DNA of 64,000 bases from contig OX597838.1 of the NCBI GenBank assembly GCA_951406725.2, positions 6,758,001-6,822,000 of the forward strand. The letters are read 5' to 3'. Position 1 is the first letter of the stretch; each line of letters starts with the position of its first letter. This document shows positions 1 to 64,000 of this stretch, one piece after another. The translations under genes were made by a program, and so were the position numbers. The DNA is from Octopus vulgaris. Taxonomy: Eukaryota. Below the pieces are notes generated by a model. It had not been told where the DNA came from and did no database searches. It saw only the letters and a list, made by a program, of their open reading frames with translations.

Positions 1-44
1 CCGGTTAGTTGCATCTTTCTCGTATTTATATAGTCTGGCCTCTC

Positions 45-64
45 TATCTATCTATCTTCCTGTC

Positions 65-148
<84 letters not shown>

Positions 149-236
149 CATACACATATTAAAGGCGGTGCTCCAGCATGGCCGCAGTCAAATGACTGAA
201 ACAAGTAAAAGAGTAAAAAGAGTATAGTTATATAAA

Positions 237-295
<59 letters not shown>
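45..295. repeat. (ATCT)n/(AT)n microsatellite cluster
   Basis: Direct reading; it explains the IYIY/LSIY ORFs. Confidence 0.95.
161..224 (+). mobile_element. 3' stub of SINE family B
   Basis: AAAGGCGGTGCTCCAGCATGGCCGCAGTCAAATGACTGAAACAAGTAAAAGAG matches the reverse complement of 25661-25720 and 61299-61360. Confidence 0.85.
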
Positions 296-296
<1 letters not shown>

Positions 297-547
297 AACT
301 CTCACGTACGCACGTGCTCACCCACACGCACTCATACACACACACAAACACACGGACAAAACGCACATATACATGTTTTACATAGCGACCAGATATATAT
401 AATTCAAAATCCAGTTTGAGGAATTTTTTTTGATGCAATTCTCAGAAAGCGATGTCATTATACTCTTTGTCAGTTTCGCACCATGTAGATATTTTGGATT
501 CAGTTATTTGCTATAAAAAATCTTTTCTTACCATTGAGTTATTTTAG

Positions 548-600
<53 letters not shown>

Positions 601-1268
601 CGTATCGCGTTTTCCCGATTTCTAATTTGCTTTCTTTTGTCCCTTTTTTCCAAGTCAGTTATCAGTTTTGTATTTGTTTAATCATTGAGGACAGAAGACA
701 GGGTTGTCGAATGTTGGTCTATTGTTGATTCTTCAATGAATTCTTCAGTTTTCTTTAGCAAATGTCTTTGTAGGCTTACCGTATTTATAATACAATAGTT
801 ATCTTACTTCCATAATACATGTTATTGAGTTTCTAGTCGAGATAAATATAAACTTTTTCATGTATAATTCAGTGTGATAAGTTTGACTAACTGTAGGCAT
901 AATTTTATCTTGCTTTACCCATGGGTCTTGTAAAGTAATTATTTGGCTGGAGCAGGCATATTGATGACTGTTACCTTACTATTCATTTTTTCTTTTAGCT
1001 TTTCTGCATGTATTCGGACCCGATTTTAACATTCACGAAGGATGTTCTTTATAAAACATGTATCTGTTTTATCTGTATCCAGCCTGCAATATTGGATTAT
1101 AATTTTTTTTTCTAACGTTTATCTGATGCATTTTATTGAAGCGAATTACCTGACAAATCCTTTACTAAATCTGTTCATTCGTTGCAGAATTGTCTATAAG
1201 TTTTCAAATGCCAGGTTTTGAAGGAAGGGGCAATGTCCGTGCCCTTCACAGACCCTTGTAGACCAGTT

Positions 1269-1349
1269 GGCGGCGAGCTAGCAGAATCGTTAGCACGCCG
1301 GGCGAAATGCGTGGCCGCATTTCGCCTGCCGTTAGGTTCTGAGTTCAAA
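1269..1349 (+). mobile_element. 5' fragment of tRNA-headed SINE family A
   Basis: GGCGGCGAGCTAGCAGAATCGTTAGC...GAGTTCAAA: A-box and B-box like motifs, same head as 3712, 50585 and 55314. Confidence 0.85.
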
Positions 1350-3711
1350 ACCCTCATTTAGATTTTAATATATATTACGTGTTCGAAAACTTCCTTGGTC
1401 TCGACGCTGACAACAATACTCTCGTCCCTAAATGATTGAATTTTAAAGGGGCCGAAACTGTACAAAAGGCCGAGTACCGATGAGTGTTTTATTCTGAATA
1501 CGACTAAAATTGCATAGCTTGATAGGTTACATTAGGTCAGATCATATTATTGACGGCTGAATCGTACAAGTGTGTTTGTGGAATGCCTACGTTTTTGTGT
1601 TTACTTGTATTTAGGTTAACTTGTGTTTTTCCATAACCCTGTGGAATTGGAAAACTCCTTAAAGTCCCGATTTGTCATTTTAATCGAAGCGACTACAAAA
1701 TTTTAGGGATGTGTTTAGAGTCGATGAAATCAAATTAATTGAAGATCCTTTCATCTGGTCGATTACATTGATAAAGCTAGAACCTTAATCAAACAGAATT
1801 CACACCCAACGGGTTTTTTTTTTCTTCAATATATTTTAAACACAGACTGGATGATGCATTCCTAGATTCCATCTTCTTGTTAAAAAAAGCAGACATGTGT
1901 ATCAAGATTGGAATGTTTTTCATCACATGTCTGCTCGACCGGAACTACCCAAGGGCTAAACTAGGAAAACAACAATGAGAAAAGCAACAAAAACCACGGC
2001 TGCGACGACGATTGCGCAAAAACAACCAACAACACTGATAATAAAAATAAACGACTGCTTGTATTTATATTGTTTTCCATAAATGGATGAAAGAGATCAT
2101 CAACCACGGTGATATTTGACTTCAGAACGGAAAAGGGACATAACGAATTATAGTAATGCATTTAGTCCGGCGCTATTGCGGCTCCTACCATTTTCACCGC
2201 CTTTCCAACGGCAACAAAAGAAACGATCCTCATCATATCTGTTAATCGGGTTTTCGATTCTTTTTTTTTTATTACGTATTGTTTTTTTCTTTTAGTTTTC
2301 AACTCTTTGTTTTAAGAAGAACGTTGTAAACATGATTGTGCACATAAATCAATTGAACCGGTATAAAAACATGTCAAAACAATGGCCTTTTCTTCCCACA
2401 CAGATCCCAACTCCATTCATGTTAACCAACAATATTTGAACTGTCATCTTTATCGTTCTATAGCCTCCGCCATATTTCTGAATATCTCCACAACGACAGA
2501 CCACTATTCACGCTAACACCACCACTAACGCCAGCCAGCAACCACACCGACACCATTAACCAAAACTTACGCCAATCCACACGCCAAAATCCTATGCCAT
2601 AATGCAAAATATCCATTCTAGAATATTCGGTTATTTATTGTCGCCATCTTTTGTTCAAGAATATAAAAGGAAAATAAGGGGATGAACGAGAAAAAAAAAA
2701 TGTAATAGAAAAAAAAAAGGGATGGATTAAAAATTAAGGGATCGTTTTTGAAAGGTTTGGAGCGGCGGGTGGGTGGGGCGTTGTGGGGTGGCGAGGCAGA
2801 AATGCGTTGTTTGTGATTGTTATTGTTATTGATTTTGTTTTGTTAAATCACAAAAATCGATCATTTCGTCATAAACAACCAATTGATTACTGCACGATAT
2901 TGCAAATCATAATTTGTATCAGCTCCGAACAACAACAAATCACGTATGCATAAATTAAGAACCAGCTCCCAATCCCTCACCCGAAACATTTTTACACTTT
3001 TCGCAGCAACTCCCCCGATCTCCGGCTCCTATATGAAAGGCGTCGGCAAAAGCTTGCTTCGTGTTCATGAAGAAAATTAATAAAATATGTTTATTATACG
3101 ATGCTGTGGATTTTCTTTTCTCTCTCTCTTTTGTTTTTAGTTTGTTTGTTTTTTTTTTACCTCCTTTTTGTTATCATACAGCTTTATCTAAAACTATTGG
3201 TTGTTTCAAAATGTATGGATGGAACGGTTCGGGAGTGGAGGTCTATTTAGGATGCAAAGATTATTCTCTATTTGATAAAACTGTTTTATGTAACGTTATA
3301 TTTTGAGGTTTGTGGGTTTGTGTTGTTAATAAGGTTTTGTCTCTCTCTCAATAACAACATTAATAGAAACTTTTATTTCATCTTATCACTTTTATAGTCT
3401 CTCGTCTTTCTTTTCTTATTTTCATTCTTCCTCCTCTTTTCCTTCTTATTCTTCTTTCACTATATTTTCTCTTTCTCTTCATTATTGCTCATAATTAATA
3501 TTAACATGATTATTATTAATAATGGACAGACAGTGGAATATGTGGTAGATCTCCGTATAAGATGCATTTAAACTATACTGTCATTAGCTACATCGACGAG
3601 TTCGATTCACACCAAAGTCCAAATTGCCGTTGTACACTTCACGGCTGATAAAATAGTAAACATGCAAATACTCGGATCAATTTCATCGGCAATATCTCCT
3701 GATCCCTCCAA

Positions 3712-4279
3712 GGCGGCGAGCTGGCAGAAACGTTAGCACACCAGACGAAATGCTTAGCGGTATTTCGTCTGCCGTTACGTTCTGAGCTCAAATTCCGCTG
3801 AGGTCGATTTTGCCATTCACCTTTCGGGGTCGATTAAATAAGTACCACTTACGCACTGGGGTCGATATAATCGACTTAATCCGTTTGTCTGTCCTTGTTT
3901 GTCCTCTCTCTGTTTAACCCCTAGTGGGTAGTAAAGAAATAGGTACTTCGTCTGTCGTTACGTTCTGAGCTCAAATTCCGCTAAGGTCTACTTTGCCTTT
4001 CACCTTTCGGGGTCGAAAAATAAGTACCAGTTACGCACTGGGGTCGATATAATCGACTTAGTTCATGTGTCTGTCCTTGTTTGTTCTCTCTATGTTTAGC
4101 CCCTTGTGGGCAATAAAGAAATAGGTACTTAGTCTGCCGTTACGTTCTGAGCTCAGATTCCACCGAGGTCGACTTTGCCTTTCCGGGTCGATAAATTAAG
4201 TACCAGTTACTAACTGGGGTCGAGCTAATCGACTGTCTCCCACCCGAAAACATTTCGGGCCTTGTGCCTAGAGTGGAGA
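3712..4279 (+). mobile_element. Tandem trimer of SINE family A
   Basis: One head followed by three repeats of CGTTCTGAGCTCAAATTCC..GAGGTCGACTTTGCCTTT..GGGGTCGA..AAGTACCAG..CTGGGGTCGA (units start near 3760, 3942 and 4123). Confidence 0.9.
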
Positions 4280-4575
4280 CGGACGAAATATCGGTACACA
4301 TTTCGTCCGGCATGCTAACAGTTTAGCCAACTCGTCGCATTACAACAATAATAATAAAAATGAATTTTTCTACTAATGGCAGAAGACCTGGAATTTTGTG
4401 GTTCGGGTCGGGGGGGGGGGGGACTAGTCGATTACATAGACCCCACAGTTTTACTGGTACTTAATTTATGAACCTCACAAAAGGATGAAACTTAAAGTCG
4501 ATCTCGGTGTAATTTGGACAGAGAACATGAAGACGGGCGAAATACTGCTGAGCAATTTCTCGGCCGGCGGATATT
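4280..4575 (-). mobile_element. Two degraded SINE family A fragments
   Basis: Reverse-complement matches to the family A head (4280-4340) and body (4368-4575). Confidence 0.7.
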
Positions 4576-4725
4576 GATAATAATCGATGACGACGAATAT
4601 ATGATGACCGTGATGGCGATGACAACGAGCGGGACGATCGTTATGAAGTTGTTGTTGCGAAGTTCAGGGTGATGATGATGATGATGTCGACGGCGATGAC
4701 GACGTCCATGATGATAAACAACTAC

Positions 4726-4730
<5 letters not shown>

Positions 4731-4779
<49 letters not shown>

Positions 4780-4802
4780 CTTGCACAACAAATATATAAA
4801 TG

Positions 4803-4833
<31 letters not shown>

Positions 4834-4920
4834 TATATATATATGCGATTTCTGTTGCGGCTGATGATGATGATGATAATGATGATAATAATCATGATAA
4901 TAAAGATAATAATGATGATG

Positions 4921-4993
<73 letters not shown>

Positions 4994-5010
4994 TAATAAT
5001 AGTAATAATG

Positions 5011-5093
<83 letters not shown>

Positions 5094-5398
5094 TATAATA
5101 ATGATAATAATAATAGTTCTGGTGATGAATCTTAAAAATCCTGTTCGCACAATTATTGCTACAATGAAATGAATGTGTTCATGACAGCGTGATTTTAATC
5201 CGAGATAAATTCTATGAAAGTTTCCGCATGATTAGTTTTGTAATGGAGAAAGATATAACACACACACACACACAAACAGACACGCACACAGGTAGAGGAA
5301 CACGCGCACTCATTGCATACATATGCGCGCGTTCGAAAGCTCGCACACTCATGTACGGACGCATACAAACGTGCACATGCATATACAAAAACAATAAC

Positions 5399-5440
<42 letters not shown>

Positions 5441-5539
5441 TATAATAATGATAATAATAATAATAATAATAATATTAATAATAATAATAATAATAAAAAT
5501 AATGATAATAATAATAGTAATAATAATAATACTAATAAT

Positions 5540-5610
<71 letters not shown>

Positions 5611-5630
5611 TAATAATAATAATAATAAAT
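4731..5630. repeat. (AT)n, (AAT)n/(GAT)n and (CA)n microsatellite block
   Basis: Direct reading. Confidence 0.95.
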
Positions 5631-5949
5631 TATTGTGGTCCTTGTAAATAGAAGGGTGGTTTATACAGAGGTATGTAGGGCATTTGTGGAGGTTGGGTAA
5701 GAGGGAGACAGAGAGAGAGTGTGTGTGTGTAGAGATACAGATGGGGTGGTATAGAGAGAGAAGAAGAGGAGTCGATAGAGAGGGAGAGATAGAGAGAAGA
5801 ATTTATACCTGATGGGTGTGGTTAATGGTAGGTGGTACGATAAAAGAATTTTCAGGCAAAGTTGAGAGAAAGAGGGAGAGTGAGAGAGAGAAGGAAACAA
5901 AGAGAGAGAGAGAGAGAGAGAGAGAGAACAGTGTAATGGTGTTGTTTGA

Positions 5950-6214
5950 AATGATGATGGTGATGATTATGATGATCCTAGTCGTGGTGGTGAGGATGAT
6001 GATACTGCTGCTGCTGCTTTTGTTTGTTGAGCGAAGCGGACTTCGTCCCAGAGTGGGAGGATTCCGAAACGTTGTACTTAACTATTCGTAGATACCCGTA
6101 GAAGAGAAAGCAGGTCAAGCCCCGACGGCGAGGGCATCCAGGCTCAGCGGTTGCGTAGGAAGTGGGGGTGCTGCTGTGCTTATCTTGATAAGTCACGACA
6201 ACGACGTCGACGAA

Positions 6215-6246
<32 letters not shown>

Positions 6247-7499
6247 CGACGGTGATGGTGATAGTGTTTATGATGGCCATGGTGATGCCGATGATGTTGA
6301 CGATATTGATGATGATTTTGATGACGACGGTAATGATGATGGTGATGATGATGATGATGGTGATGATGATGGTGATGATGATGATGATCATGATGACGAT
6401 GTTGTTGATGGTAATGAAGAAGCTGCTGCTGCTGATGATGATGGTGATGATAATGATGGTGATGATGATGAACATGATGATGACGACGACGTCGACAATG
6501 ATGATAATAATGATGATGATGATGATAATGAATATGATAATGATGATGGTGATGATGATGATGACGACGATGATGATGATGACGATAATGATGGTGACGA
6601 TAATGATGATGATGATGACGACGATGATGATGACGACTTCGACGACGACGACGACGACGATGATGATGATGATTTCGACACTGATGATGGGGATGATGTT
6701 CATGTTCCTGGTGATGATAATGTTAATGCTAACGACAACGAGGATCAGAAATGTTGAGGAATTTATTAATTGTGGCAAACACCGCAATTGTATGAGTTTC
6801 CATGGACAATTTTAAAGAAACAATAGGAAGGGGTGGGCCTGGGAGGCTTGTACGTGTTTGAGTAAGGGTTTGTAAGGTGCGATTTCGGCAACAATAAAAA
6901 GGGGGTTTACAATAGCGGTAGGAGGCGTAATATAAGGGGTTTTCTGCTGGTTTAATTGCTATTTTGTTTCAAGTTCGTTTCAAAATAAGCAAAAACGCAA
7001 CAAGAATTTTGTAAATATCGAGAAAAACGATTTTTATTAAAGATGGAAATTAATGCTGCTGCGGCTGCTACTGCTGCTACTGCGGCAGGTGATAGTGTTG
7101 ATGGTGGTGGTGGTGGTGGTGTTGTTGTTGTGTGGTGGTGGTGGTGAAGGTGGTGGAGTTTGAGGCAGTGGTGATGGATGCTGAGGTGATGGTGGTGATG
7201 ATGATGGTGGTTGTGCTGGTCGCGGTGATGATGTCAATGGTGAGGATGATGCTGGCGACGATGACGATGACGATGACGATGAGGATAATGATGATGATGA
7301 TGATAATGATGATGATGATGAGGGCCACGAAGAAGAAGAGTATGAGGTGGAGCATCTTGATGATGACGACGACTACTGCAATGATGATGATGCTTTTGTT
7401 GACGATGATGATGATGACGGCGACGACGACGACGACGACGGCGATAACGATTTCTCATTTCTCACATTGGCACATTGGTGGTGGTGGTGGTGGTGTTTG

Positions 7500-7530
<31 letters not shown>

Positions 7531-8030
7531 AATTGTGATGGTGGTGGTGGTGTTGATGATGTTGATGATGATGATGAGGGCCTCGAAGAAAAGTATTGGG
7601 TGGAGCAGCTTGATGACGACGACGACGACTACTGCAATGATGATGATGATGTTGTTGTTGACGATGATGATGATAATGATGATGATGATGATGATGGAGG
7701 GGTGACGTTGATGATGATGATCATGATGATGATCATGATGAAGATTTTATTCGTATTGCCAGTGCTGCTGCAGATGACAATGTTTAGAATGTTGAGGAGG
7801 CATTCGTGGTGGTGATGGTGATGATGGCTGTCAGAGGTGGTGGTGGCAGTGACGGTGGTGGTAGTGGTGGCAGTGACGGTGGTGGTAGTGGTGGTGGTGA
7901 TGGTAGTGGTGGTGGTGATTATGGTGGTGGTTGCAGTTGTGGCAGTGGTGGTGGTCCCGGTGATGGTGCTGCGGCTACTGTTGCAACTGCAGCTTCGGCT
8001 GCTGCTACGGCTCCTGCTGCTGCTGCAGGT
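5950..8030. repeat. Compound trinucleotide tract (GAT/GAC/GGT/GCT) with short unique spacers
   Basis: Direct reading; source of the poly-D, poly-M, poly-S and poly-H ORFs. Confidence 0.9.
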
Positions 8031-8239
8031 GCTAATGGAAATGAGATGCATCTGAATGGCTATGATCTGTAGTTATTCTTTGATGTTCAGGTGTCTTAAG
8101 GACTTCCCCATCCGAACAGAATATCAAATAGCATTCTGCTTCGGCTTCATTCTGTCTCTTTTGCTGAACCGCTGAGTCACGCCGAGGTACATAAACCAAC
8201 TCCTGCGGTCAGCAAATTGTGGCGGACGAATACAAGCAT

Positions 8240-8690
8240 ATAAATAGAAGAACGCACACACACACACACATGCACGCTCACAGACATACACTTACAAACA
8301 TATAAACATACACACATACAAACATATAAACAGAAGCACACGCATACATACAAGCATATAAAGAACACACATACACGCTCATACACATAAAAACACACAC
8401 ACATACAAGCATATAAACAGAAGCATACGGACATACACGCTCACACACATATAAACACACTTCACATACATGCACACGCTCACACAGATATAAATATATA
8501 CACACACGTACACGCATATAAATTAACACATAAACACACATACACATACTCACACATACAGCCACACACGTACACACGTACTCGCACATATACACACTCA
8601 CACATACATTCACATAAATACTGTACATACATTCACACATACAGTCACATGAATACATTCACACACATACACACATACACACACATTTAT
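8240..8690. repeat. Degenerate (CA)n/(CATA)n tract
   Basis: Direct reading. Confidence 0.9.
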
Positions 8691-8897
8691 GCTTGTTTTC
8701 TTTAATGTTTTAGTAAAAATACAATCGGACATTAATTTGAAGAATTATTCAATTCGTTTCGCAAAAATTTATTCTTCTTTAACAAGATTAGCACTGACAA
8801 TGAATTCGAAGTTTGGAACAGTCAACGATGGGTTAGCTAGTCCGAAACTTCGAAATCACAATCAATTCTATTCTTGGTAAATAATACTCTCTCCCCT

Positions 8898-8954
<57 letters not shown>

Positions 8955-8957
<3 letters not shown>

Positions 8958-9074
8958 CACCGTGATCACCGTGACCGACCAGGCTATCAGATGTTGCTAC
9001 ACATCGCTGGTGACTATGCGTTTCGCATTGTTTTAATCCTTTAAATGACGCCATCCCGCTGGCTAAGCGAGCAG

Positions 9075-9078
<4 letters not shown>
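8955..9078. mobile_element. Short GC-richer insert within (AT)n, probably a truncated retroposon end
   Basis: About 120 bp of complex sequence starting with the duplicated motif ATCACCGTG-ATCACCGTG, flanked on both sides by (AT)n. Confidence 0.5.
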
Positions 9079-9375
<297 letters not shown>

Positions 9376-9385
9376 GGTAGACATG

Positions 9386-9524
9386 TACTTTCTGTTTCCC
9401 AGGTATCTAATCACAATGCTTTGGACGATGCCATAGTTGAAGATAGTTGGCCAAAGTGCCGCGCAATGGGACTGAACCCAAGTGCAAGTTGTCGAGAAAT
9501 AAGCTTCTGACCTCAGAGCCACAC
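9386..9524 (-). mobile_element. Degraded 5' part of SINE family B
   Basis: CCAAAGTGCCGCGCAATGGGACTGAACCC resembles 26015-26045. Confidence 0.7.
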
Positions 9525-9594
9525 CAGTTTAATATCATTCTGGAAAGTTCTATCACGAGAGAAAATGCTGTATATTATTAACTGATATCAGTCG

Positions 9595-9800
9595 ATTATG
9601 ACGATGGGCGTTTCAGCGGATGCGACCAGCGGAACAATCTGCTCGTGAAGTAAACGTGCAAGTTTGCTAACTACTCCACAGTCACGTGTGGGAAGCTTAC
9701 TTCCCGATAACCTGTACATGGGTTCAGTTCGACTGTGCGGCACTTTGTCCAAGTATCTTCAATGCTGGCCTCGATGCAACCAAAGCACTGTGAGTAGATA
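9595..9800. mobile_element. SINE C tail fragment (minus, about 9595-9690) abutting a SINE B head fragment (plus, about 9706-9800)
   Basis: CTGCTCGTGAAGTAAACGTGCAAG is the reverse complement of the family C tail; GGGTTCAGTTCGACTGTGCGGCACTTTG matches the family B B-box region. Confidence 0.6.
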
Positions 9801-9838
9801 TCGGCGAGATAAAAGCATTATCTATCTATCTATCTATA

Positions 9839-9873
<35 letters not shown>

Positions 9874-10159
9874 ATGTCTGTCTAGCTAACTAGCACTCCG
9901 TCTGTCTATGTATCTATCTATCCATCTATCTATCTATCCATCTATCTATCTATCTATCTATCTATCCATATATATGTGTGTCTAGCTAACTAGCACTCCA
10001 TCTGTCTATGTATCTATCTATCCATCTATCTACCTCTATATCTATCTATCCATCTATCTATATATTTATCTATTTATCTTTCTATATATCTATCCATCTA
10101 TCAATCTATTATCTACCTCTCAGTGTGACACACAATCTGACACAGCTGGCCCCTTTAAC

Positions 10160-10262
10160 ATACAAGTACTATTTATTTTTGCCAGCTGAGTGGACAGGAG
10201 CAATGTGAAGTGAAGCGTCTTGCTGAAGGACACAACACGTCACCGGGAATTGAACTCACAAA
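10160..10262 (-). mobile_element. SINE family D fragment
   Basis: CAGCTGAGTGGACAGGAGCAATGTGAAGTGAAGCGTCTTGCTGAAGGACACAACACG matches 12627-12685. Confidence 0.75.
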
Positions 10263-10424
10263 CCCTCAAAACATTCACTATTATGAACAAGACTTTTTAA
10301 CGTGACGCCTGCGCTGCGCCAGGAAGTATACATGACTTCGGATAATAGTTTTTTCTCTGTATTAATGCCTCTGTTTACATAGATACGTTATTCCTGTTAT
10401 TTTTACTGATTGCTCTATACTTTT

Positions 10425-10986
10425 CTACTTTAGGAACGAGACCCGGAATTTGTTTTTGGTGGGGGGCAGTCTACTGGTACTTTATTTATCGATCCCGAAA
10501 GATTGAAAGGCAAAATCGACCTCGGGTGAATTTGAACTCAGAAGGTAAAATCTGCTATGCATTTCGCTCGGGTACTAACGTTTCTTCCCCCCCCCCCCAC
10601 ACACTTTTTGGTACTTTAGGCACAACGCTCGAAATTTTGGGGGAGGAGGCCAGTCGGTTAGATCTACCCCAATACGCTACTGGTGCTTAATTTAACGACC
10701 CCGAAAGGATGAAAGGCAAAGTTGACCTTGGCGGAATTTGAACTCAAAACGTAAGGATAAACAAAATACCGCTGAGCATTTCGCCTGGCGTGTTAACGTT
10801 TCTTATTAATCTATTGGCCACAAGGGGCTAAACATAGAGGGGACAAACAAAGTATTAAGTCGATTACATCGTACCTAGTGCGTAACTGGTACTTAATTTA
10901 TCGACCCCGAAAGGATGGAAGGCAAAGTCGACCTCGGCGGAATTTGAACTCAGAACGTAAAGCACTTCGCCCGCCGTGCTAACGTT
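10425..10986 (-). mobile_element. Three adjacent SINE family A copies
   Basis: Three repeats of CTGGTACTT..TTTATCGACCCCGAAAGGATGAAAGGCAAAGTCGACCTCGGCGGAATTTGAACTCAG. Confidence 0.9.
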
Positions 10987-11467
10987 CCCTTCCTTTACTG
11001 ACTGCTATATCGTCAAACTTCTTTGTGCGTGTTTTCTGACAATAAATAACGATTTTTCTTTTTCCGAATTTTTTTCTTTCCTTAAAGTTTGCTGCATTGC
11101 TATCAAAGTTTCTATTTTGTCGTTCTTTATAATGTTTTTTTTTTTATGTTGTGTTGTTATTCTAAATTGAAACTTTTTCCTAGGTGTTATCTCACTTTGT
11201 GTGTGTTGAATGTAAACACAAAATAACATCTTAACAAAAAAAAAAATTGTATAAACTCTAGAAAGAAAATTCCTAATTTTTTTTTTTTTGTAATCGAGAT
11301 ACGTCAGAGAAGTTCTCTGAATGAGATATCAAAAACATACTCTGAAGGAGATTTGAAAAACAAACAACATCATAAAACATAAGATATCATTTAAGGCTTG
11401 CTTATAAAAATAATAGATTCTATAATGAATGGCAACATCGCAAACATTTCCTCGTCAAAAGTACTTC

Positions 11468-11648
<181 letters not shown>

Positions 11649-11948
11649 GGAGCACTAGAAATGATCAAGAAGGGAACCGAAAATTATATGAGAATGATCC
11701 CTGGCTTACCATCCCTGCAAGAAGTGCAAAAGATTGTCTTAACTGGTACATCACACGTATTGAGAAGAGCATTGTCGATGTGAGAACTATTACTACCCAT
11801 GTATTTTAATTTAACTTTAAAAAAAATTAACGAACTATTGAGTTTAGTTTAATGGCCTACAAATGTATACTATGAGTTACTTTGCCCTAGGAGTTGGGAA
11901 GACACTCGGCAAGAAATGGAAGCAAATTTGAAGGAAGAAGAAAAACCC
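11649..11948 (+). mobile_element. 5'-truncated 3' end of an RLE-type (R4/Dong-like) non-LTR retrotransposon
   Basis: Translates GALEMIKKGTENYMRMIPGLPSLQEVQKIVLTGTSHVLRRALSM* (the IGALG...LQK..L.GT..ILR C-terminus of RLE elements), then about 165 bp of 3'UTR; (TAA)n on both sides. Confidence 0.8.
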
Positions 11949-12039
11949 ATAAATAATAATAATATTACTACTAATAATAATAATAATAACAATAATAATA
12001 ATAGTAATAGAGGGTCCAAATTATGCCATAACTGCAGCA

Positions 12040-12176
12040 ATTTTGGAGTCGATTACATTGACCCAACTGTTCAAGTTCAACTGGTATTTTAATCGCCCCC
12101 TAGGCAAAGTTGACCTCGGCAGCATTTGAAATCAGAACGTTCGGCAGACGAAATACCGCGGAATATTTCTCCCGGT
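12040..12176 (-). mobile_element. Degraded SINE family A
   Basis: GGCAAAGTTGACCTCGGCAGCATTTGAAATCAGAACG. Confidence 0.7.
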
Positions 12177-12428
12177 GTAAAAGTAATCTACAAGAATGTT
12201 ATTGTAGAGTGAAAGTGGAAGCTCACGCTAGATATGACAGTCGCAAATTACTGTATACTAATGGAATTGTCACGGATGGAAAGGTAATAAGATCAAATCT
12301 AGTTCAAACATTGAAATTCAACGAAGAAAACACAAGTAAAATTATTCTATATGATATAATTATGATAATGCTTGAAACAGAACATAGAACATAAGGACTA
12401 TGAGGTTATATATAAATATATATATATT

Positions 12429-12762
12429 GAGAACCCCTTCGGTCATGACTGACCATGGGATTGCACCACTTACTCTCTCGGGCAGAAGTGCAGGCAAGGG
12501 TGTTTATGGAAAACAAGCAGTCACCCATGCATACCGGCCTCCCCTCTCCACGTCACCGATGTTGTCCAAGGGAAAGGCAAAGGGGCCGATACAGCTTGGC
12601 ACCTGTGACGTCGCAACTCATTTCTACAGCTGAGTGAACTGGAGCAACGTGAAATAAAGTGTTTTGCTCAAGAACACAACACGCAGCCCGGTCCGGGATT
12701 CGAGCTCATAGCCTCACGATCGCAAGCTCGACGCTCTAACTACTGAGCCACGCTCCTTCACT
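12429..12762 (-). mobile_element. Near full-length tRNA-headed SINE family D
   Basis: Minus strand starts GTGAAGGAGCGTGGCTCAGTAGTTAGAGCGTCG...GAGCTCGAATCCCGG (A and B boxes), followed by a GTGTTCTTGAGCAAAACACTTTATTTC core. Confidence 0.85.
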
Positions 12763-13499
12763 TCTACATACTGAGTACATATTTTGTCACAGTGTCTACA
12801 ACTGTTTTCAGCTGCATTCTGAAGGACATCAGAAGGGGCAGATTAATTACGCAGATGCAGAGATATTACGTAAGTTTCCTTCTCACGCTCTTCACTTCGG
12901 GCACAGACGTCCTTGTCTTTGTAACACATTTCTGTCTCGAAAAGAAATCACAACCCGGTTTATCATATCACAACCTGTTTGTTCGAGAGTAAAATAGTAA
13001 TTGACAAACTGGATTAATCACTTATATCACAGACTTTAACTTCAAAAATTCATCGTTCTTTTTCGCAAAATACCACATTCTGTGAGTTACTGTTGTTATA
13101 TATATATCACCGTTTTTTCTTCTTTCAAAATGTACAAGACAAATATATTTTCTGTAAAAAGAAAAACAATATATATATATATATATATTTTACATGCGCA
13201 ATACCTGGATTCAGTTGAAAAACTAAATTTGATTTCCATTTAAAATAAGAAAAATGTTTTAGTTTTGTTCTTCACTTTGTACATATATTTCTGCTGTTGT
13301 TAGATAATAATAAGAGCGCAAAAAATTGTTTTGTAAAGTCATTTCCCACTTCACAGCATGAAAAGAGGAAAAGAAAACAAAGAAATTCGATTATTTTATA
13401 GAGAATGTACACCAAATATCACAAATATTTCGAAGTCATTTCACTTGATGAAAATAACAAAAACAACGTTAATAAGGTCTAAGCGTGAATACTTCCGGT

Positions 13500-14640
<1,141 letters not shown>

Positions 14641-15177
14641 GGAAAGATGAAAATGGTAAAAAGAATTCGCGGAATTTTTAAAATAGAAAGCGAAGAACTG
14701 GATGATGAGACAATAAACATTTAGAAAAAAAATGAAAATAACAAAAATATGGTAGAAGCATAAAACCGAAAAAAAAAAATAGAAGAAAACGAATAGAGAA
14801 GATTCATATCCAGTAATTTCAACACATTTTCTGTAGAAGATTGCAGACTATGAGACCAGGAAATTATTCCGAAGAATTCTTTAGAAATACTCCAGAACGT
14901 TTTTATAGGAGAGCACTCCATACATTTGGCGTGTCTATTCTTTCTGTTTCTCTGGATTTAGCAAAAATACAATAATGAAAGAGTAATGTAAGATAGTTCG
15001 TGAATATGTAGGTGTGTATGTGTGTGTATGCGGGTGTGTGTCTGTGTCTATATATGTGTGTGTGCTCTTCCGCCTATGTGTGTGGTTTTGTGTGAACGTA
15101 TGCATTTATATATAATAAATTGTATGAGAAGGAGAAAGGAAACGACAAGAATTCCAGCTCATAAACTTCAATACATA

Positions 15178-15179
<2 letters not shown>

Positions 15180-15245
<66 letters not shown>

Positions 15246-15543
15246 TGTAGATGTGTGTGTGAAAGTGTGTGTGCGTGTAATGATACAGCACACATACACA
15301 CATGCACAAACATATATTTATACACATGTTCATACCGTGTAACCTGGTTACCACATATGTGTACAAAACATCATTTCGCACTCCCATATTGTCTTGAGAA
15401 TTTTCAACGATTTGTAGAGTGACAGGTCACAAAAATCATGTATATAGACAGAGATAGAGAGATAAATTGGTTGATAGATAGATAGACAGATAGGTGGATA
15501 GGTAGATAGGTAAATAGGTAGATAGATAAATAAATATATATAG

Positions 15544-15597
<54 letters not shown>

Positions 15598-15772
15598 ATA
15601 ATAAAATAGATAGATAAAATAGATAGGTATATAGATAGATAGAAAAATAAATTGATAGATTAATAAATAGATAGATAAGATAGTTAGATAGATAGATACG
15701 CATCAATATATGCATAGATAGATAGTTAGATAGATATATATATATATATATATATATGCATATATATATATA

Positions 15773-15820
<48 letters not shown>
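15180..15820. repeat. (AT)n/(GT)n/(AGAT)n tracts
   Basis: Direct reading. Confidence 0.9.
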
Positions 15821-15821
<1 letters not shown>

Positions 15822-15856
15822 CGCAGGGGCGGGGTTGTGGCAAGAAGCTTGCTTCC
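15821..15856 (+). mobile_element. Isolated 5' head of SINE family B, broken after AAGAAGCTTGCTTCC
   Basis: GCGCAGGGGCGGGGTTGTGGCAAGAAGCTTGCTTCC aligns with the minus-strand head at 28335-28297 (GAGCAGGAGTGGCTGTGTGGTAAGTAGCTTGCTAACCA). Confidence 0.7.
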
Positions 15857-16150
15857 GCCTCGGTTGTGTCAGGGCTGCTCTTACACTGCAGAAGTCGCCA
15901 CGCTGGTGTACACCTGGCGAAATATTGATTGAAAAAGAAGCTCAGCTCTCATGTAAGACTTTTGCTTCTTGGGATCCAGTGGTTGCTTGTTGTTTGCTGT
16001 ATTATATTTTGTACAAACAAGAAATCCTCATTGGATTCTGGACTCTGGTCTGCCTTCATTTGGGCAAAATTGTTAACTATTAAGTGAATTATTTTGGTGG
16101 GTGGATCTTCTGTTGCCATAAACTGTGGATTGTTTTCTGCTGTTGTGAAG

Positions 16151-16390
16151 ATTATGACCTGCATACGGGATACCGAAATTATGACCTGTATACGGGATAC
16201 CGAATGGCCTCCACAGATAGCTGTGGAGGTCATAACGTTGCCCGCGTTGCAAAGGCTGAAGAAGGCCAATGAGGAATATCGCTTGTGGCCGGGCGGCCCC
16301 GTCACATCACCTGCTTTGTGTTTGAGTGAGGCGTGGGAAATGCATTTATATTGGATAACACCATACAAAATTCTGGTGCATCTAACTTAA
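16151..16390 (+). pseudogene. Relic of a retroelement ORF1 C-terminal domain, homologous to 26372-26660
   Basis: DTEWPPQIAVEVITLPALQRLKKANEEYRLWPG..LSEAW aligns with DPEWPPQVAVEAVAFDVTLGLKELNEDYNLVPG..LREAW; it begins with a 27-bp tandem duplication (16151-16177 and 16178-16204). Confidence 0.8.
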
Positions 16391-16424
16391 GTACCATATT
16401 CCTTTGAATCTAAATTTTGCTGAA

Positions 16425-17710
<1,286 letters not shown>

Positions 17711-18449
17711 AAGTGTACATGGATGTATTAAGATTATATGTATTTCGTTGTTTTTGTTTGTAATTTCTTTTTCTTATATAACTTTTCTTCGTCCTTCTTC
17801 TTTTGTATGGAATAAACAAAAATTGCGTTATATATTGGTCTTTTCTTTCTTTGTCCCCTCTGTGTTCTAATCTTGTTGCTTTCGATTTACAACTCATCCT
17901 TCCGCGTTCATCATTTGACGTTTTATTTTCATAAATCACCCTTACTCTAATCCAATATACGGCTCCTCTTTATATGCTCATGCTCCAGCCATTTATCCCT
18001 CCCTGCTCACACATAATTCCAATCTAATCCCATTATTGTTATCCATACAACCTCTTCATAGATGGCATTTCGTGCGTGTTTCTTCCAATTTAGATGCTGG
18101 CTATGTTGTGAGCTTCAAGGATGCATTAATGTCAGCCAACCAGTTTTGGTTTACCGTCGAGCTATTTCGTTTGGAGGCTTTTAGGGGAGACATCCGGTTA
18201 TTTCTCCTTTCGCAGGTTTTCCTGAAGCTATTAGTGTACACAGAGAGCGCTGAGCTATCAGAAAGTTTAGCGAGCTGAGACACTATATAACGCCATTTCT
18301 TTCGGCTTAACCTTTTGAGATCGATTTCCACCACGGTCTATTTGCCGTTCATCCTGTTGTGGCCGATAAAACAAGTACCAGTTGAGCGCCGAAGTGTTTT
18401 GCGTCCAAATTGGACATACATTCAGTGTATAGATGTTGTTGTCAAGACG

Positions 18450-18716
18450 TTTGGCGTTGTAGTTAGGATATTCAGCTTCCGATCAGAAAGTCGAGAGTTC
18501 GATACCCAGTGCGATACCCAGCAGGCAAAAATGAGCTATGCCAATAATTCAAAGGGCCAGACTTGCCACATTCTATATCACACTGACTCTCTCTGAGATC
18601 TACCTTACTGATACGTGTGTCTATGGAATGATCAACCACTTTGACGTTAATTTCATAAACCAGCTGTTTCGTCAATCGAATCAACTTGTAAACTCGTCGT
18701 CGTAACCGAGAGAGTG
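18450..18716 (+). mobile_element. Degraded SINE family C-like copy
   Basis: GAGTTCGATACCC B-box; TTCAAAGGGCCAG..TTGACGTTAATTTCA..CTCGTCGTCGTAACCGA tail as in 31088-31481. Confidence 0.7.
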
Positions 18717-19886
18717 TCAGCTTTTCATCCATATATGTTGCTCCTGCGTATTAAAAAGGTTTAATCAAAATTGGAAGGTATGCATAAGTTATTGGGTAAA
18801 GCTTTATCTGTTTCGAATACACGATTATGGAATTGTTGGTTTCTAAACATAGGTAGAAGTCCAAAATAAATTGCATTGAATTAATAAACTGATAGTTATC
18901 AGGAATATGACTGAACGACCAATTGTTCCTTAAACCTTTAAAAAATCCATCACCCATCTTTTTCGCAAACTATTTCAAGGAAAGGCTGTGGTTGTTGAGT
19001 CCTCAGGCACCTACAGCTGAAGGCCCTATCAAGGACACGCGTCAGTACACTTACTGCTTGGATTCCCAATTTACCCAAGTAAAACTATGGGTATTTTCCA
19101 TCCATCCATCCCATTTTTTTTATTTACCACCGGTCTCTTGTCGGTTGGCTCGTCTCAAAATATCCAGCATGCTATTGTCATCTGCGACGGAATTCTATTC
19201 ACATGTCTATTGTAACAGTGCTATGACGTCACAATCAGGAGAAGCAGTATCGAAATTAAGAGACTTCAAGCTATTTTGTTAAAAATATAAGCCATTGTTC
19301 GCTATTCCTGTGGCGACCGTGAGCGAAACTTTCTAGGACATCTATTAATTAGGGTCCTGTCAGCAACAGCTGCCATTAGACTGAAAGGTTGCATTCTCAG
19401 ACTTGACTAACGGTGAAGATAGATTTTATCCAATATCTTTATTTTTGGTCTACTCTCATTTCTACTGCCGGTTGGTTCGGTTTTAAGAATCTATCTCGTG
19501 ATCATTTCCTGTGACATTGCAATTGTATGTTCGATGTACCGGAGCTCTGATTTCTCAACGCGTTGAAGTAGCGGTTTAGCCCGAAGGTTTACCACTTTCT
19601 GAGAAAAATCAATCAAATTAACATTAAATTTGAAAAGCCATTATGATTTGTCACCTCAAAATTCTTTAAAAGAAACAGCCACATTTGACAGAGAGGTCGC
19701 AGTTGTTACAGTGTTTCTTAATACAGAACGAAAAGTGAGAATAGTTGATTAGAAAGGAATTATAACTGCTCAGAGAAATATCCAATTACAAAGAACTCAA
19801 TTTTGAAGAAAGAGAACAAATGCAATCTCGATAACCGCCCAATAAAATCAACTTCTATCACACAACAATTAGTGCTGGGACTCCAA

Positions 19887-20009
19887 AGCAAAAGCAAAAA
19901 CATATCTATTACAAAACGTAAAGAATTAGACACTAGCAAGACCTGAGCAAAAGTAAAAACATATCTATTACAATACGTAAAGAATTAGACATAAGCAAGA
20001 CCTGAGCAA
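19887..20009 (+). repeat. 59-bp tandem duplication
   Basis: AGCAAAAG(C/T)AAAAACATATCTATTACAA(A/T)ACGTAAAGAATTAGACA..AGCAAGACCTG occurs twice. Confidence 0.9.
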
Positions 20010-20483
20010 CTGTAATTCGCACGATATTTCTACAAGCTTTCTTCCTCTGTAGGTTTTCAATGATATTGTGTCCAGAGAAAACATCAAGGACGTTAGTTGA
20101 ATGAAAATTGTTGTGTCACATCTCAGGATTATTTCACTGCATGAAGTTAGCATACAACATTTCTATATTTGTGAATTATTTTAAAACGAATTATTATTAT
20201 TTTATTTCCTGCAAAAATTAAACTGCATAAAAATTTCGGTATGCAAGAGTATTTTCAACGAAATGAAACAAAATGTCGATATGCTAAGGGAATTATGCAA
20301 GCTACTTCATCTTAAACAAGTCCCGTATCAACTCTCCTACATTTTCTCACGTCATGTAAGTATTTCTCAAATAATGATATGCATTTAAAGCCAGCTTACC
20401 ATTGTCAGATTTTGGGATCTGTTCAGTTTGGGTTCTCTAAAAGTGATAGTCGATTGTCTTCGTTATTTTTGCCGTCATTTCCC

Positions 20484-20524
<41 letters not shown>

Positions 20525-20789
20525 TAGTAATGCCAGCAGCAGCAGCAGCAACCGCGCAGCATTGCTGTTATTCCCGTGCGTGGCCATCTTAATGCGACAC
20601 GAAAGAAATCTGAAGGTTCCGTTCGTATATGTATATATATGTTATGAATAATGCACAAATACACAAACAAACAGCCATGGACAAAAATATATAGATTTGC
20701 ATATGTGTGTGTGTCTATGTAAATCCAAACGATCGCATACACGCACACAAAGTACTCACACAGACAAAAGCACACACACGCATATATGC

Positions 20790-20865
<76 letters not shown>

Positions 20866-20932
20866 GTACATATATGTAAATATATACATATATGTAAATA
20901 TATATATATATATCTATATATATACATATATG

Positions 20933-20990
<58 letters not shown>

Positions 20991-21084
20991 TGTCTATATA
21001 TATAGACATATATATATATAGATATCTATATATACATATATATATATATGTCTTTATATATATATGTATATATATATATGTATG

Positions 21085-21118
<34 letters not shown>

Positions 21119-21140
21119 TGTATGTATGTACGTATGCCTG
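20790..21140. repeat. (AT)n/(ATGT)n tract
   Basis: Direct reading. Confidence 0.95.
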
Positions 21141-21323
21141 TATCTATGTATGTATTTCAAATCCATATGTGACAGCGCAAATATTACAATTTGAAATGGA
21201 AGTAATCATCAAACTTACGAAATGGTAAAATTCAGAGATTATAACATGCAACGGTTTCTACGGGATTGCATGTCCTATATACAAACGGGAGAAGGTTGTT
21301 TCGAAAATCTTAGAATTCTGAGA

Positions 21324-21402
21324 TGCAAAGACACTGATGATATATCGAAGATATCTACACTGATATGAGCGATGTGGATTCCTGAAACGTTGGTGTTTTG
21401 CA
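21324..21402 (+). ncRNA. Degenerate hammerhead ribozyme-like motif
   Basis: TGCAAAGACA-CTGATGA...ATCTACA/TGTGGAT stem...GAAACGTT-GG-TGTTTTGCA; stem I pairs, but the cleavage junction is imperfect. Confidence 0.5.
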
Positions 21403-21436
21403 GGAAAACCGACGAAGTAATTTTTACGAATAATAT

Positions 21437-21502
<66 letters not shown>

Positions 21503-22189
21503 AAAGAAACATAGAGTCGTTCGGTGATTGGGATACTTTTTATGAAATTACACCCGGACTCGCAGACACACAGACACTGGTACAGACACATACATACGCA
21601 CGCACACACACATATACGCACGCGCGCACACACACAAACACACGCAAACACACACCACACACACATGTATTGTTGATGTCATAATTTATGAACATCCGAG
21701 AGAACGTGAAATAATCGTTTCTCGGATCTATAGAACTCGAAGTCCACATAAATCTATAAATATTAGTATGTATATATGGGGTTGAAAAAGTCCAGGCATC
21801 CTACTTTCCAGGCACCTTGCTAACATTTGAATAACTCGTTCAAAGGAATACGGAAATTGCAAATGAGTGACTGTGACCATATAAACTTCTTCAGAAAGGA
21901 ATATTTAGAATTCAGCAAAAGTAAATGATTTTCCAGACAATGGAGAATTCATTTGCAACAGTGTTTATAAAGTGTGGACGGAAAACAAAATTAGGTGACA
22001 AGGACTGTTTGCCTGAATGTGGTAGTGAATTTAGAATCAAATGCGAAGGAAAGAAAAGAAAGAACTTTGCGCAAAGAATATATACCATACCTAGTGTTTC
22101 ATAGATCCAGAAACACATAGAGGCACATATATAAAGACACACATGCATAAAAAAATATGTATATGAATAAATAAGTATGTAAAGAAATT

Positions 22190-22219
22190 AATACATATAC
22201 ATATTCATACATATACATA

Positions 22220-22263
<44 letters not shown>

Positions 22264-22419
22264 AAGAGAGAGAGAGAGAGACACAGAGAAACAGAGAGAT
22301 AAATATATATATACATAGAAAGAAATGAGATAGAGTGAAAGAGGTAATACAGTGCGAGTGTATTGATTAACGTACAGAATAAATTTTTAATTCCAATGAA
22401 TATACGTCTATCTGTATAT

Positions 22420-22497
<78 letters not shown>

Positions 22498-22630
22498 CTA
22501 TATATATATATGTATATATATATGTATATGTATTTGTGTTTGTGTATGTATATATACATATACACACATATAAATATGCATATATCTATAAATGTATATG
22601 TATATATATGCATATATACATTCATGCGTA
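22190..22630. repeat. (AT)n/(AG)n tracts
   Basis: Direct reading. Confidence 0.9.
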
Positions 22631-23444
22631 CATAGCCATTAAGCATTTAGTCAGTACTCTTGACTATTATCCTGTGTAATTGTGTACGTATAATCGGTAT
22701 TGGTTGTGTTACTATATGCATGTCTCTGAGTTTGTGTGTGTGTTTGTGTGTATGTGTGTGTGTGTGTGCTTTGGTGGTTGTTTTCGTGCGAGCTAATGCA
22801 TTAATGCGGATATAATTTCATAACGATACGTAAAACGATATGAGAAATAAATTATAATATAAAAAAAAAACCTATCAGATACAAACATATAATTTATACT
22901 TATATACGTACCAATATTTACATGTAGACAAAACTACGAACGGAGAACCCGCAACGACACACACACGCACAGACACACACATACACGCACACATGCACAA
23001 AAAACATACGATTACGTACGAATACATGCAGATACATACTCCTCAGTAACCTATAAGCATGACTCCATAATACAAAATATCTCGAGTTAGTCTGCGAGTG
23101 CTAAAAAGTCTTTTCGTTTGTACTTTTATTTTCTAGCATCAAGCTTAATTTTGGTCCAATAGAATTCTTCCAAATTAACTATTCACAAAGACTAATGTAT
23201 ATTTTATGAAAGCAGCGATCACTCTTGTTAATTGTCTTAATAAATGTGGCAGAAAATACGCTGCTTTGCTATTGGGCGAGCTTGAATGTTAATCAAAATT
23301 CCATTATTTACCATTATTTTAATTACGCATTCAAACAATTTTTGAATACGCAGGCATGTAAATAAGTGCATATATATATATACATATACACGCACGTATG
23401 GATTATTTCTCCTGTTTGTATATATACACACACACGCGCACACA

Positions 23445-23935
<491 letters not shown>

Positions 23936-24194
23936 ATATATATGTATATATATATATATATATGTCTTTCAAACTCTTGTTTTGTTGCAGTGGTCACGAA
24001 GATATAGCAACACGTCTGTGAGTGCCACTATGTGAGGAACCATATTGCTGAGTATGTCTTTGCAAATCTCCGCCGTTATTTACCAATGTGGTCTAGGATA
24101 AAATTTAGCTTATCTCCGTGTGTTAAAAGAACACAGAATAATCTCAAACATGGGTAAATTATACAAACTTATTACTTTTAATGTGTTGATTTAT

Positions 24195-24242
<48 letters not shown>

Positions 24243-24407
24243 GCGTGTGTGTCTGTCTTTATGTATCTATATGTATGTATTTATATGTATATATATATGC
24301 CAACATATATATATATATATATATAGATAAATATATGTATGTATAAATATATCTCTATATATATATAATTATATGTTCATATATATATTTACATATATAT
24401 AGATATG

Positions 24408-24452
<45 letters not shown>

Positions 24453-24923
24453 ACATACATATACATTCATATATACACATATTTATATATATATATATAT
24501 ATACCTATATATACATATACCTATATATATATATATTTATGCTATGTATCTGGTCGTTTATGAGTTTCTAGTGTTGAATAACAAGCCAAGTGTTATCGCT
24601 AGACGAAGCAGTATATATTCGTATCCGATTGATGTTATATGTAAACGATTGAAGCTGATTTCACTTTGAAGATTGAATCCATCGAAAGCAACAGTCTGAA
24701 CGCTAAATGGATCTGTCTCATGCAGGATATTCCGATATACATACGATAACGACTAACGTCACTGATTGTTATTCTAGATATACTATCGCTAAATTTAATG
24801 ACGAGTATCTCATACTGGCTTACAAACTTCGATACTTGGAGTTCTTGAAGTGTAGTACCAATGAAAACTGCAGCCATGCGGGCAAAGTAAAAACTTGCAT
24901 CTGCTACCATATATCTCCAGAAA

Positions 24924-25313
24924 GTGGAGGCGCAATGGCCCAGTGGGTAGGGCAGCGGACCCGCGGTCAGAGGATCGCGGTTTCGATTCCCAGACCGGAC
25001 ATTGTGAGTGTTTATTGAGCGAAAACACCTAAAGGTGTAAACACCACGAGGCTCCGGCAGGGGATGGTGGTGAACCCTGCTGTACTCTTTCACCACAACT
25101 TTCTCTCGCTCTTTCTATCTGTTTCTCTTGTACCTGTATTTCAAAGGGCCAGTCTTGTCACACTCTGTGTCACGCTGAATCTCCTCGAGAACTACGTTAA
25201 GGGTACACGTGTCTGTGGAGTGCTCAGCCAGTTGCACGTTAATATCACGAGCAAGCTGTTCTGTTGATCGTATCAGCTGAGACCCTCATCGTCGCAACCG
25301 ACGGAGTGCTCCT
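24924..25313 (+). mobile_element. Full-length tRNA-headed SINE family C with TSD
   Basis: A-box TGGCCCAGTGG, B-box GTTTCGATTCC; TSD TATATCT(C/T)CAGAAA at 24910-24923 and 25314-25327; close match to 31088-31481. Confidence 0.9.
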
Positions 25314-25660
25314 TATATCTTCAGAAATGAGAAAACCAAGGGCGATATGGTATTCAGTCGGAGCTGTTACATGTAATAGATTTAAAGTATGACCAACTCT
25401 ATAGTAGGAGTTGTATGTATAATTTGAAACAGTTTGATGAGTTCTTATGCGAATTAATATTTTGCAGACATCAAAAAAAAGCCCATCACTTACATGTATT
25501 GTATTCCTGTTTTTTATTTTATTCTATTTAACGTTTCGGACGAGGTTTTTCTTCAGAAACCGGAAAGAGGGGAAAGTGCAAGAGAAAATGAAGAGAGAGG
25601 AAAAAATCGCCAAGTGTCCGCGTGTGGTTTATGTACAGCTTGAATATATATATATATATA

Positions 25661-25874
25661 TACTCTTTCAATTTACTTATTTCAGTCATTTGACTGCGGC
25701 CATGCTGGAGCACCGCCTTTAATCGAGCAACTCGACCCCGGGACTTATTCTCCGTAAGCCCAATACTTATTCTACCGGTCTCTTTTTTGCCGAACCGCTA
25801 AGTGACGGGGACGTAAACACACCAGCATCGGTTGTCAAGCAATGCTAGGCGGACAAACACAGACACACAAACAT

Positions 25875-25934
<60 letters not shown>

Positions 25935-26074
25935 GACAGGCTTCTTTCAGTTTCCATCTACCAAATCCACTCACAAGGCATTGGTCGGCCCAGGGCTATA
26001 GCAGAAGACACTTGCCCAAGATGCCACGCAGTGGGACTGAACCCGGAACCATGTGGTTGGTTAGCAAGCTACTT
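25661..26074 (-). mobile_element. SINE family B body and tail (its head is displaced to 28297-28335 by an insertion)
   Basis: Family B tail, internal (AT)n and the GGTTCCGGGTTCAGTCCC region on the minus strand; the sequence resumes after the second TSD copy. Confidence 0.9.
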
Positions 26075-26245
26075 TATTTCAAAACATTTGCCATAAAGGC
26101 AGTACACAGATTAAGTTAGCTTTGCGGGCTGGACGAGGACATTAATGAGGTGAATGATAATGAAAGAAAGATGATAAGGATGGGAGAAGACAGAAAGCGC
26201 CCGCCGACTTTTGCTTCTCTAAAACATTGTTCTTTTTAAAAAAGA

Positions 26246-26372
26246 TTAACACAAAACGAGGTATTAAACCTCTTACAATTTTTCCAATTTTGGGCTTAGC
26301 AGTCCATTATTAATACAAAACGAGGTATTAATCCTCTTACAATTTTTCAATTTTTGGACTTAAGTCCATTAC
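26246..26372. repeat. About 63-bp tandem duplication in the element 3'UTR
   Basis: ACAAAACGAGGTATTAA..CTCTTACAATTTTTC..AGTCCATTA occurs twice. Confidence 0.85.
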
Positions 26373-27612
26373 TAATAATACATATCGTCCTCGAAATAGC
26401 TTGTGCCCGCGCCCTCCACCATCAACCACGCCTCCCTCAGAACGTAGTCAAGTTCCGAGTTCGCGTCGCCCGGGACCAAGTTATAGTCTTCATTGAGCTC
26501 CTTTAGCCCTAGCGTCACGTCGAACGCCACGGCCTCCACAGCTACCTGCGGAGGCCATTCGGGGTCCTGTGTGAAGGCTAAAGGTGCTCCCTTGTAGTGC
26601 TCTTCCATCACTTTTTCAATTTCTCTTCCTCTATAGAAGAGGACCAATACATTCAGTTCTTTCGTTGGCGGCACAGTTTCCGCCAACGGTATTCCTTCTC
26701 TTGTCGGTGGCACAACCCCAACCGACGTAGTTCCGCGACATTCCGGTGCCACACTGACAGCCGGCAACACGTTTTTCTTCCTCTTTTTCTTTTTTTTTCC
26801 CTTTTCAACTGAGGGAGGGTGCGTCTCCTCCGTGGCTGGAAGATTCGCCCTCCTCTCCTCATCCCTATTATCCTTTGGTGAGCACCCATTGTTGCTCACC
26901 TTCCTCTTTCGGCCTCTGCTTGAGGAGTCCTCTGCTTTCTCGGCCGTTATCGTTCCCTCTTCTAGAGGGGTTTTACTTAACTGTTCCGGGATCCTATTTT
27001 GTTCCCGAGGACAGTTCTTCTTTATGTGGCCGGACTCCAAGCACCGATGACACTTAGGGGGCGACCCTCAAGGATCACCGGGTACCTGCACCCGGCCATT
27101 TTCAAAAAATCTGGAAAAACCAGATTGGCTGATTGGGTCCACAGGGTCAAAACTGCTTTCGAGCCAACCCAAGCAGCCGCAGGAAGAACTTTTACATTGA
27201 GGAGCTTAGTTTCGCTGTCACCCAGACCCCGGCGGATAGTCTCCTCTATCCACTCGGGTTCTATGTCGGGTGGCAGTCCGCAGATCCAAGCTTTCATTAA
27301 TTTCTTTTTTTTGTAAGTGGGCAGGAATAAGATTTCCTTACCCTCCAAGGGTTCGCTAGCAAATTTGCAAGCCTCTTCAGGGGTGTCAAACAGCAACCAC
27401 ACCGTTCCATATTTGACACCCCTGGAAATGAATTTAATTGTTGGCAAATACTCCTCCAACTCCTCCTCAATTGCCGTCTTTTCGAATAGGGCGATGGTGT
27501 CAAGTGCCTTGGAGTAGGTTCTCAACACCACCGTCCTATCTTCACGGTCCTTCAACCACTTTTTGGGTGGTATGATTTCCCACTCCAAAACTTTGTTATT
27601 TTTCATTGCCAT
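26372..27612 (-). pseudogene. ORF1/gag-like nucleic-acid-binding protein (about 413 aa if repaired), with one frameshift near 27057-27061
   Basis: ORFs 27022..27612 and 26372..27040 join with one extra C: ..VILEGRPPK-CHRCLESGHIKKNC (CX2CX4HX4C). The N-terminal part is RRM-like, followed by a basic linker (RGRKRK, KKKKKRKK) and a C-terminal WPPQVAVE domain. Confidence 0.85.
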
Positions 27613-28296
27613 GTTTTTTAAAAAATATATTCAAATTAGACTCAAAAGCAGGAAGAAAAAAGTTCAAAAGTCTAAATAAATTTGATAGATTTTTGAAAAA
27701 ACAAAAAGGAGAAAGCACAACAGAAGGGAAGAAATTAACGGAAAGTCGCAATAAAGAAAAAACAAATGGGGGGGGGGGGGGGTAAATGAAGTTCAATAGA
27801 AAGTTAATAAACAGAAAAAACACAGCAAAAATATTCTGCGGTACTCCCGGCCTGGGTTGAACCTGGAACGCCGCAACTGCAACACAACCTCCACAAAAAT
27901 GGGTCCGAAAGGTAATCCAATAGTGGCTTATTTTTATACTTTTCTTGCGAAGTACTCTGACAAGGGAATAAATTCAGCAAACTCAAACACAGCACTGGTT
28001 ACTGCCAACGGTAATTTTAACAGTAACTGTATTGAATCCTGAGTATACGCCCCTCCACTGTTTTTTCTTTTTTTTTTTTTTCAATGAACACAAAAACGGC
28101 AGCCGCCTAGCGCAGGCGAAATTGTCTGAGTTGAACACAACCTACTGAAATAATAATTGGCACGCAATAAATTATGCCCAACTCACAATAAACAAAATCA
28201 CTTACCTCGACAACTTTCCGTTTTTGGTCTTTTTTCTTCAGTTGGACTCACGTCCACTCTAGCTCAACAAGAAGCAACCGACTAACTGCGCATGTC

Positions 28297-28335
28297 TGGT
28301 TAGCAAGCTACTTACCACACAGCCACTCCTGCTCC
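28297..28335 (-). mobile_element. 5' head of the interrupted SINE B
   Basis: Minus strand GGAGCAGGAGTGGCTGTGTGGTAAGTAGCTTGCTAACCA (A-box like). Confidence 0.85.
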
Positions 28336-29719
28336 TATATATATATATATCAAACATATTGGAACAGTGGATCTGGACATTTATAATGCTATATAGAATA
28401 TTATGTCTTCGAGTTCAACCTTACGGTTTGTGTATCCGAAAGGGTTTTTCTCCCGAATGTTTTAATGATATTATTGAGAATTCTATATTCTTGAAATCCA
28501 CTGCTCTTAACATATTTATTCCACGTTCTTTCGAAAGTTTATGATTTCTCGTAGTGTAAACAACACAGACGCATATATATGTATGCATGTACAAACGTAT
28601 ACACACATCAATACATATACTGATGCATATATATATACATAAAATATCGATAGATATTTACATGCGTACATTCCTGCGCAAACGCACGTTTACGTACTTA
28701 CAAATATACAATCATGCATGAATGCATACATACATGAACGAACAAGAAATTAGCAGGAAAATACGAGGGGAAAATTAATGCGATGTAAAAAAAGTTAAGA
28801 ATGAACAAGGAATGAAAGAACGAAAAGAATGAAAAACCTAAAAGAGAACGAAAAATAAAAGAGACAAAAAACTCTTGACGAGAATAGCTTTATATAAAAA
28901 ATGACTGTGAAATCACTGAGAAAAAAAACACACACAGTCTCGAGACAAATGAAGAAAAGTTAATTAAAAGTCGATACAACATAAGGAAAACAATAAAATA
29001 CGTAGTCCTATTATGTTATTTTATCAGTGAACAGCGTACATTCTTATCATTCATCTCATTGTTACTCTTGCTTCTGTCATTCCGATGTAATTATTATCAA
29101 GGTTACAAGGTTCTTAGTTTTTTTCTCGGAAAAATTTTTTTCTTTAATTTTATTTAATTATTGTTATTGGTACGATTTCTTTCTTACTTGTAGTATTGTT
29201 TTGTGTTGTTCTTGCTCTTTCTCTTCTTGTTTTTAATTTTCTAGTGTTTATTCATTTCTCTGTGTGTATGGGTGTTGTTTCAGCTGTTCTTATTCTTACT
29301 TGTTGCGGTTGTTGCACTACAGCCTGTTACAATCTGTGTAAAAGCTTTTGTTTCAAACGTTGAAAACGATGAAGCTCCAGTTCTCTCCCGGTGTTATTTC
29401 TTCATCTTTTTTCTTCCTTGTCATACGAAGCGTATCATTTGTATCACCATTTTTTTTTTCTTGCTGTTTTCATGCCTTCGTCTTCTTACTATAGTTATTC
29501 TTCTGGCTGTTGTAATCAATTACTCTAGAGAAAGAGGTCGTAACCTATACGTTTGAAATGTGTCAGGTAAATCCATTACGTATTTTGATTCCATAGGATA
29601 TTGCTACTCTCAGAGGTACCTTGTGGTTGTAATTTCACGATTCTAAAATGTACGGTCTTTGTGCTAATCGCAACAAGTTGAATTGTTCATATATTTTATA
29701 TACCACTCACACACCAATA

Positions 29720-30310
<591 letters not shown>

Positions 30311-31087
30311 ATCTATTTGTTGCAGAGAAACGAATATATGAAATATTTATCATTATAATACTACGCTATTTGTAATATTTTCTCTACCTTTAGAAAATTG
30401 ATTTGGAACCAATTCAAAATAAATAAAGACATATCTATTCTTATAATATAAAGTCATTGTGTTGAGGTCTCAAAATGAAAAACTTCCCATCAAACATTGA
30501 TGAAATATAAACATAGATGTAAAAAGTAACTTCCGGCAATCTATATTGTTCATTCACTTAAATATCTTCCTTAACATCCTGTTTCCGTTTCTTTATTTTC
30601 TCATGTACGATCACACATATATAATAATTGTGTTTAAAATCTTCGTCCGGGAGAATAATATGCGACCGGAGATTTATTCGGTTTCTTTAGCCCAGCCTTA
30701 GCAGGTTCGTCATGAACTGTTGTCAATCGATGTCGTACAATGAAGAAAAATCGTGTTTAAGTAAGAGTATTCCAGAGTTTGGAACATTATGGTTAGTTTT
30801 GGTAAAGAAAAAATGGAAATTGACAGCAGAAATATTTCAGTCGAATGCTTTGATGGAGAAGCTTCACGAGATTTTGTCAGCCAGGACCAGAGTCGAGTGC
30901 AGAGACAATGAGAGGCCCAGTGACGTGATAGCAGATATTTCAGTCACGGGAGGAATTGTTTTCGTGAATAACTAACTTCTAAGTTGGATGATAATTTGTA
31001 GGAAAAACGACATCAATGTTAGAATTACAGTTGCAGCACAGTCTCGAATGTGTAAACTACTATAAGCATTTATTGTATTTGAAACAA

Positions 31088-31481
31088 GTGGAGGCGCAAT
31101 GGCCCAGTGGTTAGGGCAGCGGCCTCGCGGTCATAGGATCGCGGTTTCGATTCCCAGACCGGGCGTTGTGAGTGTTTATTGAGCGAAAACACCTAAAGCT
31201 CCACGAGGCTCCGGCAGGGGATGGTGGTGATCCCTGCTGTACTCTTTCACCACAATTTTCTCTCACTCTTACTTCCTGTTTCTGTTGTACCTGTATTTCA
31301 AAGGGCCGGCCTTGTCACTGTCTGTGTCATGCTGAATATCCCCGAGAACTACGTTAAGGGTACACGTGTCTGTGGAGTGCTCAGCCACTTACACGTTAAT
31401 TTCACGAGCAGGCTGTTCCGTTGATTGGATCAACCGGAACCCTCGTCGTCGTAACCGACGGAGTGCTTAGAAAAAAAAAAC
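31088..31481 (+). mobile_element. Full-length SINE family C with A-tail and TSD
   Basis: A and B boxes, A10 tail, TSD TTGAAACAA at 31079-31087 and 31482-31490. Confidence 0.92.
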
Positions 31482-31779
31482 TTGAAACAAAATTTCGAAT
31501 AATTATATAGGTATAAATAACAAATTTTATTATATGTCACTCGTTCAGGACTGACCTACTGCTAGACTCAAAATATTCTCGTTAACCCTGTGTCATACTA
31601 CAATGGCTTTCAAATCCTATTTCACGTAAACCTCATTCATTTTCTTTTACATTTTGCATTTAGTTAATTATTTCTGCTTCCAAACCTTTCTACATGCATC
31701 TTATTACTAACCGACGTGAAATAAGATCAAACAGCCTGTGTCAACTTGAAGGGATTTCGACAAATAAAGGGCAATTTTT

Positions 31780-32730
31780 GCTGTGAACATTTTTACCGTA
31801 TATTTTTTTGACATAGGCAGAATTAATACTCAGAGGTAATATTCATTCCCACTTCAACGTAAATGTTCTGTTAGAACAAGCTTTACTGTGGTTGATGCCA
31901 CGAGAGAAGTTCTCATAGGGGATTTGGGGTCTGAATGTACGCTTATTTCTATAACTACAGAGGAGATAAAACTCACCCAACTCCAGCGGCGAGACCACCA
32001 GTTCACATGATTTCGACCTTCGTTGTTCTCATCGGTGAAGGACGCTCGACAGTTAGAGACAACAGCAACTCATCTCTCCGTCAGCGATGTATAGTGAATC
32101 AGTGCTTGAACAGGCACTGGTGTCGCGATTATACAGTGAGCGTTTAAAAATATATTTATTAGCGACAGAGTCAGTATTATTTACCGAGAGGTAATATTTA
32201 CAGTAATCCCTCGACTATCGCGGATGTTACGATCCAAATTCCCCCGTGATAGCTGAAAATCCGCTAAGTAGAAGCAGTACTGTACTGTATATTGTTTTTT
32301 TTTTTATTATTATTTTTATAATATGTGTATATTTATTTCATTATAAATCAAAATAACACCACAGAAGAATCGACGGAAACTTTAATAAACCGCAATAGGT
32401 TAACCGTGATATGGCGACGTATTAATATACTCCCACTTAGTCGTGGCTTTTCTGTTAGAACGAACTTTTCTGCTGTAGATGAAAAAAAATCTCATATAGG
32501 CCTCTGATGCAAAATGCACGCTTGTTTGTATCGCTTTTAGAAGATAGAACGTCATAAACATATGGTGTCTACTGCAGGTCGAAATCAGGTGAACCAAGGG
32601 TCTCGACGAAGGAGTTGGCTGGGATTTATCACAGTTTTTCTGACAGTATTTATCGCATAAAGATTTTTTTTCTAACAACACCCACGTTTAAGTGGGAATA
32701 AATACTTTTTACCGTAGGGAAAAATCGACG
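31780..32730. mobile_element. Foldback/MITE-like element with long imperfect inverted arms
   Basis: 31965-32020 is the reverse complement of 32577-32630; CCCACTT..TTCTGTTAGAA (31848-31876) is mirrored at 32670-32700. Confidence 0.55.
32201..32427. mobile_element. pogo/Tigger-like MITE
   Basis: TA|CAGTAATCCCTCGACTATCGCGG left TIR and a degraded right TIR CCGTGATATGGCGACGTATTA; inserted at TA. Confidence 0.65.
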
Positions 32731-33469
32731 TCAGACAAATTCATCATATGGACAATGGTAAAGTGTAATACATCAACATTTTTGTTTTTAAATAAAAGAC
32801 AAAAATGATAAAAGGGTTTTTATAGATAGACATTAGATAGACAAGTCATTATTCAACGTCAAACATTAGAAAGAAAAGGAAACAACTATGAGAAATGTCG
32901 GCGTAAATATTTTTGCCGTAGGAAAAATTCACCGAAAGAAATTTCATTTTAAATGACCTCGTCAATTTGGTTTTCATGTTTGTCATTAAATAAAGATTTA
33001 CCTACTTTAAATAGGTAAGTCTTTATTTATTGTTTATTTAAAACATTTTATTATTGTTTTCTATCATTTTGAAAATTGCTGATATGATATACTTTATCAT
33101 TGTCAATACTGCGATTTTTCGTACGATGCGAATTTTCTTACGGCAAATTTACCGGACACGTCAAACAGCTCACGGTTTAAATTTGCAGAAAACCTCATGA
33201 CTGTCAGACTAAAGGTTGATAGCCAACAACTAACAACAATTTTGCTACAACAGAAATCACCAGCATAACATCTTTCCAAGCCTAACTCATTCTTTAACAC
33301 AAAAAGCATATATAGAAAAGTGCATTTCTGTCGCAAGGTAATTTGCATATACACAAAAAAGTGTTCGAATGGGAATAGCATGGCACTGGATAGCAAATAT
33401 GAAAAATGTATATTAATTACAACTTTGATATATGTTTCTGATTGAAGTCATGTATGTGTATGTAGATGT

Positions 33470-33625
33470 GTATATATCAATATCTATTTTCTATATTTAT
33501 ATCAGTCTATCTATCTATTTATCTTTCTCTGTCTCTCTCTCTTTATATATATATATGCATATATTTATATATATATGTATATATATATATGTATATATAT
33601 TTGTGTGCATATATATATATGCATA

Positions 33626-33673
<48 letters not shown>

Positions 33674-33710
33674 TATATATATATATAAATATGTATGTAT
33701 GTATAATTCA
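33470..33710. repeat. (AT)n-rich tract
   Basis: Direct reading. Confidence 0.9.
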
Positions 33711-34236
33711 TTGATGAAAACCGAATATTCTGCAAATAGGATACGTTTTCATTGCTCTGGAGATTTAATATTAATTAGAAGTAAATGTATGGTTAAGCGA
33801 GTTAAGCAGGTCAATATACAATGCATATTAAACACATGAAATACAAATAAATGTATATTTACATAAAAAAAGGTCTGACTTACACAGAATATAAATAATA
33901 TGAAGAATGAAAGATGTTGACAAAAAGTATACAAATCCAACAAACAGCTGTGTCTGGGGTTTCGTCAGTCAATAATAATATTTGTAGCTTGATTGCATCG
34001 TCAGATGCGACGAGTCTCCCTCTTCAGGGAAGAGAACTTACATTTGAGGTGTTCAGAGAAATATGTTCCAATATATATATATATATATATATAGTTGGAA
34101 TTTATGGAAAAACAAAAGAGGAAGACAGTGTATGAACTACAAGCAAGTGTATTGGTTTGACGGTCGAGAAAAGGTCTTTTACGTTTCGAGCCTACGCACT
34201 TGAACAGAAAGTAATAAGAGAAACGATACAGACCTA

Positions 34237-34332
<96 letters not shown>

Positions 34333-34683
34333 AGAAAATTGGTGGCACTTTACGCTGATTTTATAACCCGAACACGTGAGTGTTCAAAAATGTTAAAGTT
34401 TGAGAAAACTGATTAGACCGAAAATAGTTTCAGACTCGATCTAAAAGGAGTAACAATCGATTTCAGAAGCGACCGTTTCCACGGAAATTCCAATATTGTA
34501 AATGCGTTTTGAGGTGACATTACTGTTAGACCTCATTTCAGTGACAGAGAAGGAATATAAGAAGCAATTTCATTAGGCTAGCATTGGTATATTCTAGTTT
34601 TATGTGTGTTATCTGTTATTTCCTTATTTATGGTTGCGTTGCAAATATGTCATCATAATTATTTTATGCGTGTATGTTTTTGA

Positions 34684-34717
<34 letters not shown>

Positions 34718-35219
34718 TTGACCTACGTAACGTATAAAGGCCATTTATAAAATATATAAATTATTATTTGTTGAATATGTTGACTAAATTATTTTCAATC
34801 CTGTCCCGATGTGCCGAAGACTTTGTCACAACGATGTTTATTACAGAAAATATGTAATTGCATTTATTTGGAAGGTAAATTTTATTCATAATCCTCGATA
34901 CACTCCCATACATTCATACATACACGTGGGCGTGTGTGTAAACATACATATATACCTACATACATAGGGCAGGCTTCTTTCATTTTGCGTTCCACTTTCA
35001 CTTAAAATGTATTTGGTCGGCACCGGGCGAGAGAAAAATATACATGCTGGAGCATCTTCGCTCTGGAAATGAAGCAGGAAACACATCATTAAAAATAAAG
35101 CATTTGGACGACACATCCACCCCTGCTCATATATTTTTAATACCGGGATAAATCATTGCACAAGACAGAGTATGGATTTACCAAATTCTTATCGCTATTC
35201 TAAACATCACTCAGACATT

Positions 35220-35353
35220 TACATTTGACGGCTATTTGTTCTCATCTTGTTTGTTAGCGCATTTCGCTGATATACCCTCCAGCCTTCATCAGGTGTCTTT
35301 GGGAAATTTCGCACCCGGGTACTCATTCCTAAGTTATTTTTCGATGTTGTTGA

Positions 35354-35413
<60 letters not shown>

Positions 35414-35493
35414 CATTATTATTATTCAGGTCTCAGCCTGGAATCGAACTCTGAATCTTGGCGTTAGTAGCTCGCACTCTCAACCACTACGCC
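35220..35493 (-). mobile_element. tRNA-headed SINE family E with internal (AAT)n and hammerhead-like tail
   Basis: Minus strand: GGCGTAGTGGTT...GAGTTCGATTCC head, (AAT)n, then GACAC-CTGATGA-AGGCTG..CAGC-GAAA. Confidence 0.75.
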
Positions 35494-35499
35494 TGAATG

Positions 35500-35587
<88 letters not shown>

Positions 35588-35654
35588 CAATAATAATAAT
35601 ATTAATAATAATAATAATAATAATATTAATAATCATAATAGTCATAATAATGAT

Positions 35655-35840
35655 AATAACATCGAAAAATACCTTAGGAATTAGAGCCCAGGTTTGAAAT
35701 CTCCCCAAGACACCTGATGAAGAGTGGAAGTTATACCAACCGAAACGTTGTTAACAACAAACAAGATGAAGACAAATATCCATCAAATTTAAATAATGTA
35801 AATAATGTACATAATTCCTTATCTCTTAAATATAGAACTG
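35655..35840 (+). mobile_element. Second (headless) family E copy, inverted relative to the first
   Basis: CATCGAAAAATACCTTAGGAAT..CCAAGACACCTGATGAAG..CCGAAACGTTGTTAACAACAAACAAGATG mirrors 35225-35350. Confidence 0.8.
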
Positions 35841-37149
35841 TACCACTCAGACATTTCTTCACATAACCTTTTAAACTTCCATATATATACACACATATAT
35901 GTTCCCAAAGAGAGACTATGCTCTCTAAATATGTTCGTCTTGTTTAACGATGAGTTTGATACGTTTTATGACTTTAGAGACGTATACATATCACTATATT
36001 TAAATAATTATGTAAGCATATATGATGTATATTTATATATCTATATAAAGGACAACAATATAGTGTTATACATATATTTTTAAACTCACTTCAGGTTTAT
36101 CTGTAAAGAACGACGGATTGTAAACGACAAAATATTCTGCGGTCACAGCAGTCAACCGTGAATAGCCTCGTGTTGAAATTTTATAAAATCTCATATATGT
36201 TAACTGCTCCGCTTAACGATATTGCTTTGAGAATAGTACATTCGTAATACAAAATATCAGTTCGTTGTAACATCAGTTAGAGGTATTCAAACGTAAGTAT
36301 TTACATAAATAATTATAAGGCACATATATTTTTATGTGTATGTATGTATTTATGCATATGTGTGTGTATGCATGCGAGTATATACGAGGCTATATGTGTA
36401 TAAATGTGTACAAACGTGAGCATTTTCTCATATAATTATAGGTGCATATATGTGTGTGTATGCGTGAACCTAAGCATACGAGTACACATGTGAGTGTGTA
36501 AATATGTGTCAGTGTGAGATGTGTTTGTGCGTGTGTATGTGTGTGTGTGTGCGTGTGCGTGTGTGTACAGCACCAGAAGACTATCGGAGAACTAACCGAC
36601 TGATATGTATTGTATTGTAAATGCGTAAAACACGAATGCCGTGTTTAATAAACCGGAAATTACTGGAGATTTTAATGAGAAATTGCTAGTACATTAACTA
36701 CGGAATATATGGCGTCATTTAAAAATGATTATAAAAACGGGAAAATTTATTGCAGCAAGTGATGCAGGAGAAAGATTAGCATTTCTTTAAAGGTATATGA
36801 AGATCGATACAAAGCTAGTCGAGATAAGGCTGATAAATTGATAATGCTGCTGGTGGTAAGAGACTGGCAGTTGGGAGAGTTTAGAAAAGAAAATAATTCA
36901 AAATGAAGACAGGTGTCATTTCGCTCTTCATTACTGTTAGCCTCGTTTTCGTGATGGACGTAGTTAAAGAGCCTCGTTATTGTTTACGCTTTTATTATCG
37001 ACAGTTATCTTTTGTGAGTATTGCATGTACATATATACATATGCTTGTGTGTGTGTATATGTGTGTATGTCTATGTGTGTGTGCGTGTGTATTCACACTC
37101 GTGGGCGTTGATTTTGCTACATGGTTATGATGTTAGCTGACCTAACATG

Positions 37150-37365
37150 TGGTTCAGCTTCGCTGCGCTGCTCCCTTGGAAAAATATATTTTTCTATAGC
37201 ACCGGGCCGTGAAAAGCCCTGCTAGTAGACTTGGGTAAAAGAAACTGAAAGAAACCCGTCGTATACATATAAATGTATAGTGCTTGGACCGATTTGTTTG
37301 ACTAAATCCATCAGAGTAGTGCTGAGCATGGACGCATTCCAAAGACTGAAACGAACAAAAGAGGA
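37150..37365 (+). mobile_element. Degraded SINE family B
   Basis: GAAACTGAAAGAAACCCGTCGTATA and GCTGAGCATGG..GACTGAAACGAACAAAAGA. Confidence 0.65.
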
Positions 37366-38769
37366 GTAAATTTATATAAGCCTAAGATCTTTGGAACCAA
37401 ATAAAAAAAAACTTGTAGAAAACACAAAAAATCTCCCGCAAATATAACCCAGCCGCCACACATAAGGGATAACTACACTAGATGAAACAATGCTGCTTGA
37501 CCTGGAGAAAGTTGTACAGGGGTTAATTCTTTCAAAAAAATGTCTTCAAGGCCGAGCACCAATATGGCCGAAGTTTAATGACTGTAACAAATAAAATAAA
37601 AAGATGAAAGCAAAAGATAACTCACACACACACACACACACACACACATAGCTATCACGTAACCGTTTTAAATTGTGTCAGTTGTTTCCCGTTATATGAT
37701 TTAGTTTCTCAATTCTCTGATAAGGCCAGTTCGTTCTGGCTTCATTCGCTTGTAAAACACCTGCCATCATTATTGACGGCACAGGTATTCTATTAGCTAC
37801 AACTGTTCATGACTATAAAATGGCTTCCAATTAACCTTGCAGCAACTTAGTTATATTTTGAGCTTATGTGATTGCACACCACTGTTTGATCAAGAAGGTT
37901 CTTTTTATTTGGTTTGTTTTAATTTGGTTCTCTTGTACTTTTCATATATTTCTTGACATTCTGTGATACAGTTTCGTTTCCTGCTAACAAATCAAATCAT
38001 CAATTTGTTTCCAAAACATCTAAACTTTCTCAAAAGTTAAGAATGCTAGATGCTCCACCAGATTGACTTTTAGCTGGAAAATATCAAGAAATCAATGTTT
38101 TTGCAGGAACAGTTTCTGATTGACTTCGATAATATACCTTAATAGGGAACCAGTCCGATGATCCGTTACTAAATTATATTCTACTCATTTCTATATTTCT
38201 ATTTTAGAAAGCATCGGTAGCTAAATCTCATGGTTCCAGCCTGACTGACTCTTCCTTCGACACTTGGATATTGAAAGCTAAATCTAGTAAGTATAATTAA
38301 TCTCATTGGTCGAGAAAATAATTAGGTAGGTTATAGTAAATTTGATTTTGTTGGAGTCACAGACCACGCTTTCTCTGGAAATAAGTTTCCGTTGATACAC
38401 ATATCATTTAAAATGTCATTGGAATATTTCGTCTTGTATTTTATAGATCTTGATTTCAACAGAAATTTCATAGACCATCCGGGTTTTTTTTTTCTTTTCG
38501 TATACGTTATAATAGAGGCTGTAGTTTGTCGATGGCTTACGAGTTTACTCTCACTTGACCAATTCAGGTGAGAATTACAACATACCATACTGAGTGTAAA
38601 ATGTCTTCCAGTTAACCTTACAATAATTGAAACGCTAAACTCTCTCCTTTCACCGAGCGTCAAGCTAATACATGTGTGGTGCACGTCGCCATGCTCTCCA
38701 TTTTAAATCGTTTCTTTATTCTCTCATTTCAATTGCATGTTTATTCGAATTGATTATAAACACACACAC

Positions 38770-38810
<41 letters not shown>

Positions 38811-38811
<1 letters not shown>

Positions 38812-39036
38812 CTTTACTACCCACAAGGGGCTGACCATAGAGGTGACAAAGAAGGACAGACGAAGGAATTAAGTCGATTACATCGACCCAGTGCGAAACT
38901 GGTACTTTGTTTATCGACCCCAAGAGGATGAAAGACAAAGTCGACCTCTGCGGAATTTGAACTCAGAACGTAACGACAGACAAAATACCGCAAAGCATTT
39001 CGATCGGCGCGCGAACGTTTCTGCCAGCTCGCCGCC
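38811..39036 (-). mobile_element. Full-length SINE family A
   Basis: Reverse complement of the 3712-3943 monomer. Confidence 0.9.
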
Positions 39037-40099
39037 TTTATACATATACTTATTCTTGGTAAGCCTAGCATTTGTTGTTATATGTCACCGCTCGCAAATC
39101 GGTTTCCATCGTTATTTAGCTTTCGGAAGATGCTATCCCTGCTGCTTAGGCCATCTATGGTCCGTCGCAGGGCTACCCATTAATGGCTGAGTGTACCGTA
39201 GGAGGAGGAAATAATTGTCCAAGAACACAACAGTTCAGTTATGGAACCCTCAAATTTAGCGGTCAATATTGCAACACTTTAACCACGTTGCCATTAAAAA
39301 TATCTCTCTAAGTTGAAAGTAATTTCATTGGGTAAAACCGAGTCTCTTCTTCCATGATGCACACAGTTTTTAAAACTTTTTTAAAAATTTGTATGTCTGT
39401 GTATCTGTGTGTGTGTGAGCGCGCGTATTTCAGTGTGTGTCTGTGTTTGTATGCTTCCTTTTGATTGTGTGTGTATGTCAGTATATATATCCGTGTGTGT
39501 TTATGAATATCGCGAAAAAGCCAAGTGCTTATTCAGCAGGCGTATCATGACTAGTGTTAATGAGTTATTTCAATTAAGTGTATTGGACAAATATTCAGGT
39601 ACATTCAGAACTATTAGATGCGTTGACATGTTTATGTGCAAGAAAATAAACTGATTTGATTTCAAATAAAACAACATGAATAAAGTACGTTTCATGTCAG
39701 ATTCTAGTTTAAAAAATTCTGTTTCGAAACCTATATGTCTCATGAGGCGGTGTACATAAAGCGCATATTTATAAAATGATATGCGTAATAATATCAGCCT
39801 CGGTTGTTATATATAAAATATATCTAGAAAAGAAGTGTGGACAGAAAAAAAAGATGCAATTTTACACAGGAAGGATGAAGCAAATCGGAAGTGTAATGGA
39901 TAACTGGAGCATCTTAAAACAGATTTCAAATTCCCAGTGACTTAGACTGTGTAACAAGATATAGATATATGTCGCAAGATATAATCAAATTATATTGAGG
40001 CAATTATCGCGGAAAATGTGAAACTACTGTCCATATCAATTACAGATTATTTGGGGAATATAGAAAAAGAAATTGGCATAAAGATAGATTGATAGACAG

Positions 40100-40329
40100 A
40101 TATTGATATATCTAAAGTTTGATAGATAGACAGATATATGGATAGATACACCGATAAAAAGATAGGAAGGTAAATATATATAGAGATAGATACATACCTA
40201 CATATGTATGTACGAATTTCCATTATCTTTATGAATGTATATATACACATTATGTTCATATGTCTGTATATATATTCATAGATATATACACACGGGCGCG
40301 CGCATATATGTGTGTGTGAATATATATAT

Positions 40330-40404
<75 letters not shown>

Positions 40405-40419
40405 GATAGATAGAAAGAA

Positions 40420-40450
<31 letters not shown>

Positions 40451-40548
40451 GAGAGATATATAAATGTTGGTTGGTAAGTAAGAAAATAGGTATATGACTC
40501 GAGATAATTACACGCATGAAATAATATATATATATATATACATACATT

Positions 40549-40606
<58 letters not shown>

Positions 40607-40976
40607 TATATATATATATGTATGTATATATATATATGTATGTTTATATATATATGTATGTTTATATATATGCGTGTATATCTACGCGTGTGAGTATGTA
40701 TCCGTGTATATATGTAATTGTTTGTATATGTGTGTATATACAAACACATTCTGATGCATCTATTTGTCTCTTCTTTTATTTCTTGTTATAAAAACATGAT
40801 AATGACAATAATTAAGCTTCAGTTCTTTTCTCCTATTACCATTTTCCTTTTAATATGATACTTGTGTTCCTAAGTCCCGTTTAATTTTTCATGTTCCTAC
40901 CGTTCTCTTTAAACACACACGCACAACCACACTCACACATATACACTCACTCACACATACATACATATATATGTAC

Positions 40977-41029
<53 letters not shown>

Positions 41030-41260
41030 TACATATGTGTATATATTATATAGATATATGAATGTATGTATACATATATGAATATATATATATATATATT
41101 CATATATGTATACTTGTATATATACATATATATGTGTGAGTTTGTGTTTCTGTGTGTCTGTGTGTCTGTGTGTGTGTGCACTTATACGTACGTTCGTATA
41201 GATATTGGCATTCATAATTATATCTATGTATGTATGTATATATATATATATATATATACA
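40100..41260. repeat. (AGAT)n/(AT)n/(GT)n cluster
   Basis: Direct reading. Confidence 0.9.
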
Positions 41261-41699
41261 GATGCTATGTTTTTCTATATTTGTTGTCGATAGTTTTGGC
41301 TGTTTCCCTTTTTTTTTGTTTGGTTTGTATTATTCTTTAAACGTAAAACAATTGTGCGAATCTGGAACATATATTAATATCGATTAGAAGGAATAATTCT
41401 TAGAAACGAATTTTATTAGCGAATCTGACAAAATCTTGTAATTGTCGCTTTTAAGTCACAATTTTCTTTATATTATTTCTTTAGTGGTGAACCACCTGCT
41501 CGAGTAACAATAATTTTATTTTCAATTGTTATCATACAAACACTAGTGTGTTAATAACTTTAAACCTATTCTTGCCTTTTTTTTTTCGTTGTTGTATATT
41601 TATCTCTATGTGTTTTGTATAGCCTATATTTTTGTTTTGTCTTTTATTTTATGATTTTATTTTTCTTTGATGTTATATTTTAAACGCTACTCGGTGATG

Positions 41700-43640
<1,941 letters not shown>

Positions 43641-44577
43641 AAGTACATATACTTAACAAAAACAAAGACACCTGCGCCTGTATACACACACAAAGAAACA
43701 CACACGGATATGTATATATATTGTATACAATTGATAGGAATGCATATCTGTGTGCATGTGTATATACTCATCTGTATATACATATGTATATAACTTTATA
43801 CATAAATTATATATGCGCTAATATAAACAAGGTGATACACATTTATATTTCATTTGTGTGTACGCATGAATATACTTACCTAGATATAATTTATATAGAA
43901 AGATACACTGACAGGGAGAGACAGAAATAGATTGATTGATAGATAGATAGCAAGATGGAAGCGTGAGTAAATATATACATATATAGAAAATTCTACGTAG
44001 ATACTTACATATTTATCTATCCGTCTAGTTATGAAAAGATAGATAGATTAATAGATATACACCTTTCATATCTTTCCTCCACGTCTACATGCGATTCATT
44101 CTACTAAATCACGGAAATAACATATATATAATGAATTTGGTATTTTTTCTTATATTTCATTTGTATTTAACTCTTATATATATATTTCTCTATCAGAGTC
44201 TCCCGTTACAAAAACCCCATTCGTATCTGAATATTATTCTATAAATTACTTACCGAAACAAATCTCCCCATAAATAATTGGTATGACACCATGTCGCTAT
44301 ACTGACGCCTAAAATGTATAAATTATTTGCTTTTTATTACATTAGTCTTTGAATGTACAGGAAGTGACAGAATATAGTTAACGATAGTGGCTTCTACTGA
44401 ATCGTTAGTTTTACAAGGAATCGTAGACGACCACCATCAAATCAAACCGGATTCTCATTAAAAACATGAAGAATATATTAGAGAATATAGCCATATCAAT
44501 ATCTATTTATCTATCTAACTTTCTATCCATCTACTTGTATCTGTACATATTTATATGTGCGCTTGTCTGTGTGTATG

Positions 44578-44651
<74 letters not shown>

Positions 44652-45801
44652 TGTGTGTATATATATACATGCATTGACAGGTATATTCGCGTGAATAACA
44701 GCAATGAAATAGAGGGTTGAAACACGCAGGAAAAACGTCGATGACTGCGCATCGGGCTTGAACGCACAGCTTCTGTAGACATGTCAGGTGTTCGAAGAAC
44801 GTAAAAAATAAAAGATATGTGCGTGTGTGTGTGTGTGTGAGTGTGTGTGTGTGTGCTTTTTTGCACGCGTGCACGTCTGTATCTATGTATATGTGTATGT
44901 GCATATAATCATACATACGCACATGTAACCCCTATAGGCAACTTTACATCGAAAGATCTATGATAAAACCTCCCTTAGACTATAATATCATTCGTGAAAC
45001 GCCAATCGTCGCCAATACTGCTCTCATAATAAATAATTGCCAAAAACAATAATTCTACTGGAATTCTTTATATGGATGTTTCATTTCTCTGGACAAATCA
45101 ATTTCTAACATAGATTAGACTCTTAAGGACGGAACCATTACATAAAATTCTTCTAAAATGTAGTTGGTAAGCAGCAGACCAAGAACCAAGTATCGTATAT
45201 CTTTCACTCACTGTAAGGAAACATTTGAAGTTTCATGGATACCTAAAGGATAGTGTTCGAATTTAAGAATAAGTTAAATTATTTTGGTGTGGTAGGGTGT
45301 ACGAAACTTTTTTAAAGAGATTTATTTCGATATTTCGGAATTTATCAAAATACACCTATATGTAGTCTGATATATATTAGATGATTTATTCCAGGACATG
45401 TAGTCTACAATCTCATAAACCTAAAATGCGACTTTGTAAGTAAAAATTAATCATTTTCTCAGTTTACTCTGCGGCAGTTTCCCAAGAGTAAGAAGGCTTT
45501 ATTGCATGCAGAATTATATAGATTTTTTGATCACGCTAAAATAAAAAGAATATTGAAATATTTAATAAGATGCATACAGAAAATCTTCGAAAGCAAAAAC
45601 TAGAACCGACAACCAAACACACTTAACCGATGCTTATGGAAAATCGAGTCGTGCACAAACTTCTATCTAACTAAAAATTCACCTGATGAAAGTGGAATTT
45701 GTCATGATGTAATTGATGTTATCGTTCAATTCTTTAATAAAAATGCTTTCAAACAGCTCTTGCGGACATTTAAAATACATTTGTGTTCGTATTTTATCTT
45801 A

Positions 45802-45840
<39 letters not shown>

Positions 45841-46399
45841 ACAGACGTGTGGCTGATGTATGTAATGTAGGCAGTGCATACCTTGAATAAAATAAATCGC
45901 TAGAAGCATTTTCCTTTTATGGAAAGATATGCACATAATTCAATAAAATTATGAAGGTTATTCTGATTACTAAGCATAAATTGCAATGTTTTTTTCTTGT
46001 GCAGATTAAGTAGGCATGATTTCTGCCCTGACTGTCAATCTCAGTATTGAAGCTACGCATACTAATGCTGTAGTACACATGCTGCGCACACTCCTACAAC
46101 AACATTTTGTTTACGAGTCAACTTAGTCGCACGCCTGTGTTTTGCTTATTTTCGTCTGTTTAACTATATAAAGTCACCACGAACTTCCTACCCTGAGTCA
46201 GAGGCACTCACCCGTCTATATCTTTCTTGAATGATGAAAGAAAGGCCTGGTTGGAGACCCAAACATCCGACTTCTTTTACAGGGCTTAGAACAGCTAAAG
46301 GATCGCAAATCTCAAAGGGGAAAATGTTGAATAAAATCATAATTAGCTGATCGTCCTCCAATTTGTTTTACCCGAAGCGAAGAACATTTCCGCAACACG

Positions 46400-48960
<2,561 letters not shown>

Positions 48961-50584
48961 GTAAGTCTATACGTGCGAATAACATGGAAACTAAATAGTT
49001 TGAATTGAAGAGAGTTAAAATTTAGCGACATCAGATACACTAACAATTTCTAAAGGAAAACTTTATTTTGTTTTCCATCTTTAAAATTTTATGAGTGTTA
49101 GAATAATATAAAAAATTCCATCATCCATTTTCCTTCTCTTTTTTCCCCTTTCAAAATTATTACGATTGTAAAATATTTTTATTACTTGAACATAAAACTA
49201 TTTGTTATTTGGATTTTTGTCGAATGCAATCAAATTATTTCTCTGTGTAGTAAAAATTTCTCCGCTAAGATACTTAAATGTGGTTAACCAAGAACTTTTA
49301 ATTATCGGGAATTTCACCCGTAGTGGCGAAAAAGAAAATTCATTATTCTAATTATTAAGACTGTTGTCTTGAAAGACAGTGGTGACAAACACAGAATTAA
49401 AATTATTTTGAAATAAAAATCATAGCATTATATAAATGCAGTAGAATGTGATTTTGTCTTAGAGTGTATGGGGATACCAGCTCCAGACATGTTTTTGTCT
49501 AAGTAGGCTAATATTGCCAAATCTGAGTTAACTGGAATTTAGGAATTGCAGGAATAAAACATTGAATAGCGTGACAATTTGAATAAACAAATAATTATAG
49601 TGGGAAAGTATCCAGCCGTCTGGAAAATGAATATTAACATCATGAGCATTAACATATTTATTTCAATGAGGCAATAAATTTTAATAAATTTTAATAAGTG
49701 AATGACCCTTAGTGAGCTGAAGAAGTCATTTTCTTGTACGACTTATTTTTGTCGCTATAAGAATTTATAAAATATTGCAGACAACCTGAAATCATTAGGT
49801 AGTGGAACAAATTCTTATGCTCTGAACAACAAGCAGTTGTCTCTGGAAAGAACAGTTTTTATAAACTGATACAGAAATTCGAATGAATACTTTGCTCCAG
49901 GAGTAGAACATCTGCCATGCTTACAAAAGGGTCCAACAGACATCCTTCGAATCCTGCTATCCAAATGGTCTTTTTTTAAACCAGTATTTTTGAGCTGTTT
50001 CTAATACCTCAATTTGCTTCGAGATCCAATTTTCAAACAATTATTTCAGTAATATATTCGACATAACGTAAATATAGTACAGGTTGTAAGTGAAAGTGTT
50101 GGTTATGTTTTCATGCCAAGATAGTCTAGCTTCCAATACAAAATGACATCGATTTTATATGTGTAAATATCAATATGATCATCATTTTCTTTTTCAATTG
50201 GTATACAAAGCAAAAAGCAATATCTAGCCTCCATGCTCACTTATCACTTAATTTGCGATTTGGACAAAATGTATCTTTTCTGGCATATCATAATTTAGTT
50301 TATTTTATCGTTTGAAATTTATAGTCTTCCAGAGTGTATTATAGTGACTCCTAAATATTTGGATCAAATGTTCATGCTACGGAAGCGAAGAAGCGTGGGG
50401 TGCCACTGGTTTTCAGGATGTGCTAGAGGTCTTAATGTCGTGGGATCAATTCCTGCTCCAGGAATTGAATTTTCTGTCTTTGCGCAAAACGCTTGGGTTT
50501 AACTTGCCACAGTCTATACGGCTGAAAATAAATATTTGCCAAGTGGCGCTACGTCTTCCCCCATAAGATATTTCTCGATGTTAA

Positions 50585-50790
50585 GCTGCGAGCTAGCAGA
50601 AACGTTAGCACGCCGGGCGAAATACGTAGCGGTATTTCTTCTGTCTTTATGCTCTGAGTTCAAATTCCACCGAAGTCGTATTTTTCTTTCATCTTTTCGG
50701 GACGATAAATTAAGTACCAGTTGCGTATTGGAGTCGATCTAATCGCCTGGACTCCGCCCCCAAAATTTCGGACCTTGTGCCTAGAGAAGT
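50585..50790 (+). mobile_element. SINE family A (variant with CCTTGTGCCTAG tail)
   Basis: GCGAGCTAGCAGAAACGTTAGCACGCCGGGCGAAAT..CTGAGTTCAAATTCC. Confidence 0.85.
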
Positions 50791-50931
50791 AAAGGATATT
50801 TTCTTCATGAGTCACTCTGCTAGCAGTGTGTCAGCGTTATGAGAGTCGATGTCTGCTCGTGGTTACACAGTCATCTGAAACATTCAACGAAAGAATTGTA
50901 CGTATTCCGAAACCATATTGCGAAACCATAA

Positions 50932-51067
50932 GTCGACTTTGCCTTTCATCCTTTCGGGGTCGATTAAATAAGTACCAGTTCGCACTGTCGTTGATATAAT
51001 CGACTTAATCCGTTTGTTTGTCCTTGTTTGTCCCCCTTGTGTATAGCCCCTTGTGGGCAGTAAAGCA
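50932..51067 (+). mobile_element. 5'-truncated SINE family A
   Basis: GTCGACTTTGCCTTTCATCCTTTCGGGGTCGATTAAATAAGTACCAG...CCTTGTGGGCAGTAAAG. Confidence 0.85.
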
Positions 51068-51499
51068 ATGAATTATATACATTTCTGTAGCTTCACTAGC
51101 CCAAAGTTTGCACCGAGAAACTCAATATGTATAACATACCAGGAAACAGAAATTACCGTCCTATTACTGAGGATCAAGGGAGACGCTTCAAAAGTGGCCA
51201 CCACCACTAAAATATACGGCGCAGCAGTAATAACCTGCACACATAGAAACTGATGTAACTAGCGTAAGTGCTAATTCTATTAAATTTCGGTTAATTATAA
51301 ACTTTGGTCATATCAATTTCAGTTGTGAAGTTGTTTAGAAGCAACCAGAAATTTAAAATGTTTATGAGGATGTTTCTGTTTTTTTATATAAGGAAAGGTT
51401 TGTTTTTTTTTATCAGTAATTTCCGCTTCCTTTTCTATGTGTTTAAATATAGTAAAAATCGTTTATGAAAGTCTAAATGTTTTCGTTAATGAAATATCT

Positions 51500-52116
51500 A
51501 TGTATGTAATGTATGTGTATGTATGCATGTTTGTATGCATGTACATGTATGTATGTATGTAAGTTTGTGTGTATGCATGATTGCATGTACGTATGTTTGT
51601 ATGCTTGTATGTATGTATGTATGTTTGTGTGTATGTTTGTATGCATGTTCGTATGTATGTATGTTGGCACGTATATAAGTATGTATGTATATTTGCATAT
51701 ATGCATGCTTGAACGTTTGTATGTATACATGTTTGTATGAATATATTTATGTTTGCTTATGTATGCATGTTTATATGTATGTATATTTGTATGCATGTAG
51801 GTCTGTATGTATATGTATTTGTATGTATGTATATATATATATGTTAATATTTGAGAGTGGAAGGAGTGAGTGGGGGAGTGAGTGAATGTATACATCTAGA
51901 TAGTAAACATCTTAGCATATATAGGTATGAATGTATGTCACTTGAAATAATGTATGTGAACGTATATATTTTGAAATATCCATACGTATTTGTATATCTG
52001 TATAGATGTACATATCATATAAATATACATATGTATGTATATATATATATATATATATATACATATATAGCTTATGTATCTTATATATATGTGCCTTTGT
52101 GTGTGTGTGTGTGTGT

Positions 52117-52196
<80 letters not shown>

Positions 52197-52200
52197 GTGT
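51500..52200. repeat. (ATGT)n and (GT)n tracts
   Basis: Direct reading. Confidence 0.9.
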
Positions 52201-53399
52201 TAATGTAAGCAATTGAAATGTAGCTGCTGTAGGAACGAAATTTGATTAAAATTTATATCGATTGCAGTAAATTTTTAGGTGAAGAAATAGTTTTTGTGTA
52301 AAACTAAGTTTAAACATGAAATTACATTGAAATAAATCTAGTATTGAATAAGTAATCAACATCAGATATGCAATTACGTTCAATTTATATAAATCTTAAT
52401 TAAATTTTATAAGGAACATAATTATTTCTCGTCTAATGATTTAGAACTGAACACTTGGTTAACACTACCAGAATTGCTATAATACATTGAAACACGCTTG
52501 AAGATATTTGAGGTCTTTATGTGAAATGTAGGAAAAGATTTATGCAACGTTGCAAAAATTGTTAAATTATATTCAATCCATATGCAAGCTTACATGAATA
52601 CGTAGGAATTTGAAACATATAATTTTATAGATATAAATTATAAAACATATTTAGGCATGTTTATTTAATGAAATTATGTATAATAACGGTCTCAAATTAC
52701 TTATGTTTTTTTTTAAATATGCTTTTATGTTATTTTGCATTTGGTGAACAAAAACTGCGATCGGTTAAGTCTCTCCCCTGCATATGTGAATTTATAAGTT
52801 CCTGTTTATCTGAGAGAAGTAAGAAATATGAGAGTCAGTCTGCAGCGTGAGGAGGTTGACGTGCCTCAAGAGGATTCATCTGTTGAAAAATAAAACCAGT
52901 TAACCGATTTTTCGGTTGAGGTTCCGGACTTTTCGTTTCATACTTATCACAAATAGAGAGATGCAAACCCCCTTTTATATCCTGCAATGTGTATACAAAT
53001 GCACACACACACACACACACAAACACATATATATATACATACATAGTGAAGAATGGGAAGTTCTGTATACACGTGGGATAGGTATATAAGAAATAAAAGA
53101 AATGTAATAGTCTCTCACACACACACACTCACACACATACATATATATATATATTATATGTAGAAAAATACAAACTGGGACAAGAACGTAAAACATTTAG
53201 AAGATTATACAAAAAACACGGACCGGACATTCGAAGCCTTCAATCTTCAGTCAAGAACCGGATCATCCTCGCAATTTCGGCTGATTAATACATTTATATA
53301 TATATATGTACATTTATATACATTTATATATGTATGTATGTATTCATGTGCACATATTCTATATATGCATAGAAATAAGTATATGTGGGGATATTACAA

Positions 53400-55190
53400 G
53401 GGCCAGCAGTATTCTAGGCGTCGATTTTTAGAGGAAAAGAGGAGAACGACCACAACTTATTCACATCTTACTCGGAAACATCTGAGGATACAGGAGCTCA
53501 TCTTGACAGACATATCGACTTTATTGTGAATGGGGGCATTGCAGCTGAGACTGTTGACAATAGTCATTCTTAAGTCCCTGATACTAATAGGTACCGTGAG
53601 TTATTGCGTCGATGGAAGAGAATATTTGCGTCTTTCACTTTCGACTAAAGAAATTCAAGAAAATTCAGAATTTTTCTTTCTGGAAAACAAATTTAAATGG
53701 CAATATCTTTACCAACCAGCCGACCGAATTAAGGGTTTTTTAGTGGTTTTGAAAGGAGGGTGAGCAATTTAGTTATTCAGTAAACGAAAATCATACTTGC
53801 CCAAAATCGAAAATCTAGAAATACTACACACAGCCTCAGTAAGATCATCAGCATTAACAGTAACAACAGCATCAACAATTAAACGCAACACAAAAGAAAA
53901 CTCTACTACTACAACCATTCCTGCAGCAGCAGTCTTAAACCGCAGCAACTGCAATAAAAGTACGCATAAATCACCATCATCATTGCCGTAGTAGTTAGCA
54001 TTGGACTATACAACCGCAGCGACAACAATAACAGCAACATCAACACCTCGCTATTACCTCTCCCCAACATCAGCACCTCGCTATCCAAACACCCACTGCT
54101 ACTACTGTTACTAACTTTTTCAACACTACATCCATTCTTAATATTACCAAAGTGCAGGCCTGAAGCAACAACATAAAACAGAAAATTCTTCGAAATATTG
54201 GCAACACATTTCATCCACGTCTCTATGACAAAGAAAAAATACCCATTTAAAAATGTAGGAGACATATATATAACCTTTGTGGGTCGGGAGAATATGGCTC
54301 ACGTACAGGTTGTACCTTTCAACTTTCGGAAAATAAAGTAAAAATAGAATTACTCCCCAACTAATTGCTGGTATTGTTTTCAAAACTAGGTTATTGGGTG
54401 CATGGCACTCGAATGTTGCCAAGCGCTCACAGCCCTCTTCCAGTCAGGCAATGGAATCGGTGGATGTTTTTCTCTTTAGAAATTTATAGCGAACTAATGG
54501 CAGTAATTTTGACGAGGATCTCGGGGACACAGTTGGTGTTGACGCAAACAAACTGACCCGTCTGTTTTGGAGGACCTTCCTCTCGGGAACTATCACGGGT
54601 AATTTCCAGGTGTCCTCGACCTCGCGATGCTCCCCATGGACGCTACCGGTTCGAGATAAACTCTACAGGCATGGATGTGCTGTTAGACGGGCTTGTCCGA
54701 GTGACGAAACCGTTCTGCACGTACCCGTTCAGCATCCGGACATTTCTGACTTGTGGGGTTATGTCCAGCAGCTGCTGTCACGTGTGCGATGGATCTCTCT
54801 ATCGGCCGAGTCTACATCCTTTAATCATGCAGGCAAGACAGATTTCCTATGCCTGCTGGCTGTGGCGAAAATGATTGTTTGGTGGACGAAGCTCAGAAGC
54901 ATGAGAACTGATACATTCCTCTTTGGTAGAGCTGACTTCACCAAGTTTCAATTCTCCCCAAAAAAAGTGAGGGTGGAGAGAAAAGTTAAGTCCTCGAGCG
55001 AGTTCATTGAAAGGTGGGTGAAAGTTACAAAATGGCAAGAGTGGATGGTAACTGTCAAGTGTAGACCTTAGAGTCGGAGAAAGGGAATTGGAGAGAGCAG
55101 CTGCCCGTGGTATTCAGGGACATCTTGGACAATGAGGTTCCTCGATTATTCCTAGAGGTAATTCTGTATGAGATGGAAAATCATTCCCCA
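53400..55190 (+). mobile_element. Decayed, internally deleted L1/Tx1-clade LINE (ORF1 relic joined to the ORF2 C-terminus)
   Basis: RRFLEEKRRT..TYS and VVLKGG resemble KKWLKDREDRTVVLRTYS and VILEGR of the 27.6-kb ORF1; 54610-55071 gives LPVRDKLYRHG..CP..ETVLH..LW (zf-RVT-like ORF2 C-terminus); (TTA)n follows. Confidence 0.7.
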
Positions 55191-55192
55191 CA

Positions 55193-55193
55193 C

Positions 55194-55255
<62 letters not shown>

Positions 55256-55261
55256 ATAATT

Positions 55262-55306
<45 letters not shown>
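55193..55306. repeat. (TTA)n microsatellite
   Basis: Direct reading. Confidence 0.95.
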
Positions 55307-55313
55307 GTTTAAT

Positions 55314-55525
55314 GCGAAAGGTTGGCAGAATCGTTAGCACGCCGGGCGAAATACTTAGCGGTATTTCGTTCGTCTTCTTGTTCTGAGTTCAAATTCCGCA
55401 TGGGTCGACTTTGCCTTTCAGGATCCTTTCGGGATCGATATATTAAAGTACCAGTGAAACACTGGGGTCCATGTAATCGACTCGTCCCCTTCCCCAAATC
55501 TCGGGCCTTTTGACTATACTAGAAA
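55314..55525 (+). mobile_element. SINE family A
   Basis: GGCAGAATCGTTAGCACGCCGGGCGAAAT..CTGAGTTCAAATTCCG..GTCGACTTTGCCTTTCA. Confidence 0.85.
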
Positions 55526-55562
55526 GGATTATTGTTATTGCCGTTGTTGTTATCATTATCAT

Positions 55563-55627
<65 letters not shown>

Positions 55628-55769
55628 TTACTACCATTACCACTACTACTTCTACTTCGTCACGTGGTGTAGGTGGGAAATGCATCGAAATATTTAGTCA
55701 TCTGTCGTGTCACCTCAAAGACTTAAGACTTATCATTCTTAAGACTTACCATTCTTTCGTTGTGTAATA

Positions 55770-56800
55770 GAGAGCAAGATTGATTTCTGTTTGACACTAA
55801 TCTTTTATTTCCAAACGCGCCTTAACAATTTTTTGGATTTTCAAAGGGATTCATCCTCATTTCCCGATCACAATTGGCATCACTCTTTCTTTACTTTTCC
55901 GCATTCCAAGCAATCTCCACTTACAAAGCGGACTACTTCGTAATTTTTTATTTTTCTGCAAAATTCCAAACCTCTGTTTTATTCTTACTAAAATGCTACA
56001 CATCATCCATGTAGAGCAAATGGTAAAGACGCCATTTACTATTTCTTACCCGATGCCCTGATTTTAATTTTCTTAATACTAATCTAAAGTGGATTAAACA
56101 TAACACAAATATTAAAGGGGATAAACGAGTCTCCTTGTAAAATTCCTCTCTTTGATACTAACTTTCTCTACAGCTTTACCACCTGAGTAAAAATCGATTT
56201 TCCATTTCTTCATACTATAGCAAATAAAATCCCTTATGTTCTCTGTAATAAAGAATATTCTCAAGCATTCACCGATGCATGTTCGTGGAATTAGGTCATA
56301 GGGTTTCTTATAATCTCTCCTAGCTAGTGTTAAATTCTTATTTCTAGATTTCGCTACTTTTAGGACTGTATAACAGGTCATACATCCCTCTAGCTTTCTT
56401 CCGGTAAATTTCCTTCTTTTCAGGAAGTAAATTCTTGCTCTATCAAGGCGCTCATCGATGGTTTCTGGGCGTATTCCTGTTAATAAAGTCCACACGAATG
56501 TTAAGCAAGTGATTGGTCCATAATTAGTTGTTATATTGTTCATGATTTTCTCATTTACAAGGAGTAATGTTCTCTCTCTCCCCCTCTCTCTCTCTTTCTC
56601 TCTCTCTCTCTCCAGTTATCTAATTAAGTATAACTCCTCAATTCAGGCAATCCGGAAGTTCTTCCCTCAATCTCCCATGTAAATTATCAAATTTCTTTAA
56701 CCATTACCCTTGAACTATATCTGGACTTTTCCATTTCGACTTTCTTCCTAAGATTTCCTCTCATAATTTAAACTATCCTGAATCCGCAGTACTGGTTTAT
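55770..56800 (-). pseudogene. Decayed reverse transcriptase of an R4/Dong-like (RLE) non-LTR retrotransposon
   Basis: WLKKF..LH, NYGPITCL..W.LLTG, DYKKPYD, RGILQGD and HLLYMDD (YMDD at 56013-56002), with stops, frameshifts and an inserted (GA)n. Confidence 0.85.
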
Positions 56801-56901
56801 CCGATTACCGTTGTTATCATCATCATCATCATCATCATCATCATTAGCAGCAGCAGCAGCAGCATTATTACCATTATTATTATCACGTCACAACAAGGAC
56901 G

Positions 56902-57212
56902 TCAAAAAGACAGTACTTTACGCAATATACGAAGATTTCCAAGTAATGCCGACTTTTGCAATACACCTACATTGTAAGGTATTCCTAAGGTTTTCAGATG
57001 TCTTTGTTTTTTTGTTTTTTGTTTTGTTTTTGTTTTTCTTTTTAGATTGGGTGGTATCGAAACCAATGCTCCAATGACAATAAGGATAACACTTGATGTT
57101 TGACTCTCGTAGCAGCCACATTTTAGGGATCTCAATTTTCGCGTCTCCATATTCATCAAATTTTTCTCCTTCTTTCATGATGATAAGTTAATCTCCTGGC
57201 AATACCACAGCG
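56902..57212 (-). pseudogene. Decayed RLE endonuclease C-terminus of an R4/Dong-like element
   Basis: PGD..KEGEKFDEYGD.KIEI.KMW, IVIGAL and LQKSALLG..RILRKVL across frameshifts. Confidence 0.8.
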
Positions 57213-57214
57213 AT

Positions 57215-57276
<62 letters not shown>

Positions 57277-57390
57277 TAATAATAATAACAATAATAATAG
57301 TGCCACTGCTCTCTCACTCAATAATAATAATAATAATAATAATAACAATAATAATAATAATAATAATAACAATAATATATAATAATAATA
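57215..57390 (+). repeat. (AAT)n tract with an embedded 20-bp element stub
   Basis: Direct reading. Confidence 0.9.
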
Positions 57391-57451
57391 TTTTTGTTGT
57401 TGCTGCTGTTCTTGTTCTTGTAGCTGTTCTAGTCGATGTTCCTGTTGTTTA

Positions 57452-57980
57452 TGAATGAGAAAGCAGTGTACGCCATCATCAAAGTGACACTAGGGCACAA
57501 ATATACGAAGCCCAGTATATCCATCATGACTACCCGGCTGATAAGATTACACCAGGCACATGCATCACAACCGTATGTGCGCGTCAAGGTGAACTCATAT
57601 CAAGATAAACTGGTAATGACCTTGCAGTTGGGCTCCTGTTAGAATTTTTCATCAGATTTAGTACCCCATCTCACTCAAATGTTCTCTGAATAAGGATTGT
57701 TTAAGAATGTTGAACGAAACACCCAAGTTTCCAGAGGTGATTTATTCAAATCCCAAAGAAACCCTCTCGACACATCGCTATGATGCTCCTCCGCTACACC
57801 TGTTCGTGATCAGAGATGCACATATCGCCAGCCATTAGGGGACATGCTCAACAGGTATTGAGCAGAATATTTGCTGAATGGCCATCTTTTATACCAAGAC
57901 AAATCAATGTACACGATAACACCTCCAGTCGGTTAAAATCAAAAACCATGAGAGCCAGTACCTGGTATTCCATCGTGGCA
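57452..57980 (-). mobile_element. About 530-bp non-coding interspersed element (probable retroposon)
   Basis: Complex sequence between microsatellites; its minus-strand end CACTGCTTTCTCATTCA recurs as CACTGCTCTCTCACTCA at 57304-57320. Confidence 0.55.
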
Positions 57981-57999
57981 ATTATAATCCTCCCCGTCC

Positions 58000-58133
58000 T
58001 CTTCTTCCTCCTCCTCATCATCATCATCATCATCATCATCAATATCATCAGCTTCAGTAGTTGCAGCAGCAACAGCAGTGGTGGTGGTACTAGGTGAAGA
58101 GGAAGCACCGGGAGCAGCAGCAACAGTAGTAGC

Positions 58134-58171
<38 letters not shown>

Positions 58172-58178
58172 GAGTAGC

Positions 58179-58243
<65 letters not shown>

Positions 58244-58394
58244 AGGTAGTAGTTGTAGTAGAAGTAGTAGTGGTAGTAGTTGTAATAGTAGTAGTAGTAG
58301 CAGTAGTAGTAGTAGCAGTAGTAGTAATAGTGGTAGCAGCAGCAGCAGCAGTACTAGTAGTAGTAGTAGTAGTAGCAGTAGTAGTAGTAGTAGC

Positions 58395-58430
<36 letters not shown>

Positions 58431-58881
58431 TACGTACATATCTAAAAATCTTAATAAAATAAACAAGAATTCATAACAATAAATCACATTTTTTTTCTCT
58501 TTTCTTTTTCCTTTTTCTTTTCTTCTTTTTTCTTCTCTTTTCTGAGGCACACATTTCGTTACCCGTTTCTATTAATCGATGTCACTTTTGTTGTTGTTGT
58601 TGTTGTTGATAGAAATACGACGCAACTTCGGAGAATAATCAGTAAAGCGCGTAACAATAACTACAGCCACGCCAGCATCAATAATGGTGACGAGGACAAC
58701 GACGTCGAGGACGCGGCTGCTGATGGTGATGACGATGATGATGATGGTGGTGGTGGTGGTGATGATGGTGATGGTGATGGTGGTGGTGGTGATGATGATG
58801 ATGGTGATGATGATGGTGAAAGTGATGACGATGATTGTGATGATGATGATGATGATGATGATGACGATGGTGAAGATGATA

Positions 58882-58914
<33 letters not shown>

Positions 58915-58925
58915 TGACGACGACG

Positions 58926-58957
<32 letters not shown>

Positions 58958-59042
58958 GATGATGATGATGGTGAAGATGATGATGATGATGGGGATGATG
59001 ATGGTGATGATGGTGATGATGATGATGATGATGATGATGAAC

Positions 59043-59074
<32 letters not shown>

Positions 59075-59075
59075 A

Positions 59076-59125
<50 letters not shown>

Positions 59126-59300
59126 GATAATGATGGTGATGATGATGATGATGATGATAAAAATGTGGAATTAAACACCTACAATGATAGTTGTATACGC
59201 CGTGTTGATAGCGGTGAGAGTATTAACAACACAAATAATTTCATAAATAATAACTATGGCAACAATAACAACAACAACAACGACAATAATAAGAGTGATG

Positions 59301-59364
<64 letters not shown>

Positions 59365-59367
59365 GTA

Positions 59368-59419
<52 letters not shown>

Positions 59420-60290
59420 GATGAGAAGAAGAAAAAGAAGAAAGAAGAAGAAGAAAAAGAAGTATATATATATATATACAATCCCACTCGTATATAAGAT
59501 ATACGTAATATTCATCTATATATACATACACACACATATCTAATGTAAAAGTATATAGATATGTACATACATGCACATGTATAAAATATCTAAATAATAT
59601 ATACATGTATATATATATATCTAAAAATTCGTGTGTGTGTGCGTGTGCGCGCGCGTTTTTTGTGTGTGTGTGTGTGTGTTGAAATTCGGTTCGTGTCCCG
59701 CGTTACAGCAGTTTATGTTTTTACGTCAATTTGCGTTTTATTATAATAATTATAAGAGGGTGGGGCGGAGGCATATATTTTGTAAGCTTTGGTAGTGTTT
59801 TTTTTTATTTTTTCCATGTTTTCTGGTGGGTGGCGGTGAAGGTGGAGTGGACGTTAGAAAGTGCCATTGCTTGGTGGAAGCAATTTGAAATGTCGCTGAC
59901 GCCTTTGGATATGAGAGTAACCTATAATAATTATGAGGTGAATAAATGAATGAAGGAAAAAGGGGGAAGGTAGGAGGAAGAGTGGGTGGAGGAAGAAGAC
60001 GGCGATGAGAAAATGAAGAGGAAGGTGCAAAACAGAAGAAGCAGAAGAAGACGAAGAAGGAGAAGACGAAATAGAAGAAGAAGAAGAAGAAGAAGAAGAA
60101 GAGGAGGAAAAAAGAAGAAAACGAAGAAAAAGAAGATGATGATGAAGATGAAGAGGAGGAAAATGAGAAAGAATAAGAAAGAGGACGTGGAGGAGGATGA
60201 GGAGAAGGAGAAGAAGAAGAAGAAGAAGAAGAAGAAGAAAAAGAAAAAGAAGAAGAAGAAGAAGAAGAAGAAGAAGAAGAAGAAGAGCTA
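58000..60290. repeat. Compound (TAG)n, (GAT)n, (AAT)n and (GAA)n tracts with short unique spacers
   Basis: Direct reading. Confidence 0.9.
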
Positions 60291-60403
60291 CATTAAAGAC
60301 AGTATATAACCAAATTTACGTTAATCCGAAGTGTTAATCCTCAGATTTGTAGGGCCGAATCCGCAAACTTACTGGCATTAGTATATTTGATACAAAATTG
60401 TAC

Positions 60404-60453
<50 letters not shown>

Positions 60454-60459
60454 AATATA

Positions 60460-61360
<901 letters not shown>

Positions 61361-62295
61361 CATACAAAATACCATTCGGTTGCATACTCCACAACATCTT
61401 GAAACTCGCCTAAAAAGGCTCCGACAAACGGGTGCAGTTTGAAGTCGTTCCAAGGACATGAGAAATGGTTAACCACTGTAAATGACGAATATCGAGAAGC
61501 AGTAACTACATAGAGAAACTAGATTCAATAGGAAAATTAATATAGAATTTAGAATAAAACGCTTGCGAAGGCAAAGTTCAAGGCAGAAAATATTAATAAA
61601 AATTCACTAACAGCATATTAGACGGAGAGACAGAAGCAAGATAATTAAAACCAAACGGAGACCTGCAAATAGTTAAGGATTTAATTAAGTACAGAGAGCA
61701 CCTCGCAGACATGAATGCCGAGTTTTAGGAAGACTGTTATGTAGCTTTTAGATTAATACAGAAAACAAGAGTTAAATGAGAAAGAAAAAAAAAGAAAAGA
61801 AAAACGGGTAATTTGTATTAATATTCAAGCTGTTCGTATAATGTGTTATGGTTATCGTATCCTCAACTGCAAGTTAAGTGAATTAACAACGCCAGACAGG
61901 AAAATGTGAACAATAATAACTGCATTTAGGACAAAACGCACACAAAAGCAGGCGCATACATATTATATTTACGACAAATAAAGCAAGGAAGGTGTTTTCT
62001 GTTGCTAGAAAATAATTACAAACTAGGACAATAAGAAAAAAAAAAGAAAACGTCTTGTAAATAACCGTACGAATCCAATACAAATAGCAGCATAACATAG
62101 AAAAACAAATATGAGTTTGTTCTGTTTTTGTTTTTTTTCTTTCTGGTTTCAAGGAAGCCGAAGCATATTAAAACACAGACTGCAGAAACAGACAGTTCGG
62201 ATGAAGACAGAGAAGGAAGAGAAGTTATTAAAAACTGTGTATGATCAAAATGAGATTAGAAAATGTGTTTCTAAGACGTTGGCAAGTCAACTTAA

Positions 62296-62330
<35 letters not shown>

Positions 62331-62354
62331 TCTATATATATATTCTATATATAT

Positions 62355-62416
<62 letters not shown>

Positions 62417-62613
62417 GCAAATTTGCAAAACGGAACTCTATAACGAAAGAAAAACAGTACTATTGAATTTATATTGAATTTATATAGAGTGAATAAAAAA
62501 AAAAACAGAACATCTATAAAATTTTTTTGTAGAAAATTTAGAGATTATGAAGAAATAAGCAATCACCTTGGTTTATTTAGTTGTCTAGTTACATTTCTTT
62601 ACTAAATGTTACA

Positions 62614-62651
<38 letters not shown>

Positions 62652-63209
62652 GATACTGCTAGTATATATATATATATATATATATATATGCAATAGGAGA
62701 TATAGATAGATGCATAGTTAGATGTGTATTATTGATATGAATATATTCAAACATATGCGTGCAAGCGTGTGTGTGTATGTAGATAAAGATAATGATATCG
62801 ATAATCTGTGTATGCATGTATAGATGTATAGGGTTTTCAATGCTAAATTTGGCGATATTTGTATGCCTTTTACTTTCTGGAATAGTTTGCTATGTTGGTG
62901 ATCATTCACTGGCGTTGAAGAGCATAAAATAAAAGAAGTATATTTCGCGAAACATTTAGCTGACGTTGGAAACATAGAAGCCTTTGTGTATTGGAAAAGT
63001 CATCGCTGTAGCACGAAATCTCGCTATCAATGAGCCGAGACCATTACTGCAGTTGAATGCTCTGTGAACCGTGAAAAGGCTGGGAGATGTGGATAGCTGT
63101 AAGGGAGACTACTAAGCCGAGAAACAGATACAGCAGGCGTTTAAACTGTGAGTGCACGCGGGAATGTACACAACACCAGGAGAAGCTGATGGATGTTCCA
63201 AGAAAGGGT

Positions 63210-63397
63210 AGCTTGAGGAAAGTGGGAATGAGCCGATTACATCTGCCTCAGTGTTCAAGTGATACTTAATGTATCGATACCGAAAGGATGAAAGGCAAAA
63301 CTCGACTACGGTGGAATTTGAACTCATAACGTAGTATCAGACGAAATACAGCTAAACATTTCGCCCAGCATGTCAGCAATTCTGCCAGCTCGCCGCC
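63210..63397 (-). mobile_element. SINE family A
   Basis: CGAAAGGATGAAAGGCAAAACTCGAC..GGAATTTGAACTCA..TCTGCCAGCTCGCCGCC. Confidence 0.85.
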
Positions 63398-63399
63398 TA

Positions 63400-63434
63400 A
63401 ATAATAATAAAAATAAAAATAATAATAATGATTC

Positions 63435-63465
<31 letters not shown>

Positions 63466-63505
63466 TCTAATAATAATAAGAAGAAGAACAATAATAATAA
63501 TAATG

Positions 63506-63593
<88 letters not shown>

Positions 63594-63640
63594 TAGTAAT
63601 AATAAAAAAATAATAATAACAATAATAATAATGATGATTA
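63400..63640 (+). repeat. (AAT)n microsatellite
   Basis: Direct reading. Confidence 0.95.
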
Positions 63641-63677
63641 AATGTAAATGAAGATATGTTATATATATATATATGTT

Positions 63678-63721
<44 letters not shown>

Positions 63722-64000
63722 ATAGATAGATATATATAAATGTGGGGGGGAGTTATAAAAATATTAAAATCGAACCAGACTGGAAGACATATGTACATCA
63801 TGCTAGAAAAAAAAAATTATAATTTTTTTTTAATGTAAAAATCACCAGAATGGAGTAACATGTATGTTCAGTGATAAATTACATGTTTTATGCATTATAT
63901 CGTCAATGAGATTGACTTTGAAAGAGGAATCAATTCAGCGTCAGACAAGCGACATGTGCAACGGCAACAAGAGCAACTTTAAATGCAACAACAACAAGAG

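Follow-up and report, generated by a model that had tools for sequence, protein, structure and literature searches.

A family of non-LTR retroelements in the octopus likely prefers one site in the head of the repeat SINE B. The reference member, element B, lies in a 64,000-nt stretch of Octopus vulgaris DNA (the window), where it sits within a near-intact SINE B. B is a non-autonomous, multi-copy, ORF1-only non-LTR octopus family of half-LINE (HAL1-like) design, and strict specificity of this family for the SINE head is unproven. A second locus in the window (locus A) carries a broken SINE B head followed by a diverged piece of the same ORF1. We lean slightly towards reading locus A as an insertion of the same kind into a SINE head; it is probably an old, incomplete copy belonging to B's family.

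Element B is an ORF1-only element inserted in a SINE

The features of element B and its host SINE are as follows:

28314–28336, minus strand: head of the SINE that hosts B, lying upstream of the duplicated target site
28297–28313, minus strand: 17-bp target site duplication, 5' copy, a perfect match to the 3' copy
26075–28296, minus strand: element B, 2,222 bp, with a ~680-nt 5' UTR, ORF1 and a ~300-nt 3' UTR; no ORF2; multi-copy
27025–27612, minus strand: first piece of ORF1, with two domains of RRM fold; this copy is frameshifted near 27056
26372–27067, minus strand: ORF1 second piece, with a CCHC knuckle, a basic linker and the C-terminal part common to locus A
26058–26074, minus strand: 17-bp target site duplication, 3' copy, a perfect match to the 5' copy
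25660–26057, minus strand: body of B's host SINE, with a B-box-like motif, internal microsatellite and tail

The 5' UTR of B is T-rich, and its 3' UTR ends in AATAAA overlapping the duplication. The B family thus displays the hallmarks of target-primed reverse transcription (17-bp duplication, AATAAA 3' end and 5'-truncated copies), none of which is seen at locus A alone. The 3' UTR also contains a tandem duplication of ~65–70 nt (26245–26377), and loose contig ends at 26245 and 26312 suggest that members of the family differ in it. Two motifs of the host SINE, whose starts lie 43 nt apart, are A-box-like and B-box-like. ARAGORN predicts 0 tRNA genes and Rfam returns no tRNA match.

The predicted structure of ORF1 (21 sequences, pLDDT 86.7) places two RRM folds ahead of the CCHC knuckle, and the model is closest to tandem RRM proteins (best Z 8.8, rmsd 2.6 over 81 residues). 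The zf-CCHC match in B's own ORF1 has an E value of 0.0037, below the curated cut-off, and such a match is found in 8/21 members of the alignment. Neighbours in the Atlas are CCHC and ZCCHC3-type RBD clusters (0.88–0.92). As modelled, B's ORF1 is a generic Type I protein (RRM + CCHC), sharing with Type I ORF1p and the ZCCHC3-type clusters the order of two RRM folds and then a CCHC knuckle. It differs from Type I ORF1p in the C-terminal part common to locus A, for which Pfam, the Atlas (109 aa) and protein searches gave no match. According to the sections of PMC5203782 used here, Type I ORF1p fits Tx1 in animals other than mammals and is not limited to Tx1. The likeness needed for Tx1, RRM(s) plus CCHC, is present in B's ORF1 and is not diagnostic. 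ORF2 is absent from both B and locus A, and with it the reverse transcriptase that defines Tx1, so neither can be filed there.

Sequencing contigs establish the family as multi-copy. Part of B is contained in 20 of the 24 listed runs (8 studies, five organisms), and it is matched by 3874 contigs in run X7 and 2056 in run X16, with all 30 bins covered, including the passage from ORF1 to the 3' UTR. No single contig in X7 or X16 spans the whole element. The frameshift near 27056 is absent in 7 X7 contigs. Together, the multi-copy contigs and the lack of ORF2 identify B as a multi-copy ORF1-only family, a nature that the original prediction had overlooked.

At the protein level, the first piece of ORF1 gave 34 matches among 1.84 billion protein representatives, with ORF1 relatives at 24–75% identity. 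Among 20 ORF1 matches examined, all 10 that carry a species name are from Octopus (O. sinensis, O. vulgaris, O. bimaculoides). Weak searches with the second piece of ORF1, with the ORF1 alignment (long proteins only) and with the C-terminal part returned no homologs, and two weak searches found no autonomous partner. In the O. sinensis gene model P0002, the first ~45 residues of the ORF1 family form part of a predicted protein that carries an integrase core domain; P0002 is probably a chimeric gene model over nested elements. Searches of viral, prokaryote and metagenome contigs for the SINE-head pattern gave 0 matches, in keeping with an octopus repeat.

Several other repeats occur in the window. 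A decayed stretch at 54490–55193 (plus strand), which we take to resemble an L1/Tx1 ORF2 at its C-terminal end, tail included, and which has no Pfam support, ends directly at a (TTA)n run that is followed by another SINE. A tail common to this fragment and B was considered and rejected, the two tails being unrelated. On the minus strand, an open frame at 56112–56615 looks by eye like the degraded remains of a reverse transcriptase from a different LINE. At 9088–9507 and 9692–10109, two old copies of SINE B face each other by their heads, ~185 nt apart, as an inverted pair (73%). A third, younger repeat family is represented by 24922–25310 and 31086–31467, which share 89% identity across 389 nt; incomplete copies lie at 18545–18716 and 9588–9689.

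A second SINE head is broken at nearly the same site

Locus A comprises the following features:

15821–15856, plus strand: SINE B head, ending 2 nt before the 5' junction of B, at the equivalent of 28299
15857–16150, no strand assigned: T-rich spacer; 15946–16081 marginally like the end of B's 5' UTR; no inversion match
16151–16204, plus strand: 27-nt tandem duplication, 26/27 identical, at the start of the ORF1-like piece
16180–16342, plus strand: diverged piece corresponding to the 3' end of ORF1 in B, within the open frame 16088–16390; dN/dS ~1.2 versus B
16204–16233, plus strand: hairpin of 13 bp closed by a 4-nt loop, coinciding with the WPPQxAVE motif; B counterpart at 26558–26529

Over 15821–15853 the locus A head shares 24/33 nt with the SINE head that hosts B; apart from the B locus, no sequence in the window matches that head better. 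When six other SINE copies are combined into a profile, it aligns to 15821–15855 (E 0.001), with an envelope reaching 15871; the break is therefore placed near 15856 and is not fixed to the base. Beyond this point the fit to the SINE falls to shuffle level: 503/2000 shuffles equal it at 35 nt, and over the next 35–100 nt 453–936/2000 fit the SINE as well. By comparison, five older unbroken SINE copies keep 21–28 matches in the same 35 nt. A SINE continuing through the spacer is thus rejected. In the ungapped alignment the head ends at the equivalent of 28299, and B's 5' junction is at 28297. Profile and shuffle comparison therefore agree with the original prediction that a SINE B head stops near 15856, ~2 nt from B's insertion site. 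The rest of this SINE is missing, as had also been proposed: blastn finds no SINE body in 16390–20000, and the rows listed for that interval match only the SINE's internal microsatellite. In the window as a whole, the break at this site occurs in two of seven SINE B heads, each of which is then followed by B-family sequence.

The ORF1-like piece begins about 325 nt after the locus A head. The claim that it is a diverged homolog of B's ORF1 C-terminal part, in the same orientation as the SINE, proved sound. At the nucleotide level 16192–16295 is 73% identical to 26570–26467 (76/104 nt), and nhmmer matches the piece to B with an E value of 7e-15 and finds no further B match in the window. The encoded protein is 41% identical over 54 aa, with an alignment score of 111 compared to a maximum of 50 in 1000 shuffles. 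ORF1 piece and SINE share one orientation at both loci.

The spacer of about 297 nt between head and ORF1-like piece is less readily assigned. The likeness of 15946–16081 to the end of B's 5' UTR is reached by 16/300 shuffles, i.e. at the margin of chance; it would fit an internally deleted sister element. The spacer (15857–16150) has no other match in the 64-kb window and no ORF1-profile match on either strand. A 5' inversion, raised earlier as a possible origin of this interval, was rejected against B and the ORF1 profile on both strands, these references standing in place of a consensus of locus A's own family: reversed 15857–16154 is matched to B as well by 339/1000 shuffles (651/2000 when anchored). 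Likewise, in-frame likeness of the reversed spacer to the B residues upstream of the shared block (18/84 nt) is not above shuffles. With neither a 3' junction nor a target duplication, locus A does not qualify as a clean second insertion.

The shared motif overlies a conserved hairpin

The shared C-terminal stretch had been put forward as a protein domain marked by the motif WPPQxAVE. Comparison of the two loci does not support this. Differences between locus A and B are spread evenly over codon positions (18/50, 17/50 and 14/51), with a dN/dS of 1.18, and the best-kept block is the hairpin, identical at 27/30 nt versus 74/120 elsewhere. Differences within the stem preserve pairing, and the hairpin blocks of A and B have folding z values of −2.7 and −4.4. 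Contig depth in X7 peaks over this region, at 161 thousand in bin 26506–26581 compared to 24–32 thousand in the adjacent bins. WPPQ is absent from all 37 collected proteins. Rfam gives no match at the hairpin, ribozymes included; its only matches, none of them to tRNA, are sub-threshold and fall on microsatellites. A dN/dS of ~1.2 together with the overlap with the conserved hairpin suggests that the WPPQxAVE stretch may be kept as RNA; as far as two sequences can hint at it, the motif may act as a signal in the RNA and not as a domain of the protein.

Independent contigs carry junctions at the same site

Junctions were sought in the contigs of run X7, which derive from another organism than the window's. 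The query was B plus 25 nt of SINE at each end, with a cut-off of 85% likeness over 21–25 nt of head, at which variant heads would be missed. The 12 X7 rows listed, of 22, comprise two head joints, one SINE-body joint, two SINE-to-SINE joints and seven internal joints. In one head joint 26202 is joined to 28297 with 22 letters between, which by eye resemble a diverged element (11/16). In the other, 26226 is joined to 28302 with 3 letters between; it reads as head to 28299 with one mismatch and so ends at the same point as locus A's break. The depths of these two contigs are 41.6 and 45.4, and both place the element's last 130–150 nt directly at the SINE head. Their different truncation points imply separate events. 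A further junction, 26078 to 26138 (depth 48.4), must carry the SINE-body side. With depths of 42–48, near the 46–67 of many other X7 rows, the junction contigs are read as single copy. Hence four 5' junctions (A, B and two in X7) fall within 3 nt in one orientation, with one extra 3' junction.

These three contigs at the same site support the part of the original prediction that proposed a SINE-head-targeting family as far as a preference is concerned, while specificity in the strict sense stays unproven. PMC4494074, in the sections used here, requires >20% of flanks to be of one kind for a target-specific family; the listings here supply 3 supporting cases among 12 of 22 rows and 0 among 15 of 51 joints.

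The preference has to be weighed against wide insertion with a loose T-A-rich nick preference, where junctions pile up in an abundant SINE head and locus A is a chance neighbour. The target is indeed abundant, SINEs making up 11.6% of the O. vulgaris assembly according to the portion of PMC13282606 used here, and the spacer of locus A is not tied to the element. Furthermore, the visible head junctions are few beside the copies that seem truncated, which number in the hundreds (the listing covers 12 of 718 loose ends): none of the 15 listed of 51 joints reaches a head, and given the joints listed, head junctions can account for at most about 48 rows. X7 depth rises from about 4–11 thousand over the 5' UTR's first 270 nt to 43–55 thousand at 26107–26111, a gradient that suggests hundreds of copies lacking B's 5' part, more than the unlisted rows could cover. 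The shortage of head joints against this gradient is ambiguous because variant heads are missed at 85% likeness. The clustering itself argues the other way. The chance of one junction in a 5-nt head window in the right orientation is 2.7e-4 (7 heads per 64 kb), and two hits among 300–1000 copies, a number that is assumed as a rough guess since summed depth is no copy number, give P 0.003–0.03 for the X7 pair alone, on top of which all four 5' junctions agree in site and orientation. In addition, none of the best-supported 12 of 718 loose ends lies at 26075 or 28296, so that no heterogeneous-flank row appears among them at either end. We consider an absence of specialisation unlikely.

Template switching could generate SINE heads in another manner. 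Were the reverse transcriptase to jump from the element RNA to a fragment of SINE RNA severed at a constant position, roughly that of a tRNA anticodon loop, a SINE head would be added at the 5' end, and locus A and the two X7 head contigs would be no insertions. The sections of PMC4494074 used here report Tx1 families that bear small-RNA heads, as well as U6-L1 chimeras; locus A has a head without a SINE body, and the two X7 contigs show the 5' side only. Element B, by contrast, has head, duplication and body and is thus a true insertion; one X7 contig carries the SINE-body side, and a chimera joint would need to coincide with B's nick site. This renders template switching improbable.

Uniform flanks at both ends would likewise arise from one founding insertion into a SINE master copy, with the composite multiplied as a unit and the short forms being deletion derivatives. 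Locus A could then be an internally deleted composite, given the 5' UTR likeness of its spacer (16/300 shuffles). Yet both X7 deletions, which lie in diverged subfamilies, would need to start no more than 2 nt from the first base of the element, and the heads of A and B differ at 9/33 nt. A single founding event is accordingly the least probable of these accounts, and there is little to recommend it.

Proposed mechanism

Our favoured account, held with a fair degree of confidence, is that B was copied by means of a partner's ORF2 with a site-preferring endonuclease, and that locus A is an older sister-family copy at the same site. B's RNA would be copied by target-primed reverse transcription with ORF2 supplied by an autonomous partner of L1/Tx1 type, and the endonuclease of that partner would prefer one site in the SINE B head. 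The first nick would fall just after the A-box-like motif (base 28313 side) and the second 15–17 nt downstream, which would explain 5' junctions at 28297–28299. Insertion would thereby part the A-box-like from the B-box-like motif of the SINE, the target being a harmless, abundant repeat. Locus A would represent an older, rearranged sister-family copy; its 3' end, together with the remainder of its host SINE, would have disappeared into a microsatellite later on. The sections of PMC4494074 used here state that target choice of non-LTR elements is set mainly by the endonuclease and that non-autonomous elements inherit the target of their partner, e.g. SINEU from Tx1-Mar.

Relation to known systems

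Mutsu inserts in 5S and Dewa near tRNA genes. B resembles these elements and Keno in landing in a multi-copy small-RNA-like sequence, a safe site, and differs from all three in that its target is a SINE copy and no functional RNA gene. Keno inserts in U2 snRNA genes, as reported in the part of PMC4494074 used here. The same part describes Tx1L in Tx1D (Xenopus), Tx1-Mar and SINEU-3 in Mariner-N4_AMi, and Tx1-8_Crp and Tx1-4_AMi in LTR elements. As with Tx1L/Tx1D, Tx1-Mar and SINEU there, a non-LTR element and non-autonomous passengers would occupy fixed positions in a repeat, and truncated copies are taken as proof of separate events. Unlike the Tx1L and Tx1-Mar cases, the target of B is a SINE head, the passenger encodes ORF1 and the host is an octopus.

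B shares with HAL1 of mammals a non-autonomous, multi-copy, ORF1p-only nature, although B's ORF1 is Type I (RRM-RRM-CCHC) and that of HAL1 is of the mammalian Transposase_22 type; no fixed target of HAL1 is reported in the portion of PMC5753468 on which this comparison draws. For O. vulgaris, the portion of PMC13282606 used here lists 13 recently active L1-Tx1 families and states no insertion targets for them. At the level of titles and abstract beginnings, no SINE-targeting Tx1 or octopus case was found in the literature; a repeat-library entry for the family may exist.

Significance

B's family is probably a new variant among the repeat-targeting L1/Tx1-type elements, the new feature being the SINE head as target. 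Known targets of repeat-targeting non-LTR elements are DNA transposons, LTR elements, snRNA genes and microsatellites, and the SINE head as target of an ORF1-only passenger in a mollusc would lengthen this list, leaving established mechanisms unchanged. For octopus repeat annotation, nested LINE-in-SINE copies would inflate the SINE family count. Once the partner is found, it would offer a new sequence-specific endonuclease for study. We advance more tentatively the broader idea of an octopus L1/Tx1-type lineage whose endonuclease reads one tRNA-like SINE-head site across several subfamilies and species, and whose ORF1-only passengers share the hairpin as a cis signal. If true, this would be a LINE lineage with SINEs as its niche, breaking SINE Pol III promoters while spreading.

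Follow-up and report, generated by a model that had tools for sequence, protein, structure and literature searches.

Structure of the insert and of its target site

The window analyzed, a 64-kb stretch (64,000 nt) of the Octopus vulgaris contig OX597838.1, contained a SINE on the minus strand split into a short head and a longer remainder by an insert of 2222 bp (26075-28296, minus strand) lying between exact 17-bp target-site duplications (TSDs). The insert had the same orientation as its host SINE, in which it separated the A box from the B box. The features are given below in the order in which the minus strand is read, followed by a second locus on the plus strand, with the basis of each in brackets.

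28314-28335, minus strand: host SINE 5' head with A-box-like motif (box motif, sequence alignment)
28297-28313, minus strand: 5' copy of the TSD, SINE sequence between A and B boxes (17-mer match, empty-site contigs)
27613-28296, minus strand: 5' region of 684 nt, T-rich (sequence layout)
27061-27612, minus strand: first piece of ORF1, 184 aa, ATG at 27612, two tandem RRM-like domains (AlphaFold, Foldseek)
27057-27061, minus strand: frameshift point, a 5-base homopolymer run (frames, contigs, protein relatives)
26372-27061, minus strand: second piece of ORF1, 229 aa plus stop at 26374-26372 (other frame than the RRMs)
26245-26377, minus strand: two tandem 64-bp units from the ORF1 stop onward, absent from the initial annotation (repeat search)
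26075-26371, minus strand: 3' region of 297 nt, ending in GAAATA, without poly(A) (sequence layout)
26058-26074, minus strand: 3' copy of the TSD, whose first two A's form AATAAA with the element end (17-mer match)
25670-26057, minus strand: host SINE remainder with B-box-like motif, body, microsatellite, and tail (box motif, sequence alignment)
16170-16390, plus strand: decayed, diverged relative of the C-terminal part of ORF1 (73% DNA identity over 104 nt, E 2e-11; 36% amino acid identity over 67 residues)

The 17-mer TGGTTAGCAAGCTACTT occurred exactly twice in the whole window (26058-26074 and 28297-28313), and two matches were obtained in 0 of 100 shuffles even with three mismatches permitted. 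Contigs from all four aligned runs carried the SINE uninterrupted across the insertion site, thus identifying the 17-mer as duplicated target. In the host SINE, box patterns placed an A-box-like motif at 28325-28315, immediately before the insert, and, 15 nt downstream of the 3' TSD, a B-box-like motif at 26042-26034 (both on the minus strand). The 17-mer search and the box motifs agreed with the initial annotation, which had described a 2222-bp insert with identical 17-bp flanking repeats splitting a SINE. As for the end of the element, the lack of poly(A) reported there was confirmed, whereas the insert proper ends in GAAATA and the last two A's of GAAATAAA, the end previously given, belong to the TSD. 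Neither long terminal repeats (LTR) nor terminal inverted repeats (TIR) were found in the insert; the LTR/TRIM and DNA-transposon readings were ruled out for want of terminal repeats. The TSD and the absence of LTR and TIR are marks of target-primed reverse transcription.

ARAGORN reported no tRNA and Rfam nothing meaningful, so that the tRNA origin of the host SINE rests on its box motifs. Older copies of the same SINE family, 65-80% alike, were present at 9329-9881, 34944-35128, 37151-37595, and 60488-61348. A 182-bp unit in 2.6 tandem copies (3759-4234) was apparently another SINE-like repeat.

Upstream of ORF1, the 5' region presented a strong donor-like GT at 28205 and long pyrimidine tracts at 27620-27760 before the ATG (minus strand). 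The arrangement of these signals suggests a possible 5' UTR intron, and this putative intron was retained unspliced both in the window copy and in a long contig from run X2 described below. Downstream, the ORF1 stop was separated from the 3' end by 297 nt only, without detected endonuclease (EN) or reverse transcriptase (RT), and the X2 contig was alike down to 26248. Pfam revealed no EN or RT in the two ORF1 pieces or in two open frames of the 5' region, and the longest open frame of the 3' region had neither Pfam nor PDB match up to E 10; the absence of both enzymes from the element, already claimed in the initial annotation, was thus borne out for the frames scanned. The string KIGKIVRGL in the 3'-region frame resembles the start of APE domains, a weak lead without Pfam or PDB match. 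No stem-loop signal was detected in the last 176 nt (26075-26250; fold z 0.37). Each of the 64-bp units opened with a TAATG stop-start motif at the ORF1 stop. These units differed among copies, with contig indels at 26362, 26342, and 26287, and the first unit comes to resemble the second through a two-letter insertion at 26362.

ORF1 and its relatives

In the window copy a 1-base frameshift at 27057-27061 parted the RRMs from the CCHC knuckle and the C-terminus, at variance with the complete, single protein announced in the initial annotation. As written, the window copy is predicted to be unable to make the full ORF1 protein. Contigs from runs X2, X9, and X14 were one base longer at 27057-27061 (none such was listed for X1), and 10 of 37 related proteins matched on both sides of the break. 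This indicated a lesion or an assembly error and not the state of the family.

The AlphaFold model, built on an alignment of 25 sequences, displayed two beta-alpha-beta-beta-alpha-beta units (pLDDT 86), and the best PDB matches by Foldseek were tandem-RRM proteins such as hnRNP A1, HuR, and Sxl. The TM was about 0.3 over 18 matches with E no higher than 0.001 (best E 1.7e-4), so that the likeness to RRMs holds at the level of the domain. A single CX2CX4HX4C knuckle followed at 27052-27011, with a Pfam zf-CCHC E of 0.0037, under the cut-off; CCHC was detected in 8 of the 25 aligned ORF1 members. Both domain types of the RRM-like plus CCHC protein initially annotated were therefore present, but the RRM-like domains were two instead of one. 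The second piece continued with a charged linker containing a Lys/Arg run at about 26800-26774 and with a C-terminal part at about 26674-26375 (uninformative single-sequence model, pLDDT 41), whose 100 aa gave no homolog and no Atlas match. From the modeled domains, the protein is classed as a type I LINE ORF1 with two RRMs and one CCHC. In type I ORF1s the RRM or RRMs directly precede the CCHC, and they have been described in I, Jockey, R1, Tad1, plant L1, L2, and some CR1 elements (PMC4120745).

The representative protein search retrieved 34 relatives, 24-76% identical, a spread that fits transposable-element ORF1s, of which such diversity is expected. Ten relatives were looked up: seven were named, all of them from Octopus sinensis, O. 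vulgaris, or O. bimaculoides, and three were Logan records. The sole match among longer proteins was from O. sinensis, and the profile search A2 yielded P0002 as the only match among the 8000 best candidates. At the protein level none of 401 stretches from metagenome contigs was confirmed as a relative, and the DNA pattern had no relatives in metagenome contigs or prokaryote genomes. The distant relatives P0011, P0020, and P0035-P0037 came from Logan contigs that measured only 1.7-1.9 kb. This length is close to that of an ORF1-only unit and may hint at further ORF1-only families or merely reflect short contigs. In P0001, an O. sinensis gene model, the first residues of the ORF1 family were fused to a Gypsy-like integrase fragment; this is probably a chimeric annotation over nested elements.

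Copies of the element in sequencing runs

The stretch or part of it was present in 20 of the 24 runs listed, from nine studies and two organisms, one of the 20 possibly being the source sample. In three DNA runs, summed depth was at least 3051, 476, and 4077 in every one of 24 element bins vs. 0-205 in two unique-flank bins of the same runs. Sixteen hand-picked contig rows reached 12-129 times the flank depth per contig (the X9 baseline of 15.7 being a contig depth and not a flank-bin depth), with rows of high depth at 26362, 26342, 26247, and 26238, just past the ORF1 stop, and contigs across the stop-to-3' region reached 12-103 times the flank depth in the three DNA runs; since depth is not copy number, and short contigs are no proof of long-range linkage, these values were taken only as tens of copies or more. 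Contigs that differed at 26247 extended about 30 nt to either side, so that their path enters the last part of the 3' region. The element is probably multi-copy and not a one-off.

The sole long contig with the structure of the insert (X2 record 24, from another study) had 2083 nt and aligned to 26248-28306 with 12 substitutions and 12 gap letters (99.4% alike); it could represent the window locus itself in another allele. It led from the 5' junction through an ORF1 that is open at the break into the same 3' region, without ORF2. None of the listed runs with the stretch is on record as RNA; run X2 is only guessed to be RNA, and its near-zero cover at 26111-26247 carries no evidential weight. 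An identity of 99.4% corresponds to about 0.8 Myr at a rate of 0.0036 per Myr (PMC13282606), a rough figure. Together with the perfect TSD, it fits the young age earlier attributed to the element. The window letters at 28134 and 28239 were found in no aligned contig of the four runs, where some differences are uncounted; the window copy may be private, or its letters at these two positions may be errors.

These data bear on whether one full-length LINE lost its ORF2 after insertion, the X2 contig being then an allele and the high depth coming from autonomous copies. We consider this improbable. It is true that one long contig alone carries the structure, that 10 nt of target are common to its 5' junction and that of the window, and that repair could have left the 64-bp duplication at the stop as a scar; nevertheless, the depth across the stop-to-3' region in three DNA runs does not suit such an event, and another copy is likelier than an allele, as the shared 10 nt are followed in X2 by 22 letters unlike the SINE head of the window and as the window letters at 28134 and 28239 occur in no aligned contig of the four runs. 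The multi-copy depth and the ORF1-to-3' junction without ORF2 in the X2 contig also make unlikely the case, contemplated in the initial annotation, of a single copy whose relatives all carry ORF2.

A second explanation concerns the 3' end, and we regard it as improbable to the same degree. The 297-nt 3' region would belong to an autonomous element, as the spacer that parts its ORF1 from its ORF2, and RNAs ending early at AATAAA would have been retrocopied with no separate non-autonomous lineage. The insert does end at AATAAA, and reads passing 26075 are masked by the depth of the SINE, whose reads swamped the loose ends (24 of 2234 listed). Poly(A) cleavage normally takes place 10-30 nt past the signal, whereas the insert ends at the signal itself and without poly(A). 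A TAATG-type stop-start motif links the ORFs of SART1 (PMC3894237), and a TAATG likewise follows the ORF1 stop here; this motif, however, lies at the stop itself, about 290 nt short of the element end, and opens no frame. Depth in the 3' region was 0.8-1.8 times that of ORF1, and in the 5' region 0.1-0.4 times, ratios that fit a true 3' end and are non-discriminating.

A family of retrocopies derived from a host gene, such as a domesticated, ZCCHC3-like ORF1, is very improbable: ZCCHC3-type RBD clusters are among the Atlas look-alikes of the closest relative (scores 0.89-0.90) and some relatives are annotated as Octopus genes, but the element lacks poly(A) and the other features of the processed host-gene copy considered in the initial annotation, its donor-like site and pyrimidine tracts stand unspliced in the 5' region, no parent gene was identified among the protein relatives, which are many, highly divergent, and often fragmentary, and the depth suggests tens of copies or more.

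Possible selection on ORF1

Among the 40 of 167 differences listed, 25 were located in ORF1 and 20 of these were carried by contigs of DNA runs. In this set of 20, a selected subset that leaves out five X2-dominated rows and pools short and autonomous copies, 11 differences were synonymous vs. 22% of sites expected (p 0.0014; p 0.044 with transitions only). Between the window ORF1 and the X2 contig, 3 of 7 differences were synonymous. The pattern of substitutions suggests that ORF1 is conserved within the family, and the synonymous excess may reflect selection on an autonomous ancestor.

Proposed origin and mode of transposition

The explanation that we find reasonably likely is that of a non-autonomous LINE family in Octopus which keeps its ORF1, like HAL1, HeT-A, or Ag-Sponge, is probably Tx1/L1-derived, and borrows ORF2p. 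Its ancestor would be an APE-type LINE, most likely a member of Tx1/L1, that lost ORF2 but kept its 5' region, ORF1, and 3' end. The 2.2-kb RNA, once transcribed, would make its own ORF1p in cis (two RRMs plus the knuckle), and this protein would coat the RNA and help it to join the RNP of an autonomous partner; being without a copying enzyme of its own, the element would have to borrow one. The ORF2p of the partner would then nick the target at 5'-CTACTT/AC, which we take to be a TT/A site like that of the L1 endonuclease, and start target-primed reverse transcription. The target's TT could prime synthesis by pairing with the terminal A's of the RNA, which would explain the absence of poly(A), and a second nick 17 bp away would yield the TSD. 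The window copy would represent a recent landing in a tRNA-type SINE, between its A box and its B box, after which one ORF1 base would have been lost, either in this copy or in the assembly only. The TAATG at the ORF1 stop, comparable to the motif of SART1, may be a vestige of the ORF2 start, with no ORF2 remnant matched by Pfam or PDB in the longest 3'-region frame.

With regard to the partner, Pfam gave no match to it or to a host exon in 57 of the 85 non-repetitive open frames of the window. The open frames at 54100-55100, 56112-56615, and 11376-11783 resemble a decayed mariner transposase (opposite strand) and non-LTR RT/RLE fragments; two of these three were scanned with Pfam, without match. 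For O. vulgaris, 13 L1-Tx1 families are reported as recently active, with 421 insertions that are nearly full-length (PMC13282606), and these families could be the source of ORF2p. A Tx1/L1 origin is not established by the ORF1, since type I ORF1s also occur in Jockey, I, R1, L2, and CR1.

Possible target preference

SINEs amount to 11.6% of the O. vulgaris genome (PMC13282606), so that one insertion in a SINE is unremarkable. Two observations nevertheless hint at a preference for SINE heads. A broken SINE head lay at 15823-15853 (plus strand; E 0.006) ahead of the decayed relative of the ORF1 C-terminal part, and it breaks within a few bases of the point at which the host SINE does; the intervening ~300 nt did not align with the element. 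This decayed locus (15823-16394, plus strand) holds a 27-bp tandem duplication of its own (16151-16204), and no second TSD was seen. The divergent 5' junction of the X2 contig could stem from an insertion into the same SINE position elsewhere in the genome, from an allele, or from adapter. Fixed insertion sites in other transposons or in small-RNA genes characterize many Tx1 families (PMC4494074). An active Tx1-derived ORF1-only family that uses a sequence-specific endonuclease of its partner, with a fixed site between the SINE A and B boxes, is conceivable, even if we judge it rather doubtful. In that event the SINE would be a renewable safe harbor whose Pol III promoter is broken at each insertion, a mobile element disabling the promoter of another, and autonomous LINE, ORF1-only hitchhiker, and SINE target would make up a parasite system of three tiers.

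Comparison with known ORF1-only elements

No ORF1-only LINE of Octopus or other cephalopods was found in the literature searched, including passages of PMC5753468, PMC9115989, PMC10294476, PMC8967140, PMC11203168, and PMC3747384; the family may be present as an unlabeled consensus in Repbase, Dfam, or the Zenodo library of PMC13282606, which comprises 80 L1-Tx1 consensus families. Such elements escape surveys based on RT, and Octopus gene sets contain their ORF1s as uncharacterized genes. A young multi-copy family whose ORF1 combines two RRMs with one knuckle would be a further, independent origin beside those known, and a comparison of selection on ORF1 between short and autonomous copies would bear on why keeping ORF1 pays for an RNA mobilized in trans. 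No general principle is changed by the Octopus element.

Non-autonomous LINEs with ORF1 present are listed for three clades, namely HeT-A (Jockey), HAL1 (L1), and Ag-Sponge (CR1) (PMC5786205). HAL1 of mammals resembles the Octopus element in coding for ORF1p only, in having kept both 5' and 3' ends, and in needing a foreign ORF2p (PMC5753468, PMC5786205). It derives from mammalian L1, with a type II ORF1 made up of a coiled coil, one RRM, and a CTD (PMC5203782), whereas the Octopus element has a type I ORF1, a copy without poly(A), and a cephalopod host. Among the 25 of 29 families listed for the 25 aligned ORF1 members there was no Transposase_22, and the ORF1 pieces of the window did not match it either; as its ORF1 is not type II, the element is not HAL1 proper.

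HeT-A of Drosophila and Ag-Sponge are, like the Octopus element, invertebrate and ORF1-only, and in elements of this kind the ORF1 protein is thought to multimerize with the proteins of a partner and to aid transposition (PMC5786205). ORF1s of the Jockey lineage are also type I but carry three knuckles vs. one here (PMC4120745), and HeT-A is telomeric, in contrast with the interstitial Octopus copy and its 17-bp TSD in a SINE head.

RRM/CCHC combinations have been called consistent with the Tx1 clade (PMC5203782), and the ORF1 of the Octopus element is in this sense consistent with Tx1-clade LINEs (Tx1, Keno, Kibi/Koshi, Tx1-Mar). TSDs in this clade are of similar length, with 16 bp for SINEU-3 (PMC4494074). 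Tx1 families are autonomous and defined by RT phylogeny, while the Octopus element has no RT, and a tRNA-SINE head is not among the Tx1-clade targets named in the parts of that source covered here (PMC4494074). Taken together, the ORF1-only concept is known from mammals and insects, and it is the lineage and the type of ORF1 that look new in the Octopus element.
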